In this document: positions 1-31,005 of the stretch, in pieces | How positions within the stretch are numbered: the stretch's first letter is position 1 | Layout of the letters: every line of letters starts with the position of its first letter | Assembly: GCA_048940645.1 (NCBI GenBank) | Contig: JBHLOI010000043.1 | Span: 1 to 31,005 of the forward strand | Source: Promethearchaeota archaeon | Lineage (GTDB): Archaea > Asgardarchaeota > Lokiarchaeia > Sigyniarchaeales > SOKP01 | Reading direction: 5' to 3' | Length of the DNA stretch: 31,005 nucleotides | Made by a program: the position numbers and the translations under genes | Notes under the pieces: model-generated | The model's database searches: none | The model's input: the letters and a program-made list of their open reading frames with translations, nothing else | Told to the model about the DNA's origin: nothing

Positions 1-120
1 TGTCTTTATACTTAATATTATTTACTAGCTGATTTTTAAATTTATGGCTAAATTTTTTGGTCAGAAAATCATTAGCTAATGTAGAATAAACTATAATTAA
101 ACAAGATTATAATAATAATT

Positions 121-318
121 ATGGTGAATTTTTTGCCAGAGTATATAGCTGAGATAAAATTCCATATTTTTCCATATAGAAAATTTAAATTTAGTGCTAA
201 AAATAAAAATGAAGCACGAAAGCTCGCTAGTGACCAAGTTGAGCAAATAATTAATTCCCTAAGTTATACTATTAAAAGTTTGAAACAAAAACAAACATTA
301 ATAGATGATTTTTTATAA
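121..318 (+). CDS. 65-aa hypothetical microprotein with C-terminal PIP-box-like motif (copy 1)
   Basis: Paralog at 4803..5000 has 58/65 identical aa and many synonymous differences, which supports real coding status. The protein ends QTLIDDFL. Confidence 0.8.
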   Translation: MVNFLPEYIAEIKFHIFPYRKFKFSAKNKNEARKLASDQVEQIINSLSYTIKSLKQKQTLIDDFL

Positions 319-361
319 ATCAATCTAATTAGATAAAAAAAAAGTGGAATTATATTATTGC

Positions 362-540
362 TTAATCTTTTACTAAATACCCAGTGTAATGGATACCAGT
401 TTCTGGACTTACTCCACCCAAATAAATTGATTCACAGTTTATAACTTTCCAGCCTTCCTGCAGATACTTATTAATCATTTCTTCGAACTTTAACTTCCTT
501 GTTTAAGTTGTTCAAAGATTTGAACACGGTAATGTTTTAA
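362..540 (-). pseudogene. possible frameshifted or degraded small gene
   Basis: Minus strand reads KHYRVQIFEQLKQGS in one frame, then KFEEMINKYLQEGWKVINCESIYLGGVSPETGIHYTGYLVKD* (stop at 362-364) in another. The 'INxYLQEGWKV' segment looks like small DUF4177/DUF1737-type proteins. No clear full-length start. Confidence 0.35.
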
Positions 541-572
541 AATATCGGATGGATCCTTATTTATGAAAAATA

Positions 573-2966
573 ATGAATCGTAAAGGATTAATACCAGTCG
601 CTTTCTTGTTTAGTTATTTAATTGTTTTTAATTCTATTTCTATAGTCGTCAATAGTGTCCCATATTCACCAAATAATTCTAACAATAACGACCTTTATGA
701 CATAGACTATTTTGAATTAATAGATGAAGTCTATGAGTTAACAAATTCAGAAAAGCAATTGTTAAACCAGAATAAGTTCGTAGTTCTGAATCGGATGGGA
801 ACAGAAGATATTCTAGATGCTTATAAGTTTTACTGGGTAAACGATTTGCCTATATTTATAACAACTGATACAATACTTCATACATGGCATCTAATCTTCG
901 ACCACACTCTTGAAGATCTCGAAGAAAAAATCTTCTATCCTCTTCTGAGTGAACTGGGACATAATATCATTTTAAATGCATTAATAGAGTATAATAATGA
1001 CCATTTAATGGATGATACTCTAATTTATCTTATAGTAGCCTCTGAACTATCGAACTCAACTTCTAGTGAAGAAATCCCTCCAGATATTAAATACGCTTCA
1101 GAAAAGATTATTACTGCCATTATGAATGAAATTTCACTAGATACTGCTATTTTCCAATTTAAAACAGAATTAACAGAACGGTTTATTGATGATTTTAGCC
1201 AATATAAACCAAGAGGTCATTATACCCATTCGGAAACATTGAAACTGTATTTTAGGCTATTTAAATGGCTTTCAAGGATTCCTTTCTTTTTTGATGATTA
1301 TGATGGAGTAAAATTCCTTCAGACACCTCCTACTGAGTTGATTAAATCTGCCATTGAAATTACATGGTTATTAAAAGAAACAAAAATTAGATGTTTCGAG
1401 AATGATATCACAGGGCTAGAAATCTGGAGCATATTCAAATCATTTTTAGATGTTATTGTTGGACAAACTAATTCAATATCACCAATTATTATTGATACGA
1501 TTTGTAAAAATCTTTTAGGTGATCTCTGGTATATTGGAGATATTGATGAAAATCTGATATCTCAAGTCCAAGAAATGGTCTTAAATGATCCAACGATACC
1601 TAAGCCAAAAATCCCGTACATTATTGATGCTAGAGCTGGTTCCTCTAGTTCCCCCAAAACATTCGTGCTTTTTGGTGAACGATTAACATTAGATAGCTAT
1701 GCGCTTAATCACTTTGTTTATCCATATGTTTATCGATTTTTACCTACTAGTCTAGATTTTGCAGCAGCATGTTTAGAATCAGAACGCTCTTTTGAACTTC
1801 TTGCACCTGAATTTAGCAAATATCCAGGATTATTTGAAAGAATATTAGAGATGCAGGAGGAATTAAATAACATTACTGGAGTAGAAAAACAAACTGCCCA
1901 TTGGCAGTGGGTTGAATCATTAAAAGACATTGCAGTGAATCAACCTGAGTGTAATGGAAGCCTTATCCTCCCTGAATTCATGAATTCACTTGCTTGGCTC
2001 GATGAAAAACTCACCACCATTATGGGTTCATGGACTCAACTGAAACATGACCTAATCCTCTACTCAAAGCAATCAATCACCATAGTTGTATGCTCAACTC
2101 CTACTGGCTACGTTGAGCCATATCCAGAATTTTACAAATCATTACGAAATCTTAGTCAGCTTTATAAAAATTCATTATTACCTTTGGAGACAATAGGATA
2201 TAATTTCTCTCTTCATGAATACTATTATCTTTGGGCATTAGATGATTTTAGTGAAGCAACGGCAATGCTTGAAGCAATTTCTTCTAAGGAATTAAAAGGC
2301 ATACAGTTAACAGAAGATGAGAAGCAGTTTATTAATTCAACCTATGAACAAATGGGTGGCTGTGGGGGTCCATTTGTAGAAGGGTGGCTAGCTGAAATAA
2401 TTAGAAAGCTTGATGTAGCATACATAAATGCAGATAAGTTTCCAAATTCCCGCACGTCTTTGGTTGCTGATATTCATACCGATACAAATACGGGAGATAT
2501 CTTACATTTGGCTACAGGTCTTTTAGAACCGATAATTGCTATTGTCCCAGGATGGGAAGGCGATGAAATTACTGTTGTAGGTCCAGTTTTTTCCTTTTAT
2601 GAGTTTGCGCTACCTAGTTATCAACGATTAAATGACGAGGAATGGAGAGGAATATTGGCATTGTGGTTAAATGAAACTCATCGTGAGAATTATGATTTTG
2701 GGATTTTTCCGCGTGGTTTTTGGGCTGAAAGCTATATGACATCAACAGAAATGACTATTAGCAGGATTTTTATTGATAAAGAAGAATTTGAACCTCCCAA
2801 TTGGTTCGCTAGTGATGGAAATACAATCTCGAATGTATTAAAAGAGCAAATAATAGTTCCCATACTAATTGGTAGCTCCATCTGCGTAGTTATATTAGTA
2901 ATAGGTATAAATATGAAAAAATCGAGTTTAAAAAAAAAAAGAAATAAAATTAAACAAATTCAATAA
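573..2966 (+). CDS. DUF3160 domain-containing secreted/membrane-anchored protein
   Basis: Motifs PIFITTDTILHTWH, DFSQYKPRGHYT, SWTQLKHDLILYSKQ, GYVEPYPEFY, VADIHT and GPVFSFYEF. N-terminal hydrophobic segment, and a C-terminal TM helix followed by a basic tail. Confidence 0.85.
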   Translation: MNRKGLIPVAFLFSYLIVFNSISIVVNSVPYSPNNSNNNDLYDIDYFELIDEVYELTNSEKQLLNQNKFVVLNRMGTEDILDAYKFYWVNDLPIFITTDTILHTWHLIFDHTLEDLEEKIFYPLLSELGHNIILNALIEYNNDHLMDDTLIYLIVASELSNSTSSEEIPPDIKYASEKIITAIMNEISLDTAIFQFKTELTERFIDDFSQYKPRGHYTHSETLKLYFRLFKWLSRIPFFFDDYDGVKFLQTPPTELIKSAIEITWLLKETKIRCFENDITGLEIWSIFKSFLDVIVGQTNSISPIIIDTICKNLLGDLWYIGDIDENLISQVQEMVLNDPTIPKPKIPYIIDARAGSSSSPKTFVLFGERLTLDSYALNHFVYPYVYRFLPTSLDFAAACLESERSFELLAPEFSKYPGLFERILEMQEELNNITGVEKQTAHWQWVESLKDIAVNQPECNGSLILPEFMNSLAWLDEKLTTIMGSWTQLKHDLILYSKQSITIVVCSTPTGYVEPYPEFYKSLRNLSQLYKNSLLPLETIGYNFSLHEYYYLWALDDFSEATAMLEAISSKELKGIQLTEDEKQFINSTYEQMGGCGGPFVEGWLAEIIRKLDVAYINADKFPNSRTSLVADIHTDTNTGDILHLATGLLEPIIAIVPGWEGDEITVVGPVFSFYEFALPSYQRLNDEEWRGILALWLNETHRENYDFGIFPRGFWAESYMTSTEMTISRIFIDKEEFEPPNWFASDGNTISNVLKEQIIVPILIGSSICVVILVIGINMKKSSLKKKRNKIKQIQ

Positions 2967-2984
2967 TTACTTTATTTTACTTTT

Positions 2985-3329
2985 TTATTTTATCAATACA
3001 ATTGACTCTTCACAAAAATCATCTTGTCCAGTTCTGAATTTTTCGAGCTCATATTGTAAATTAGGACTTAATTCTTTAACTAAACTATTCATAAATGGTA
3101 TAGCACTTCTCCAGCAAAATGGTTCTGGGTCTAACCCCATCATTTTAGCAGCTTCATACACGGGACATTTTCCTACTTTAATACTAATTTTTTCATCAGT
3201 CTCTTTAAAAATCTCAGATTCAATACCAAAACCTTTAATAGCATCTGAAGCTAAAATGGAAGCGTTTTTTGGACTCATCTCTTTAATCTTTTCCCGTCTT
3301 GCTTGGCTTTTTGACATCTTACCTTGTAG
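2985..3329 (-). pseudogene. 5'-truncated paralog of the gene at 11101..11583 (ATC-hydrolase/V4R-like fold)
   Basis: Nucleotide similarity to 11101..~11443 stops abruptly at ~3329. About 45-50 N-terminal residues are missing. Confidence 0.75.
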
Positions 3330-3347
3330 AACTATCTCGAATTTTTT

Positions 3348-3455
3348 TTATTTTTCTAACATTTTATTAAGTGGATCCCAATAATAATTATCCCACCCTT
3401 CTTCTATAGTTTCACAAGATGTCTCAGGAATATCAGCATGCGTAAACTTTATCTT
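3348..3455 (-). pseudogene. 3' remnant of an SRPBCC/AHSA1 (Aha1-like START) domain gene
   Basis: Reads KIKFTHADIPETSCETIEEGWDNYYWDPLNKMLEK*, matching the AHSA1 C-terminal 'THxxxP...GWxxYYWxxL' helix. No start codon, and an upstream in-frame stop at 3468-3470. Confidence 0.65.
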
Positions 3456-3505
3456 TATAAAATATAATTATAACTTTTTATTACTTCAATTTAATTGTTT
3501 TTTAT

Positions 3506-3553
3506 ATGACAGAATTAAAGACCAAACCAAATGATAAAAGTGTTACTGAGTTT
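3506..3553 (+). pseudogene. 5' remnant resembling the N-terminus of a DUF1801-family gene
   Basis: ATG at 3506 gives MTELKTKPNDKSVTEF, like the 'MAELKTxxNDxSVxxF' start of DUF1801 proteins. The frame then runs into unrelated sequence and stops at 3610. Confidence 0.5.
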
Positions 3554-3727
3554 ACTTTTGAATCCATTTTCTCGTTATATACCATTAGCTATCAGCTTAT
3601 ATTTTTATAAAGAATTATTTTAATCTATGATAAGCATTATTCAATATTAATTAATTTAACTTTGAAATCATAATAATCTTTTTATTCCATCCTTATCTAT
3701 GATATAGCATTAAAAAAGCAAAGAGTC

Positions 3728-4576
3728 TTGATTAAGTTGGAAGCTTTAATAGGTTTTATTATGATATTGATCATTAGTCTTTTTAGTTTAATAGGTGTAT
3801 TTATGATTTCAGTCAAAGAGAATACTTTAGATAAGATCTTATTTATTCTTGTGGCATTTGCTACAGGTACAATTCTTGCTACAGCATTATTTGATTTAAT
3901 TCCTGAATCAGTCCACCACCTTGAAGAGTTAAATGCAGGAGGGGCGGGTATTACTGAAAGTATTCTATTTGCATTAATTATTTTAGGATTTGTAATCTTC
4001 TTTGTTATAGAACGTTTTATTTATTGGTTTCATGGACATGCTCACGAAAAGGATGACAAATTAGTCTGTTACGGCACTCTCACAGAAGGCTTCGAAAATA
4101 TTGTTGATAGAGGGAAACAGATTAAAAGCTTCGCACTTCTTAATTTAATAGGTGATGGTTTACACAATTTATTAGATGGCGTCATTATAATGGTCGCATT
4201 CTTAAGTGGATTGGGGAATGGATTTATTGTCACTCTTGCTGTTTTATTCCATGAAATACCACAGGAAATTGGAGATTTCGGAATCCTTTTATATGGAGGA
4301 TTTTCAAAAAAGAAAGCTCTTTTATTTAACTTTGGAAGTGCGTTGGTTGCAATACTTGGAGGCATTTTAGCTTTTATCTTGTCAACTCAAATAGAATTGT
4401 TTAATTTCTTTTTTCTATCGTTTTCTGGAGGAGGTTTTTTATATATCGCAAGCACAGAACTCATGCCTGAACTGTTAAGAGAAAAGAACTTAAAGAGATC
4501 AATTATTCAAGCATTGGTATTCTTAACTGGTGTCATCCTTATAATGCTCTTAGTTATCGCTCTGCCTCATGAATAA
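3728..4576 (+). CDS. ZIP family divalent metal (zinc/iron) transporter
   Basis: Multi-TM protein with AFATGTIL, DLIPES, a His-rich loop HGHAHE, and metal-site motifs GDGLHNLLDG and HEIPQEIGDFGIL. Confidence 0.93.
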   Translation: MIKLEALIGFIMILIISLFSLIGVFMISVKENTLDKILFILVAFATGTILATALFDLIPESVHHLEELNAGGAGITESILFALIILGFVIFFVIERFIYWFHGHAHEKDDKLVCYGTLTEGFENIVDRGKQIKSFALLNLIGDGLHNLLDGVIIMVAFLSGLGNGFIVTLAVLFHEIPQEIGDFGILLYGGFSKKKALLFNFGSALVAILGGILAFILSTQIELFNFFFLSFSGGGFLYIASTELMPELLREKNLKRSIIQALVFLTGVILIMLLVIALPHE

Positions 4577-4802
4577 AGTTAAACTTAGAGGAATTTTCTA
4601 ATGAATAATTTAAAGTTATCTTTAATTATTTTAAACCTTGCTCTCACATCTAGCCCATCTTAATGTTGACTGTATATATGAAAAAAATAATTAATATAGG
4701 TAAATCTAAATTAGATTGGAAGTATTTATGGAAACTTATTAGAAAAGCATAATTAAAATAAATATATAAAATGATTTATTCTTCAACATTATTATAATAA
4801 TT

Positions 4803-5000
4803 TTGGTGAACTTTTTGCCAGAGTATATAGCTGAGATAAAATTCCATATTTTTCCTTATAGGAAATTTAAAATTAGTGCTAAGGATAAAAAGGAAGCAAG
4901 AAAGCTCGCAAGTGACCAAGCTGAACAAATAATTAATTCCTTGAATTTTACCATTAAAAGTTTGAGACAAAAGCAAACATTAATAGATGACTTTTTATGA
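4803..5000 (+). CDS. 65-aa hypothetical microprotein with C-terminal PIP-box-like motif (copy 2)
   Basis: Paralog of 121..318. Start is TTG 4803 or GTG 4806. Confidence 0.78.
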   Translation: MVNFLPEYIAEIKFHIFPYRKFKISAKDKKEARKLASDQAEQIINSLNFTIKSLRQKQTLIDDFL

Positions 5001-5105
5001 AAAAACATAAAATTATTTAAAATGTTAGCTCTATAGAGCTTTATAGAGATAAAGCTTTTTTGCTAGGTGCTATAATGTGTTTATTATAATTTCTTTGGCG
5101 AATAT

Positions 5106-5771
5106 TTATTTTTTCAACAAGATTATCTGAAAAAAGCTTAGGAATTTTTTAATGGGAATTTGTTTCAATATTTCAAAACCAGATTTTTTTAATTCTTTCA
5201 ATATATTTCTCTGCATTTCGAATGAATGGGAAGTCAATTTTTCAATAAAACCCAAATAGAAGTTATAGAGAATTCGCAGTGAAATTTTTGAAGGCTCATG
5301 ATGTTCAAAAATTAAACAGAATCCTCCTCCTTTCAATATTCGATAGATTTCAGAAAGAACGTTGAGTCTTTGATTCTTATCCATTTCATGCAAAGCTGCA
5401 GAAATTATGACATGATTAAAAGAATCATTTGAAAATTTTAGTTCATTAGCATCCATTAGTGCAAATTTTAAATTGGGATATTTATTCTTTTTCTGTGCCT
5501 TGGCGATCTGACCAAATGATAAATCAACTCCTATTATTTTACATTCTCTATAAATCAAGCTTGTGATTAAGACTGTAAGCGTACCAGTTCCACAGCATAG
5601 ATCTAATATACGATCTTTTCTTTTAATATATGGAGCCAAACTGTTAAAAACACTAGCTCGTAGTATTTTTTCCCCTGATGGGGTTAACCCAATCTTTAAT
5701 CCAATATCATAAAACTTGGAAATAAATAAATTATATGCTTTTTTATAACGTTTTGATTGATATTCCGTCAT
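5106..5771 (-). CDS. class I SAM-dependent methyltransferase (UbiE/MenG-like)
   Basis: Motif I ILDLCCGTG, followed by GVDLS, MDANEL, SAALHEM and EIYRILKGGG. Confidence 0.9.
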   Translation of the reverse strand: MTEYQSKRYKKAYNLFISKFYDIGLKIGLTPSGEKILRASVFNSLAPYIKRKDRILDLCCGTGTLTVLITSLIYRECKIIGVDLSFGQIAKAQKKNKYPNLKFALMDANELKFSNDSFNHVIISAALHEMDKNQRLNVLSEIYRILKGGGFCLIFEHHEPSKISLRILYNFYLGFIEKLTSHSFEMQRNILKELKKSGFEILKQIPIKKFLSFFQIILLKK

Positions 5772-5874
5772 CTCAAGGCAAAATTTTATTTTAAAATTTC
5801 TAATAGTAAATAAAAAGCAGAAATAAATATTGAAAAAAACTCTGTTTATTTATTATAAACAAAAGATACGAAAA

Positions 5875-6561
5875 ATGGAAAGAAACCAAAAACTAACTGA
5901 GGATTTAACTAAATTCTCAAGTAAAAAGGGTATTGACATTATTGGTTTTGCAAATCCTAAGGAATATGAAAGGTTTAAACTTGAGAACAGGCCAGAAACT
6001 TACATGAAAGACGTAAGTACGGTAATTGTAATTGGAATATATTTATATGACATTATACTCGATGCTTGGAGCGAAGATCAAACTACTGGTAAGAGCTTTC
6101 ATTATTTAGATTCAATACTGGAGAGTCGAGCCCATTATTTAAAGGATTTTCTATTAAAAAAATCATATAAATCCAAGATTATGCCCTATACCCCTGGAAT
6201 TTTTTTGAAAGATTCAGCAGCTTTAGCTGGGCTAGGCCCTATAGGAAAGAACAACTTATTTATAAGTATGAAATTTGGCTCTCAAGTTAGGTTAAGGGCA
6301 ATCATTACAGAAGCGCCATTGGTGACAGGAAACCCTATTAAAGAGAGTAAATACTGCGAAGAATGTGAAATTTGTATTGCAAAGTGCCCAGCTAAAGCAT
6401 TAAGCTCAGAGGGTTATAATAAGCAAGCATGCTTGTCTTATAATTTAGCAAATCTGAGGAAACTTTCGGATTATACTTCAATTTGGTGTAATATTTGCAT
6501 AGAAACTTGTCCTTACACTAAAAAAAGTCAAGAAAGTAATCTTAAAGGATATTTTGATTGA
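5875..6561 (+). CDS. QueG/reductive-dehalogenase-like 2x[4Fe-4S] protein (epoxyqueuosine reductase-like)
   Basis: GIDIIGFA, KDSAALAGLGPIGKNNLFIS..FGSQVRLRAIITEAPL, CEECEICIAKCP and CNICIETCP. ATG 5875 is preferred over TTG 5830. Confidence 0.85.
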   Translation: MERNQKLTEDLTKFSSKKGIDIIGFANPKEYERFKLENRPETYMKDVSTVIVIGIYLYDIILDAWSEDQTTGKSFHYLDSILESRAHYLKDFLLKKSYKSKIMPYTPGIFLKDSAALAGLGPIGKNNLFISMKFGSQVRLRAIITEAPLVTGNPIKESKYCEECEICIAKCPAKALSSEGYNKQACLSYNLANLRKLSDYTSIWCNICIETCPYTKKSQESNLKGYFD

Positions 6562-6671
6562 TATAATCAAATATTTGCTTTTTATTACCTATAGTTTAAA
6601 ATTAAAAATTTTAAATAAGACAAAATGGATATAAAATTTAAAATAGACTTTTTCCAAATGTGATTGTAATA

Positions 6672-7427
6672 ATGAGTGAAGAAAAACCGAAACCAACAAC
6701 ATCAAAACAAAATAAACTTGTAGGTCCAGGGTTAGGTTTAATTATCATGGGAGTAGCTTATCTTGTTTGGTGGTTATCGTTTATTGAATATGCAATAAAT
6801 GACCCAAGATGGACACATAATATTGCATATGCTATTATTATAATGAATGTGGGTTTAGCCTGGTATCATAAAACTCCATTATCAAGAACTATTTCGATGA
6901 TCCAATCCTTCATGTTACCTATAACAGCGAGCGGATCATTTAATACTGTAATTTGTACTATTATATCTTCAATAATACTTGGGATTTGGATAATTATTGT
7001 AGTGGTTGAAAAGACTAAAAGAAAGAAATATTTTGAAAAAAACTTAAGTAAAAGAGGAAATAATTGGCTGAATATGCATACATTAATAATTGCATGGATA
7101 TTAGTAGGACACATGGGTTTAATGTTCTTCATCGTTAGACTGCCTTTAGAAGCTCAACTATATAGTTATGGTGAAGGTGCAGGGTATCTCATCAATTTAC
7201 CCCCGGAGAGTCTTGAATTCGCTACTTGGGCTTTTAATATTGGGTTATTTGTTCTAATTTCCGTAATCCTATGGGAGCAATACAAGATGGGATATAATAT
7301 ACAAAATAACCCTTGGCCAAGAAAAAGCTTTTGGGTTGTAATTATTACAATGGGAGCTTCCTTAATTGCTTTAGCCATTCAAAGTGTTACAGTGGGTATG
7401 GATTGGGTAAGTTTGGTCTACGGGTAA
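6672..7427 (+). CDS. hypothetical integral membrane protein (~6-7 TM)
   Basis: Multiple hydrophobic helices with embedded His/Trp (RWTHNIAY, LNMHTL, LVGHMG). Co-oriented with the downstream cluster. Confidence 0.8.
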   Translation: MSEEKPKPTTSKQNKLVGPGLGLIIMGVAYLVWWLSFIEYAINDPRWTHNIAYAIIIMNVGLAWYHKTPLSRTISMIQSFMLPITASGSFNTVICTIISSIILGIWIIIVVVEKTKRKKYFEKNLSKRGNNWLNMHTLIIAWILVGHMGLMFFIVRLPLEAQLYSYGEGAGYLINLPPESLEFATWAFNIGLFVLISVILWEQYKMGYNIQNNPWPRKSFWVVIITMGASLIALAIQSVTVGMDWVSLVYG

Positions 7428-7483
7428 TTTTTTTATGAATTGAAAATTTAAATCAAATAATTAAGGAGATTAACGATATTTCT

Positions 7484-8569
7484 ATGAGAAGAGAGGATGT
7501 TCCATTAAAACACGCGGGAATGGCTTCTGAATTTGAGCTTCAAAAGCAATATTTTGACGAGGGTAAAATCTTTATCCTTCAAATTGAATCCACGTTAAGA
7601 TGTACTCAGTTATGTGATTATTGTTATGCAGGAAGCACACCAGATAGTCCACAGGGAATGGATTCTGAAAAGATCAAAGAATTATTAGATGCAGCATCCA
7701 AAATAGGAGTCTGTATGATTGATTGGTTGGGAGGAGATCCTTTCTTAAGAAAGGATTGGTATGAACTATGCAAATATGCTTCAAACTTACAATTAATCAA
7801 TAACATTTGGACTAGTGGTATTCCTTTAGCAAATCCAAAGATAGCAAAAAAAGCAGTTGAGGTAACTGAGGGAGGCTTTATCTCAACACATCTAGATACT
7901 CTTAATCCAGAACTATATAGTATTTTACATGGAGGTGAAGGATGTGCTGGGGATTCTAATAATATACAACTAATTCTAAATGGAATCAAAAATGTTCTAT
8001 CTGAAGGAAAAAATCCTGGAGCAATGGTAAATTGCATTACGTACACATCTCCCTTAGCAGATGGGGATGCCAAAAGGATGATTTCATATATGCAAGAAGA
8101 GTTTAGCATTAAGACTTGTTTAACCTTATTTAACCCTGTCATATACCGTAATGCTAATACTTCTTGGGAACCTAATATTAGTCAAATTGAGGATGCATTT
8201 AGTTATAGGGACAATATGAATTATCCCGACGATCCTTCATGTGGATCTATGGATGTATCAAAGTTTTACTGTGGTACGGTAATTTGTATAACTTATGATG
8301 GTTGGATTACTCCTTGCTCAGTTATTCGAACCCAAGAATTTGGCAATGTGAACAATGAGAAACTTGACGTGTTAATTGAAAAACATAAAAAAAGACTTCT
8401 TTTTTTAGATTTTCGAGATCCTTCTAAACTTCCAGGGAATTGTGGAAATTGTATTAATAATTCATTTTGTTTTGGATGTAGAAGTAGTGCTTACTATTAT
8501 GAAGGAGATATATTGGCAACTGATCCCAAATGTTACCAATTCACCCCCAATCTCATTAAGGAAGAATAG
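7484..8569 (+). CDS. radical SAM protein with SPASM domain
   Basis: CTQLCDYC (CxxxCxxC) and WLGGDP. SPASM cysteines in CGTVIC..DGWITPCSV..GNV and CGNCINNSFCFGCR..DPKC. Confidence 0.92.
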   Translation: MRREDVPLKHAGMASEFELQKQYFDEGKIFILQIESTLRCTQLCDYCYAGSTPDSPQGMDSEKIKELLDAASKIGVCMIDWLGGDPFLRKDWYELCKYASNLQLINNIWTSGIPLANPKIAKKAVEVTEGGFISTHLDTLNPELYSILHGGEGCAGDSNNIQLILNGIKNVLSEGKNPGAMVNCITYTSPLADGDAKRMISYMQEEFSIKTCLTLFNPVIYRNANTSWEPNISQIEDAFSYRDNMNYPDDPSCGSMDVSKFYCGTVICITYDGWITPCSVIRTQEFGNVNNEKLDVLIEKHKKRLLFLDFRDPSKLPGNCGNCINNSFCFGCRSSAYYYEGDILATDPKCYQFTPNLIKEE

Positions 8570-8620
8570 TGTTGGTTAACCTTAAATCTATTATATTATA
8601 ATCAATCAAAAGTATAGAGA

Positions 8621-9424
8621 ATGAATAAAAAAAAGTATGATTTTTCGGTATGGGATGTAAGCCAAGTTTATGCAGGTCCTGGTGGTAAGCTTTGGGAACT
8701 GCTTATGGGTGAACAAATCCATGTCGGAGGAGCAGAACAGACAGACATTTTAGCAAAGAAAGTTGGACTTGACAAAGAAAGGGATATCTACTTATTAGAT
8801 ATTTGTTCGGCTCTGGGTGGTCCAGCGAGACATTTGGCAGAAAAATATGGAACCAGAGTCGTTGGATTAGATATAACTCCTGAAATGATCGAGGAAGCTA
8901 AAGAAAGAACATTAGGAAAACCTTATGTGGATAAGATCGAATATAGGCTTGGATCCGCTTTAGATGTACCTGCTCACGCAAACACTTTTGATGTGGTGTG
9001 GGGTCAAGATGCTTGGTGTTACATTAGAGACAAACCAAGACTTATAGAGGAAACTAATAGAGTTTTAAAATCTGGAGGTGTTCTAGCATTTACAGATTGG
9101 ATTTGGGGATCAATTGATGCTCCTGATACTGATGCTGATTATCTGATGGAATTCATGGTGTTCCCTGATATGCAAACTCTAGATGGATATGCTAAGCTTA
9201 TTGAAGATGCTGGACTGATACTTATAGAAAACAATGACTTGGGAGAAGATTTTGCTAATCATATGGATAGTTATATCTCAATTCTCAACACAAATAAACA
9301 GAATATAATTGAAGGATTCGGAGAAGAGTTATATGTTGAAGCAGAGAAAGGAGTAATGGCTTGGCAGAAAGCGGTTCATAATAAATGGGTAAGCAGAGGT
9401 ATGTGGATTGCTAAAAAGCCTTAG
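8621..9424 (+). CDS. class I SAM methyltransferase, sarcosine/dimethylglycine N-methyltransferase-like
   Basis: MGEQIHVGG (cf. GEDIHIG of SDMT), LLDICSALGGPARHLA, GLDIT, FDVVWGQDAWCY and RVLKSGGVLAFTD. Confidence 0.85.
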   Translation: MNKKKYDFSVWDVSQVYAGPGGKLWELLMGEQIHVGGAEQTDILAKKVGLDKERDIYLLDICSALGGPARHLAEKYGTRVVGLDITPEMIEEAKERTLGKPYVDKIEYRLGSALDVPAHANTFDVVWGQDAWCYIRDKPRLIEETNRVLKSGGVLAFTDWIWGSIDAPDTDADYLMEFMVFPDMQTLDGYAKLIEDAGLILIENNDLGEDFANHMDSYISILNTNKQNIIEGFGEELYVEAEKGVMAWQKAVHNKWVSRGMWIAKKP

Positions 9425-9460
9425 TTTTATTTAATAAAGTTATTTAATTAGTTTTTTAAT

Positions 9461-10264
9461 ATGAAATCTGCATTAGTTATTTTTACAAAGGTTCCAATTC
9501 CAGGATTAGTAAAAACACGATTAACCCAAAATACGTGTTTAACTGAATTAGATTCAGCTAAAATTGCTGAAGCCATGCTCAAAGACACAATTAGTATAGC
9601 TTCCAAAACAAATGCTGATACAATACAAGTTGGTTACTTTCCTAATGAGAAGGCCGGAAAATTACATGAAATTGCTGATTCTGTTAGAAGTGATGGATAT
9701 TTAAGTAAACCTATTGGCTTTATTCCCCAGAACGGTTCAAATTTTGATCAACGATTTGGATCAATTGTAAAGGAATCTTTTGAAAAGAAAATAGATTTGT
9801 TAGTTGTTTTAGGTGCTGATTTACCATTTTTAGATCCTAAAATAATTAACCTAGCTTTAGCATACTTAGTAAAAAAAACTAATGAGAATCCTATAATTAT
9901 CGGACTTTCTACTGGGGGTGGTATATATCTCATTGGAATTACTAAAGATTTCAATCCAAGTTGGTTTTCAGAATACCATTTATTCAGTGGTAGATTAGAA
10001 TTATCTGAATTTGCAAACTTCTGTAGAGATAATAAATTTCCGTTGATTTCCCTCCCTCCATATGGAGATATTGATATTGAAGAAGATTTAGTCACCTTAA
10101 TTTCATATATTAGAGCACTTAAAAACTCAGAAAAAACCATTGGGTTTTATTTTCCTCATTACACTGCCAAGATCATAGAAGAATTAAACCTATACATCGT
10201 AGAAGAGCAAGATCAAACCCGTAGGCGAAAAATAGCAAAAAAGAACGATAAAAAGTTATTATGA
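9461..10264 (+). CDS. TIGR04282/DUF2064 family transferase (CofC-like; arsenosugar-locus-associated)
   Basis: LVIFTKVPIPGLVKTRL, QNGSNFDQRF, VVLGADLP, GGGIYLIG and LPPYGDIDIEEDL. Confidence 0.88.
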   Translation: MKSALVIFTKVPIPGLVKTRLTQNTCLTELDSAKIAEAMLKDTISIASKTNADTIQVGYFPNEKAGKLHEIADSVRSDGYLSKPIGFIPQNGSNFDQRFGSIVKESFEKKIDLLVVLGADLPFLDPKIINLALAYLVKKTNENPIIIGLSTGGGIYLIGITKDFNPSWFSEYHLFSGRLELSEFANFCRDNKFPLISLPPYGDIDIEEDLVTLISYIRALKNSEKTIGFYFPHYTAKIIEELNLYIVEEQDQTRRRKIAKKNDKKLL

Positions 10265-11034
10265 TTGTTAGTATAATCATCATTACCTTGAATGAAGCAG
10301 AAAATATTGAATTAACCATTAAAAAAGCTCGCTTAGCGGCACATCTTCCCTCTGGAAAAACAATTCCTATTGAAATCATCATCAGTGATGGTGGATCCAC
10401 GGACGGAACTCTCGAAATAGCTCAAAAATTAGCAGATAAAGTAATCATTGGACCAAGCGGAAGATATCTTCAGTTAAATGCAGGTGCTATGCACGCAAAG
10501 GGAGAGATTCTACTATTTTTGCATGCTGATACAATTTTACCAGAAGGCGCAATAATACGAATTCTTTATAGATTAAGAGATCCCAACGCCATTGGAGGAG
10601 GTTTTAAAAAAGATTGGAATTGGAATCCTACGGTTAAACGATCATCTTTCCTTAAATTTGCCAACTTCTGGTGGCAAGGAATAGGTAACTGGCTTGTGAG
10701 ATTGCTAAGAACATTTCCAGGAGATAATGCAATCTTTGTCCGAAAATCTGTTTTTGAAAAAATTAAAGGATTTCAATCTTTATGGATATGTGAAGATTTT
10801 GATTTTTCGCGGCGATTAAGAAAGTATGGAAAGAAAAGTTTTATATATATACATTCAACGGTGCTTACATCACCTAGACGATATGAAAAATACGGATTTT
10901 TTTATGTAAATGTAATATGGTTTTGGATATATTGGCTGTGGCGTTTAGGTATGTCCCAAGAACGCCTTAAAGTTAAATTTAAAAAATACTTAATATTCCC
11001 AGAGACAAGGAAGAGGAAATTTCTCAGATTTTAA
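10261..11034 (+). CDS. TIGR04283 family GT2 glycosyltransferase (arsenosugar-locus-associated)
   Basis: SIIIITLNEAENI, DGGSTDGT, GRYLQLNAGA, LLFLHADT, GDNAIFVRK, EDFDFSRRL and TSPRRY. ATGA overlap with the upstream gene. Confidence 0.9.
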   Translation: MIVSIIIITLNEAENIELTIKKARLAAHLPSGKTIPIEIIISDGGSTDGTLEIAQKLADKVIIGPSGRYLQLNAGAMHAKGEILLFLHADTILPEGAIIRILYRLRDPNAIGGGFKKDWNWNPTVKRSSFLKFANFWWQGIGNWLVRLLRTFPGDNAIFVRKSVFEKIKGFQSLWICEDFDFSRRLRKYGKKSFIYIHSTVLTSPRRYEKYGFFYVNVIWFWIYWLWRLGMSQERLKVKFKKYLIFPETRKRKFLRF

Positions 11035-11100
11035 TATAAAAACCTAGGATAATAGCAAAATTAATAAAAAAAAAGAAAAACTCAGTTTATTAAATCTATT

Positions 11101-11583
11101 TTACTTTATCAATGCAATTGATTCTTCGCAAAAATCATCTTGTCCGGTTCTGAATTTTTCAAGCTCATATTGTAAATTAGGGCTTAATTCTTTAACTAAA
11201 CTATTCATAAATGGTATAGCACTCCTCCGACAAAATGGTTCTGGGTCTAATCCCATCATTTTGGCAGCTTCATACACAGGGCATTTCCCTACTTTTATGC
11301 TAACTTTCTCCTCACTCTCTTTAAGAATCTCTGTATCAATACCAAATCCTTTAATAGCGCCTGAAGCTAAAAATGAAGCATTTTTTGGATTCATCTCTTT
11401 AATTTTTTCCCGTCTTGCTTGGCTTCTTGACATCTTACCTTGTAAAGCTCCCATGGTTTGACATGTTTCTTCAATCATATTATACGCTTTCTCCTCTCCA
11501 ATTTCCTTTACCACCGTACCTATAAAAGCATCTAATAAAATAAAAGCATTTTTCGCTCCATTAAACGTATCCTCAAGTGGAAT
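11101..11583 (-). CDS. ATC-hydrolase/V4R-like fold protein, probably initiating at ATT
   Basis: VGKCPVYEAA..C..DDFCEE cysteine pattern. The frame is open upstream of GTG 11514 (PLEDTFNGAKNAFILLDAFIGTV), and GAGGT lies 7 nt upstream of ATT 11583. Confidence 0.75.
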   Translation of the reverse strand: MPLEDTFNGAKNAFILLDAFIGTVVKEIGEEKAYNMIEETCQTMGALQGKMSRSQARREKIKEMNPKNASFLASGAIKGFGIDTEILKESEEKVSIKVGKCPVYEAAKMMGLDPEPFCRRSAIPFMNSLVKELSPNLQYELEKFRTGQDDFCEESIALIK

Positions 11584-11590
11584 TTTTATT

Positions 11591-11595
11591 ACCTC
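11591..11595 (-). promoter_or_regulatory. Shine-Dalgarno-like GAGGT
   Basis: GAGGT-AATAAAA-ATT on the minus strand. Similar motifs precede ATGs at 16978, 26138 and 30742. Confidence 0.55.
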
Positions 11596-11817
11596 TTTAA
11601 ACTATATATATTATTTTTAATACAATTTTGTAAATAATAAACTTACATTTTAGTATAAAAACCTTCTCTTAACAGAGAATTTCCAAGGAAGGAATAAATA
11701 TAGCAATTTAGTCAAATAAATAATTAAAAAAGAAGGTTTCCCAGAAAAATCTAGATAGAAATTGTTCTCCATTAATCTATGATTAATAATAAATCATATC
11801 CAAGAATAATATTCATA

Positions 11818-12735
11818 ATGAAACCCATTACTGCAAATAATCTAATCAGAATTATTTCCATGGGATTATCAATCTTACAATCAAGAATAATAAAAGTTCC
11901 GTTATATGTGAATTATGATATAACTTGGAAGTGTAACTTAAAATGTAAGCATTGTTATTTTTCCGCATCATCCATGGAATTAAAAAATAAAAGAATAGAA
12001 TTATCGCAGGAAGAATGGACCAAAGTTTTTAAATATCATAGAGATTTAGGAACAAATACAGCAGTTTTAACTGGTGGAGAACCTACTTTAAGAATAGATG
12101 TTATAAAAGAAGCGATTAAGATTTTCCCCTCAGTTCAAGTTGTTTCAAATGGAGTTATAAAATTGCCTCCATTTAATGGATATAAACAACCAAAATACTG
12201 GGTAAGTATAGATGGTACTGAGGAAACTCATAATAAGATAAGAGGTGTGAAGGTTTTTGACAAAGTTTTACGGACTATTCAGGTAAGCAATCCGGTGGTT
12301 GCAACAACCATCATGGCCTTAAATTATAATGAAATTAATGATATTGTTAAAATTGCCTATGAGAATGGTGCTTCTGGATTAGCTTTCTTAATGTATACTG
12401 GTTATCCTAACGACCCCCTTTTATTGAAAGGAAATATCTTAAAAAAAACAATTGTAACCGTGTTAAGAGTTATGCGTGAATATGGAGATTTTATTTTTTA
12501 TTCCAAAAAAATGCTAGAAGCATATATGTCAAAAGAATTTGTACCATATTGTGTGTTTAAATCCGGTGAAATAAAGAGTTATTATCCTGATGGAACGCAA
12601 AAGTTTTGTGTCATGGGAAATTCATCACTCTTATGTTCCAATTGTGGTTGTATTATACCAATTACTGCTTATTCCATATTTAGAAAATTTGATTCTGAAA
12701 CAGTTTTTAAATTGAAAAAATTGTTTAATTTTTAA
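11818..12735 (+). CDS. radical SAM protein with Cys-rich C-terminal extension
   Basis: CNLKCKHC, LTGGEP, VSNG, WVSIDG..HNKIRG and C-terminal CVF..CVMG..CSNCGC. Start is 11818 or 11779. Confidence 0.88.
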   Translation: MKPITANNLIRIISMGLSILQSRIIKVPLYVNYDITWKCNLKCKHCYFSASSMELKNKRIELSQEEWTKVFKYHRDLGTNTAVLTGGEPTLRIDVIKEAIKIFPSVQVVSNGVIKLPPFNGYKQPKYWVSIDGTEETHNKIRGVKVFDKVLRTIQVSNPVVATTIMALNYNEINDIVKIAYENGASGLAFLMYTGYPNDPLLLKGNILKKTIVTVLRVMREYGDFIFYSKKMLEAYMSKEFVPYCVFKSGEIKSYYPDGTQKFCVMGNSSLLCSNCGCIIPITAYSIFRKFDSETVFKLKKLFNF

Positions 12736-12747
12736 AATACGCACTAA

Positions 12748-13698
12748 TTATGCGTTGGATCTTTCCAAGATTAATCTTGCTAGAGCTTCAAATGTTTCTT
12801 CGATATTTTCCCCTGTTTCAACACTGCATTCAATAAAACCATCTAGCCCTCGTGATTTTGCAATTTTGATGCCTTCTTCAGCAGAAATCTGTTGATTATT
12901 AACCATATCCGAGATAATCCCCACAGCCATTATGGGGAATTCGACATCTGGTGTAATCTCGTTTCGAATAATTGTTAACCACTCATCAATACTCCTGATA
13001 GAAGATTCTTTATTCGCATCATAAATAAAAAGACCTCCTTTAGCACCTCGAACGTAAGTTGGAAGTAAAAATTTAAATCTTTCCTTTCCACCAAAATCCC
13101 ATAATTGTAATTTAACTTTCTTACCCCCAACATCTACAGTTTTAACTTCAAAATCGACACCTATCGTCATTTTTGAATCGGATACAAATAGATTTGTCAA
13201 GAATTTCTGAGTTAAATTTGCTCTTGCTACTTCTGGTTCACCAAACAGAACTATCTTAAAGGTAGTATCATACATCTTTCTAGTCTCATCTCTAACTTCT
13301 GGGGAATAACTGGCCGCTATGTATTTTTCTTCATCACCACGATATACAATTGCCGCTACAATCCCAAGCACAGCACTTGAAACCCATAATATCTCACTAA
13401 TTATCCCCAATATCGACACATCAACACAGATCGCAATTAGACTTATCACTAGAGAAATAATTCCATAGTAAGTAAACAAAAACCGCGTTAAGGGATAGTA
13501 AATATAGTAATGATAGTAAACATTTGAAGTTTGAACCGCGAGATAAACACCAAGAATACCTGATATTAACAATATTGAAAACAATATTCTGAGAGGAATA
13601 AGAACATCATTCGTTGGATCTGGGCTTAAAATACACGAAAAAATAATTAATTCAAGACTCAGAGTCCCCAATAAACTTGTTACACTGGAGTGTTTCAT
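12748..13698 (-). CDS. 4-TM membrane module fused to a degenerate Rab-like small GTPase domain
   Basis: N-terminal ~120 aa form hydrophobic helices. The C-terminal part reads FKIVLFG..MTIGVDF..KLQLWDFGGKERF..YVRGA..ECS..TGENIEETF. The P-loop reads GEPEVARA, with no GK[ST]. Confidence 0.88.
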   Translation of the reverse strand: MKHSSVTSLLGTLSLELIIFSCILSPDPTNDVLIPLRILFSILLISGILGVYLAVQTSNVYYHYYIYYPLTRFLFTYYGIISLVISLIAICVDVSILGIISEILWVSSAVLGIVAAIVYRGDEEKYIAASYSPEVRDETRKMYDTTFKIVLFGEPEVARANLTQKFLTNLFVSDSKMTIGVDFEVKTVDVGGKKVKLQLWDFGGKERFKFLLPTYVRGAKGGLFIYDANKESSIRSIDEWLTIIRNEITPDVEFPIMAVGIISDMVNNQQISAEEGIKIAKSRGLDGFIECSVETGENIEETFEALARLILERSNA

Positions 13699-14303
13699 TT
13701 CAGCATCTCTAAAACAAAATTAACCAATCTAATCTTAGCTAGAAAATCATTTCATAAAATACGACTTATATATCTATAAAATATAATTAACTTGTTCTTT
13801 AAAAAAATTAACCACATCTTTAATTTACGAAGAATTGGAATTTGAAAAAATTTTCCATTAAAATGTAATATTGGTCGATTCGCACCTAATTTCAAAATAA
13901 TTTATTTATTCCAAATATAAAAAAAGAGGTAAATAATTTGAATTAGTTACTATGGATTTTCATAGCATATTACGAAATCTAATTCTGTTAACTCATCTTT
14001 AGATGCTGTTGCTAATTATATTTCTACTTTATTTAAGGATTTACTTTTCTGTCAAAACTACCCTTCATTATTTCTATTTATAGAGGTATTAAATGTAGCT
14101 CAACAAAAAATATAATGATATCAGTATTTAATCAGAAAATTTTTCTTGAGTAATTATAGATTTTACAATTTATTCTTTAAAATCTTATAATACATTAGCA
14201 TTATTTTTATATATAATAGAATAAGACTTACCAATAGCAATTTCTTAAATGAATCCTTAAAAGTAGAAGTTGTTTCTGAAAAAAATAATCTAATGTGCTA
14301 TAC

Positions 14304-15335
14304 ATGCGCATATTGAAAATGCAATCAAAGTTTCTTGATGTGTTTCTAGAGACTCTGAATAAGTTTGGAAGTCTATATGGACCAATATACAAGAATGGCG
14401 TGCTGTCTTACGATAGGCTTGGAAATATCTCAGATCTAGTCGTCACTGATGAACATCCGATGATTCCTATAAAGAAACTCTTTCATCCAATGCATTTCAC
14501 AATGATGCATTTCAATGAAAAAGGTTTTACTCCAGACTATTCCATGATTGAGAAGAGAGTCGTGTTGGGAGTCCACCCCTGTGAGATCCATAGCATTCTC
14601 ATACTTGATGATATTTTCATGCGAGATCCGGTTGATCCATACTATGCAGGATTAAGACAGAATACAGCTATAGTGGGATTTTCCTGTCTTCCCACGGAGA
14701 ATTCATTGTGCTATTCAACAGATACGGATATTGTGGAAGAGGGATTTGACTTATTTTTTGTTAATCTTGGTGACTATTATTTGGTCTGGGTTGGTACGAG
14801 TCTAGGCCATGATATGATCTATGAGCGGGAAGAATTCTTTGATGAGAATGTCACTTATGATGATCTTCAGAGGTATGTAAAATGGCGGTATAAACGGAAT
14901 AAAATGTTCAAGAAGAGCTTTGAGTTTGATAGTATGCCTGACATCATGGAACTCAGCTATGAGAGTGAGGTCTGGAATGAATTCGCTAAGATATGCATAG
15001 CATGTGGTCAATGTACTATGGTTTGCCCAACATGTAATTGTTATAATGTGACTGATGTATTTGATGTCTCAAATGAAACAACAGGACGCCGAGATAGATA
15101 CTGGGACAGTTGCATGTTTGTCGATTACAGTCTAGTAGCAGGAGGGCATAACTTTCGAGCATCCCGCGCAGACAGACTCAGACTCTGGTATGGGCACAAA
15201 CTGAAAACATTTGGAAAAAACTATGGCCGCCCTGGTTGTGTAGGCTGCGGACGTTGTGTGGAAACATGTCCAGTTGAAATCAATGTCCTGACGGTCTCAG
15301 ATGCTCTAATTACAAAGGAGATGCCTAAGAAATGA
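14304..15335 (+). CDS. hydB: group 3b [NiFe] hydrogenase (sulfhydrogenase) beta subunit, 4Fe-4S
   Basis: GVHPCEI..D, CIACGQCTMVCPTCNC, RYWDSC, AGGHNFR and GCVGCGRCVETCP. First gene of a canonical beta-gamma-delta-alpha operon. Confidence 0.9.
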   Translation: MRILKMQSKFLDVFLETLNKFGSLYGPIYKNGVLSYDRLGNISDLVVTDEHPMIPIKKLFHPMHFTMMHFNEKGFTPDYSMIEKRVVLGVHPCEIHSILILDDIFMRDPVDPYYAGLRQNTAIVGFSCLPTENSLCYSTDTDIVEEGFDLFFVNLGDYYLVWVGTSLGHDMIYEREEFFDENVTYDDLQRYVKWRYKRNKMFKKSFEFDSMPDIMELSYESEVWNEFAKICIACGQCTMVCPTCNCYNVTDVFDVSNETTGRRDRYWDSCMFVDYSLVAGGHNFRASRADRLRLWYGHKLKTFGKNYGRPGCVGCGRCVETCPVEINVLTVSDALITKEMPKK

Positions 15336-16180
15336 GTGTGCTTGAATCAGTTGAGAACCCATTCAAACCAAAAGCTGCAAGGATAGTTCGGCATTATGAT
15401 CTTATAACCGATCACAGATTCTTCCAGATTCGGCATATAGACATGAAAAAAGCAATGTCTTTCTCTTATAATCCTGGTCAGTTTATAATGCTATCAATAC
15501 TTGGTATTGGCGAGTCACCATTTTCGATTTCATCCACACCCAGTCGCCCAGGTATTCTAGAATTGGGTGTTAGGAAGGTTGGAAAACTGACTGATGCTCT
15601 CTTCCAGAAGAAGGATAATGATGTGGTGTATATCAGAGGTCCTTATGGAAATGGCTTCAAACTAGATCAGATGGTTAATAGAGACCTCATCATTGTAGCT
15701 GGTGGACTCGGAGTCATTCCCGTTCGTTCAATCCTGTATTACGCCTTGGACAATAGAGACCAGTTCAAACAATTATTCTTCCTATATGGTACAAGAACAC
15801 CCTATGAGTTCTTGTTCAAAACTGAATTCTTCCAATTGAAAAAACGTGATGACATAGAGTGTTTGTATACTGTAGATAATCCAAATTCAGAGTGGACCGA
15901 GAATGTGGGTGTGGTGACGAAACTTTTAAAAAATCTTCCAGAAATAGATCCGCGTGAAACTACAGCTGTTGTGGTGGGACCTCCAGTCATGTACAAGTTT
16001 GTAATCGATGAGATCCTGAAATTAAAGATACCAAAGAACCAGATTCAATTATCACTTGAGAGACGAATGAAATGTGGAATTGGAAAATGTGGACACTGTG
16101 CCATTGAACATCTTTATACTTGTATGGATGGGCCAGTATTCACATACTGGGATACCTTACACTTCAGGGAGTTGATCTAA
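15332..16180 (+). CDS. hydG: group 3b hydrogenase gamma subunit (FAD/NAD(P)-binding, 2Fe-2S)
   Basis: PGQFIML, GESPFSISS, RGPYGNGF, VAGGLG, GPPVMYKFV and LERRMKCGIGKCGHC..CMDGPVF. Confidence 0.93.
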   Translation: MSVLESVENPFKPKAARIVRHYDLITDHRFFQIRHIDMKKAMSFSYNPGQFIMLSILGIGESPFSISSTPSRPGILELGVRKVGKLTDALFQKKDNDVVYIRGPYGNGFKLDQMVNRDLIIVAGGLGVIPVRSILYYALDNRDQFKQLFFLYGTRTPYEFLFKTEFFQLKKRDDIECLYTVDNPNSEWTENVGVVTKLLKNLPEIDPRETTAVVVGPPVMYKFVIDEILKLKIPKNQIQLSLERRMKCGIGKCGHCAIEHLYTCMDGPVFTYWDTLHFRELI

Positions 16181-16181
16181 A

Positions 16182-16976
16182 GTGACAGAAGCTAGTAAGA
16201 CTAGAAAACCTTCAGCAAAGCCGAAAGTGGGTATCTATGGCTTCACAGGATGTGCAGGAGATCAGCTTCTCCTTATCCATACCGAAGATGAAATTCTCAA
16301 CCTGTTTAATTCAGTAGACATGCGTTCTTTTGTGATGGCTTCGAGTAATCCAATTGAGGAGGAACTCGATATTGCATTCATCGAAGGTAGTATTAGTACG
16401 GAAGAGCAGAGAGAGCATATTCACAATATAAGAAAGAGAGCGAAAATTATAGTAGCTTTAGGTAATTGTGCTGTAAATGGGGGGCCGCAAGCAATGTGCA
16501 CTGGAGATGGTAGATTCGAGAAACGATTGAATAATATCTATGGGGATGCCGAGTTTTTTACAGATCCAATTGAAGCCAAGCCTGTTGATGCGATTGTTGA
16601 GGTAGATTACTATCTCCCTGGTTGTCCAATCAGCTCCCCACAAGCTTTCGCTCTGATCTCAAGACTTATACATGGCGTGATTCCAGAAACATTTCCTCAC
16701 CCCGTTTGCCATGAGTGCAAACTCAATGAGAATCGATGCCTACTGCTTGATAAGATAATCTGCTTCGGTCCATTGACGGCAGGTGGATGTGGATCAGCTT
16801 GTCCCAATCATGGACTCCCGTGCGTTGGTTGCTGGGGCCCAAATGAGGATGGAAACTTTGACTACCATCTTAAATTCTTAGAAAGTTTCGGAAAGTCAAG
16901 AGAAGAAATATTAAGGCTAATTAGAGGATATGGAGGCCATAAGATCCTCAAATTCATTGAAAAGGGAGGTAAATGA
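16182..16976 (+). CDS. hydD: group 3b hydrogenase delta (small) subunit
   Basis: GFTGCAGDQ, IEGSIST, GNCAVNGG, LPGCP and VCHECK..CLL..CFGPLTAGGCGSACP..CVGCWGP. Confidence 0.92.
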   Translation: MTEASKTRKPSAKPKVGIYGFTGCAGDQLLLIHTEDEILNLFNSVDMRSFVMASSNPIEEELDIAFIEGSISTEEQREHIHNIRKRAKIIVALGNCAVNGGPQAMCTGDGRFEKRLNNIYGDAEFFTDPIEAKPVDAIVEVDYYLPGCPISSPQAFALISRLIHGVIPETFPHPVCHECKLNENRCLLLDKIICFGPLTAGGCGSACPNHGLPCVGCWGPNEDGNFDYHLKFLESFGKSREEILRLIRGYGGHKILKFIEKGGK

Positions 16977-16977
16977 T

Positions 16978-18270
16978 ATGCCAAAGCAGAAAGAGATCAG
17001 GATAGAACCATTAGCCAGAGTCGAGGGGCATGGTGGTATCAGGGTAGAGATTGAAGGCGATAAAATCAGCAATGTCGAAGTCCGGATTCTTGAGGGACCA
17101 AGACTCTTTGAAACGCTTGTTGTGGGTAGGACACCACAGGAAGACATTAGTATTGTGCCTCGAATTTGCGCCATCTGCAATCTCTCTCACAAATATGCGG
17201 CTCTTCGAGGTCTGGAGAAAGCTCTAGGAGTGGAGATCGATTCAGCAACAAAATTGTATCGTCGACTAATGCAACTTGGCGAGATCATTGAGAGCCACAG
17301 CTTACATATCTACTTCCTTGCATTACCAGACTTCCTGGGTTATGACAATGCTATTGCAATGACCGATAAGTATGGAGATATTGTCACAAAAGCTCTGCAA
17401 CTTAAAAAATTCGGTAACAAGATTATGCAGATGATAGGTGGACGCATGATCCACGGTGAAAACCCGATCATTGGAGGATTCGGGAAGCTACCCACAAAAG
17501 TAGAGCTTATCAAGATTAAAGAGAAAGCATTGGAGTTGCTTCCGTTTGCCATTGAGACAATCAACCTTCTTGCAGAACTTGAGATTCCCGATCATATGGA
17601 AAGAGAAACACAATTCCTCTGCTGTAAACCTCCTCATGACGATTATGATTATTATGGCGATATACTCATCACTTCTGACGGTCAAGAGCATGATGTTGAG
17701 GATTATGGGTCAATAATCAAGGAGCGAGTTGTCAGTCATAGTTTTGCTAAGCGAGGCCGATACAAGGAAAAGTCATTTACCGTTGGGGCTCTCGCAAGAG
17801 TCTTACTTCTAGGTAATAGACTCAAGGGCAAGGCGAAGGAGGCTTATGATAAGTTTGTTAATGAAAGATGGCATTTCAATCCCTTATTCAACAATCACGC
17901 CCAAGCAATAGAGCAGATCTATTCACTGGAATGCATTCCAAAAATTGTGGATGATCTCCTTACCAACGCCAAATCAAAAATTGCCAAGCCCACAAAACAA
18001 ACAGGTTCTGGGACAGGAGTAGTTGAAGCGCCGCGAGGAACGTTGATTCATCATTATAAGGTCAAAGATGGCCTAATCTCCGCTGCCGACATCATAACAC
18101 CAACCTCAATGTTCCTCGATGATATTGAGGAGTTCATTCGAATGAGCGGTAATACACTTCTGGCAAAGAATCAGATTGACAAAATTGAGCTCGAATTTGA
18201 GAAGATAGCACGAGCCTATGATCCGTGTATTAGTTGCAGTGCCCATTTAGTGGAAGTCGTATACAAATAG
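16978..18270 (+). CDS. hydA: group 3b hydrogenase alpha (large, NiFe) subunit
   Basis: RVEGHG, L1 RICAICNLSH, EAPRGTLIHHY, and L2 DPCISCSAH plus a 7-aa cleavable tail. SD GGAGGT precedes ATG 16978. Confidence 0.95.
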   Translation: MPKQKEIRIEPLARVEGHGGIRVEIEGDKISNVEVRILEGPRLFETLVVGRTPQEDISIVPRICAICNLSHKYAALRGLEKALGVEIDSATKLYRRLMQLGEIIESHSLHIYFLALPDFLGYDNAIAMTDKYGDIVTKALQLKKFGNKIMQMIGGRMIHGENPIIGGFGKLPTKVELIKIKEKALELLPFAIETINLLAELEIPDHMERETQFLCCKPPHDDYDYYGDILITSDGQEHDVEDYGSIIKERVVSHSFAKRGRYKEKSFTVGALARVLLLGNRLKGKAKEAYDKFVNERWHFNPLFNNHAQAIEQIYSLECIPKIVDDLLTNAKSKIAKPTKQTGSGTGVVEAPRGTLIHHYKVKDGLISAADIITPTSMFLDDIEEFIRMSGNTLLAKNQIDKIELEFEKIARAYDPCISCSAHLVEVVYK

Positions 18271-18581
18271 ATTTACCCAACTTCAAAATATCTACTGATG
18301 AGATAAAGCATGTAATCTCTAGTAAATAGCTGATCATCAATATTTTATTAGATATCTTCTTATTATTTTCTTTAGCCAAAGACTATAATATGATAAACTT
18401 TCATTAATGTACGAAACATAACCAATCGGTTTCATATTTAATTCTCTCTAGGTTGCTTTAGAGTTTAGCAAGGTTTTATTCAAAATAAATTTTATTATAT
18501 TATCAATAAGAAAAACATAAATTAATGCACTCTACTAGGAAAAAAAGAAAGAACTTGTTATAAAAGCGCTTTTGTAAATTC

Positions 18582-19853
18582 ATGAGTGAGTTGAGAACCT
18601 TTTTTGCCTTTGAATTGGAGGATACTGGAAACTATAAAAAGTTAGATTTCCCCGAGAAAGATTTACTAAATCATCTCAGACCAGAACAAGTCCTAGTCCT
18701 TGTTAGAGAAGATTTAAGAAGGATTTTCATTTGGAAAGGAGCAAAATCTCCAGTAAAAATAAGATTTATAAGCTCTAAAATAGCACGAGAAATTCAAGGA
18801 GAATTAATGACAGATTCTCATTTTCATCATTGTAAAATAGTATCTGTTGATCAAGGAGATGAAATTCAAGAATTTCTTGATGCCTTTAATATAGAGTCTA
18901 TGGAAGTAAAAGAAAAATTACCTGATATGAGATATATTCGCAACAGTGAAAAACCCCATTATAAAAAAACTAAAGTTTTTTCCCAATTTCATAATAGATT
19001 CTTACAGGAATTCAGAGACAGAACAGCTAATCTAAATTTAGAGGACCTTCCTGAAGAAAAAGAATTTAGGATTAATGAATACCTTAGCTTAAAATTGATA
19101 AAGGGCCAAACAGTCATATATGTAGATGAGAAACCCTTCCATCAATGCAAATATCTTCTACTAAATCTCACTTATAAGGATTTTTCTAAATTTGACCAAA
19201 TTGATTCGATTGATGAAGCATTTGAAATCTATAATAAAATGGATAAGAATCATGAAAGAGAACATGATTTAATCGATCCTGTTTCTGAGTTTATCGGACA
19301 TTGTTCAAATCTTCAAGCATGGTATGAACATGATTATGATCTCAGAATTCTTCATAGCAGTTTATCAATACCATTATTAAAAAAGCTAGCGTTCTTAGGT
19401 GATAAAAAAGCTATTATTCGATTGAAGGAGAGTATTGCTACACGTTTAGCCTCAAAAAATCACAACACAATAATTTTTTATTTAAATGAACAGTACTTAA
19501 ATTTATTTTCGAGCGAAGAATTAGAAGTAATTTTCGAAGATTGGCTTGAAAGAAACGTGCATTTCACCGTGATGGAAAAAAGAAGACTATGGTATCCATT
19601 GCTCAAGGAATTGATTGAAAGGGGGATTACTAAAGCAAAGAAAATCATCAAGGATGAAACTATTCTCTATCTTAAAGAGGAAAATTTTGATTCTTATCGT
19701 TATTTGTTAAAAAATGATTTCCTTAAACTTCTTGACTTGGAAGATCTTGAAGAGCTTTATGAACTCGTCCCAAAAAAAGATAAAGTTGCTTTACGGCGTA
19801 TTGAAACTCATATTCTTAAAGATACTCTTAGAAAGAGAAGGAATTCAAATTAA
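18582..19853 (+). CDS. gelsolin-like domain fused to Lokiarchaeal 'GHCSNLQAW' domain
   Basis: N-terminal VLVLVREDLRRIFIWKGAKSPV..RFISS..VDQGDE..EFLDAF (gelsolin-type). From ~aa 160: EFRINEYLSLKL..TVIYV..QCKYLLLN..DSIDEA..GHCSNLQAW..RILHSSL..PLLKKL. Confidence 0.78.
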   Translation: MSELRTFFAFELEDTGNYKKLDFPEKDLLNHLRPEQVLVLVREDLRRIFIWKGAKSPVKIRFISSKIAREIQGELMTDSHFHHCKIVSVDQGDEIQEFLDAFNIESMEVKEKLPDMRYIRNSEKPHYKKTKVFSQFHNRFLQEFRDRTANLNLEDLPEEKEFRINEYLSLKLIKGQTVIYVDEKPFHQCKYLLLNLTYKDFSKFDQIDSIDEAFEIYNKMDKNHEREHDLIDPVSEFIGHCSNLQAWYEHDYDLRILHSSLSIPLLKKLAFLGDKKAIIRLKESIATRLASKNHNTIIFYLNEQYLNLFSSEELEVIFEDWLERNVHFTVMEKRRLWYPLLKELIERGITKAKKIIKDETILYLKEENFDSYRYLLKNDFLKLLDLEDLEELYELVPKKDKVALRRIETHILKDTLRKRRNSN

Positions 19854-19934
19854 GATATTTTCATCTTATACTTAAATATTAGAAAAAAAAATATTTTTTA
19901 TATTGTTTTATTAAAACTTGATTGATATTTGGGT

Positions 19935-20246
19935 TTACAAACTTTTTCCTAGTACCTTAATTGCATCTTTCATACCCATTACGGGCTCAATTTTCATTGC
20001 AAAGCCTTCTATTTTCCAAAATGGGGCAATTAACTTTGAAATTTCAAGGAGTGCTTCATCTGCGTTTCCTTTTTCCACCATAATAAGATTATAACCCTTT
20101 ATTCCCCGGTCTCCATCGGGAGTTGCGAAAGTGTGCCATCTTTTTATATAATCTGGGAATTTACCTGCCACCTTTTTAAAAATCTCAAACCATTCTTCTG
20201 TTTTGTTGTATGGTGTCCATTGAATAACCATAAAAATCATTTCCAT
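19935..20246 (-). CDS. small hypothetical protein (probable alpha/beta ferredoxin-like fold)
   Basis: Intact 103-aa ORF with SD GAGGTG just upstream. Start is 20246 or 20240. Confidence 0.75.
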   Translation of the reverse strand: MEMIFMVIQWTPYNKTEEWFEIFKKVAGKFPDYIKRWHTFATPDGDRGIKGYNLIMVEKGNADEALLEISKLIAPFWKIEGFAMKIEPVMGMKDAIKVLGKSL

Positions 20247-20324
20247 TTCACCTCTCTAAATAATTTTATTAAAATCTTCAAAATTTATAGCAATATATAA
20301 TATCCTAAGCACTTATTTAAGTCT

Positions 20325-20768
20325 TTATGTTTCTGATCTCTGTATCTCTCCAGTTTCATGTATAACTGGTGGTGTACAACTAGCCACCATGTGCTTTTGT
20401 TTATCGCTTCGATACACAATTGCCGCTAAAATCCCAAACCCAGCGCTCGAAATCCATAATATCTCACTAATTATGCCCAATATTGATATATCAACACTAA
20501 TCACAATTAAACTTATCATTAAAGAGATAATTCCATAATAAGCAAAAAAAAGCAGTGTTAAGGGGTATTAGATGTTATAATGATTATATAATTTTGAGGT
20601 TCGAACTCCGAAAGAAGCACCGAGAATGCCGGATATCAACAATATTGAAAAAAATATTCCGAGTGGAATAAGATCAATGTTCGATGGATTTGGACTTAAA
20701 ATAAACGAACTAATGATTAACCCAAGACTCAGAGCTCCCATTAAACTTGTTAGGTGTGAACGCTTCAA
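20325..20768 (-). pseudogene. GTPase-free paralog of the 4-TM module of 12748..13698, interrupted by one in-frame TAA
   Basis: ORFs 20568..20768 and 20325..20519 are in the same frame. NHYNI*YPLT aligns with YHYYIYYPLT (TAC->TAA). Similarity ends just before the GTPase domain. Confidence 0.8.
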
Positions 20769-20803
20769 TTTGATTGCCTATCCTATTTATCTAATTTTTA
20801 AGG

Positions 20804-21805
20804 TTAGTAAGGTATATACTCCTTTTCATAATAATCTTGTAATTTTTTTAAAAGAATCGCACGAGCATCATCTTGGTTAATATATGAATAAAGTTCTTTA
20901 TCAGAAGCCACGTCATGAATAGCATACCTTTTTAAATAATTAAGCAGAACTTTTCTATTTTGTTCATCCTTTAACTTTTGGAGCAGCTTCTCATCTGTAA
21001 GATCTTTATATAGGATCAAAAACATTTTTTTTAAACCATCCAATTCTCCTCCCATAGCATTTTTAACCCAGCTATTAATTATATCCACAAGCTCTTTCCG
21101 TTTATCTGGTAATTCGATAAGTTGGAGTAATTGTTGTTCTGATGCAATCTTATAGATTTTGTTGTCTTTGAGTTGTCTGAGAAGCAACGCTCTCTTCTTT
21201 GCATTTCTAAGCATTTCAATTAACCTTTTATCATGCATATCTTTTAAAATCAATATAGCATATTCTTTCTTATCAATACTCCTGGGTTCTACGATCTTAT
21301 AAAGATTATATGTTGAATTTAATACGCGAATAAAAGAATAATAATCTTTCTCTTCAAGTACAGCATGAAAATAGGCTCTACTCCCAGTTAATTGCTCATA
21401 AGCCAGTAGCGCTAACATCATCATCTTTTCTTCATTTGAACTTTTAGACAATGCTGATATTAATCGGGATATGTGATTCCCTAAGTGGTCATGCTCCTCA
21501 GGGCCAGTAAAATTAGTCACAAGGATAGAAATTATCCGTAAATATCTTGCTAGATCTACCTTAGTTTCTATACTATAGAGTTCCATAAAATATCTTGGAA
21601 TTATATTGTCTCCAATTTTATAGGGTACGGGTAACTTCTTCTCATTTTCCGTAAAAAATGAATTCTCTTTGTATGTCACTCGACCTTTTCCCAGTATGGT
21701 ATAATCCACAGCAACGTCGGTGCCAGTTTTTAATACATAACTTAAACCATGGGCAAACTTGGCTATAATCTCTGGTTTAAGATCGCTACCTTTATATAAA
21801 CTCAT
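20804..21805 (-). CDS. hypothetical protein with a tandem C-terminal helical repeat
   Basis: Intact 333-aa ORF. Two ~60-aa segments align without gaps (KDxxDxxL..R..LL..LK...I...AS...L...I...D.R). Confidence 0.8.
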   Translation of the reverse strand: MSLYKGSDLKPEIIAKFAHGLSYVLKTGTDVAVDYTILGKGRVTYKENSFFTENEKKLPVPYKIGDNIIPRYFMELYSIETKVDLARYLRIISILVTNFTGPEEHDHLGNHISRLISALSKSSNEEKMMMLALLAYEQLTGSRAYFHAVLEEKDYYSFIRVLNSTYNLYKIVEPRSIDKKEYAILILKDMHDKRLIEMLRNAKKRALLLRQLKDNKIYKIASEQQLLQLIELPDKRKELVDIINSWVKNAMGGELDGLKKMFLILYKDLTDEKLLQKLKDEQNRKVLLNYLKRYAIHDVASDKELYSYINQDDARAILLKKLQDYYEKEYIPY

Positions 21806-21970
21806 AGTAAACCAATGTTTGCCTATTTTTTAAAATTTATTTAATTTAAAAAGAATTAAATCTCCAGAAATCCAAAAACTATAATATGATGAACTTTATT
21901 ATACTATGAATTAAAAACCAGTTATACGATAAAAAAATTTTAACAAAAATTTACATTTAGAGTTGATATT

Positions 21971-23920
21971 ATGAGATTTGAGGAAATAGATGAAGATCAA
22001 TCGGAAGAGGAAAGGTTAGAAAAAGAACTACTTGAAAGAGAAGCCCTCGAAAAAGAAAGGCTTGAAAAAGAAAGAATCGAAAAGGAAAGACTAGAAAGGG
22101 AAAGACTCGAAAAAGAGAGATTTGAAAAATTGAAAATGGAAAGCAAATTATATCCCAATAACTCGCTGTTTATGATCCCAAGTTGGAGTGATTTATTAGG
22201 GTATCCCTCATTAGGAACCTATGTCCATCATCCCGTCTCAAAAATAGAGACGGACAGCGTTATATTTTTTAGTGGTTATGATTATTCAATTGAAACTAAT
22301 AAAGGAACTCTTCATTACTTATTTGGCCTTGGGTATTATTTCCTTAAATTTGAATTGGAATCCGGCAAGTATATAACCGATAATAGAATCCTCACAGGAT
22401 TAGTGTTATCAGACTTTGTTTATGATCTAATGGCTACTTCAACAAATATCACTTTAGAAGAGGATCGCGACGTAATTATCGCAGAAAAAGTGATAAAAGT
22501 CCCTATTGATTTGTCTTATAAATCAGAGGATCACTTAACCTTTATCAAGGGTGCATTGATGCGAAATATGTTCATACCTCATAAAGATATCTTTTTAGAG
22601 ATGCTGGAACGAATACGTAAGGAGGATTCATATCCCATCTCAAGTGAGGGCCATAAGATTCTAAGTTCACATTGGGACTTTTATAACCAAATTTTGGTTT
22701 CTGAGAAAATGAGAGCTATCGCTGATTCATCTTACCTCAATCCAACAGCAGGATTAGAAGGGATAACCTTCGCGGCAGATACGCTTTTAGAGGGAACCAT
22801 CTCTCAAATAAATCTCAGCATTATTGAAGATAATATTAAAACCTTGAAAATGATTTATTCTAATCTTGAATTTGATCCCATGTATCTATTCTCGATAATA
22901 GAACAAGCGGGTTTAATTTTAAGATCGGATCTACCACCAATCTCTTCACAGCGAGACTCAAGTACATCGAAAGCGTCATTGTTCGTTTCAGCCGAAGATC
23001 GCCTTTATTCATTTATCAGTTGGCCAATACAATTTAAAAGAAAAGCAAAAGAACCTTTTGTATCACCTAGCATCGTAGAACAACCCATTATTCCTGAAAA
23101 AATTGAAATTCCAAGTTCCGATTTTAGAACCCCGGAAATACGAGAAATTGAACTAGAGCCATTTAAATTGGACACTTTAAAATCTGAAACTGTCGAATTT
23201 AAACCATTACCTCCTCCGCCTAAAGCAGATATTAACCAAATCCTTCTCTATTTAAAAAAAGTAATCGAAGAAAATTATGAAATGCGATCTATTGGACAAG
23301 CTTTTGAAATCGCGAGAGAAAGTGCACGACAAATGGGTGTGAGCGCAACCACATTACACCAGAAAAAAGTGTGGGAAATGAGTAAATATGCCAATATTTA
23401 CATTAAAAAAGAATCAGGCTTCGGATTATCAGAAAAAGAAAAAGGGGATTTAACTCGAAAAATCGATGAATGGATTTTTGAGATTGCGGAAAGGGAAAGA
23501 TTGGAAAAAGAACGACTAGAAAGAGCGCGTCTAGAGAAAGAAAGGCTAGAAAGATTAGAGCGAGAAAGAAAAGAGAGAGAAAGGCTAGAGAAGGAGAGGA
23601 AAGAACGTGAGCGGCTGGAGCAAATTCGCATCGAAAAAGAACGATTAGCCCAAGAACAATTAGAAAAAGAAAAATTAGAAAAAATAGAAAGAGAGAAGCA
23701 AGAAGTTCTAAGATTAGAGAGAGAACGAATAGAAAAGGAACAACAAGAACTAGAAGCAATTGAAAGAGAAAAACAGGAACTAAAAAGACTGAAACTAGAA
23801 AGAAAACAAAAAGAAAAAGCAGCAAAACAAGAAGCAAAAAAACGAAAAAAGTTAGAAAAACAAAAGAAAAAACTAGAAAAAAAGAAGTTAAAGGAACAAG
23901 AAAAGTTGGGAAACCTCTGA
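21971..23920 (+). CDS. hypothetical protein with N- and C-terminal E/K/R-rich (LEKER)n helical repeats
   Basis: Pentapeptide (L/I)E(K/R)ER repeats at both ends, a globular centre, a Pro-rich linker and a Lys-rich tail. Confidence 0.85.
   Translation: MRFEEIDEDQSEEERLEKELLEREALEKERLEKERIEKERLERERLEKERFEKLKMESKLYPNNSLFMIPSWSDLLGYPSLGTYVHHPVSKIETDSVIFFSGYDYSIETNKGTLHYLFGLGYYFLKFELESGKYITDNRILTGLVLSDFVYDLMATSTNITLEEDRDVIIAEKVIKVPIDLSYKSEDHLTFIKGALMRNMFIPHKDIFLEMLERIRKEDSYPISSEGHKILSSHWDFYNQILVSEKMRAIADSSYLNPTAGLEGITFAADTLLEGTISQINLSIIEDNIKTLKMIYSNLEFDPMYLFSIIEQAGLILRSDLPPISSQRDSSTSKASLFVSAEDRLYSFISWPIQFKRKAKEPFVSPSIVEQPIIPEKIEIPSSDFRTPEIREIELEPFKLDTLKSETVEFKPLPPPPKADINQILLYLKKVIEENYEMRSIGQAFEIARESARQMGVSATTLHQKKVWEMSKYANIYIKKESGFGLSEKEKGDLTRKIDEWIFEIAERERLEKERLERARLEKERLERLERERKERERLEKERKERERLEQIRIEKERLAQEQLEKEKLEKIEREKQEVLRLERERIEKEQQELEAIEREKQELKRLKLERKQKEKAAKQEAKKRKKLEKQKKKLEKKKLKEQEKLGNL
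22010..22135 (+). repeat. coding 15-bp/5-aa degenerate tandem repeat (LEKER)
   Basis: ERLEKELLEREALEKERLEKERIEKERLERERLEKERFEK. Confidence 0.8.
23485..23800 (+). repeat. coding degenerate tandem repeat (LEKER/RKERE)
   Basis: ERERLEKERLERARLEKERLERLERERKERERLEKERKERERLEQ... Confidence 0.8.
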
Positions 23921-24296
23921 TTAGGAATTTAAAATATGGAATGACTAATCATGCCAAACAATTCTCTTTTCGGATATCAACTTAATTTAAAACCTTATAA
24001 TCTTTTTTATTTAAACTTGAACTTATTATTTAGATCTTTGTAAAACCACTTATTACCAAATTACACAGAGTGACATTTTAGATATGGGGATAAGTAAAAT
24101 ATTAATTGGGTTATTAGCTATACAATTTTATTAAAATACATCGTTTCCACAAATTGGACAGTACTTTTGCCCTTTAGGTAATTTATTCGACATCGCGGAC
24201 AATATCATCTCATTCGAGTATTATTTATGATAAGTAGTCTATTAAAACCTATAACAAGAATAAAAATTATAATGTCAGCTATATAGGATAAAAACA

Positions 24297-26138
24297 TTAT
24301 TTTATTTTTCCAAAAAATTTTTGAACTAAAAAACTTAAGTCTTTCCAATTATCAAGATCAGTAGAACTTTCTTCTATATTATTGATAAGATCTTTATAAT
24401 TTATATCAAATTCTTGAATTAATGCCTTCAATTTTCTTTCAAATATAAATATATTTTCTTTTACAATCAGCACAAAGACGACATCTTTTGTATAATTTAA
24501 ATTAAATATTATTACTCGATCACCATGATCTATTGATCTAATTTGAGTTTCACCCTTAAGAATTGCTTTTAAAATGGTCATTAATCCAATTATTCCCCCA
24601 GAAATTAAAGAAGAATCACTATTTCTTTCCAATTTATTAAAAGTACAATCAAATAAAGGTAACCCAGACTTATAAATTATATAAAGATGGATTAGGTCAT
24701 CTCTCCATTCTTTTAATGGTAAATGAATTTTAAATGTAGAATAATTTTCATTATCTCCTGAGTCTATAAGAATTTGACCATTATGTAAATCCACAATTTG
24801 TTTAGAAAAGGAAAGTTCTTGAAATATATCATTTTCATTATATTGGCATAATTGACCTCTTATCTCTATTTCTCCAAAATCATTCACTTTTTTTAGATTA
24901 ATTAAAATATTTTGATTATTAGTATTCCTTCCTATATAGGAAATTATTTCTTTAATTACCTGTTTAATTCTTATCTTATCTAATTCAGAATATAAATCTT
25001 CAGAAAATTTTCTATTAGTTTTTATCTTCTGTAACTGTACTTTATCATTTACTGAATCAAGTAATTCCATTATTACCTCAACTAAACTTTCAATTTGTTT
25101 GTTTAATATTAATTTATCAGATTCTATTTTAGAAATGTTTACTATTTTTCCAACTAAATCTAATGATTTTTCTCCCTCATTTTTAATCAATTCTAAGAGT
25201 TTTATCGCATCCAAATCTAATTTATCCTTATAAGAATTTAAAAGGATATCAGTAGCGTTTGACAACACATTCAGGGGATTTCTTAATTGTTCTGAAGCTT
25301 TAGTGGTCATACTTTTTTTTATGTTATCGAAATCCTTAAGTCTTTTATTTTCTTCTCTAACGATTCTTTCTGCGAGTATTCTTTCAGTAATATCCTGAAA
25401 CATAACTTGTACAAATTTGCTGTCTCCAATTTCAACATTAGAGAAAAATGCTTCTAACCAAGATTTACTATTATTTTTATTTATAATTTCAAACTCTCTA
25501 ATTTCACTCAAACCAAAATCAAGAACATTTTGAAATATTTCTTCTAAAGAATCCATTTGTTTTTCATTTATTTGTAAAATATCAAATAAATACATATCTT
25601 TTAAACCACTCTTATTTCTATTTAGATATAACTCAGCAGAACTATTACAATCATATATTCGTTTTCTAGAATCCAATAAAATTATTGAATATGGAAAATT
25701 TTCGACCAAATTTCGAAATTTTTCTTCTGATTCTTTTAAAGTAATTTCTTTTTTTTTCCATTCAGATATATCTCTTCCAATTTTAACAATTTGTTCTATA
25801 TCACCTCTCTCATTCTTAATTGGATAGGCTTGTATCTCTAAATGTATTATATTCTCATTAACATAATGGTTGTGAATAGAATTACTGAATTTCCCAGTTT
25901 TTAAAACCTCTTCAACAGGGCATTTATATTCTGGTGATTTGCAAACTTTATTTCTTTCATGAGTTACTTTATAACATTTATTTCCTATGATTTGCTCTCT
26001 ATTAACACTATATTTTAAGCAAAAAGATTTATTCACACCTTTTATTGTAAAATCTTTGTCTAAAATCATTATTTCATCATATATAGAATCTAGAATAGTT
26101 TTAATGAGTTTATTTTCTTGTTCTATATTAAATTCCAT
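24297..26138 (-). CDS. PAS-PAS pseudo-histidine kinase with C-terminal longin-like domain
   Basis: Two PAS domains. H-box SEQLRNPL has no His, and the ATPase domain lacks N/G1/G2 boxes. C-terminal LIHLYIIYKSGLPLF..DSSLISGGIIGL..IRSIDHGD..FVLIVKE. SD AGGTGA precedes ATG 26138. Confidence 0.82.
   Translation of the reverse strand: MEFNIEQENKLIKTILDSIYDEIMILDKDFTIKGVNKSFCLKYSVNREQIIGNKCYKVTHERNKVCKSPEYKCPVEEVLKTGKFSNSIHNHYVNENIIHLEIQAYPIKNERGDIEQIVKIGRDISEWKKKEITLKESEEKFRNLVENFPYSIILLDSRKRIYDCNSSAELYLNRNKSGLKDMYLFDILQINEKQMDSLEEIFQNVLDFGLSEIREFEIINKNNSKSWLEAFFSNVEIGDSKFVQVMFQDITERILAERIVREENKRLKDFDNIKKSMTTKASEQLRNPLNVLSNATDILLNSYKDKLDLDAIKLLELIKNEGEKSLDLVGKIVNISKIESDKLILNKQIESLVEVIMELLDSVNDKVQLQKIKTNRKFSEDLYSELDKIRIKQVIKEIISYIGRNTNNQNILINLKKVNDFGEIEIRGQLCQYNENDIFQELSFSKQIVDLHNGQILIDSGDNENYSTFKIHLPLKEWRDDLIHLYIIYKSGLPLFDCTFNKLERNSDSSLISGGIIGLMTILKAILKGETQIRSIDHGDRVIIFNLNYTKDVVFVLIVKENIFIFERKLKALIQEFDINYKDLINNIEESSTDLDNWKDLSFLVQKFFGKIK
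25767..26078 (-). repeat. duplicated PAS-coding segment, copy A
   Basis: 87/104 aa identical, ungapped, to 27340..27651 (manual count). Confidence 0.9.
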
Positions 26139-26157
26139 GTAAATATCACCTGAAAAA

Positions 26158-27714
26158 TTAAACTGTGACTTTTTTAGCATTATTTTTTGTTCCATCACAT
26201 ATTTCGGGATATAACATTTCAAATAAAATGATAAAATTGCTACCCTTAGTATAATCATCCTTAACTTTATTTTCGACCCAGATTTTCCCATTATAGCTTT
26301 CTATTATCTTTTTTACAAGTGATAATCCTATTCCTAAACTTCTAATTGAATTATTTTTATTTTTATGGCCTCGTTTGAAAGCTATTTCCTTAAATTGATC
26401 TGGAATTCCTCTCCCATTATCAATAAATTCCATTTTAAGATACTCTTTACCATCTTTATGTTCTCTTGATATTTTGATTGATATCTCAATTATAGAATTA
26501 TCATTATGTCTTATAGCATTCAATAAAATATTTTCAAATAAATCAATTAAGAGATTGTTTGCTTTAATGTAAAATGTTTCATTTGGGGGTTCTATTTGTA
26601 TGATAATTTTTTTTCCTTGGAAACTTTTGATAATATATTCAATTGATTGTCTTAAAACGCCATAAACTTCTATTGGTGTAAAATTACTTTTATCATCTTC
26701 AATTTCAGAAAGTGTTCTAACATTTGATATCAAATTCTCGGCTCTTTTAATTTGCTCTTTAGCAATCTCGAACAATTTTTCTACATGTTCACTTTTCGTA
26801 GGTTTTTTTTGATATAATGGTAATAGCTCTATAAATGACAAAAAAAATTGTAAAATATTGTTAATATCATGAGTAAAAATATCCTTATACAAATTAGCTC
26901 GATTATAAGCGCTCCGATATCGTTTTTCTGATTCTTTCAAGATAAGTTCTGCTTTTTTACGTTCAGATACATCCCTTATTATATCAATTACTGCTGGTTG
27001 ACCCTTAAAATTTAGAATAGGTGTGCAACTATATTCAAAATGTTTTTTTTCAGTCTTACTTGAATTAAAATAAATTAATTCATATCTTTTATGTGCATTA
27101 TAATTATCTGATAATTTGTTAAATGAACAATGCTCGCATATCTCTTCATTATTTGTTAAAACTTTATAGCATTCTTTTCCAATTTGGTAACTTCCAAACA
27201 TTTTTTCTGCTTTTTTGTTCATATAAAAAATTTTCAAATCTTTTGAAATAACTACAATTGAATCATTTGTATTTGATAGTATTAAATTCAATTCTTTTTC
27301 AGATTCCTTGATTTCTTGTTCAATTTTCATTCGTTTAGTGATATCCCTTCCAATTTTAACGATTTGTTCTATACTACCTCTCTCATTCTTAATCGGATAG
27401 GCTAATATCTCTAAATATATTATGTCCTCATAAATATGATGATTGTGAATAGAATTACTGAATTTTCCAGTTTTTAAAACCTCTTCAACCGGACATTCAC
27501 ATTCTGGTGATTTACAGACGTTATTTCTCTTATGAGTTACTTTATAACATTTATTTCCTATGATTTGCTCTTTATTAACACCATATTTTAAGCAAACAGT
27601 TTTGTTCACATCTTTTATTGTAAAATCTTTATTTAAGATCATTATTTCATCAGATATGGAATCAAATATTGATCTTAAGTTCTGCTCTTGCTGACTTTTT
27701 TGTTTTTTTCTCAT
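26158..27714 (-). CDS. PAS-PAS sensor histidine kinase
   Basis: Two Cys-containing PAS domains. H-box FTHDINNILQ, N-box ENILLNAIRHN, G1 DNGRGI, G2 LGIGLSLVKKI, and GSNF. Confidence 0.93.
   Translation of the reverse strand: MRKKQKSQQEQNLRSIFDSISDEIMILNKDFTIKDVNKTVCLKYGVNKEQIIGNKCYKVTHKRNNVCKSPECECPVEEVLKTGKFSNSIHNHHIYEDIIYLEILAYPIKNERGSIEQIVKIGRDITKRMKIEQEIKESEKELNLILSNTNDSIVVISKDLKIFYMNKKAEKMFGSYQIGKECYKVLTNNEEICEHCSFNKLSDNYNAHKRYELIYFNSSKTEKKHFEYSCTPILNFKGQPAVIDIIRDVSERKKAELILKESEKRYRSAYNRANLYKDIFTHDINNILQFFLSFIELLPLYQKKPTKSEHVEKLFEIAKEQIKRAENLISNVRTLSEIEDDKSNFTPIEVYGVLRQSIEYIIKSFQGKKIIIQIEPPNETFYIKANNLLIDLFENILLNAIRHNDNSIIEISIKISREHKDGKEYLKMEFIDNGRGIPDQFKEIAFKRGHKNKNNSIRSLGIGLSLVKKIIESYNGKIWVENKVKDDYTKGSNFIILFEMLYPEICDGTKNNAKKVTV
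27340..27651 (-). repeat. duplicated PAS-coding segment, copy B
   Basis: Paralogous to 25767..26078. Confidence 0.9.
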
Positions 27715-27749
27715 ATTCTCACTATTTAATTTATTTTTATTCTTATAGG

Positions 27750-28667
27750 TTATTTTAATATTTTTTTAAAATCTAGAAATTTTTTTTCATTAAATATTTC
27801 TTTTTCTTTCTGATAAAACTTACAACTCTGCTTTTCCAAGCCAGTCACGTAAATGCATTTCTTAGCACACCAATAGAGACCAGTTGGATTAGGATTGTAA
27901 GCAAATTTACAATCTGAAGAGATAAATTCTTTTTTTCCCTCTCTCCAATTAAAGTAATCAAACATTCTTCGACAGAAAATTTCAGAATTTTCATCAAATG
28001 GATAACTCATTATACAATGTGTTCCAATTTTAGTTTTCCTTAATTTTACAGGAATAAATCCTAATGTGTTAAAGAATTTTAGTTTATATTGCTCACAATT
28101 CGCTACTAATAAAAATAGATAAAATTCATTATAACTCTCAATTTCTTGTTCAATTATAAATTGAAATAATTTTGAGCCTAATCCTCTTCTTCTATAATTC
28201 TTTTTAATCTCGATAGTATCTAAATAATAAAGATATACTCCATTATATATCGATAAAAATATTAAATTCAAACAACCAATTATTTCATTGAATCCATTAA
28301 AAATATAATGAGTCTTACTCATATATCCATAATACCAATCTTCTGAATCCTCACAATTTTCTAATAATTTAGCGGGTAATTCATCTTTTCGATATATTTT
28401 AAATTCATAATCTTTTAACAAAAGATTCCAATAAAGTTTGCTCTTATCTAAAATATTTTTGTAGCGTTCTTTTGAGCAATAGTTAGTTCTTAAATCTATA
28501 GAATAACTATTTAATAAAGCTAATGGATATAATCGATCTTTTTTTTTTTCTACAGTTAATACTGATTTTTTTCGAATATAAGGTATATTAAGCCCTAAAT
28601 AGTCATTTAAAATCTCAAAATTAATAATTTGATTTTTATTTTTCTCTTCATGGGTTTTTAATATCAT
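27750..28667 (-). CDS. GNAT family N-acetyltransferase with C-terminal Cys-rich domain
   Basis: YLDTIEIKKNYRRRGLGSKL (acetyl-CoA motif A) and KFFNTLGF. C-terminal SDCKFA..GLYWCAKKCIYVT..EKQSCKFY. Confidence 0.85.
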   Translation of the reverse strand: MILKTHEEKNKNQIINFEILNDYLGLNIPYIRKKSVLTVEKKKDRLYPLALLNSYSIDLRTNYCSKERYKNILDKSKLYWNLLLKDYEFKIYRKDELPAKLLENCEDSEDWYYGYMSKTHYIFNGFNEIIGCLNLIFLSIYNGVYLYYLDTIEIKKNYRRRGLGSKLFQFIIEQEIESYNEFYLFLLVANCEQYKLKFFNTLGFIPVKLRKTKIGTHCIMSYPFDENSEIFCRRMFDYFNWREGKKEFISSDCKFAYNPNPTGLYWCAKKCIYVTGLEKQSCKFYQKEKEIFNEKKFLDFKKILK

Positions 28668-28799
28668 TAAGGAATCCCTTTTGATAATAGTGTGTATCTG
28701 AAACGATAATCTTTTAATTTAATTAAACTAATTGATATTATTTACATAATTTTTACTTCCTTTTTTGGTAAGTCTATACTGAATGATTTAATTATAAAT

Positions 28800-29258
28800 T
28801 TACGATAAATAAACCAATTTACTCTTATTCTCGATATTTTTACTTTTCTCCAGAGTTGAGAAATAATTTGATAATTTAATAATTGTTTGATTTAATTCAA
28901 ATAGAATTATAGCTAAATTCAAATATATTGGAAATATTACTGAAATCATAATTTCATTATTGATTGATTCAAGAATAATCATAAATCCATTATCATCTAG
29001 TTGATTTCCAGCTTGAATCTTAATTTGTTTTACGAAATTGCGATTTTTTATTATATCAAGACCATTTTCAGCTAAAGAAATTACTCCAGCACAGATAGCT
29101 CCTATAGATTGAAAATAATCATCGTCTTCATTGAAATTACCTTGATCTACAGCTATTATAAAACCATCTTCAGTAAATAAGAAAGAGCTCGTAATGTCTG
29201 TATGTTCTCTAAAAGCTTTCAAAATATAACTAATATTCTTTTCTGTTAAATTATACAT
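28800..29258 (-). CDS. roadblock/LC7 (MglB/LAMTOR-like) domain protein
   Basis: ITSSFLFTEDGFIIA, SIGAICAGVISLAE, and LAIILFEL in the C-terminal helix. Overlaps the GTPase stop by 8 nt. Confidence 0.82.
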   Translation of the reverse strand: MYNLTEKNISYILKAFREHTDITSSFLFTEDGFIIAVDQGNFNEDDDYFQSIGAICAGVISLAENGLDIIKNRNFVKQIKIQAGNQLDDNGFMIILESINNEIMISVIFPIYLNLAIILFELNQTIIKLSNYFSTLEKSKNIENKSKLVYLS

Positions 29259-29901
29259 CTAAAACGGACACCTCATCTTTAGATATAATTTTTTCAGAAT
29301 TTCCATTTAAAATAATTTTGAGGACAGCAATAATAGCATCTTTTATTCCAATATTACATTTAGCAGATCCTTTATATACTACTTCACCTACTAGATTTTT
29401 AATCATTTCGATGTCATGGTAATCTTCTCTATCAGATTTATTAGCAATAATTTTCATAGGAATATTATATCCTAAACCTGTTCTTGTTTCCTCTAATATA
29501 ACTAATGCATTTCCAATATTAGCTAAATCACAGCCATCTATTAATAAAATAACACCATCGCTCCCTTTTGCTAATATTTTTCTAACTGAAGCAAATTGCA
29601 TTTGTCCAGGACACCCTTTTAATTCTAAATCCATAATATGCCACCCAGAATATTCGTCCTTATCTCTCAAATATTCAGTTTTGCTCATTATTAAACCGTT
29701 CGTCTCAAAATTTAAATTTGGTCTTGCCCAAATCAATCTTGCTAAATCAAAACCAGTAGTAGTATGGGTTTTATCTTTGTCAAATGGTATATTTAGTTCT
29801 TTTTCCACAGAAATTGCTTTATTATCAAGAGTATGGATTAAAGTTGTTTTACCCGAATTAAAAAATCCAGTTATAAAAATTTTTATTTTATTATTTAACA
29901 T
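29251..29901 (-). CDS. small GTPase, MglA/CvnD-like
   Basis: G1 GFFNSGKTT, G2 TTTGFD, G3 GCPGQ, G4 NKSD and G5 SAK. Confidence 0.9.
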   Translation of the reverse strand: MLNNKIKIFITGFFNSGKTTLIHTLDNKAISVEKELNIPFDKDKTHTTTGFDLARLIWARPNLNFETNGLIMSKTEYLRDKDEYSGWHIMDLELKGCPGQMQFASVRKILAKGSDGVILLIDGCDLANIGNALVILEETRTGLGYNIPMKIIANKSDREDYHDIEMIKNLVGEVVYKGSAKCNIGIKDAIIAVLKIILNGNSEKIISKDEVSVLDV

Positions 29902-30251
29902 TTCACAAATCTTTATTATTTTTCTATATTTTCATAAAAAAAATTATATTTAGAATATTTTATTTCAAAATCTTTTTCTTTTACCGTAAAATTAATATAT
30001 ATTTTTTTATTTAAATTTATTTTTTTAAGAGAATTATTATAAAAATCTTTTAAATTATAACGAATCCGTAGAGTAATAAACATATTTTATAATAATCTTT
30101 ATTAAAAACTTTTTTTCCTTATGAAAAAATTTATATACAAATTATTTCATTACTTTTTCGTATAGAAAAATAATGATTTAAAAAAAATTCTTAAAAAAAA
30201 TTGAATAAAATTATAAAAAATATAAAAAACAGATTAAATAGATGACAAATA
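29902..30251. promoter_or_regulatory. extremely AT-rich divergent intergenic region (probable bidirectional promoters)
   Basis: Lies between two divergent operons and has several TTTATATA/TTAATATA-like boxes. Individual TATA boxes cannot be pinned down. Confidence 0.45.
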
Positions 30252-30722
30252 ATGCCAAATTATAAACAATTGTTAGATATTTCAAATGCAACATTAGTTG
30301 CAATGGGAAAAGCTATGATCAACATGGGTTTAAATATTCCATTAGTTTGGAATGAATGTGCAAATGTGTTTGAAAATAGTGCAAAAAATCTTTTAAAAGA
30401 TGCTGGTATGGTAATTGAAGGTAATGATGTTCAATCGATAACTGAAAATTTTGCTAAGAAGGTAAAAGAAATGGGATTCTGCCAAAGAGCTGATATTCTA
30501 GAACTCAGCGATGAAAAGCTTGTTATGGATCTTGGAGAATGTATCTTTGCTTCGGCTACAACTGTTTTTAGAGGTAATGATCGAAATTTTATACCTCCGT
30601 GTCCATTTATGTCAATGTTATATAGCACAATTGCAGAAAAAACAGGGAAAATCGGCTATATAGAATCTTGTCAATGGAAACCTGAAGAGAATACATCAAT
30701 TTTTACTGTAAAGTTAGAATAA
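30252..30722 (+). CDS. V4R/MetOD-like (Bet3/H-NOX-related fold) protein
   Basis: Helical N-terminal half, then LVMDLGECIF..PPCPFMSML..IESCQW..SIFTVKL cysteine pattern. Confidence 0.65.
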   Translation: MPNYKQLLDISNATLVAMGKAMINMGLNIPLVWNECANVFENSAKNLLKDAGMVIEGNDVQSITENFAKKVKEMGFCQRADILELSDEKLVMDLGECIFASATTVFRGNDRNFIPPCPFMSMLYSTIAEKTGKIGYIESCQWKPEENTSIFTVKLE

Positions 30723-30741
30723 ATTAGGAGTGATGAAAAAC

Positions 30742-30870
30742 ATGGCGCAATCAGATTGTAAGTATGCTGGAGTTGAAAATTCTGATGGTTTAATATGGTG
30801 CGAGAAGAAAAATATCTATGTAACTGCGAAGGAGAAGGATACATGTGAATTTTATGAGAAAAAGAGTTAA
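30742..30870 (+). CDS. 42-aa three-Cys microprotein, homologous to the GNAT C-terminal domain (not in ORF track)
   Basis: MAQSDCKYAGVENSDGLIWCEKKNIYVTAKEKDTCEFYEKKS*. SD AGGAGTGA lies upstream, and the ORF fills the gap between two co-oriented genes. 22/37 identity to 27807..27917. Confidence 0.85.
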   Translation: MAQSDCKYAGVENSDGLIWCEKKNIYVTAKEKDTCEFYEKKS

Positions 30871-30885
30871 TGAGGAGGGAAAAAA

Positions 30886-31005
30886 ATGAGTGCAAAACAA
30901 GAAAAAATACAAGAAATATTATTAGAATTAGAAAAAAATTCAGAAGTGTCAAATAGTGCTCTAGTATCATTGAAAGGACAGATGATGGCAAGTGCTCTCC
31001 ATAAA
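30886..31005 (+). CDS. roadblock/LC7 domain protein, N-terminal part (runs off the window)
   Basis: SD GAGGAGG; reads MSAKQEKIQEILLELEKNSEVSNSALVSLKGQMMASALHK (helix + SALVSxxGxMMAS). Confidence 0.78.
   Translation, partial: MSAKQEKIQEILLELEKNSEVSNSALVSLKGQMMASALHK

Follow-up and report, generated by a model that had tools for sequence, protein, structure and literature searches.

A radical SAM/SPASM enzyme and its partner methyltransferase in a probable variant of the arsenosugar-type gene system of Asgard archaea

Introduction

In the arsenosugar pathway of the Synechocystis type, the carbon-arsenic bond is made by the radical SAM enzyme ArsS, which comes before two transferases, one of DUF2064 type and one of GT2 type, and a SAM methyltransferase, ArsM, belongs to the scheme. 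ArsS adenosylates dimethylarsenite in vitro (Cheng et al. 2021, as cited in PMC12159101). Here we describe a gene cassette of a Promethearchaeota archaeon with the same succession of a radical SAM enzyme and two transferases, located in a stretch of 31,005 nucleotides (the window). No description of this cassette was found in the literature searched.

Results

Organization and distribution of the cassette

The cassette lies at positions 5106-11034 of the window, and an ORF check found all seven genes, including a divergent second methyltransferase, exactly where the earlier note had placed them. The divergent gene (MT0) comes first, followed by the co-oriented genes for a QueG/RDH-like protein, a membrane protein (Memb), a radical SAM enzyme (rSAM1), a second methyltransferase (MT1), T282 and T283. 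The gaps between genes within the run are 36-98 bp. T282 and T283 overlap by 4 bases (ATGA; ATG at 10261-10263, TGA at 10262-10264), and T283 is translationally coupled to T282. The identical order was observed in 9 further genomes of the source genus, with protein identities of 46-94%, and the same arrangement also in dozens of loci outside the source phylum. Close homologues and loci include those of Promethearchaeota, Hermod-, Thor- and Hodarchaeota, in line with an Asgard source; the cassette is widely shared among lineages.

MT0 (5106-5771, minus strand) is a UbiE/MenG-like class I SAM methyltransferase (Pfam Methyltransf_25 and Ubie_methyltran) whose NCBIfam matches all fell below the cut-offs (UbiE 82.5 bits, CpaM 76 bits). 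Among fully flanked loci, it occurred in 8 of the 13 of Loki type versus 1 of the 35 others. The QueG/reductive-dehalogenase-like protein (5830-6561, plus strand; Pfam Fer4_16) has two [4Fe-4S] motifs and scored 63.4 bits with the QueG model TIGR00276 (cut-off 200) and 53.8 bits with RDH. Its gene was present in 7 of the 13 Loki-type loci, and it is a Loki-type accessory with a predicted reductase role. Together with MT0, this Fe-S protein forms a lineage-specific addition to the Loki-type version of the cassette.

The front end: rSAM1 and MT1

rSAM1 (7484-8569, plus strand) is a radical SAM enzyme with a SPASM-type C-terminus, as shown by Pfam Radical_SAM and its Cys motifs. In the family alignment, the cluster motif C40-x3-C44-x2-C47 was invariant, as were C263, C268, C278, C320, C323, C329, C332 and C350. 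The C-terminus aligned with the SPASM ends of TIGR04053 and AhbD, and rSAM1 orthologues carry a precomputed SPASM (PF13186) annotation. The enzyme reached no curated family: the best match was TIGR04053 (83 bits, cut-off 395), and the score with the ArsS model TIGR04167 was 32.5 bits (cut-off 300), in agreement with the earlier view that it has a SPASM domain and not the ArsS architecture. The nearest folds to its AF2 model (pLDDT 76) were BlsE, SuiB, CteB, SkfB, MoaA, PqqE and anSME, all with E values of 1e-10 to 1e-8, and DesII was also matched. BlsE stood first, only narrowly ahead of SPASM enzymes that act on peptides, and the search did not separate small-molecule-acting from peptide-acting relatives. 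No RRE or other peptide-binding domain was found in rSAM1, in which the cluster motif begins at residue 40. Relative to canonical loci, rSAM1 is the front-end enzyme in the place of ArsS. The usual chemistry of SPASM enzymes is hydrogen abstraction and oxidation rather than adenosyl transfer, and thus the front-end product may differ chemically from that of ArsS.

MT1 (8621-9424, plus strand) is a class I SAM methyltransferase of the phosphoethanolamine (PMT) and sarcosine/dimethylglycine (SDMT) N-methyltransferase type. Its family profile aligned over the full length with the solved structures 5wp5, 2o57 and 3uj6 (E values of 1e-31 to 1e-27), and the enzymes closest to it are N- and O-methyltransferases; it also resembles the D-glucose O-methyltransferase 6uv6. 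A VWGQDAWCY motif, with Tyr in the place of the catalytic His of PMT, is invariant in the family, and so are two cysteines, C62 and C133. One of the cysteines closes beta-strand 1 and the other directly follows beta-strand 4, positions that we take to be near the SAM methyl group. The ArsM model NF008823 gave MT1 a score of 45.8 bits (cut-off 263). Judged from its sequence, MT1 is PMT/SDMT-like and not ArsM-like, as the earlier note had anticipated for the latter.

rSAM1 and MT1 were adjacent in 72 of 74 loci from at least eight lineages, among them Asgard archaea, Methanoperedens, Thermoplasmata, Bathyarchaeia, Chlorobiaceae and Chloroflexia, and in two lineages they were a single ORF (639 aa at locus L054, 628 aa at L041). 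MT1 is an obligate partner of rSAM1. Among the fully flanked rSAM1 loci (n=48), T282 was present in 31, T283 in 28 and Memb in 29; of the archaeal ones (n=42), 30 had T282, 28 a T283-like GT2 and 29 Memb. Instead of T283, other GT2 genes stood in the loci of the peat Halobacteriota and in the Hod/Heimdall loci. The archaeal rSAM1-MT1 pair therefore usually travels with both transferases and Memb; the earlier note had named a lack of such co-conservation as evidence against its parallel pathway. Two Chloroflexia genomes with rSAM1-MT1 had no TIGR04283-like gene (best match below 70 bits), which indicates that the front end can work without the back end of T282, T283 and Memb. The Bathyarchaeia cassette adds a GT87-like GT-C enzyme and extra GT2 genes, an extension compatible with a lipid-carrier sugar route.

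The back end: T282, T283 and Memb

T282 (9461-10264, plus strand) is a DUF2064 (Pfam)/TIGR04282-like protein that scored 90.4 bits with TIGR04282 (cut-off 134) and 26.9 bits with CofC. Its fold is of the CofC/MobA type and nucleotidyltransferase-like, and its sole solved relative is 3cgx, a "putative nucleotide-diphospho-sugar transferase". T283 (10261-11034, plus strand; Pfam Glycos_transf_2) is a TIGR04283-like family-2 glycosyltransferase with a TIGR04283 score of 180.2 bits (cut-off 182). Since both scores lie below the NCBI curated cut-offs, the two proteins are relatives of TIGR04282 and TIGR04283, not certified members.

Memb (6660-7427, plus strand; start possibly ATG at 6672) is a membrane protein of an unnamed family. 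It had no significant Pfam or NCBIfam match, the sole one being DUF2339 (18.3 bits, cut-off 33.6). The AF2 model (pLDDT 86, pTM 0.83) showed about seven transmembrane helices and gave no convincing match among solved folds. Residues conserved without exception in 24 sequences (numbering from ATG 6672) include D44, R46, W47, H49, N50, E113, W132, H136, H147, R156, P177, E179, T185 and E202. Memb was indeed present in the run as earlier listed, but it is no mere bystander: it was found beside both rSAM1 and ArsS and belongs to the core of the back end. With no recognisable fold or family, any role assigned to Memb is a guess.

Exchange of front ends before a common back end

True ArsS loci were found in other Asgard archaea, with ArsS (398 bits, cut-off 300), TIGR04282 (184.6 bits), a T283-like GT2 (112.9 bits) and a Memb homologue 42-47% identical to that of the window. 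We report as new that these loci and the rSAM1 cassette have a common back end. In a Memb-anchored census of metagenome contigs, rSAM1 adjoined Memb in 31 loci and ArsS in 9, and MT1 was present in none of the 9 ArsS loci versus 13 of 14 fully flanked rSAM1 loci. The Memb tree placed the ArsS-linked genes in two distinct deep clades, within or next to the rSAM1-linked genes, indicating at least two front-end swaps. One genome of the source genus has a third front end, consisting of another methyltransferase and another rSAM/SPASM enzyme, ahead of TIGR04282 (186 bits), a T283-like GT2 and Memb. ArsS and rSAM1 with MT1 are interchanged before the same genes, and they seem to serve a single back end as alternative front ends. 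No ArsS was found in the source genome or in 41 other genomes of the genus searched. This absence, the common back end and the co-conservation of rSAM1 and MT1 with the transferases in archaea uphold the earlier description of an arsenosugar-type cluster with substituted core enzymes. The Asgard ArsS and rSAM1 occur in different families, so that their non-overlap is no independent evidence.

In Chlorobia, the T282/T283 pair is near-universal, with TIGR04283 passing its cut-off in 125 of 138 genomes; ArsS was found in 81 of them and rSAM1 in 36. ArsS lay between a crtQ-like gene and T282 at the locus examined, and in one genome rSAM1-MT1 directly adjoined T282-T283. Both front ends occurred together in 5 genomes versus ~21 expected under independence, although the contrast was not significant after correction for kinship (median sign-test p 0.5); in the only 6 independent pairs, rSAM1 changed opposite to ArsS in ~2.6 and the same way in ~0.4. 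No arsenosugar-type ArsM passed the cut-off in 10 Chlorobia genomes tested. The generalization that TIGR04282 and TIGR04283 normally accompany ArsS and ArsM thus needs tempering, as the pair outnumbers ArsS in Chlorobia and no ArsM passed in those 10 genomes. Most of the ArsS-bearing Chlorobia tested were without ArsM, so that outside cyanobacteria an arsenic function of the entire system is itself putative.

A canonical ArsM is encoded elsewhere in the source genome, unlinked to the cassette, and 7 of the 11 genomes of the genus that carry the cassette yielded no ArsM. Canonical arsM and arsS genes at other sites had been named as a competing explanation of the transferase pair; ArsS is absent, and an unlinked ArsM of such patchy occurrence fails to explain the pair. 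The 179 related loci (1.65 Mb in total) contained no ArsM homologue at E<=1e-20, and no arsenic-resistance neighbour was conserved among the recurrent neighbour families.

Discussion

We consider the cassette to be a modular variant of the ArsS/TIGR04282/TIGR04283 "arsenosugar-type" system, with a substitute front end and a common back end (probability about 0.6). The front end would be rSAM1 and MT1 in place of the adenosyl-transferring ArsS, and the back end the DUF2064 nucleotidyltransferase-like T282, the putatively inverting GT2 T283 and the 7-TM Memb. Gene content, family assignments, co-conservation and the exchange of ArsS for rSAM1 with MT1 are observations; every chemical step of the following course is our inference. 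rSAM1 and MT1 would jointly produce a methylated precursor derived from a nucleoside or from ribose or another sugar, replacing the 5'-deoxy-5'-dimethylarsinoyl-adenosine made by ArsS. The precursor may then be converted to a sugar-1-phosphate-type intermediate and, by T282, to an NDP derivative. T283 would move the activated unit, with inversion, onto a glycerol-, lipid- or polyprenyl-phosphate-type acceptor, and Memb might handle the lipid-linked product at the membrane. The methylated target could be As, Se or S, as soft heteroatoms, or else an amine or some other group, and we give the two possibilities roughly even odds. The product is probably a methylated sugar-like compound made at the membrane. 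The earlier note had suggested a different methylated heteroatom (As, S, Se or N) sugar, osmolyte or lipid head group, which is a possible product.

Alternatively, rSAM1 and MT1 would be non-orthologous substitutes for ArsM and ArsS that turn arsenite into the identical dimethylarsinoyl-ribosyl precursor, and the cassette would be a true arsenosugar or arsenolipid pathway that is complete in itself. The equivalent places of ArsS and rSAM1-MT1 before the same back end, their tendency toward mutual exclusion in Chlorobia and the two invariant cysteines of MT1, presumably near the SAM methyl group, are consistent with such a replacement, which also needs no ArsM and so suits the 7 of 11 genomes in which none was found. 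However, the distance of MT1 from ArsM (45.8 bits, cut-off 263), the lack of an ArsM homologue in all 179 related loci and of a conserved arsenic-resistance neighbour, and the ArsS-bearing Chlorobia without ArsM speak against it, and we know of no SPASM enzyme that forms C-As bonds. We regard this explanation as possible but unlikely. An envelope sugar-tailoring function is improbable in our view; here rSAM1 would act like BlsE, DesII or BtrN, with no heteroatom chemistry and no equivalence to ArsS, MT1 would O- or N-methylate an NDP-sugar made by T282, and T283 with Memb would place the sugar on a glycan or lipid. This function fits the nearest solved fold, BlsE, which acts on a nucleoside sugar, as well as the DesII match, the resemblance of MT1 to 6uv6, the GT-C and extra GT2 genes of Bathyarchaeia and the occasional occurrence of rSAM1-MT1 without the transferase pair. 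It leaves unexplained, however, why ArsS repeatedly stands before the same T282/T283-like/Memb set and why ArsS and rSAM1 overlap so little in Chlorobia, and the lead of BlsE over peptide-acting enzymes is small.

Peptide modification is much harder to accept. In a mycofactocin-like or RiPP pathway, the substrate of rSAM1 would be a small precursor peptide, with methylation and glycosylation as later steps; rSAM1 does match the PqqE, MftC and sactipeptide-maturase models weakly, and the short name of the TIGR04283 model is "glyco_like_mftF". However, rSAM1 has no RRE domain, a precursor peptide gene would not fit into the short gaps of the operon, and neighbourhood clustering of ORFs of at least 70 aa revealed no conserved small ORF family, though very short peptides could be encoded elsewhere. 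A chance juxtaposition of unrelated genes deserves almost no credence, given that the gene set recurs across many phyla with its order kept, tight spacing and a start/stop overlap.

Compared with the SPASM/twitch enzymes of small molecules (BlsE, MoaA, DesII and AhbD/NirJ) and of proteins and peptides (anSME, SuiB, CteB and PqqE), rSAM1 has the same CX3CX2C core, a C-terminal auxiliary-cluster Cys domain and a similar size, but it also has a conserved N-terminal HAGMAS motif that was not seen in those families, and it carries no RRE. MT1 shares SAM motif I and the "xxDAxxH"-type post-II motif region with PMT and the sarcosine/dimethylglycine N-methyltransferases (5wp5, 3uj6, 2o57). In contrast to PMT, MT1 has Tyr for the catalytic His and two invariant Cys, of which one lies in motif I and the other ahead of the Tyr, and its FMVFPY stretch aligns with the YIKQRGY segment of PMT, which we take to be a phosphate-binding region. 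These differences suggest that its substrate is probably neither phosphoethanolamine nor glycine.

In the methylthioxylose capping of mycobacterial lipoarabinomannan, MtxS is a GT2 and MtxT a GT-C enzyme. The logic may be similar to that of the cassette, by analogy only: a 5-modified pentose arises from a SAM by-product nucleoside, a small GT2 loads a lipid phosphate carrier, as proposed here for T283, and a membrane transferase passes the sugar on. Unlike MtxT, Memb is not a recognisable GT-C enzyme. Against the ArsS/ArsM pathway, the cassette differs in that rSAM1 is unrelated to ArsS beyond the core and that its methyltransferase is PMT/SDMT-like, not ArsM-like, and adjoins rSAM1, whereas the 9 ArsS loci of the Memb-anchored census had no MT1. 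The Asgard ArsS loci nevertheless have the same Memb family as the cassette.

Organization of the cassette

Seven open reading frames were found where the earlier note had placed a co-oriented run of genes and a divergent methyltransferase. The divergent methyltransferase MT0 (5106-5771, minus strand) precedes six genes on the plus strand, which encode a QueG/reductive-dehalogenase-like Fe-S protein (5830-6561), the membrane protein Memb (6660-7427), the radical SAM/SPASM protein rSAM1 (7484-8569), the methyltransferase MT1 (8621-9424), the DUF2064/TIGR04282-like protein T282 (9461-10264) and the GT2/TIGR04283-like protein T283 (10261-11034). The last two genes overlap by ATGA, and the remaining gaps within the run are 36 to 98 bp. 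The QueG-like protein scored 63.4 bits against TIGR00276 (cut-off of 200) over model positions 52-250 of 337, which is below the equivalog level. No RNA families were found in the window with Rfam. The cassette is followed on its 3' side by a gene for an ATC-hydrolase-like protein (V4R-type; 11101-11514, minus strand) and by another radical SAM gene, which lacks a SPASM tail (11779-12735, plus strand). Both were detected elsewhere only at one ~90%-identical locus (L036), and they are therefore probably outside the module. Below, rSAM1 and MT1 together are called the front end, and T282, T283 and Memb the back end.

Front-end and back-end proteins

According to the earlier note, the front end contains a SPASM radical SAM enzyme in place of ArsS, the radical SAM enzyme of the arsenosugar pathway, and a methyltransferase other than the arsenite methyltransferase ArsM. 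Both statements were borne out, as rSAM1 reached only 32.5 bits with the ArsS model TIGR04167 (cut-off of 300) and MT1 only 45.8 bits with the ArsM model NF008823 (cut-off of 263), on which MT0 scored 40.5 bits. The cluster motif C40-x3-C44-x2-C47 of rSAM1 is invariant, as are the cysteines C263, C268, C278, C320, C323, C329, C332 and C350 expected of a SPASM protein. Furthermore, its C-terminus aligns with the SPASM ends of TIGR04053 and AhbD, and PF13186 is recorded on its orthologues. The folds nearest to the predicted rSAM1 model (pLDDT of 76) were BlsE, SuiB, CteB, SkfB, MoaA, PqqE and anSME with little separation between them, and this flat list of SPASM/twitch enzymes gave no assignment of a substrate class. 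The conserved positions of MT1 include many aromatic residues and two invariant cysteines. In two lineages, rSAM1 and MT1 form a single open reading frame (639 aa at L054 and 628 aa at L041).

For T282, TIGR04282 was the best match with the full model covered (90.4 bits, cut-off of 134), Pfam DUF2064 was present, and CofC was the second family match. Its sole solved relative is 3cgx, a nucleotide-diphospho-sugar-transferase-like protein. Judged by sequence, T282 is a divergent relative of TIGR04282. T283 also covered its full model and was borderline for TIGR04283, with a score (180.2 bits) just under the cut-off of 182. The predicted Memb model (pLDDT of 86) has seven long helices, and the invariant residues include Asp, Arg, His, Asn and Glu. 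A search for solved folds gave no usable match to Memb (best E of 0.2 with Foldseek against the PDB; best Z of 6.8 in VIA-align wide, where the matches were generic helical bundles and GPCRs), a result that does not show a new fold. In the protein atlas, Memb had matches at chance level only (0.80). Memb homologues without any radical SAM or transferase partner occur at L254 (5992-8189), L252, L268 and L290; at L254, the only annotated one of the four, a gene of the flavin amine-oxidase family (484 aa) converges on the Memb gene.

Distribution of the rSAM1-MT1 cassette

The same gene order was present in 9 of the 36 sampled genomes of the genus, with 46 to 94% protein identity, and the genes thus form an accessory cassette. 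Close homologues and loci carry names from Promethearchaeota, Hermod-, Thor- and Hodarchaeota, which agrees with an Asgard origin. A profile built from rSAM1 orthologues recovered 80 loci on contigs of one genome per species, spanning Asgard archaea (Loki, Hod and Heimdall types), peat Halobacteriota, Methanoperedens, Methanoregula, Thermoplasmata, Bathyarchaeia, Chlorobiaceae and Chloroflexia. The cassette is real and widespread. MT1 adjoined rSAM1 in 72 of the 74 loci with enough sequence. Among the 48 loci well flanked on both sides, T282 was found in 31, a T283-like GT2 in 28 and Memb in 29, in nearly every case in archaea; in the peat Halobacteriota and Hod/Heimdall loci where a T283-like gene went undetected, other GT2 genes are present. 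The QueG-like gene (7 of 13 loci) and MT0 (8 of 13) belong to the Loki-type version only. Two Chloroflexia genomes had rSAM1-MT1 and lacked a TIGR04283-like gene, indicating that the front end can stand alone.

Several lineages showed further neighbors. In Bathyarchaeia, a 388-aa fusion joins an N-terminal ferritin-like/rubrerythrin domain to a Memb-like domain (L075, 7468-8634; also L088, L101 and L106). Its neighbors include a GT87-like GT-C enzyme as well as a radical SAM gene of the B12-binding type. In three Methanoperedens loci, a class-III aminotransferase and then three more conserved genes follow downstream; from their sizes, we would guess that the latter are a neighboring haem operon. 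Hod/Heimdall-type loci have YeeE/YedE-type "sulphur transport" and DoxX-family proteins beside MT1-rSAM1 (L067, 76-1143; L066, 6442-6945), neighbors that could point to a substrate containing sulfur or selenium.

Exchange of front ends with ArsS

ArsS was above the cut-off in 16 of 400 genomes of the phylum, all of them in families other than the rSAM1-bearing ones. The ArsS loci of Asgard archaea contained ArsS (398 bits), TIGR04282 (184.6 bits), a T283-like GT2 (112.9 bits) and a Memb homologue 42 to 47% identical to that of the window. In an independent census of metagenome contigs anchored on Memb, the gene beside Memb was rSAM1 in 31 loci and ArsS in 9, and MT1 was present in none of these 9 compared with 13 of 14 fully flanked rSAM1-type loci. 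In the Memb tree, the ArsS-linked genes were split between two deep clades, where they lay amid or next to rSAM1-linked genes, and hence at least two exchanges of front ends took place. A third front end was found in another genome of the same genus (L035, 7205-12303), where a UbiE/ArsM-like methyltransferase and a different, GeoRSP-like radical SAM/SPASM protein precede TIGR04282 (186 bits), a T283-like GT2 and Memb; the cassette also includes a histidine-phosphatase-family protein.

The canonical TIGR04282/TIGR04283 pair is near-core in Chlorobiaceae. There, the gene order is a crtQ/HpnE-like FAD desaturase, ArsS or nothing, T282, T283 and the chlorosome gene csmH, and the ~1-kb ArsS slot is either filled or cleanly empty (L133, 7175-10761; L136-L211). 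Among 138 Chlorobia genomes, TIGR04283 was above the cut-off in 125; ArsS was present in 81 and rSAM1 in 36, and rSAM1-MT1 lay directly beside T282-T283 in one. ArsS and rSAM1 occurred together in 5 genomes, as opposed to ~21 expected under independence. On the tree of T282 and T283, ArsS changed at least 10 times and rSAM1 at least 13 times; a phylogenetically corrected sign test of their exclusion in Chlorobia, with only 6 independent contrasts, was not significant. The low overlap is no more than suggestive support for alternation of the front ends.

Link to arsenic

In the window's own genome, which is 89.6% complete, the best match to ArsS had 46.2 bits (cut-off of 300), and the 41 other genomes of the genus gave no match at E≤1e-30. 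The genome's only canonical ArsM (356 bits) lies on a contig other than that of the window. A small AbrB-type gene (6651-6965), the end of which overlaps this ArsM gene (6946-7878 on its contig, L135), passes the model for "HgcAB-associated protein HgcC" (101 bits, cut-off of 70), and the pair hints at a locus for the methylation of metals or metalloids. Across 42 genomes of the genus, ArsM was found in 10 and the cassette in 11, and both in 4 compared with 2.6 expected; ArsM was not found in the other 7 cassette-bearing genomes. In addition, no ArsM homologue was found in 179 related loci (1.65 Mb in total). These tests gave no support for a link to arsenic through ArsM, so the only tie to arsenic is the ArsS family itself. 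It is unlikely, in our estimate, that the cassette makes the same arsenosugar by another route.

The claim that the transferase pair normally accompanies ArsS and ArsM proved weaker than first put. In Chlorobia, none of 10 genomes tested had an arsenosugar-type ArsM above the cut-off, and genes under the database name "arsenosugar biosynthesis glycosyltransferase" are near-universal, often without ArsS and mostly without ArsM. Inferences on arsenic cycling that use these genes as markers in metagenomes (as in bioRxiv 10.1101/2023.11.02.563126) may consequently be overstated. The evidence behind the label "arsenosugar" for the transferase pair is one of association.

Proposed pathway

We favor, with a probability of about 0.6, a modular arrangement in which rSAM1 and MT1 substitute for ArsS ahead of a common back end. 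The front end would produce a methylated nucleoside- or sugar-derived precursor in place of the adenosyl-arsenical of ArsS. T282 would convert a phosphorylated form of this precursor to an NDP derivative, which T283, as an inverting GT2, would transfer to a glycerol-, lipid- or polyprenyl-phosphate-type acceptor, and Memb may then act on the lipid-linked product. More tentatively, TIGR04282, TIGR04283 and Memb could form a general machine for handing over ribosyl or sugar groups, fed by ArsS, by rSAM1-MT1 or by the third methyltransferase and radical SAM pair, with the rSAM1-MT1 product being a hitherto undescribed kind of riboside or lipid that contains a methylated organo-element or onium group (S, Se, As or N).

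Ordinary tailoring of envelope sugars, with no relation to the chemistry of ArsS, is in our estimate unlikely for a back end that recurs in true ArsS loci. A mycofactocin-like or other RiPP system was rejected because the operon gaps are too small for a precursor gene and rSAM1 has no RRE domain; only 39 residues precede the cluster motif of rSAM1, and rSAM1 scored 45.3 bits with the MftC model (cut-off of 265), leaving this reading very remote. Chance juxtaposition is scarcely credible for a gene order of this breadth.

Significance and comparison with known systems

The cassette is frequent among anaerobes of global importance, namely Asgard archaea, Methanoperedens, Bathyarchaeia, Thermoplasmata and green sulfur bacteria. 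If ArsS and rSAM1-MT1 are interchangeable, as in the modular arrangement, the biosynthesis of an as yet undescribed family of natural products or membrane lipids opens to direct testing, for which there are culturable Chlorobiaceae that have either front end in nature. If the back end is a general hand-over machine, the "arsenosugar" label would describe only one special case; the rSAM1-MT1 version itself is found widely among anaerobic archaea and green sulfur bacteria. In a full-text literature search, neither the transferase pair nor the cassette turned up as the subject of a functional study. New here are the presence of the same Memb back end in true ArsS loci, the repeated swaps of the front end and the pattern in Chlorobia.

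Among known enzymes, MT1 resembles the phosphoethanolamine and sarcosine/dimethylglycine N-methyltransferases, with which it aligns by profile over its full length. However, the catalytic His is replaced by Tyr in MT1, so that the Tyr-His dyad of those enzymes is missing, and the segment aligned with their binding segment is the hydrophobic FMVFPY. The score with the NCBIfam SDMT model was 88 bits (cut-off of 550). On these sequence comparisons, MT1 would work like this class of N-methyltransferases but is not a member of it.

Follow-up and report, generated by a model that had tools for sequence, protein, structure and literature searches.

A conserved lokiarchaeial locus in which a pseudokinase-longin protein may join two-component proteins to an MglA-like GTPase/roadblock module

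Asgard archaea encode small GTPases, roadblocks and longins by the dozen. The stretch of DNA analysed here (31,005 nucleotides, hereafter the window, corresponding to the entire contig C85 of a Loki-type Asgard archaeon, Lokiarchaeia) raises the question of whether such proteins are wired to two-component signalling, as a preliminary description, which spoke of a new system coupling kinases, acetylation and proto-eukaryotic GTPase regulators, had proposed. The ORF check of the window located the ORFs where that description had placed them, and all its gene and domain calls were borne out by the ORF check, Pfam, profiles and fold models, the roadblock, longin and Bet3/V4R folds being confirmed by profile hits and by Foldseek/VIA structure matches. 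The features are the following.

24297..26138, minus strand: HK2, pseudokinase-longin (PAS-A, PAS-B, His-less DHp, degenerate CA, longin)
24300-24716, minus strand: HK2 C-terminal longin domain (predicted fold)
26158..27714, minus strand: HK1, intact cytosolic histidine kinase (Pfam and box inspection)
27750..28667, minus strand: GNAT acetyltransferase, 305 aa (Acetyltransf_1 3.8e-7, above cut-off)
about 27810-27932, minus strand: GNAT C-terminal 3-Cys domain (microprotein homologue)
28800..29258, minus strand: RoblA, roadblock/MglB-like protein, 152 aa (family profile; Pfam sub-threshold)
29251..29901, minus strand: MglA-like small GTPase, 216 aa (Pfam, motifs, family profile)
29902..30251, no strand: divergent intergenic region, two conserved blocks among five orthologous loci
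30252..30722, plus strand: Bet3/TRAPPC3-V4R-fold protein, 156 aa (predicted fold)
30742..30870, plus strand: three-cysteine microprotein, 42 aa from its likely start (the frame opens at 30730)
30886..31005, plus strand: 5' part of RoblB (roadblock, 121 aa when whole); the rest lies on contig C75, L001:7599-7919, minus strand
L001:4491-5351 on C75, outside the window: RHH-DHp-REC receiver protein (Response_reg 1e-22, LLDIILPD motif)

The GTPase carries the motifs G1 (GFFNSGKT), switch I (TTTGFD), G3 (GCPGQ, with no Asp), G4 (NKSD) and G5 (SAK), and the residues G96, G99 and Q100 vary little or not at all among 25 relatives. Pfam returned weak GTP_EFTU, Arf and Ras matches, and the solved structures matched by the family profile included an Asgard Arf-like protein (8oun, 4e-16), Arl3 (8e-14) and MglA (1e-13). 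Two features that define MglA are present, that is, a G3 motif of the xxPGQ type without the canonical Asp, and a co-encoded MglB/roadblock gene, the start of RoblA overlapping the GTPase stop codon by 8 nt. The intrinsic switch-I Arg finger, which is restricted to MglA group 1, is absent (K-T-H-T-T-T-G-F-D, no Arg before the G2 Thr); lacking an Arg at the MglA R53 position, the protein thus resembles MglA groups 2-5. Membership in the Arf family, for which an N-terminal amphipathic helix and a DxGGQ G3 motif were taken as criteria, was rejected, the P-loop beginning at residue 12 and the G3 motif being without Asp. The term "proto-eukaryotic" is therefore not appropriate for this GTPase, which by its G3 motif without Asp is of the prokaryotic MglA type and not Rag-, Arf- or Rab-like.

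RoblA falls below the Pfam cut-off (Robl_LC7, 8.5e-4); the RoblA/C family profile matches the Asgard RB 7f8m (1e-10), MglB (3e-6) and CvnB5 (7e-4). As in the MglA-MglB system of Myxococcus and Thermus (RomR receiver, Frz input), a GTPase with a PGQ-type G3 adjoins a roadblock and a receiver-domain pathway would provide the input, but the locus differs from it in the missing R53 equivalent, in several distinct roadblocks, in the archaeal host and in the absence of motility genes. A second relative is the actinobacterial conservon, composed of the CvnA kinase, the CvnB roadblock, the DUF742 protein CvnC and CvnD, a GTPase of MglA group 2 (PMC4316618). The two share a kinase-type protein, a roadblock and an MglA-type GTPase without the G3 Asp in one conserved operon, and the locus roadblock profile matches CvnB5. 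They differ in that the kinases of the locus, cytosolic PAS proteins, lack TM, HAMP and C-terminal LPxR (this motif is absent from the HK1 C-terminus), in that the kinase-like partner is His-less and fused to a longin, and in the addition of five roadblock/longin domains, a Bet3/V4R protein, a 3-Cys microprotein, a GNAT and a receiver. No match to DUF742 was found in the scanned locus ORFs of C85, C75 and C36.

HK1 consists of two Cys-rich domains, PAS-A and PAS-B, followed by HisKA/DHp (FTHDINN) and HATPase_c/CA; its H, N, G1 and G2 boxes are all intact, and by this pattern it should be a genuine two-component kinase. HK1 was found at only five loci of the family and is thus an accessory part. 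The HK2 frame is open over 24297-26291, and the most likely start is M52 (26138), the orthologues being 608-615 aa long and the longer frame overlapping HK1. The PAS domain said to be common to both kinases is real, the HK2 PAS-A being 78% identical to that of HK1. In HK2 all four kinase boxes fail: the H-box (SEQLRNPL) is devoid of His, and all relatives (14/14) have degenerate N, G1 and G2 boxes. Its DHp aligns with a score of 132 with that of a five-PAS kinase encoded nearby, of 52 with that of HK1 and of 43 with that of the receiver protein. The C-terminal 140 aa have no Pfam hit and are modelled with moderate confidence (pLDDT 75) as a beta-beta-alpha-beta-beta-beta-alpha fold, for which longins were the only solved folds among the Foldseek and VIA matches listed; the best VIA match was Fuzzy (Z 13.3), followed by Sec22b (Z 13.2), with an rmsd of 2.7 A over 123 aligned residues. 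The domain resembles the longins of the GEFs Fuzzy-Inturned, Mon1-Ccz1, BLOC-3 and TRAPP, and NPRL2/FLCN does not appear among the 50 matches listed. A kinase-type protein is hence physically fused to a GTPase-regulator fold, in line with the coupling proposed at the outset. A sequence scan revealed no hydrophobic segment in any kinase of the locus, and the system appears to be cytosolic, with no membrane anchor seen.

That the window shows no receiver domain is due to the end of the contig. The terminal 77 nt overlap exactly with C75, and the joined gene order runs contiguously in the orthologous loci L034 and L035. C75 adds two further roadblock proteins, the RHH-DHp-REC protein and the five-PAS histidine kinase, bringing the locus to five roadblock/longin regulator domains and one small GTPase. 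The receiver gene lies in the same arm, about 2.5 kb past the window end, and faces the five-PAS kinase gene (HisKA 2e-14, HATPase_c 1e-23); the protein has intact His and Asp residues, the latter a predicted phospho-acceptor, and a two-component receiver is thus encoded on the adjoining contig. Its N-terminus matches RHH/CopG proteins (2k9i at a marginal 0.006; also 2kel, 6iya and 9kkd) and is likely an RHH DNA-binding domain. The preliminary description was literally right in seeing no receiver, but a receiver just outside the window, which it had itself named as telling against its proposal, exists, and its "GTPase switch rather than a response regulator" consequently fails; both outputs are likely in play.

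This receiver opens the possibility, which we regard as real if rather doubtful, of a conventional two-component control, in which the kinases and the RHH-DHp-REC protein only switch the transcription of the neighbouring GTPase/roadblock operons, with no link at the protein level. A receiver with a likely DNA-binding domain faces a kinase; moreover, it belongs to the receiver family that is usual in this lineage (130/135 genomes of the family, with five full-length copies in this one), so that a plain transcriptional system could explain the intact kinases. The two conserved blocks of the divergent intergenic region, promoter-like and each holding a putative TATA-like element (TTTAAAT; TTTATATA) in the five orthologous loci, and the TFB paralogue found in many sister loci point in the same direction. 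What such a control leaves unexplained is the loss of the His and ATP boxes in all 14 HK2 members with PAS, DHp and longin retained, as well as a fusion of RoblA with an HK2-type longin, located in another genome directly after the GTPase gene (L080:3384-4250).

The comparison of 49 related loci (50 stretches) revealed that a core cassette (V4R, 3-Cys, roadblock, GTPase, roadblock, roadblock) has a wide distribution among Asgard archaea. The pseudokinase-longin is present at 13 family loci (as listed: REF85, REF36, L033-L043, L046, L073); L045 and L080 encode the longin with neither PAS nor DHp, and among the family loci with that side assembled only L082 has no such longin at all. The receiver and the convergent kinase occur in 10 of the 11 family loci extending that far, and were not found in the 4 kb present at L045. 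The GNAT-Cys gene is found in most family loci. The clades {C85, L033-L037}, {C36, L046} and {L038, L039} are supported in the GTPase, RoblA, RoblC and P486 trees; the two small ones among them are recovered in the RoblB tree, and these two plus {C85, L034, L035} in a quick tree of the receiver. The same genome harbors a paralogous locus on C36, of a sister type without GNAT, V4R, microprotein and PAS-A and with a TFB paralogue instead. Both arms have thus been co-inherited, as the six gene trees indicate, and duplicated as one unit, as the C36 paralogue indicates; such joint conservation and inheritance of the genes agrees with the earlier proposal.

These data bear on whether the genes are neighbours by chance or within genome islands, functionally untied. 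The GTPase family is patchy (at least 87/400 genomes) and the accessory genes HK1, GNAT and TFB differ among loci, which speaks for such a view, but the gene order recurs across genera, identical clades recur in six gene trees, the entire locus has been duplicated and domain fusions connect its parts. In addition, kinase catalytic-domain loci number only about 17 in the genome and receiver loci about nine, and the two GTPase loci hold three intact kinases, two pseudokinases and two receivers; with so low a background, chance adjacency becomes very improbable.

In the plus-strand arm, the 156-aa protein is modelled with high confidence (pLDDT 91), and Foldseek relates the model to TRAPPC3/Bet3, YslB, H-NOX and the V4R domains of MopR/PoxR (6aq3, 2e-4; 7yh3, 5fru and 3njc, TM 0.58-0.59; Bet3 fold, TM 0.55-0.59 overall). 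Pfam searches gave zero hits, V4R and TRAPP_Bet3 included, across 19 family members, and the profile gave zero PDB hits; only Cys97 and Cys117 are near-invariant, and the zinc site of Thor-TRAPPC3/PoxR is made of four Cys. The adjacent microprotein most likely starts at 30742, giving 42 aa, and its relatives share the invariant residues C10, W23-C24, K26 and C39.

The signal might also flow in reverse: the V4R/3-Cys pair and the roadblocks would set the GTPase, whose GTP form would bind the HK2 longin, and the HK2 DHp would modulate the five-PAS kinase/receiver; the chain ending at these proteins, the output would be transcription and the GTPase the input. The cassette of V4R, 3-Cys, roadblock and GTPase indeed predates the kinase genes and is more widely distributed than they are, V4R serves MopR, PoxR and DmpR as a ligand-binding sensor fold, and the HK2 DHp is nearest to that of the five-PAS kinase. 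We nevertheless consider this direction unlikely, HK2 retaining two PAS sensor domains that suggest a signal input of its own.

The 3-Cys motif recurs in the minus-strand arm. The GNAT, with an acetyl-CoA motif (RRRGLGSKL) of the R/Q-x-x-G-x-G/A type, ends in a 3-Cys tail sharing 54% identity with the microprotein (tblastn 1e-7 to 3e-10; phmmer 9e-12), and the Cys domain said to tie the two arms together is therefore real. In sister loci, HEAT-GNAT-Cys forms also occur. The "redox/metal-sensing" role once assigned to the pathway goes too far, its basis being cysteine patterns only; 3lyx, the sole solved PAS relative found, lacks the PAS cysteines.

The organization described above is, in our judgement, somewhat more probably than otherwise that of a two-component relay joined, in a conservon-like manner, to an MglA-type GTPase/roadblock module through a dead-kinase-longin adaptor. 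The cassette would have been split into divergent arms in the family of the window and wired to the relay. The signal, whether metal, redox or small-molecule, might enter through the Cys-rich PAS domains and possibly also through the V4R/3-Cys pair; the RHH-DHp-REC protein, phosphorylated by HK1 and the five-PAS kinase, would change transcription. HK2 would act as a catalytically dead adaptor with the sensor PAS of HK1 and a DHp nearest that of the five-PAS kinase, and its longin, as a dimer, might pair with RoblA and bind the GTPase, either altering its nucleotide state (GAP/GEF) or reading it. The GNAT might dock via its 3-Cys tail to the binding partner of the microprotein and acetylate a component there. 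A more specific version of this relay, which we advance only tentatively, is that the dead kinase lineage is a signal-controlled longin regulator, whose DHp dimer, driven by PAS domains or the receiver, shapes a longin/roadblock platform switching the GTPase (GAP/GEF), the docked acetyltransferase providing a second layer. If this were true, the locus would represent a direct relay from a prokaryotic two-component system to a small GTPase, and a living model of how longin/roadblock regulators gained signal control before eukaryotes.

"New system" is nonetheless too strong an expression, given that a kinase, a roadblock and an MglA-type GTPase follow the logic of the conservon (PMC4316618) and that Asgard longins fused to two-component domains have already been published (Liu et al., bioRxiv 10.1101/2020.10.19.343400, text to Fig. 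5c). HK2 is one such fusion. The authors of that preprint name an NPRL2/FLCN longin subtype and surmise that Asgard growth is controlled via two-component systems with "eukaryotic" regulators, and the text searched mentions no GTPase partner, pseudokinase status or operon; HK2 itself shares a fixed operon with a single MglA-like GTPase. The folds co-occurring here also co-occur in Fuzzy-Inturned, Mon1-Ccz1, BLOC-3, TRAPP (Bet3 and longins) and Ragulator, with multiple roadblock pairs; unlike the components of these eukaryotic regulators, the locus proteins have no sequence-level membership in those families, and the GTPase resembles MglA and is neither a Rab nor a Rag. The same kinds of proteins are represented among the Asgard RB, TRAPPC3 and small-GTPase structures of Tran et al. 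2024 (PMC10933270), where 7f8m is matched by the RoblA/C profile (at 1e-10) and the Thor TRAPPC3 7yh3 by the V4R-like model. In MK-D1, according to that paper, genes for RB, longin or TRAPPC3 proteins do not as a rule share an operon with the GTPase genes, whose partners are therefore hard to assign (PMC10933270); the present locus, by contrast, is a GTPase operon with RB, longin and TRAPPC3-type genes.

The locus therefore names testable partners for an archaeal GTPase, the general idea being already in print. What it offers is a fixed, repeatedly inherited set (one GTPase, named roadblocks, a longin tethered to a dead kinase, a Bet3-fold/3-Cys pair, and a receiver with its kinase), so that the idea of two-component systems steering "eukaryotic" GTPase regulators can be tested with few recombinant proteins. 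The core cassette is also carried by a closed genome, that of Candidatus Harpocratesius repetitus (L050/L100).

The open reading frames that the preliminary description had listed for positions 24297-31005 were all found in their places; the window spans one complete contig (C85, 31,005 nt) of a 3.83-Mb Loki-type Asgard MAG (30% GC), and the frames are arranged in two divergent arms, as follows:

Minus strand: small GTPase, 216 aa
Minus strand: RoblA, a roadblock protein, 152 aa, whose start overlaps the GTPase stop
Minus strand: GNAT protein, 305 aa
Minus strand: HK1, a PAS-PAS histidine kinase, 518 aa
Minus strand: HK2, a PAS-PAS kinase-like protein
30252-30722, plus strand: V4R-like protein, 156 aa
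Plus strand: microprotein, about 42 aa
Plus strand: RoblB, a roadblock protein, with its 5' start alone within the window

The contig ends in 77 nt that also open the reverse complement of the adjoining contig C75, which extends the plus arm with the rest of RoblB, the roadblock protein RoblC, P486 (486 aa, a coiled coil plus a roadblock domain), a 286-aa HisKA/Response_reg protein and a convergent histidine kinase with five PAS domains. The join is sound, since two orthologous loci (L034 and L035) carry the whole order on single contigs. Two further genes, i.e., a 55-aa ORF (29916-30083) and the upstream 649-aa gene (21971-23920, plus strand), were ruled out as parts of the system, having no counterpart in related loci; the latter gave no Pfam match and is located in a stretch of very high AT skew (0.41 at 23001-24000). 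Five genomes share two conserved blocks in the divergent intergenic region (29902-30251), CCGTAAtATTAATAT...TTTATTTAAATTTATTTTTTT and CTTATAGAAAGATTTATATATA...TTTTTCGTATAaAAAAA, which may represent promoters or operator sites.

All the kinase boxes are present in HK1. HK2 and all of its 13 relatives have another residue in place of the phospho-acceptor His (SE[QEK]L[KR]xPL), and their N, G1 and G2 boxes have degenerated; read from these motifs, the HK2 group is a conserved lineage of predicted pseudokinases. The last 140 residues of HK2 have a predicted beta-beta-alpha-beta-beta-beta-alpha fold (pLDDT 75), for which the listed fold matches (Foldseek, VIA) were longin domains only (Z 13.3 for Fuzzy and 13.2 for Sec22b), the next ones being AP sigma subunits, TRAPPC4, Mon1-Ccz1 and BLOC-3. 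The DHp domain of HK2 most resembles the one in the five-PAS kinase (score 132, versus 52 for HK1 and 43 for the receiver protein). HK1 and HK2 also have in common a Cys-rich PAS-A domain (C[YF]KxTH...C...PECxCP), 78% identical between the two. Within one locus, the identity of the pair ranges from 67 to 92%, versus 77-85% between orthologues, values that speak only weakly for gene conversion, which was set aside. The search for a metal-site precedent for this domain returned none, its one solved relative (3lyx) being devoid of the cysteines. Members of this longin family also occur as fusions with MFS transporters and with a lone PAS domain (P0047, P0030, P0033 and P0024), the transporter-longin proteins recalling eukaryotic transceptors. 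P0001 (4579 aa), which is probably a repeat protein, gave 69 matches to a 38-residue segment of the longin profile.

The preliminary description had seen no receiver in the window and would have taken a cognate one just outside it, explaining the kinase conventionally, as a refutation; a receiver does exist there, namely the 286-aa HisKA/Response_reg protein on C75. This is probably a ribbon-helix-helix (RHH)-DHp-REC transcription regulator, since both its His (SHDLKEPLT) and its Asp are kept and its N-terminal profile matches RHH proteins (ORF56, 2k9i, 0.006, then 2kel, 6iya and 9kkd). The N-terminal module occurs in 130/135 genomes of the family. The genome under study harbors five full-length RHH-DHp-REC copies, and a kinase is next door only to the two embedded in GTPase loci; the three other paralogues, two of them in tandem, are located on contigs C86 (14571-15990) and C54 (8779-9081), where the flanking 8 kb contain no kinase catalytic domain. 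As a rule, receivers of the lineage seem to be built in this way.

No fewer than 87 of 400 Asgard genomes encode members of the GTPase family, a lower bound with 7 of about 25 candidates scored per genome; distantly related proteins occur in Archaeoglobi, ANME-2, Methanoperedenaceae and Micrarchaeota. Where a genome has a pseudokinase-longin but seemingly no GTPase, contig ends explain the lack in part (G207). The ORFs of 50 stretches, holding 49 further loci, were matched to the window proteins. In loci that do not belong to the window's family, a single strand encodes, in this order, the V4R-like protein, the microprotein, RoblB, the GTPase, RoblA/C and a short roadblock protein resembling P486, which together form a core cassette; family loci have it divided between two divergent arms. 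It is accompanied by the pseudokinase-longin at 13 family loci; in two loci of genome G150 the longin lacks PAS and DHp, and it is missing only from L082. The receiver and the convergent kinase were found in 10 of the 11 family loci extending that far, the GNAT with its Cys domain in most family loci, HK1 at five of them, and a TFB paralogue at many sister loci.

A second, diverged locus exists in the same genome (contig C36, L002:7823-17655), with a GTPase 69% identical. One arm encodes the GTPase, RoblA, a TFB paralogue (in place of GNAT and HK1) and a PAS-pseudokinase-longin; the divergent arm encodes RoblB, RoblC, a 494-aa P486-like protein, a 129-aa ORF and an RHH-DHp-REC protein, followed by a convergent kinase, while the V4R-like protein and the microprotein are absent. 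The clades {C85, L033-L037}, where C85 is the contig under study, {C36, L046} and {L038, L039} recur with support in the GTPase, RoblA, RoblC and P486 trees; the RoblB tree recovers the two small ones, and a quick receiver tree recovers both of these plus {C85, L034, L035}. Therefore, both arms have been inherited and duplicated as one unit. The co-conservation anticipated for these genes is thus borne out by gene order and recurring clades, and the locus is real and conserved. Chance adjacency is unlikely, given how few kinase catalytic-domain loci (about 17) and receiver loci (about nine) the whole genome contains.

The GTPase has a G1 GxxxxGKT, an invariant TT..FD switch I, a G3 GxPGQ without Asp, a G4 NKxD and a G5 SAK. 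Its family profile falls between Asgard Arf-like structures (8oun, 4e-16) and MglA (1e-13), and neither an Arf-type N-terminal helix nor the MglA-group-1 arginine is present. Membership in the Arf family was rejected on account of the missing helix and the G3 without Asp; judged from its sequence, the GTPase is MglA-like in the sense of groups 2-5 (PMC4316618). The RoblA/RoblC profile matches Asgard RB (7f8m, 1e-10), MglB (3e-6) and CvnB5 (7e-4). In G150 (contig C160, L080:3384-4250, minus strand), a single 288-aa frame directly behind the GTPase gene joins RoblA (residues 4-143) to an HK2-type longin (151-285), a fusion that speaks for a joint function of RoblA and the longin.

Searches of Pfam and NCBIfam with the V4R-like protein, the microprotein and P486 were empty apart from one weak roadblock match. 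The V4R-like family profile had no match in the PDB and the fold search alone succeeded, the model (pLDDT 91) showing the Bet3/TRAPPC3-V4R-H-NOX fold. The cysteines of the microprotein are invariant (C10, W23-C24 and C39; n=3), and the protein recurs as the GNAT tail with 54% identity; in the protein atlas it corresponds to unnamed 41-43-aa clusters, and nothing else. In sister clades, the GNAT-Cys protein also carries HEAT repeats and is longer (HEAT-repeat-GNAT-3-Cys, 421-495 aa; L038:10865-12352, L042:11063-12526 and L043:1515-2780); these repeats have been lost in the window's clade.

In its logic, the locus follows the actinobacterial conservon and MglA-MglB (PMC4316618); however, membership in the conservons was rejected because the DUF742 protein and the HAMP/LPxR kinase are absent. 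Passages of a preprint (bioRxiv 10.1101/2020.10.19.343400) already report Asgard longins fused to two-component domains and surmise that two-component systems steer 'eukaryotic' regulators. Tran et al. (PMC10933270) solved structures of Asgard RB, Rab and TRAPPC3 and state that GTPase genes generally lie outside operons with such regulators. Full-text searching turned up no publication joining these kinases, the longin and the MglA-like cassette. What the present analysis contributes for this locus is the receiver and kinase past the window, the conserved pseudokinase status of HK2, the likeness between its DHp and the one in the five-PAS kinase, the paralogy of the whole locus, the recurring clades and the RoblA-longin fusion.

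With the parts, their folds (partly by model), the dead kinase and the co-inheritance established, a mechanism can be proposed. The intact kinases and the RHH-DHp-REC protein would form an ordinary phosphorelay to transcription. HK2 might be an adaptor, with the sensor of HK1 and a five-PAS-kinase-like DHp, presenting a dimeric longin that, together with RoblA, would bind the GTPase, regulating or reading its state. The GNAT tail and the microprotein probably dock at a single site, in competition or together, the simplest candidate being the Bet3-fold protein encoded before the microprotein. It is the cysteine patterns that suggest a metal or redox signal, and all the locus proteins appear cytosolic. 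The signalling system first envisaged is supported in part: the co-conserved unit, the shared Cys domain and the shared PAS domain stand, and an output through a GTPase switch instead of a response regulator does not.

Elsewhere in the window, a Ras/Rab-like GTPase (12748-13698, minus strand; Ras, 2e-36) with an N-terminal extension of about 145 aa is located near an ATC_hydrolase-like protein and a radical SAM gene, 11101-11514 (minus strand) being noted alongside. A four-gene operon (14295-18270, plus strand), encoding a 4Fe-4S dicluster protein, an FAD/NAD protein, and small and large subunits, resembles a group-3 [NiFe] hydrogenase.

Follow-up and report, generated by a model that had tools for sequence, protein, structure and literature searches.

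Among histidine pseudokinases, RetS retains its His and acts on GacS via DHp heterodimers, while DivL has a Tyr at the His position. The protein described here resembles RetS (PDB 6dk7, 7n0e) and DivL in keeping, as we propose, the DHp-CA fold for protein-protein signalling, but neither of them is known to have a longin output or a linkage to a GTPase. Longin- and roadblock-type domains are also platform components in MglB-MglA, Mon1-Ccz1-Rab7, Fuzzy-Inturned-Rab23, TRAPP-Ypt1 and SRX-SRbeta. What the present system has in common with these platforms is its fold, with Z values of 10-12.6 against Fuzzy LD1, sedlin, synbindin and SRX, and its linkage in the genome with a small GTPase and roadblock proteins; by contrast, no fusion of these platforms to a PAS sensor or to a kinase-like module is known.

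A similar wiring is found in the conservons, G protein systems of Actinomycetota made up of four genes, CvnA (active kinase), CvnB (roadblock), CvnC (DUF742-type) and CvnD (GTPase) (PMC13343842, PMC4316618). In these systems the GTPase, and not a response regulator, is the proposed output, as it is in our interpretation. CvnA8 is described as an active ATPase that autophosphorylates (PMC13343842); it is reported to be membrane-anchored and has no longin, whereas here a dead kinase with a longin is found in another phylum.

In Asgards, Liu et al. (bioRxiv 10.1101/2020.10.19.343400, Fig. 5c) reported many fusions of an NPRL2-like longin with two-component domains, and the protein studied here likewise joins a longin and two-component-type domains in one Asgard polypeptide. 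They also suggest a wiring of prokaryotic sensing to regulators of the eukaryotic type. The first-pass annotation of our sequence had proposed the same bridging; the PAS, dead kinase and longin parts do lie in one polypeptide, while the general idea behind the proposal is not new, such fusions being already in print. The preprint text, to the extent available, does not use the term 'histidine kinase', so a catalytically dead kinase module is not reported in it, and the passages on the fusions mention neither a GTPase/roadblock cluster nor a roadblock-longin fusion. Our literature search found no report of an ancestral loss of catalysis or of a GTPase/roadblock/pseudokinase-longin cluster, and nothing on Asgard longin combined with histidine kinase or on longin combined with PAS and archaeal GTPase.

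Small GTPases and longin/roadblock proteins number in the dozens in Asgard genomes, and as these lie mostly outside shared operons, GTPase-regulator pairs are hard to assign (Tran et al., PMC10933270). The locus presented here is a conserved compact set in which a single GTPase is accompanied by one roadblock-like protein and by one longin borne on a sensor. We read the longin protein as a PAS sensor with a dead-kinase transmitter and a longin output onto the roadblock/GTPase pair, and we put the probability of this explanation as a whole at roughly 0.55.

The gene and its kinase-like module

The window, i.e. the whole stretch of 31,005 nt that was analysed (contig JBHLOI010000043.1 of the Promethearchaeota archaeon assembly GCA_048940645.1), carries the gene at 24297..26138 on the minus strand, as seen from the ORF, its translation (613 aa plus stop) and a 613-aa database gene call. 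The start ATG at 26138 lies 8 nt downstream of a GGTGA and 19 nt past the stop of the upstream gene; a 664-aa ORF starting at 26291 was set aside, since it would run into that gene. The domain order is PAS-PAS-DHp(His->Glu)-degenerate CA-longin, and all features below are on the minus strand unless noted. The Cys/His-rich PAS domain 1 spans 25761..26093 (Pfam PAS_9, E 2.9e-18; PAS_4, E 9.7e-15), and PAS domain 2 spans 25389..25724 (PAS, E 1.8e-9; PAS_8, E 6.9e-6). They are followed at 25125..25367 by a HisKA-type two-helix dimerisation hairpin (DHp) without the phospho-acceptor His, identified by Pfam HisKA (30.3 bits, above the cutoff of 26.9), by the AF2 helices at residues 258-302 and 309-338, and by alignment to HK853.

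It had been noted on first reading that the H box lacks its His and that the ATPase region is without N, DxGxG and GxGL boxes, and we could confirm both points. The H-box remnant SEQLRNPL is translated from 25272..25295, and phmmer aligned it to SHELRTPL of HK853 (2c2a/3dge, E 2e-7) with Glu at the phospho-His (His260) and Gln in place of the Glu that follows. The CA-like alpha/beta domain (24717..25097) has no N, G1, F or G2 box when the motif columns are compared, and ~24 residues of the ATP lid are deleted; HATPase_c gave 16.6 bits, under the Pfam cutoff of 26.4, against 61.2 bits for the neighbouring kinase P0002. Two canonical kinase paralogs of the same genome aligned to the family DHp-CA profile (E 4e-49 and 3e-43), and both retain the His, the N box, the G1 box, a lid insert of 23-24 residues and GTGLGL, all of which are missing from the pseudokinase. 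The histidine kinase fold is kept: a Foldseek search with the AF2 model found RetS, HK853 and ZraS (E ~1e-11 to 1e-10, 208-247 columns).

We surveyed the family for loss of the His and found none in 41 sequences, the position being held by Glu in 38 and by Lys in three; some of these members are only ~36% identical. None of the family members has an N, G1 or G2 box, and their motif columns carry other residues than P0002. An origin of the catalytically dead state ancestral to the family is supported. Judged from its motifs, the 613-aa protein is homologous to the HisKA/HATPase_c sensor kinases and appears not to be a functional member of them, and we infer that ATP binding has been lost.

The C-terminal longin domain

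The last 139 aa (residues 475-613; 24300..24716) had been described in the first-pass annotation as longin-like, an assignment that AF2, Foldseek and VIA-align all bear out. The AF2 model of this tail (pLDDT 82, pTM 0.80) has the element order b1 b2 a1 b3 b4 b5 a2 a3 by DSSP, which is the longin order. All 50 entries among the VIA-align matches listed are longin domains (Z 9.9-12.6, rmsd 2.6-3.4 A, 104-128 residues aligned), and AP sigma, Fuzzy LD1, Sec22b, sedlin, synbindin and SRX are included. A roadblock/LC7 identity of the MglB type (a-b-b-a-b-b-b order) was rejected on topology, as the tail has only a 4-residue helical turn before b1 in the place of an N-terminal helix. The only roadblock chain recognised among the Foldseek matches (dynein, 7k58_F) ranks 48th, and Robl_LC7 is not among the Pfam families matched by the tail. 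The C-terminal 139-aa domain is thus, as modelled, a longin.

At the sequence level Pfam Fuz_longin_1 matched weakly in 9 of 14 family members (best E 5.8e-4). It was the best match of the family, and no NPR2/NPRL2-type family appeared among the matches of these 14, whereas the longin of Liu et al. is NPRL2-like. Sybindin gave a single match. The window's own tail gave no match in the Pfam search; a PDB profile search with the longin alignment returned nothing meaningful (best E 0.35), and an ESM Atlas feature search returned sub-threshold leads only (0.84-0.88).

The longin is the best-conserved part of the pseudokinase-longin protein, and ~7 linker residues, among them an invariant Trp, connect it with the last strand of the CA domain. 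Its invariant residues concentrate in helix a1 and the b3-b4 hairpin, and the His of its IDHGD motif is invariant in family alignments of 17 and 14 sequences. Helix a1 is also the element through which the longin/roadblock platforms of MglB, TRAPP and Mon1-Ccz1 dimerise and face the GTPase.

The gene cluster and the link to a small GTPase

The first gene of the operon (29251..29901) encodes a small Ras-superfamily GTPase of 216 aa (TIGR00231, E 3.4e-8), with weak Pfam matches to Arf, Ras and GTP_EFTU, weak PDB matches to Sar1, MglA and Rab21, and >130 homologs in Asgards at E <= 1e-10. It overlaps by 8 nt the gene for a roadblock-like protein of 152 aa (28800..29258; Pfam Robl_LC7, E 8.5e-4, below cutoff), which is kept in every cassette. 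Between this gene and the pseudokinase lie a GNAT acetyltransferase-domain protein (27750..28667; Pfam Acetyltransf_1, E 3.8e-7), in a slot that holds HEAT-GNAT, TFIIB or nothing in other cassettes, and the PAS-PAS histidine kinase P0002 (26158..27714; Pfam HATPase_c, E 1.5e-16), whose His, N, G1 and G2 boxes are intact. On the plus strand, a divergent ORF of 156 aa without a Pfam match (30252..30722) heads the opposite arm of the cluster, which is cut off beyond it by the contig end at 31005. Genes of 153-186 aa hold the same position in L001, L002, L009, L010, L016, L017 and L018.

Seven distinct cassettes share the gene order GTPase, roadblock-like protein, variable genes, pseudokinase-longin: those of the window and of contig C36, both from this genome, and those of L001, L002, L009, L010 and L016. 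L005 was left out of the independent cassettes, being identical, or almost so, to that on C36 (GTPase 100%, pseudokinase part 99%). The relatives are Asgard MAGs. In L016 the three core genes have no further ORF of 100 aa or more between them, and the identity groupings of GTPase, roadblock-like protein and pseudokinase-longin are concordant across cassettes.

With roadblock-like and GTPase genes present, membership of the conservons was considered and rejected, as the kinase is dead and a CvnC-type family is not among the Pfam matches of the operon proteins, where GNAT, PAS and kinase families were matched. The resemblance is best taken as an analogy of wiring, not as membership.

In the genome G155, the gene overlapping the end of the GTPase orthologue encodes an orthologue of the roadblock-like protein fused to the same longin (38% identity, E 1e-26 for the roadblock-like part; 43% identity, E 2e-32 for the longin part), without a PAS or kinase part; the fusion protein has 288 aa (L017 1885-2751). 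The same roadblock-longin build is seen in the representative cluster P0050. Because the longin is there fused directly to the roadblock-like protein, we regard it as tied to the GTPase module. Further, a PAS domain is fused directly to the longin in P0056, which shows a longin serving as a sensor output. Synteny in the seven cassettes together with the roadblock-longin fusion supports, on genomic grounds, a tie of the longin to the 29251..29901 GTPase. A complex prediction of two longin copies with the GTPase, both given as alignments, scored 0.20 (mark 0.32) and counts neither for nor against binding.

The same neighbourhood allows a role closer to that of RetS or DivL, which could coexist with a longin output and which we consider unlikely: the protein would be a decoy or modulator of two-component partners, its His-less DHp heterodimerising with a real kinase or docking a receiver domain and so tuning a phosphorelay, with the longin needed for localisation or oligomerisation only. 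The partner could be the adjacent P0002, whose PAS1 is ~80% identical to that of the pseudokinase (BLASTP), or the PAS kinase at the far cluster end. Clusters of relatives also carry a PAS kinase at their flank and a DHp(His)-REC protein that has no ATPase domain. For the DHp-CA part, searches by sequence and by structure both place RetS among the best matches, although its score is barely above those of ordinary kinases. Against a decoy, the active-kinase neighbour is optional; it has a counterpart in L001 and L009, but no real kinase lies beside the pseudokinase-longin in L002, L016 or the cassette on C36. Nor would a decoy explain why the longin is the part best conserved and why it is fused to a roadblock-like protein elsewhere.

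Proposed signalling and the spread of the longin

If the longin is the output onto the roadblock/GTPase pair, the protein would act as a cytoplasmic PAS sensor, probably dimeric, with a fossil histidine kinase as transmitter. In this transmitter the DHp hairpin and the overall form of the ATPase domain persist, but ATP would not be bound nor a His phosphorylated, and the longin would replace phosphotransfer as the output. PAS input may change the arrangement of DHp and CA, and this change may alter the pairing of the two longin domains with the co-operonic roadblock-like protein. The resulting longin/roadblock platform would contact and serve the co-operonic small GTPase, and could influence its nucleotide cycle as an exchange factor, a GAP cofactor or a nucleotide-state-specific tether. 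From the dead kinase and the recurrent GTPase/roadblock linkage we propose that the GTP switch is probably signalled by binding and not by phosphorylation. More tentatively, and with the odds somewhat against it, we speculate that the PAS-pseudokinase-longin and the roadblock-like protein together control the co-operonic GTPase in response to signals, as its exchange factor or GAP platform, without phosphotransfer.

The wide distribution of the longin subfamily, present in 95 of the 151 genomes searched in the phylum, suggests another reading. Most of its members are transporters and other membrane proteins: at least three TM segments are predicted in 97 of 149 subfamily representatives, the longin being mostly C-terminal on polytopic membrane proteins, and 27 of 109 longin-subfamily proteins match MFS_1. 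The SGG and IDHGD motifs are kept in all architectures, and the other three longin copies of this genome (contigs C15 and C69) have neighbours without GTPase or roadblock genes. The longin could then be a generic C-terminal Asgard module that lets proteins dimerise, helps to assemble membrane proteins or binds a small ligand common to its carriers, with no specific GTPase role and with synteny reflecting co-regulation only. We find this slightly less probable again than a decoy, as it does not account for a roadblock-longin fusion directly 3' of a GTPase orthologue, or for a three-gene core maintained in seven cassettes despite varying intervening genes. A remaining enzymatic function, as an atypical kinase or phosphatase with another acceptor or nucleotide site, is very improbable: the DHp of the family keeps L-[KR]-x-P-L, often with Asn, Thr or Ser at the HisKA phosphatase-motif position, and the invariant His of the longin could be cited in favour, but every member is without the ATP-contacting motifs and the lid, and HATPase_c stays under the Pfam threshold.

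Should the longin output onto the GTPase hold, two-component-type sensing would have been rewired to GTPase switching, with the kinase scaffold kept and its chemistry discarded. On the more tentative reading as an exchange factor or GAP platform, the system would foreshadow in archaea the logic by which longin complexes such as GATOR1, FLCN-FNIP and Mon1-Ccz1 are coupled to sensors, and Asgard archaea would gain a defined pair of GTPase and regulator, of a kind that has been hard to predict in them (PMC10933270). The active sister kinase offers a natural control, and the roadblock-longin fusion a natural minimal form.

Against the main reading, a subgroup of 504-aa pseudokinase-longin proteins (P0020) has no GTPase upstream and lies outside such a cluster. 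The GTPase/pseudokinase-longin module is also patchy: GTPase orthologues were found in only 8 of the 31 genomes searched in the taxonomic family, with full-length pseudokinase-longin matches in only two of them.

Gene structure and state of the kinase module

The feature with an altered H box and a longin-like end described in the first-pass annotation is the 3' half of a single minus-strand gene. The longest ORF at the locus is 24297..26291; we adopted 24297..26138 (-), starting with the ATG at 26138, as this is the public call (P0006, 613 aa), and as the ATG lies 8 nt past a GGTGA and 19 nt past the stop of the upstream gene. The DNA here has a G+C content of about 25%, and the named relatives are all from Asgard MAGs, which bear the labels Promethearchaeota/Lokiarchaeota, Thor- or Helarchaeota. 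Pfam detected two PAS domains and a HisKA dimerisation hairpin (DHp) above cutoff (30.3 bits vs 26.9), while the HATPase_c match to the ATPase domain (CA) stayed below it (16.6 bits vs 26.4) and the last 140 residues gave no match.

The first PAS domain (25761-26093, -) is about 80% identical to that of the neighbouring active PAS-PAS histidine kinase (P0002, 26158-27714, -), while elsewhere the two sequences differ much more, which suggests a recent domain exchange and a common input. Both copies carry the Cys/His-rich motif CYKVTH followed by further Cys, and the input may possibly be metal or redox.

The H box SEQLRNPL, translated from 25272..25295 (-), was paired by phmmer position by position with the SHELRTPL box of Thermotoga HK853 (E 2e-7). 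A Glu thus occupies the site of the phospho-accepting His, which confirms the His-less box proposed earlier. Relatives of the DHp-CA-longin part were gathered by word-indexed search, exhaustive profile search, contig look-ups and genome searches. Among the 41 distinct sequences with this build, some with identity to the query down to about 36% over the DHp-CA-longin part, the His column holds 38 Glu, 3 Lys and no His, so that the suggested survey of kinase-longin fusions found the residue lost throughout. The reported absence of N, DxGxG and GxGL boxes was likewise borne out: the N, G1 and G2 columns hold unrelated residues in every member, while P0002 shows NAIRHN, DNGRG and GIGLS on the same profile. 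Two ordinary kinases of the source genome (contigs C32 and C75) match the family DHp-CA profile at E 4e-49 and 3e-43, with H box SHELKTPL or SHELRTPL, N box LLSNAIKNT or LLNAIKNT, G1 box DTGIG and, relative to the profile, an insertion of 23-24 residues followed by GTGLGL. Since these kinases match the same profile and keep all boxes and the insert, the longin-fused module evidently descends from a canonical Asgard kinase type; its His, its Mg/ATP ligands and its ATP lid were lost afterwards. Judged by its motifs the module is dead, and long so in the family, and we infer that it binds no ATP.

The histidine-kinase fold survives in the predicted structure. Residues 257-613, modelled with AF2 (24-sequence alignment, pLDDT 77), form the pair of long DHp helices and a CA-like alpha/beta domain, and in Foldseek the DHp-CA part retrieved RetS, HK853, ZraS and further kinases with E values of about 1e-11 to 1e-10. 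A 294-aa protein of G155, another genome of the same taxonomic family (contig C139, L018 1760-2644, +), comprises no more than the C-terminal portion of the dead CA domain and the longin; a second GTPase cassette is found a few kb away from its gene, which may be a copy that is truncated or in decay.

The longin tail and its distribution

The C-terminal domain, first described as a longin-like stretch of about 135 aa, spans 139 aa. Its AF2 model (14-sequence alignment, pLDDT 82, pTM 0.80) has the longin element order b1 b2 a1 b3 b4 b5 a2 a3. The Foldseek check proposed for the tail gave MON1A, AP sigma and mu, SR-alpha SRX, TRAPP subunits, zeta-COP, Sec22b, Fuzzy and BLOC-3 as best matches (E 5e-4 to 7e-3), and the only roadblock chain recognised was a dynein entry at rank 48. 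In VIA-align all 50 entries listed were longins, with Z values of 12.6 (AP-1 sigma3; 113 residues, 2.9 A), 12.4 (Fuzzy LD1), 11.7 (Sec22b), 11.6 (sedlin) and 11.4 (SRX). In roadblock domains a helix precedes b1; the model has none there, and a roadblock reading of the tail was rejected on this topology. The sequence-level signal is weak but consistent, as Pfam Fuz_longin_1 matches 9 of the 14 family members (best E 5.8e-4), the window's own copy being without a match. On the modelled fold we assign the tail as a longin domain.

In the longer AF2 model about 7 residues, an invariant Trp among them, separate the end of the last CA strand from longin b1, so that CA and longin are tightly joined. 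The tail is the best conserved part of the protein (mean column identity 72% vs 56% for the whole), and helix a1 and the b3-b4 hairpin hold the invariant residues.

A search with a tail profile matched 708 clusters (50% identity) at E <= 1e-3, of which 169 reached E <= 1e-10, and the subfamily was found in 95 of the 151 phylum genomes searched (61 of 72 high-quality ones), with five copies in the source genome. Nearly all of the 150 matches listed have the longin at or near the C-terminus, and only 16 of these 150 carry the dead-kinase module. By a crude hydropathy count 97 of 149 matches listed are polytopic membrane proteins; 24 of 149 are shorter than 200 aa, with little beyond the domain, and one representative (P0056) joins PAS and longin without a kinase module. 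MFS_1 was matched by 27 of 109 subfamily proteins in the Pfam scan. Across Asgard genomes the longin is mostly a C-terminal fusion to MFS-type or other polytopic membrane proteins (representatives P0042-P0181, and contig C15 of the source genome, L012 5214-7641); no description of transporter-longin fusions was found in the literature searched. On contig C69 of the same genome, a 134-aa protein that matches Pfam Profilin weakly and below cutoff (E 1e-4; L013 2305-2709, +) is encoded one gene, a deacetylase, away from a 746-aa longin-tailed protein.

Genomic coupling to a GTPase and a roadblock-like protein

The minus-strand operon of the window begins with the GTPase gene (29251..29901), which overlaps by 8 nt with that of the roadblock-like protein (28800..29258); the GNAT protein, the active PAS kinase and the pseudokinase-longin follow in turn. 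Seven distinct cassettes share the order GTPase, roadblock-like, variable genes, pseudokinase-longin: the window, contig C36 of the source genome (GTPase 69% and roadblock-like protein 43% identical to those of the window), L001 and L009 from one other assembly, L002 (same protein also in L003), L010, and L016 from a genome of the same genus. L005, identical or nearly so to the C36 cassette, was left out of the count. Pairwise identities of each of the three core proteins group the cassettes alike. The intervening genes differ (GNAT, HEAT-GNAT, TFIIB, an unknown protein of about 200-225 aa, an active kinase, or none), and L016 has no further ORF of at least 100 aa between the core genes. In the C36 cassette (L008 4823-8337, -) transcription factor B takes the place of the GNAT and active kinase, and the pseudokinase-longin has 509 aa.

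Relatives keep a divergent arm encoding a 153-186-aa protein, a 41-64-aa microprotein, Robl_LC7, a second roadblock-like protein, an unknown of about 460-530 aa, a DHp(His)-REC protein and a PAS kinase; the window contig carries only its first gene. The DHp(His)-REC protein (about 280-290 aa; L002 1425-2285, -, also L001, L009 and L010) joins a HisKA-type DHp with its His kept (SHDLKEPL) to a receiver domain without an ATPase domain, an unusual phosphotransfer build.

Further, on contig C160 of G155 (L017 1885-2751, -) a gene overlapping the end of the GTPase orthologue encodes a 288-aa protein without PAS or kinase part, in which residues 1-136 are the roadblock-like orthologue (38% identity, E 1e-26) and residues 150-285 the same longin (43% identity, E 2e-32). 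This fusion ties the longin to the GTPase module. P0050, representing a cluster, has the same build, and the 288-aa protein is a minimal, sensor-free natural form of the module. On Rosetta-stone logic the longin would work jointly with the roadblock-like protein beside the GTPase, and the PAS-pseudokinase part would then be an exchangeable input.

A candidate longin/roadblock platform

The analysis shows how the protein is built, that its catalytic motifs are gone, which fold it has and that it is coupled to the GTPase in the genome; beyond this we infer the following steps. The protein would be dimeric through its retained DHp, as in kinases; PAS signals would alter the DHp/CA arrangement, and this would position the two rigidly attached longins, which may pair with the roadblock-like protein, or each other, as a platform binding the small GTPase. 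Such platforms bind small GTPases in MglB-MglA, TRAPP, Mon1-Ccz1 and SRX-SRbeta, where helix a1 is the platform-forming element. We give a probability of 0.55 to a signal-driven longin/roadblock platform whose effect would be exchange, GAP assistance or tethering. The interpretation given in the first-pass annotation is partly supported: the analysis bears out the dead kinase scaffold, the longin and a genomic tie to the GTPase (seven cassettes, the G155 fusion), and the conformational relay from the PAS domains is a conjecture.

That the protein modulates real kinases or the DHp(His)-REC protein, as RetS or DivL would, is an unlikely reading, if the best placed of the others, and is compatible with the platform. 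That the longin is a generic assembly or ligand module, its synteny reflecting co-regulation only, we find doubtful; the many membrane-protein fusions fit it, and the roadblock-longin fusion points to the GTPase. Residual enzymatic activity, with every catalytic box gone, is very improbable.

In the part of their text available, Liu et al. (10.1101/2020.10.19.343400) report many Asgard fusions of NPRL2-like longin domains with two-component domains and suggest that eukaryote-type regulators are fed by two-component systems; the term 'histidine kinase' is absent from that part. The longin/two-component fusion is therefore of a known kind. The literature search found no paper on ancestral loss of kinase catalysis with a longin, on the conserved GTPase, roadblock-like and pseudokinase-longin core, or on the roadblock-longin fusion. 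Nearest in wiring is the actinobacterial G protein system, the conservon (PMC13343842, PMC4316618); its kinase is active and it has no longin, whereas the protein studied here joins a dead kinase module to one, and the locus was rejected as a conservon. The biology of the locus is coherent, and the general idea is already in print.

The window GTPase has GCPGQ at G3, without the Asp of the DxxGQ found in small GTPases, and its K-G-x-P-G core is invariant in 34 homologs; this recalls MglA-type G3 motifs. One orthologue (G152:C154:715-1332) is broken by two in-frame TGA codons and may be a pseudogene or a sequencing artefact. Elsewhere in the window, 12748-13698 (-) encodes a 316-aa protein whose C-terminal half strongly matches the Pfam Ras family (E 2e-36) and is preceded by an N-terminal extension.

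What the first reader, a model, noticed from the sequence alone, without database searches (positions are those of the whole stretch)
27807..30870. Unannotated 42-aa microprotein is a free-standing copy of the GNAT's C-terminal Cys domain
Seen: 30742..30870 (SDCKYAGVENSDGLIWCEKKNIYVTAKEKDTCEFYEK) aligns ungapped with the GNAT tail at 27807..27917 (SDCKFAYNPNPTGLYWCAKKCIYVTGLEKQSCKFYQK): 22/37 identical, C-x13-C-x14-C conserved. It has its own SD and is below the ORF-track cutoff. The pattern resembles small CxxC..C..CxxF/Y metal/Fe-S domains lacking the first Cys. Inference: a new three-Cys metal/Fe-S or docking module; the free form may titrate, compete with or heterodimerise with the acetyltransferase, like an antitoxin or redox switch.
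Basis: partly seen in the sequence, partly recalled or inferred. Interest (0 to 1): 0.82.

Follow-up and report, generated by a model that had tools for sequence, protein, structure and literature searches.

The report
Cysteine microprotein paired with Bet3/V4R-fold gene
A real 42-residue cysteine protein of an Asgard archaeon always sits right after a Bet3/V4R-fold gene in a small-GTPase/Roadblock operon. One lineage has fused a copy onto a neighbouring acetyltransferase, probably as a docking tag, but metal binding and the partner are still only predicted.

Summary
The ORF at 30742..30870 (+) and residues 246-287 of the GNAT at 27750..28667 (-) share 23/42 residues (BLASTP E 7e-14). They are the only two copies in the genome.

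- **A real gene.** dN/dS is 0.03-0.3, and free 39-57 aa homologues occur in 40 of 400 Asgard genomes and in two bacterial lineages.
- **No described family fits.** Pfam, NCBIfam and PDB sequences give nothing. The HiPIP, HPIP_like and DUF1540 profiles do not hit it.
- **A metal site is likely.** Distant relatives carry a fourth Cys (CxxC or CxC) where the window has [ST]-D-C. Zn versus Fe-S is open.
- **The partner is the upstream gene.** All 47 strong matches to the upstream 156-aa gene are followed at once by the microprotein, with gaps of -4 to 22 nt. That gene models as a Bet3/TRAPPC3/V4R fold.
- **Complex prediction gives only weak support** (0.32; best control 0.00).
- **The fusion is derived.** The GNAT-fused copies form one clade (100/100) confined to the window's family.

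The scan reached a similar reading on another genome (e1-5591489).

The parts
30742..30870 (+). Free Cys microprotein gene (42 aa), motif [ST]-D-C-x13-W-C-x14-C-x2-Y
   Evidence: ORF and start. Homologues P0001-P0005. dN/dS 0.03-0.3. Profile E 1.5e-23.
30726..30730 (+). Shine-Dalgarno-like AGGAG, 11 nt before the ATG and 3 nt after the stop of the upstream gene
   Evidence: Read from the sequence. GGAG-like motifs at the same place in relatives.
30252..30722 (+). 156-aa Bet3/TRAPPC3/V4R-fold protein, the inferred partner of the microprotein
   Evidence: AF2 pLDDT 91. Foldseek matches YslB, TRAPPC3/Bet3, Thor TRAPPC3 7yh3, H-NOX and PoxR at prob 1.00. No Pfam hit. 47 of 47 strong matches are followed by the microprotein.
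27807..27917 (-). Fused copy of the module, residues 251-287 of the GNAT, with conserved flanks on both sides
   Evidence: BLASTP E 7e-14. Conserved in 38 GNAT proteins. One clade 100/100. dN/dS 0.03-0.14.
27750..28667 (-). GNAT acetyltransferase (305 aa) with intact R-x-x-G-x-G motif (RRRGLGS); relatives often carry N-terminal HEAT repeats
   Evidence: Pfam Acetyltransf_1 at 30.8 bits, above the cut-off. HEAT-GNAT-Cys forms of about 490 aa.
30886..31005 (+). Roadblock/LC7-type gene, cut by the contig end; 121 aa in relatives
   Evidence: HMM built from relatives, E 4e-14. Pfam Robl_LC7 on the orthologues.
29251..29901 (-). Small GTPase (216 aa; MglA/Sar1/Rab-like), divergent from the V4R-like operon
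   Evidence: Pfam and NCBIfam small_GTP. PDB sequence hits to SAR1 and MglA.
28800..29258 (-). Roadblock/LC7-like protein (152 aa), overlapping the GTPase stop
   Evidence: Pfam Robl_LC7 E 8.5e-4, below the cut-off. Family HMM E 2e-48.
26158..27714 (-). PAS histidine kinase downstream of the GNAT, a recurrent cluster member
   Evidence: Pfam PAS, HisKA and HATPase_c. A kinase flanks the cluster in most loci.

Best explanation
The 42-aa ORF encodes a metal-binding mini-domain of about 40 residues, with three Cys plus a conserved Asp here and four Cys in distant relatives. It is the obligate small partner of the Bet3/TRAPPC3/V4R-fold protein encoded just upstream. It is made by coupled translation and probably docks on that protein. 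The pair belongs to a conserved operon: V4R-like, microprotein, Roadblock, small GTPase, Roadblock, Roadblock. This operon looks like a ligand- or redox-sensing regulator of an MglA/Rag-like GTPase. In the window's family one duplicate of the microprotein gene was fused once to the C-terminus of a (HEAT-)GNAT acetyltransferase in the same cluster. The fused copy most likely serves as an address tag that brings the acetyltransferase to the same docking site, where it would share or compete for that site with the free form. Shown: the gene is real, the family exists, the linkage is strict, the partner's fold is known, and the fusion has one origin. Inferred: metal binding, physical binding to the V4R-like protein, and the docking role of the GNAT tail.
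For: - **Real gene.** dN/dS is 0.03-0.3 with near-saturated dS for both free and fused copies.
- **A family of its own.** An exhaustive profile search finds 30 representatives, mostly 39-57 aa free forms plus GNAT fusions.
- **Invariant residues.** Three Cys are invariant across the wider family alignments; A, N, L, W and two Y are invariant only within the closer 19-sequence alignment. Relatives have CxxC or CxC in place of [ST]-D-C.
- **Linkage.** All 47 strong V4R-like matches (E <= 1e-39), in 38 of 400 Asgard genomes, are followed directly by the module on the same strand. The gap is -4 to 22 nt in 22 of 23 pairs, with GGAG-like motifs.
- **The pair persists without the rest.** It occurs where GTPase and Roadblock are absent (L044, L049, L051, L067) and in bacteria.
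- **Partner fold.** Bet3/V4R/H-NOX.
- **Complex prediction: weak support.** Score 0.32, best of 3 controls 0.00. The mark was reached by 58 of 80 solved complexes and 2 of 110 mismatched pairs. At 0.60 or under it was reached by only 7 of those 80 and by both mismatches that passed. The runs agree in at least 81% of contacts and the partner's pLDDT is at least 71. The counts hold only roughly, because my own alignments were used and Zn rode along.
- **Fusion.** The fused copies form one clade (100/100), and every one with a known genome lies in family f1. The fused GNAT lies within a few kb of the free gene in two different gene orders.
- **Repeated duplication.** Other lineages have a second free copy instead, or three tandem copies.
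Against: - No experiment, and no confident structure of the module: AF2 pLDDT is 62.
- A complex score of 0.32 is in the range where passes are more often wrong than right unless the prior is high.
- The metal is unknown.
- The first ligand position varies (CxxC, CxC or none).
- Two free copies (L053) have no V4R-like gene nearby.
- Nothing shows that the GNAT tail binds the same site. Its extra conserved flanks could mean it packs on the GNAT itself.
- Expression was not tested.
Confidence: 0.55

Rival explanations
1. The free peptide's main role is to pair with, titrate or compete against the GNAT's C-terminal module, like an antitoxin or a plant microProtein.
For: The two copies share 55% identity. 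They sit within about 3 kb of each other in many genomes of one family.
Against: The free form occurs in Thor, Hermod, Frey and other Asgard lineages and in bacteria that have no fused GNAT. Its strict partner is the V4R-like gene, in 47 of 47 places. The fusion is one derived clade.
Confidence: 0.12
2. The module is a labile [4Fe-4S] (HiPIP-like) redox, O2 or NO sensor. The state of its cluster, rather than mere docking, gates the GTPase regulators. The GNAT copy would make acetylation redox-dependent.
For: - The pattern C-x2-C-x13-C-x11-14-C with aromatic residues next to the Cys in four-Cys relatives recalls HiPIP. This is my own knowledge, not a test.
- Three Cys plus Asp or His ligation is known for Fe-S sites, for example HPAD gamma (PMC13450708).
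- HiPIP-like mini-subunits dock on larger partners in glycyl radical enzymes.
- The hosts are anaerobes and the neighbours are PAS kinases.
- An earlier scan note on another genome named this fold.
Against: The Pfam HIPIP and HPIP_like profiles do not hit either copy. There is no PDB sequence hit. My model has no structural match. Zn explains the same Cys pattern.
Confidence: 0.2
3. The microprotein binds the Roadblock proteins or the GTPase, not the V4R-like protein, as a small clamp or regulator of the Roadblock dimer.
For: A Roadblock gene follows the microprotein in most loci, and a GTPase follows that.
Against: The V4R-like/microprotein pair persists where Roadblock and GTPase are not adjacent (L044, L049, L051, L067-69). 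Its spacing to the V4R-like gene is the tightest.
Confidence: 0.1
4. It is a nucleic-acid-binding zinc-finger micro-protein that regulates the operon, like some archaeal zinc-finger micro-proteins.
For: It is small and Cys-rich. Archaeal zinc-finger micro-proteins exist (PMC11241148 and PMC10716476, listed).
Against: The net charge is about -1 (7 K against 8 D/E, read from the sequence). It has no C(P)XCG motifs. It is fused to the end of an acetyltransferase. It is strictly coupled to a ligand-binding-fold gene.
Confidence: 0.05

Closest known systems
HiPIP-like [4Fe-4S] small subunits of glycyl radical enzymes (HPAD gamma, BSS beta/gamma, MASS beta/gamma; Pfam HPIP_like PF18524) and HiPIP (PF01355)
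   Same: Tiny Cys proteins that dock as accessory subunits on a larger partner. Their ligand spacing is similar (CxxC, then two single Cys about 13 residues apart) and aromatic residues sit next to the Cys. A non-Cys fourth ligand is known in HPAD gamma.
   Different: Neither Pfam profile hits the module. There is no PDB sequence or fold match with my low-confidence model. The partner is a Bet3/V4R-fold protein, not a glycyl radical enzyme. The metal is unknown.
Plant and animal microProteins (miPs)
   Same: A small single-domain protein homologous to one domain of a larger protein encoded nearby. Competition for a shared site is possible.
   Different: Here the small form is the ancestral, widespread one with its own obligate partner, and the large protein acquired the domain later. 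Sequestration of the large protein is not shown.
Zinc-finger micro-proteins of Haloferax volcanii (C(P)XCG type)
   Same: Archaeal proteins under 70 aa with four Cys that bind zinc (PMC11241148, PMC10716476).
   Different: The module has no C(P)XCG knuckles. Its Cys are spread as CxxC/x13/x14, the first Cys is often missing, and there is no sequence relation.
Asgard TRAPPC3/V4R proteins (Thor TRAPPC3, PDB 7yh3; Tran et al. 2024, PMC10933270). This concerns the partner, not the module.
   Same: The upstream protein has this fold and sits with Roadblock and small-GTPase genes.
   Different: Only two Cys (C97, C117) are near-invariant, against four-Cys Zn sites in the solved proteins. The Pfam V4R profile does not hit it. 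That paper reports no accompanying microprotein and says MK-D1 GTPases are generally not in operons with RB or TRAPPC3 genes.

Membership tests
HiPIP (Pfam PF01355) | Match to the family profile | tested here: not met
   The six-frame search of the own genome with PF01355 finds nothing at E <= 0.01, while the control genome rings. It is not among the Pfam hits of 33 members at E <= 10.
HiPIP (Pfam PF01355) | Four Cys ligands (CxxC plus two single Cys) holding a [4Fe-4S] cluster | tested here: inconclusive
   Four-Cys relatives have C-x2-C-x13-C-x11-14-C. The window's copies have only three Cys. The cluster itself cannot be tested here.
HPIP_like small subunits of glycyl radical enzymes (Pfam PF18524) | Match to the family profile, or fold match to HpdC or BSS small subunits | tested here: not met
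   PF18524 hits neither copy at E <= 10. Foldseek and VIA-align give no match for model m1c737759ac95, but its pLDDT of 62 makes the fold test weak.
DUF1540 (Pfam PF07561) | Match to the family profile | tested here: not met
   No match in the own genome while the B. subtilis control rings. One of 33 members reaches E 0.39, which is not significant.
C(P)XCG zinc-finger micro-proteins | Two C(P)XCG motifs | tested here: not met
   No such motif in any member (alignments).
microProtein (miP) concept | A small single-domain protein homologous to a domain of a larger protein | tested here: met
   BLASTP E 7e-14 to the GNAT tail.
microProtein (miP) concept | Acts by sequestering or competing with the larger protein | not testable with these tools
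   Needs binding and activity assays. The phyletic data argue that this is not its primary role.
Bet3/TRAPPC3/V4R fold (the upstream partner gene) | Two-layer alpha/beta fold shared by Bet3, V4R and H-NOX | tested here: met
   AF2 pLDDT 91. Foldseek prob 1.00 to 3njc, 6aq3, 1wc8, 7yh3 and 5frw, with TM 0.52-0.60.
Bet3/TRAPPC3/V4R fold (the upstream partner gene) | Pfam V4R (PF02830) profile match, and a four-ligand Zn site | tested here: not met
   No Pfam hit for any of 23 members. Only C97 and C117 are near-invariant.

The most novel reading that the evidence does not exclude
The microprotein and the Bet3/V4R-fold protein together form one composite metal or Fe-S sensor. Its metal site may be completed in trans: V4R-like Cys140 appears only where the microprotein lacks its own first Cys. 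This pair would be the input subunit of an archaeal proto-TRAPP/Ragulator-like GEF or GAP complex for an MglA/Rag-like GTPase. In Lokiarchaeal relatives, acetylation would be wired in through a GNAT that carries the same plug.
Probability: 0.15. Interest if true: 0.85.

Novelty: new variant of a known kind. Interest (0 to 1): 0.6.

Why it matters
Asgard archaea encode many small GTPases, Roadblock proteins and TRAPPC3/V4R proteins. Which of them work together is unknown, and a recent structural study found that they are generally not in operons (PMC10933270). This conserved operon names a specific candidate complex: V4R-like protein, microprotein, Roadblock proteins and GTPase. It includes a previously undescribed obligate microprotein that gene callers can miss. 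It also shows a natural case of a microprotein being captured as a C-terminal tag by an enzyme. All of this can be tested directly with recombinant proteins.

Tried and rejected
- Pfam and NCBIfam scans of the module found nothing.
- PDB sequence searches with three profiles and one four-Cys member found nothing significant.
- The AF2 model of the module (pLDDT 62) had no match by VIA-align wide or Foldseek PDB.
- ESM Atlas gave only its own kind. A 12% DUF6472 viral cluster at score 0.85 is a lead only.
- The word-based search for longer fused forms missed even the window's own GNAT.
- The search for related loci with the V4R-like alignment failed for lack of a conserved stretch.
- One tree script did not return.
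- A kinship-aware test of the complementary Cys pattern had only 3 independent contrasts and is not significant.
- I considered an Arf-type N-terminal acetylation target for the GNAT and dropped it. The GTPase P-loop starts at about residue 11, so there is no N-terminal helix (sequence).
- The antisense ORF at 30671..30991 (-) was rejected as spurious, since purifying selection is on the + frame.
Full report
**Observation.** The window holds a short ORF on the + strand ending at 30870. In-frame starts lie at 30730 (GTG), 30733 and 30742 (ATG). Orthologues start M-A-[KQS]-S-D-C, so the ATG at 30742 is the start and the protein has 42 residues. An AGGAG lies 11 nt upstream.

BLASTP against the 305-aa GNAT on the other strand (27750..28667) gives an ungapped match of 23/42 residues, E 7e-14, to GNAT residues 246-287. 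A six-frame search of the whole 3.83-Mb assembly finds only these two copies. The window is the whole contig C85, so the operon is cut at 31005.

**Is it a gene?** Free homologues of 41-42 aa exist in related MAGs, one of them annotated by NCBI as a hypothetical protein of a Promethearchaeota archaeon. Among relatives the 34-codon core shows 9-17 synonymous against 2-20 non-synonymous differences. dN/dS is 0.03-0.3 where dS is not saturated, for both free and fused copies. The + frame is under purifying selection. The 106-aa antisense ORF is spurious.

**The family.**
- Pfam and NCBIfam give nothing for the module.
- PDB sequence searches with three profiles give nothing.
- A profile search of 1.84 billion representative proteins finds only 30 at E <= 0.001. 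Most are free proteins of 39-57 aa, and the rest are GNAT fusions.
- The three Cys are invariant across the wider family alignments.
- A at +3, an N, L, W before Cys2, a Y, and Y at +3 of Cys3 are invariant only in the closer 19-sequence alignment, and vary in distant members.
- In the window's subfamily the first Cys is preceded by S-D or T-D.
- In more distant lineages there is a further Cys two or three residues upstream (CxC or CxxC).

This is the pattern of a metal site.

Zn or Fe-S cannot be told apart here. The spacing and the aromatic residues next to the Cys recall HiPIP, but that comes from my own knowledge and is not a test. The Pfam HIPIP, HPIP_like and DUF1540 profiles do not hit either copy. 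My AF2 model of the free form is poor: pLDDT 62, a hairpin at 22-31 and a helix at 33-38. It has no match in the PDB.

**Context.** I fetched 27 regions from other genomes and labelled their ORFs with HMMs built from the window's proteins.
- The free gene lies directly after a gene of about 156 aa homologous to 30252..30722.
- It is then followed by a Roadblock gene (121 aa), a small GTPase, and two or three more Roadblock-type genes.
- The window's lineage carries a rearranged form: GTPase, Roadblock, GNAT with the Cys module, then kinases, all on the opposite strand.
- The gap between the upstream stop and the microprotein start is -4 to 22 nt in 22 of 23 pairs, with GGAG-like motifs inside the end of the upstream gene.

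Two phylum-wide six-frame scans test this from both sides. The module is found in 40 of 400 Asgard genomes, in 20 of 85 genera. The upstream gene has 47 strong matches (E <= 1e-39) in 38 of those genomes. By comparing coordinates, all 47 are followed by a module match on the same strand. The two module-positive genomes without the upstream gene show only the GNAT-fused copy, at or near a contig end. Weaker paralogues of the upstream gene (E 1e-33 to 1e-10) have no module.

The pair also stands without the GTPase and Roadblock genes (L044, L049, L051). It occurs in bacteria as well:
- A Zixibacteria MAG has Roadblock, V4R-like, three tandem microproteins, Roadblock, an MglA-like GTPase and an FHA/PatA_N protein.
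- Another bacterium has a PAS-sigma54 activator, a V4R protein, the V4R-like gene and the microprotein.

Record titles name Promethearchaeota, Thorarchaeota, Hermodarchaeota and Freyarchaeota.

**The partner.** The upstream protein has no Pfam or PDB sequence hit. It folds with pLDDT 91. It matches YslB, TRAPPC3/Bet3 (including Thor TRAPPC3 7yh3), H-NOX and the PoxR/MopR V4R sensor domains at Foldseek probability 1.00, TM 0.52-0.60.

Solved Asgard TRAPPC3 and PoxR hold a Zn through four Cys (PMC10933270). Here only C97 and C117 are near-invariant.

A complex prediction of this protein with the microprotein, using my own alignments and with two Zn riding along, gave weak support.
- The score was 0.32, and the best of 3 controls was 0.00.
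- The mark was reached by 58 of 80 solved complexes and by 2 of 110 mismatched pairs.
- At 0.60 or under it was reached by only 7 of those 80, and by both mismatches that passed.
- The runs agree in at least 81% of contacts, and the partner's pLDDT is at least 71.
- The counts hold only roughly for this job.

Given the strict linkage the prior was high, so I take binding as likely but not shown.

**The GNAT copy.** Thirty-eight proteins carry the module after a GNAT domain. Many are about 490 aa with N-terminal HEAT repeats. The window's GNAT has the acetyl-CoA motif RRRGLGS and passes Pfam's cut-off.

On a tree of 91 modules the 21 fused copies form one clade (100/100). Every fused copy with a known genome lies in the window's family. 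With only 43 columns the rest of the tree is poorly resolved and unrooted.

The fused GNAT lies within a few kb of the free gene in two different gene orders. Other lineages have duplicated the module differently. Thor-type genomes have a second free copy upstream of the V4R-like gene, and the Zixibacteria MAG has three in tandem.

The simplest reading is that the site or complex takes more than one module. In the window's family, an acetyltransferase acquired one module as a plug for that site.

The module is real, new and probably metal-binding. The 'free-standing copy of the GNAT's domain' is in fact the older form, and its constant companion is the V4R-like gene. An antitoxin-like titration of the GNAT cannot be its general role. 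Competition between the free and fused forms for one docking site remains possible in this family.

**Known comparisons.** No described family fits by profile. Functionally, the nearest known things are the HiPIP-like mini-subunits that dock on glycyl radical enzymes (PMC13450708) and the microProtein concept. I saw it after forming my own reading and could not reproduce the fold match.

**Limits.**
- There is no confident model of the module.
- The metal is unknown.
- The docking of the GNAT tail was not tested.

The cluster is patchy. None of 41 other genomes of the window's genus has the V4R-like gene, and the closest copies are in another genus.

Noticed in passing
window 30252-30722 with 30742-30870, and 48 gene pairs in loci L001-L083: V4R-like Cys140 ('IESCQW') is present in 23 of 35 pairs whose microprotein has three Cys. 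It is present in 0 of 13 pairs whose microprotein has an extra N-terminal Cys (CxxC or CxC). The two never occur together. This would fit a metal site completed in trans. However, 12 pairs have neither, and a kinship-aware test has only 3 contrasts and is not significant.
   Followed up: partly
window (contig C85) against its genus: None of 41 other genomes of the window's genus has the V4R-like gene. One has a GNAT-Cys fusion at a contig start. The nearest copies (about 88% identical) are in another genus of the family. The cluster is accessory, transferred, or the contig is mis-binned; assembly contamination is 3.7%.
   Followed up: no
L065:4469-9004 (Zixibacteria MAG): This bacterial version of the cluster reads Roadblock, V4R-like (148 aa), three tandem Cys microproteins (44, 44 and 42 aa, with C-E-H-Y after the last Cys in two of them), Roadblock, an MglA-like GTPase and an FHA/PatA_N protein.
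   Followed up: partly
L067:928-5613: In a bacterium the V4R-like/microprotein pair follows a PAS-sigma54 activator and a 300-aa V4R protein. No GTPase or Roadblock is nearby.
   Followed up: partly
P0066 (115 aa, one Logan record): The N-terminal half of the module is followed by a region with a G-C-P-Y-C motif, which resembles a glutaredoxin active site. It is a single sequence and may be a chimera.
   Followed up: no
G164:C47:1528-1992: Here the V4R-like match lies in a 528-aa open frame, and the module match after it is partial. This may be a fused or misassembled form.
   Followed up: no
L042:7331-10634 and most other loci: V4R-like, microprotein, Roadblock, GTPase, Roadblock and Roadblock form a co-directional, tightly spaced run in many Asgard genomes. 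PMC10933270 states that MK-D1 GTPase genes are generally not in operons with RB or TRAPPC3 genes.
   Followed up: partly
window 24297-27714: Two PAS histidine-kinase-type genes follow the GNAT. In the second (24297..26291) the HATPase_c match is weak, E 0.011. Kinases flank the cluster in most relatives.
   Followed up: no
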